In this document: positions 1 through 1,028 of the stretch, one piece after another | Layout of the letters: the number at the start of each line of letters is the position of its first letter | How positions within the stretch are numbered: the stretch's first letter is position 1 | Source of the DNA: Naegleria gruberi | Taxonomy: Eukaryota | Strand: one strand, 5' to 3' | DNA length: 1,028 nucleotides | Assembly: GCA_000004985.1 (NCBI GenBank) | Contig: GG739607.1 | The notes under the pieces: model-generated | Seen by the model: only the letters and a program-made list of their open reading frames with translations | Told to the model about the DNA's origin: nothing | Database searches by the model: none | Program-made: the position numbers and the translations under genes

Positions 1-189
1 ATCATTATTTTCAGAGTAAATATGGAATTGAAAGTTTCGTATTGTCTTTCCTCTTAATTGTTGCTTTAAAAAATTATTCGAAAGATGATCCGATAAAATG
101 ATTGTATGATGATCAGCCTCTTCCTCCCCATGATGAACAACACAAGACTTCTGGTGATTGAATTTGGTTTTCTTCAGTGGTGATTCCAT
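1..189 (-). CDS. 5' portion of a protein-coding ORF. The start codon is the complement of 'cat' at 187-189, and 63 codons stay open to the window edge (3' end lies outside the window). Hypothetical Lys/His-rich N-terminus: MESPLKKTKFNHQKSCVVHHGEEEADHHTIILSDHLSNNFLKQQLRGKTIRNFQFHIYSENND...
   Basis: Reverse complement of 1-189 reads ATG GAA TCA CCA CTG AAG AAA ACC ... in one frame with no stop for 63 codons. The ATG sits in an A-run (aaaaaaaaaATGG). The N-terminus and 5' flank resemble the plus-strand ORF at 931, which argues this is a real gene start rather than a random ORF. I could not tell whether an intron interrupts it. Confidence 0.5.
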   Translation of the reverse strand, partial: MESPLKKTKFNHQKSCVVHHGEEEADHHTIILSDHLSNNFLKQQLRGKTIRNFQFHIYSENND

Positions 190-203
190 TTTTTTTTTAA
201 AAA
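189..203. repeat. Homopolymer tract T10 followed by A5 (ttttttttttaaaaa), directly abutting and overlapping the minus-strand start codon
   Basis: Read directly from positions 189-203. In minus sense it forms the A-rich context immediately 5' of the ATG. Confidence 0.8.
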
Positions 204-213
204 TTGTTCCTCA
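204..213 (-). promoter_or_regulatory. Conserved 5'-flank element TGAGGAACAA (minus sense), 17-26 nt upstream of the minus-strand ATG
   Basis: Reverse complement of plus 204-213 'ttgttcctca'. It aligns with TGAGGGACGAACAA at 908-921 upstream of the plus-strand ATG. Both are followed by a T/A-run and then ATGGAA. Confidence 0.4.
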
Positions 214-244
214 TATTGAATAATCCCGCGCTTTTCAATTTTAC

Positions 245-260
245 AACAACCAAAAAAAAT
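245..260 (+). repeat. Copy 1 of an exact 16-nt direct repeat aacaaccaaaaaaaat
   Basis: Exact 16/16 match to 917-932 on the same strand. Low-complexity A8 core, but the aacaacc prefix matches as well. Confidence 0.7.
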
Positions 261-281
261 TTATAATACCGATTATTATAC
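261..281 (-). promoter_or_regulatory. TATA-like elements for the minus-strand gene (minus-sense TATTATAAAT and GTATAATAATC), ~75-95 bp upstream of the ATG at 189
   Basis: Plus strand 261-281 'ttataataccgattattatac' reverse-complements to 'gtataataatcggtattataa'. This is a canonical TATAAA-type box in the correct orientation and at a plausible distance. I found no comparable TATA within 150 bp of the plus-strand ATG. Confidence 0.35.
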
Positions 282-595
282 ACTACAATTTTTCGAATCT
301 ATTCAGATTCTCGACCAAGCACTCTTGTGATGGTGTACTTTTGGAGTGTGTATCGTAGGAACAAAGTTCATTCACAGCTTCGTCATTGGACGGGGACTTT
401 TAGGAGTGGAGTTATCGCCTAGCCTTTAAGTTGCATAGTTGGAAACTAACCAAGAGTTAGACCGTGACTAATGGAAACCATAGGGAAAGTAAACATCGCG
501 AAATAATAGAAAATTAAATGGGGAAGCATCTGAAATATCTGTCAAGGATATCGAGAAGGTGATCCAATACCATCTCTTACGCTGCAATAAAATTC

Positions 596-603
596 TTACG
601 TAA
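596..603. promoter_or_regulatory. Perfect 8-bp palindrome TTACGTAA, the core of PAR/bZIP-type (RTTACGTAAY) and Yap/CREB-like binding sites. Candidate transcription-factor site in the middle of the shared intergenic region.
   Basis: cTTACGTAAc at 595-604 matches 9/10 of the PAR bZIP consensus RTTAYGTAAY. It lies roughly equidistant from the two start codons (~330 and ~410 bp). Confidence 0.3.
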
Positions 604-907
604 CGTTCTACAATATCTATTCTCTTTGATTATATTCTTATAAAATTTCCTTTCTGTTCATAATTAAATCATTACTCTCCACGCCTCGGTATCTTTACAT
701 TGTTTTGCCCGTGCTAAACTAAAGAAACCTGCTTTAAATCTTTGACAGAAGATAGCTATATGTTATTCTACAGACAAGAATAAACAATAGTTTGAATCCA
801 TCTAAACCTCGATGCCGAAAGTTACAGCGATAGTCTAGCGCTGTGCTACTTGCATCTTGGTCAATCTAGAAAACCGCACAAACGTACTAGACGTTGAGGT
901 ATTTTTT

Positions 908-921
908 TGAGGGACGAACAA
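908..921 (+). promoter_or_regulatory. Conserved 5'-flank element TGAGGGACGAACAA, 10-23 nt upstream of the plus-strand ATG (counterpart of 204-213)
   Basis: Shares TGAGG..AC..AACAA with the minus-gene flank apart from 1-nt and 2-nt indels. The position relative to the ATG is conserved in both copies. Confidence 0.4.
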
Positions 922-932
922 CCAAAAAAAAT
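917..932 (+). repeat. Copy 2 of the exact 16-nt direct repeat aacaaccaaaaaaaat. This copy forms the -14..+2 context of the plus-strand ATG.
   Basis: Exact match to 245-260. The terminal 'at' is the first two bases of the ATG at 931-933. Confidence 0.7.
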
Positions 933-1028
933 GGAACCACTTCGCAAGAAGAAAAAGATTCCCCATGATGATGTCTGCTTTGGCAGCATTGTGAAGGAAG
1001 AAAATAATCATCACAATGACGAAAATGA
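931..1028 (+). CDS. 5' portion of a protein-coding ORF: ATG at 931-933, 32 codons plus 2 nt open to the window end. Hypothetical basic N-terminus: MEPLRKKKKIPHDDVCFGSIVKEENNHHNDEN...
   Basis: ATG follows an A8 run (ccaaaaaaaATGGAA). The frame atg gaa cca ctt cgc aag aag aaa aag att ccc cat gat gat gtc tgc ttt ggc agc att gtg aag gaa gaa aat aat cat cac aat gac gaa aat ga has no stop to the window end. About 13 of ~30 aligned residues match the minus-strand ORF at 189-1 (MEPL, KKK, H, C, EE, HH), and both begin ATGGAA. Confidence 0.5.
   Translation, partial: MEPLRKKKKIPHDDVCFGSIVKEENNHHNDEN

Follow-up and report, generated by a model that had tools for sequence, protein, structure and literature searches.

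Described head-to-head paralogues include the collagen IV gene pairs of the COL4A1/COL4A2 type, the hsp-16 pairs of C. elegans, and the hsp70 genes at 87A in Drosophila. Mammalian bidirectional promoters are typically GC-rich, CpG-island sequences, and the genes that they serve are usually unrelated to each other. The head-to-head arrangement is a frequent outcome of local duplication; in the rows for vertebrates and C. elegans of table 2 in a general survey (PMC3194840), its share of linked gene duplications is about 10-21%. Bidirectional gene pairs in general are defined by transcription start sites (TSSs) separated by at most 1000 bp (PMC2688522).

The 1,028-nucleotide stretch of DNA considered here (the window) contains the starts of two similar open reading frames, ORF A and ORF B, which are encoded on opposite strands, have their 5' ends toward each other, and read outward to the edges of the window. 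The window probably represents the 5' ends of two divergent paralogous protein-coding genes derived from an old inverted (head-to-head) duplication; this reading, drawn from the sequence, is held with moderate confidence and is weighed below against four alternatives.

Layout of the locus

As the initial annotation had described, ATGGAA following an A-run opens both ORF A and ORF B. In each of them the start codon sits in the context AAAAAAAATGG, with A at -3 and G at +4. Coordinates of the ORFs and of the other features discussed here are given in Table 1. The stop-free runs to which the ORFs belong, of 70 codons for ORF A and 43 codons for ORF B, are not outliers within the window. An antisense stop-free stretch of 63 codons is also present.

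Table 1. Positions of features in the 1,028-nucleotide window
Feature	Position	Strand	Description
ORF A, 5' part	189 to 1	minus	ATG at 189; runs for 63 codons to the window edge without a stop (MESPLKKTKFNHQKSCVVHHGEEEADHHTIILSDHLSNNFLKQQLRGKTIRNFQFHIYSENND)
ORF B, 5' part	931 to 1028	plus	ATG at 931; runs for 32 codons to the window edge without a stop (MEPLRKKKKIPHDDVCFGSIVKEENNHHNDEN)
Spacer between the two ATGs	190-930	none	741 bp, non-coding
Left arm of inverted duplication	107-196	minus	A-run, ATG, and codons 1-28 of ORF A; blastn
Right arm of inverted duplication	924-1013	plus	A-run, ATG, and codons 1-28 of ORF B; blastn
Basic cluster KKTK	163-174	minus	ORF A codons 6-9, after Pro-Leu; read from the sequence
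Basic cluster RKKKK	943-957	plus	ORF B codons 5-9, counterpart of KKTK in ORF A; read from the sequence
TATA-like hexamer TATAWA	260-265	minus	71-76 nt upstream of the ORF A ATG; pattern scan, consensus match only
Exact 16-mer direct repeat AACAACCAAAAAAAAT, copy 1	245-260	plus	Upstream of ORF A and antisense to it
Exact 16-mer direct repeat AACAACCAAAAAAAAT, copy 2	917-932	plus	Last 14 nt of the ORF B leader and AT of the ATG

Inverted similarity between the ORF starts

The first ~30 codons of ORF A and ORF B are related well beyond chance, as had been claimed initially. When the window is compared with itself by blastn, the two arms (107-196 against 1013-924) align over 93 columns at 68.8% identity (E=2e-5), with the same E-value when DUST is on, and a repeat search of the window pairs the arms as well (inverted pairs I1 and I2). 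The Smith-Waterman score of the arms is 23, compared with 11.6±1.6 in dinucleotide shuffles, none of which (0/1000) reached it. Along the ungapped diagonal anchored at the two ATGs, 48 of 98 nucleotides are identical against an expected 27% (binomial p=3e-6), and local alignment of the two proteins scores 45 with BLOSUM62 (p=0.0002-0.0014 by residue shuffling).

A resemblance by chance between two purine-rich, Lys/Glu/His-rich stretches has some points in its favor: purines make up 54-60% of both arms, AAG, GAA, and CAT codons are abundant in them, and the similarity was picked post hoc from a scan of many windows. The codon-shuffle null bears on this directly, as it retains the Lys/Glu/His codon content and was applied to the ATG-anchored diagonal, which was specified in advance. 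Under this null 31.7±4.0 nucleotides are identical against 48 of 96 observed (p=6e-5), and 3.4±1.5 residues are identical against 11 of 32 observed (p=4e-5). Because the null does not reach the observed values, richness in Lys/Glu codons is insufficient as an explanation; the similarity is not confined to low-complexity Lys/Glu codons, an outcome that the initial annotation had named as fatal to its own reading. With the dinucleotide shuffles and the DUST-resistant match also against it, chance resemblance is close to refuted.

Two details of the earlier alignment are revised. The segment atggaa(tca)ccact, which had been given as 14/14 identical, comprises 11 letters outside the indel, or 18 if the shared upstream A's are included. 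The reported ~13 identities with a 1-codon indel are indeed 13, provided that two compensating one-codon indels (Ser3 in A and Arg5 in B) are admitted; ungapped alignment gives 11 identities in 28-32 positions.

Evidence for coding sequence in the arms

Several properties of the arms point to protein-coding sequence. The shared frame is open in both copies, which holds for neither of the other two sense frames, and 6 of the 11 conserved residues are specified by different synonymous codons. Conservation is lowest at third codon positions (41%, against 52-55% at the others), and the 11 conserved residues observed compare with 6.7±1.7 under random mutation to equal divergence (P=0.013). GC content at the three codon positions is 0.44/0.24/0.30 in ORF A and 0.53/0.19/0.44 in ORF B, so that both ORFs have the periodicity GC1>GC3>GC2; the spacer is flat across codon positions. 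Upstream of the ATGs identity falls to background (23/70), with nothing shared beyond the A-run. An end of the similarity at the A-run is expected under a coding reading, because only selected coding sequence would have been kept.

The arms could instead be a decayed non-coding repeat in inverted orientation, such as the terminal inverted repeats (TIRs) of an old non-autonomous DNA transposon, a foldback element, or a dispersed repeat, in which case the ATG-led ORFs would be incidental. The +1 frame is nearly as conserved as the shared frame (9/32 residues and a BLOSUM sum of 33, against 11/32 and 36), and block-wise DNA conservation could therefore account for much of the residue identity; the ordinary length of the ORFs and the lack of any protein homologue in the searches fit this explanation as well. 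A 7-nt direct repeat, AAAATGA, lies outside both arms (95-101 and 1022-1028) and is readable as a target-site duplication, but its copies are not directly adjacent to the ends of the arms at 107 and 1013, and a 7-mer match is unremarkable at 35% GC. The right arm ends 15 nt before the end of the window, and its outer boundary is outside view. A non-coding repeat does not readily explain why the similarity starts exactly at both start-codon contexts and runs outward in a shared frame that is open where the other sense frames have stops, nor does it explain the synonymous type of the differences at conserved residues or a GC periodicity that is found in both arms and not in the spacer. As for the multiple copies or relatives that a transposon with TIRs or a miniature element (MITE) would have, nothing related in DNA or protein turned up in the phage, plasmid, viral, metagenome, and prokaryote-genome collections. 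Taken together, these points make a non-coding repeat unlikely.

Coding arms could also have a different origin, in which two diverged copies of a single mobile-element gene (such as a transposase, gag, or ORF1) were inserted head to head, without a local inverted duplication, and the ORFs are where these copies begin. Like many element-encoded proteins, both have basic, NLS-like N-termini that look orphan, and no cellular family was matched. Two copies of an element gene would, however, be expected to share a 5' UTR, LTR, or TIR upstream of the ATG, where no similarity is present, and neither Pfam nor the six-frame protein search gave a transposase or gag match, a weak argument given that 63 and 32 residues are visible. 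This origin is quite unlikely.

The inverted repeat might also be transcribed as a single RNA that folds into a long hairpin and yields small RNAs, as a hairpin RNA or proto-miRNA derived from inverted duplication of a gene 5' end. Inverted duplication is a described route of miRNA gene origin, and the arms cofold at -57.8 and -61.9 kcal/mol, with z about -7.4 against shuffled arms. Strong cofolding is automatic here, because the arms are inverted repeats. Complementarity between the arms is only 69%, with numerous bulges, the loop would measure 727 nt, the spacer has neither a structure signal nor an Rfam match, and divergence follows codon positions and does not preserve base pairs. A hairpin RNA is thus highly improbable.

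The protein-coding reading of both ORFs, based on frame openness, synonymous differences, and GC periodicity, is favored but not proven, and we infer that both ORFs are translated. The description of the locus as divergently transcribed paralogues stands for the homology, in view of the shuffle statistics, and for the head-to-head layout; the status of paralogous genes rests on 32 aligned codons.

The spacer and candidate regulatory sequences

The spacer has 35% GC with poly(dA:dT) tracts and presumably holds both promoters and both 5' UTRs. It contains no ORF longer than 53 codons, no long or convincing gene under alternative genetic codes 4, 6, 10, and 25, no protein match in any frame, no tRNA, and no Rfam family beyond sub-threshold chance matches. 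Folding of the 320-560 segment gives no RNA structure signal (z-scores of +0.37 and +1.52), and tandem repeats were not found in the window.

A TATA-like hexamer precedes ORF A (Table 1); for ORF B there is none within 280 nt, and the closest one, on the plus strand, is at 639. Besides the A-run, the only element common to both upstream sides is the 16-mer AACAACCAAAAAAAAT, whose two copies (E=0.022 by in-window blastn) face opposite ways with respect to the two genes. The possibility that the 16-mer at 245 opens a third, decayed copy of the gene was considered and rejected, as no similarity follows beyond it. Co-regulation of the two genes from the spacer, proposed in the initial annotation, has no sequence support: upstream identity is at the background level given above, and arm-symmetric similarity within the spacer does not rise above chance (best inverted pair E=0.44 by in-window blastn).

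The start context, the lack of a Shine-Dalgarno sequence, the long spacer with poly(dA:dT), and the TATA-like box together fit a eukaryotic gene pair, and the source is probably a eukaryote with a compact, AT-rich genome. A bacterial reading was rejected on the absence of terminators and of a Shine-Dalgarno sequence at proper spacing; sigma-70-like sites number 8 against 3.3±2.1 expected, which is unremarkable for AT-rich DNA. The Mimivirus-type early promoter octamer AAAATTGA occurs once on the upstream side of ORF A (235-242, minus strand), about 46-53 nt from its ATG, and is absent upstream of ORF B; the match was dismissed as being at chance level, with 46 of 200 shuffles as good. A giant-virus gene pair was likewise rejected: neither the 741-bp spacer nor the 35% GC is typical of one, and no relative was found among viral contigs.

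N-terminal motifs

Residues conserved between ORF A and ORF B are Met-Glu, Pro-Leu followed by a basic cluster (KKxK / RKKKK), His12, Cys16, Glu-Glu, and His27-His28. A classical monopartite nuclear localization signal (NLS) has the form K-(K/R)-x-(K/R), as in PKKKRKV of SV40 T antigen. PLKKTK in ORF A and PLRKKKK in ORF B match this pattern at the same aligned position. The NLS-type motif suggested earlier therefore holds as a pattern in both copies, and ORF A and ORF B resemble classical signals by pattern only; nuclear targeting is a putative role of the basic patch.

Each of the four His/Cys residues in copy B (H12, C16, H27, and H28) has a His or Cys opposite it in copy A. The initial annotation had speculated on metal or nucleic-acid binding from the His/Cys content; however, no zinc-binding family was matched. 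Pfam gave no family at E<=10, PDB gave nothing meaningful, and the conserved H-x3-C-x10-HH corresponds to no family that could be identified. A single-sequence AlphaFold2 model of ORF A is of low confidence (pLDDT 49.7). The conserved residues suggest a short N-terminal segment, probably unstructured, with a candidate nuclear-targeting basic patch ahead of a domain that would lie mostly outside the window.

In a bolder version, the ORFs would belong to a lineage-restricted family whose conserved N-terminal module joins a nuclear-targeting basic patch to a four-ligand His/Cys arrangement (H-x3-C-x10-HH) and binds metal or nucleic acid, and the head-to-head layout would have been kept through the 16-mer AACAACCAAAAAAAAT and poly(dA:dT) as common regulatory elements; this is very unlikely.

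Searches for relatives

Protein and profile searches of the kind that had been proposed for identification of the family were run on the visible parts of the ORFs and left it without detectable relatives. No accepted protein match was obtained for either ORF or for any frame of the window among 5.8 billion clusters or 1.84 billion representatives, and a word-indexed protein search with ORF A gave no match. The sole match of an exhaustive HMMER search of the 1.84 billion representatives, P0001, is a 775-aa tandem-repeat protein aligned in 9 weak stretches at 24% identity and was set aside as a repeat artefact. The 29 six-frame stop-free segments, joined as one query, gave nothing at E<=10, and Pfam, PDB, and PHROGs gave nothing meaningful.

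At the DNA level, blastn of the window against phage and plasmid collections gave no match, and an exact 22-mer (403-424) is absent from viral, prokaryote-genome, and metagenome contigs. Back-translated ORF A patterns, searched in the same three kinds of contig, gave only pattern matches that were negative by tblastn. The orphan status may simply reflect short, fast-evolving N-terminal tails in a eukaryote that is unsampled or unannotated.

Proposed origin of the gene pair

According to the favored reading, an old inverted duplication would have given rise to the head-to-head gene pair. Since the duplication, silent sites and all flanking non-coding DNA would have drifted close to saturation, leaving recognizable similarity only from the start context (A-run, ATGG) through ~28 codons of the N-terminal tail. 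Each gene would probably have its own promoter within the 741-bp spacer; co-regulation to some degree would be possible through the common spacer, but is not demonstrated by the sequence.

If this is correct, the locus adds one more local inverted gene duplication with a common intergenic region and leaves the general picture unchanged. It is unusual solely in that very large protein and DNA collections contain no detectable relative of either ORF or of any frame of the window. For annotation of the genome it offers two likely start codons, a reading frame, and a conserved N-terminal motif with basic and His/Cys residues.

Comparison with known systems

The locus resembles the TIRs of DNA transposons, MITEs, and foldback elements in having two inverted arms of ~90 nt around ~730 nt of non-coding DNA. 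It differs from such elements in that the arms carry co-framed, outward, ATG-led ORFs, the AAAATGA repeats lie apart from the arm ends, no transposase is found, and arm identity is 69%.

With respect to bidirectional promoter pairs, the ATG-to-ATG distance of 741 bp is inside the limit of 1000 bp; that limit concerns TSSs, and these should be separated by less than 741 bp provided that ORF A and ORF B are both first coding exons. Mammalian bidirectional promoters are unlike the spacer described here, which has 35% GC with poly(dA:dT) and is flanked by homologous ORFs.

Known head-to-head paralogues are full-length, transcribed, and characterized genes that often have duplicated promoter elements, whereas in this locus the view is limited to 32-63 codons, the two sides have no promoter sequence in common, and no family was matched. 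Like those pairs, it consists of related ORFs that diverge from neighboring 5' ends on the two strands, with 741 bp between them, and homology runs from the start codon.

Two outward-reading ORFs with similar starts

The window (1028 bases, 35% GC) carries, as first annotated, one ORF per strand, ORF A and ORF B, each beginning at an ATG after an A-run and reading outward. The two have in common the start context AAAAAAAATGGAA, with the A-run before the ATG and a G after it. The spacer between the ATGs is 741 bases long, and its longest stop-free stretch is at most 53 codons; the lengths of ORF A and ORF B are not outliers for the window, and ORF B is itself overlapped by 63 codons of antisense sequence with no stop. 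Opposite ORF B, all three antisense frames stay open for 46-63 codons, owing to the purine-rich plus strand; ORF calling therefore lists antisense ORFs of 59 and 42 aa, neither with a database match, which are probably composition artefacts.

Features of the two ORF starts and the spacer between them
Feature	Position	Strand	Details
ORF A	189 to 1	minus	63 codons from ATG, stop-free up to window edge; product MESPLKKTKFNHQKSCVVHHGEEEADHHTIILSDHLSNNFLKQQLRGKTIRNFQFHIYSENND
ORF B	931 to 1028	plus	32 codons from ATG, open at window end; product MEPLRKKKKIPHDDVCFGSIVKEENNHHNDEN
Inverted arm pair	170-196/924-950		27 nt, 81%; repeat search
Inverted arm pair	107-130/990-1013		24 nt, 75%; repeat search
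Exact 16-mer direct repeat AACAACCAAAAAAAAT	245-260 and 917-932	plus	in-window E=0.022
Exact 12-mer direct repeat TCCCCATGATGA	125-136 and 960-971	plus	in-window E=1.2
Short uORF (ATG AGG AAC AAT TTT TAA)	208-225	minus	5 codons, ATG at 225
Mimivirus-type early promoter octamer AAAATTGA	235-242	minus	about 46-53 nt upstream of ORF A ATG
TATA-like hexamer	260-265		71-76 nt upstream of ORF A
Poly(dA:dT) tracts	189-198, 252-259, 902-908, 924-931		
Antisense frames and ORFs opposite ORF B	838-1027	minus	

The match between the ORF starts is not due to composition. In a sensitive self-blastn both arm pairs merge into one inverted match (107-196 versus 1013-924; 93 columns, 68.8% identity, in-window E=2e-5), which is the same with the DUST low-complexity filter on. 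Smith-Waterman comparison of the window ends scores 23, versus 11.6±1.6 for 1000 dinucleotide-preserving shuffles, the best of which reaches 18. On the ATG-anchored ungapped diagonal 48 of 98 bases are identical (27% expected; p=3e-6); all other diagonals have at most 40% identity. Lys/Glu codon richness, which the initial annotation had named as the finding that could undo its reading, is ruled out as the cause by a null in which codons were permuted inside each ORF: 31.7±4.0 bases are identical versus 48 observed (p=6e-5), and 3.4±1.5 residues versus 11 (p=4e-5). The resemblance is real by all of these measures, and the shuffles, the ATG diagonal and the codon permutations nearly exclude pure chance as its source, which is very improbable. 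Its initial description needs correction in detail: 'atggaa(tca)ccact' has 11 identical letters, not 14, and 13 residue identities can be reached, but at the price of two compensating one-codon indels, the ungapped alignment giving 11. The 12-mer repeat, which falls in codons I-P-H-D-D of ORF B in the sense direction and reads V-H-H-G-E where it runs antisense to ORF A, is probably chance.

Possible coding signals and the conserved N-terminal tail

Evidence on the arms leans towards protein-coding sequence, but is thin. Among the three sense frames of the shared diagonal, the ATG frame alone is stop-free in both copies. Different synonymous codons are used at six of the 11 conserved residues (K7, K9, H12, C16, E24, and H28), and identity is lowest at third codon positions (41% versus 52% and 55%). 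When copy A was randomly mutated to the observed divergence, 6.7±1.7 residues were kept, versus 11 observed (P=0.013). Both ORFs have the coding-type pattern GC1>GC3>GC2 (0.44/0.24/0.30 for GC1/GC2/GC3 in ORF A; 0.53/0.19/0.44 in ORF B), whereas the spacer is flat (0.38/0.35/0.33). Against a coding reading stand the unremarkable ORF lengths and the conservation of the +1 frame, which nearly equals that of the ATG frame (9 of 32 residues; BLOSUM sum 33 versus 36) because the DNA identity is block-wise.

The arms could instead be transposon termini or a non-coding inverted repeat that has decayed, a reading for which the right arm, ending 15 nt from the window edge, leaves room. A direct 7-mer, AAAATGA, just outside both arms (95-101 and 1022-1028, plus strand) resembles a target-site duplication; its copies do not abut the arm ends, and the right one ends at the window end, 1028. 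The co-framed, ATG-led ORFs and the codon-position signals are opposed to this origin, which is unlikely. A hairpin-RNA locus is very improbable: arm pairing beats shuffles (z about -7.4), as that of any inverted repeat would, but complementarity is 69% and the loop would be 727 nt.

The residues conserved between the copies are M1, E2, (P, L), K6, K7, K9, H12, C16, E23, E24, H27, and H28. The classical monopartite nuclear localization signal (NLS) has the pattern K-(K/R)-x-(K/R); both copies match it after a proline, giving a predicted NLS. Each of the four His/Cys residues of copy B is aligned to a His or Cys of copy A, and these positions matched no known metal-binding family in Pfam or PDB sequences. 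An AlphaFold2 model of ORF A, made without an alignment, is of low confidence (mean pLDDT 49.7; residues 1-25 below 50), which would be compatible with a disordered tail and is uninformative alone.

The spacer

None of the genetic codes tried reveals a gene in the spacer. Searches of it for Rfam families (above threshold), tRNAs, and tandem repeats were negative, and no Shine-Dalgarno sequence was found at working distance from the ATGs. Its centre (300-560) is GC-richer than either side (0.43-0.44 versus 0.26-0.36), and both GC skew and AT skew are positive at 400-550; no ORF, Rfam family or protein match in any frame was found there, and neither strand of 320-560 folds better than its shuffles. 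A single CGCGAAA (497-503) resembles a yeast SCB/MCB-type cell-cycle box. Observed/expected dinucleotide ratios in the window are 1.01 for CpG (not depleted), 0.71 for TpA (depleted), 1.17 for AA/TT, and 1.19 for GA/TC.

The short uORF ends 18 nt ahead of the ORF A start codon; transcription starting near the TATA-like box would place it in the 5' UTR. A giant-virus reading of the Mimivirus-type octamer was rejected as chance level: the site is single, 46 of 200 shuffles contain at least one match, and ORF B has none.

At ORF B, the 16-mer repeat makes up the leader and continues into the start codon; its second copy is found 56-71 nt upstream of ORF A, antisense to that ORF. Extension into a third gene copy was not possible in the in-window comparison. 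Candidate explanations for the 16-mer are a promoter element of poly(dA:dT) type common to both ORFs, a remnant of a third copy, and chance aided by the A-run. Arm-symmetric similarity is absent from the spacer (best internal inverted pair 538-560/727-749, E=0.44), and with the 16-mer oppositely oriented there is therefore no positive sequence evidence of shared regulation, which proximity alone would permit.

Database relatives

Word-indexed protein search with ORF A gave no candidate. Exhaustive HMMER comparison with 1.84 billion representatives yielded a single protein (P0001), a 775-aa tandem-repeat sequence with nine weak stretches at 24% identity, rejected as a repeat artefact. With the 29 stop-free segments of all six frames combined into a single query, there was no hit at E<=10; therefore no window frame resembles any recorded protein, and about 5.8 billion protein clusters gave no match to any frame. 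Pfam, PDB sequences, and PHROGs gave no meaningful match, and phage and plasmid records none to the window DNA. Viral, prokaryote-genome, and metagenome contig collections lack a unique spacer 22-mer, and back-translated ORF A patterns brought up no relative in them. This absence, the gene-free 741-bp spacer without a Shine-Dalgarno sequence, the A-rich start context with G at +4, the poly(dA:dT) tracts, the TATA-like hexamer, and the CpG and TpA ratios weakly suggest, from 1 kb of sequence, a compact, AT-rich nuclear genome of a eukaryote, probably one that these databases lack or carry without annotation.

Origin of the pair and comparison with known gene pairs

Similarity does not extend past the A-run: over 70 bases upstream of the ATGs, 23 are identical, which is background. 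This favours coding sequence, being expected if only selected sequence outlived an old duplication. Most likely, an ancestral gene was copied locally in inverted orientation to give two divergent paralogues; neutral sequence would then have drifted past recognition, and similarity would persist in the start context and in the roughly 28 residues of an N-terminal tail. That the ORFs are two diverged copies of one mobile-element gene is quite unlikely, since neither termini nor domains of such an element turned up, although little protein is visible. The initial observation is confirmed and its interpretation partly supported: head-to-head layout and homology speak for divergent paralogues, and co-regulation is the part left without positive sequence evidence.

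The pair is an ordinary kind of feature, unusual solely in that very large databases contain nothing similar. Head-to-head paralogue pairs are a frequent outcome of local duplication and account for about 10-21% of the linked duplication events that table 2 of PMC3194840 lists for human, mouse, zebrafish, and C. elegans; a bidirectional promoter arrangement is by standard definition one of divergent genes with 5' ends within 1000 bp (PMC2688522). The ORF A/ORF B locus has both the layout and the homology of such a pair.
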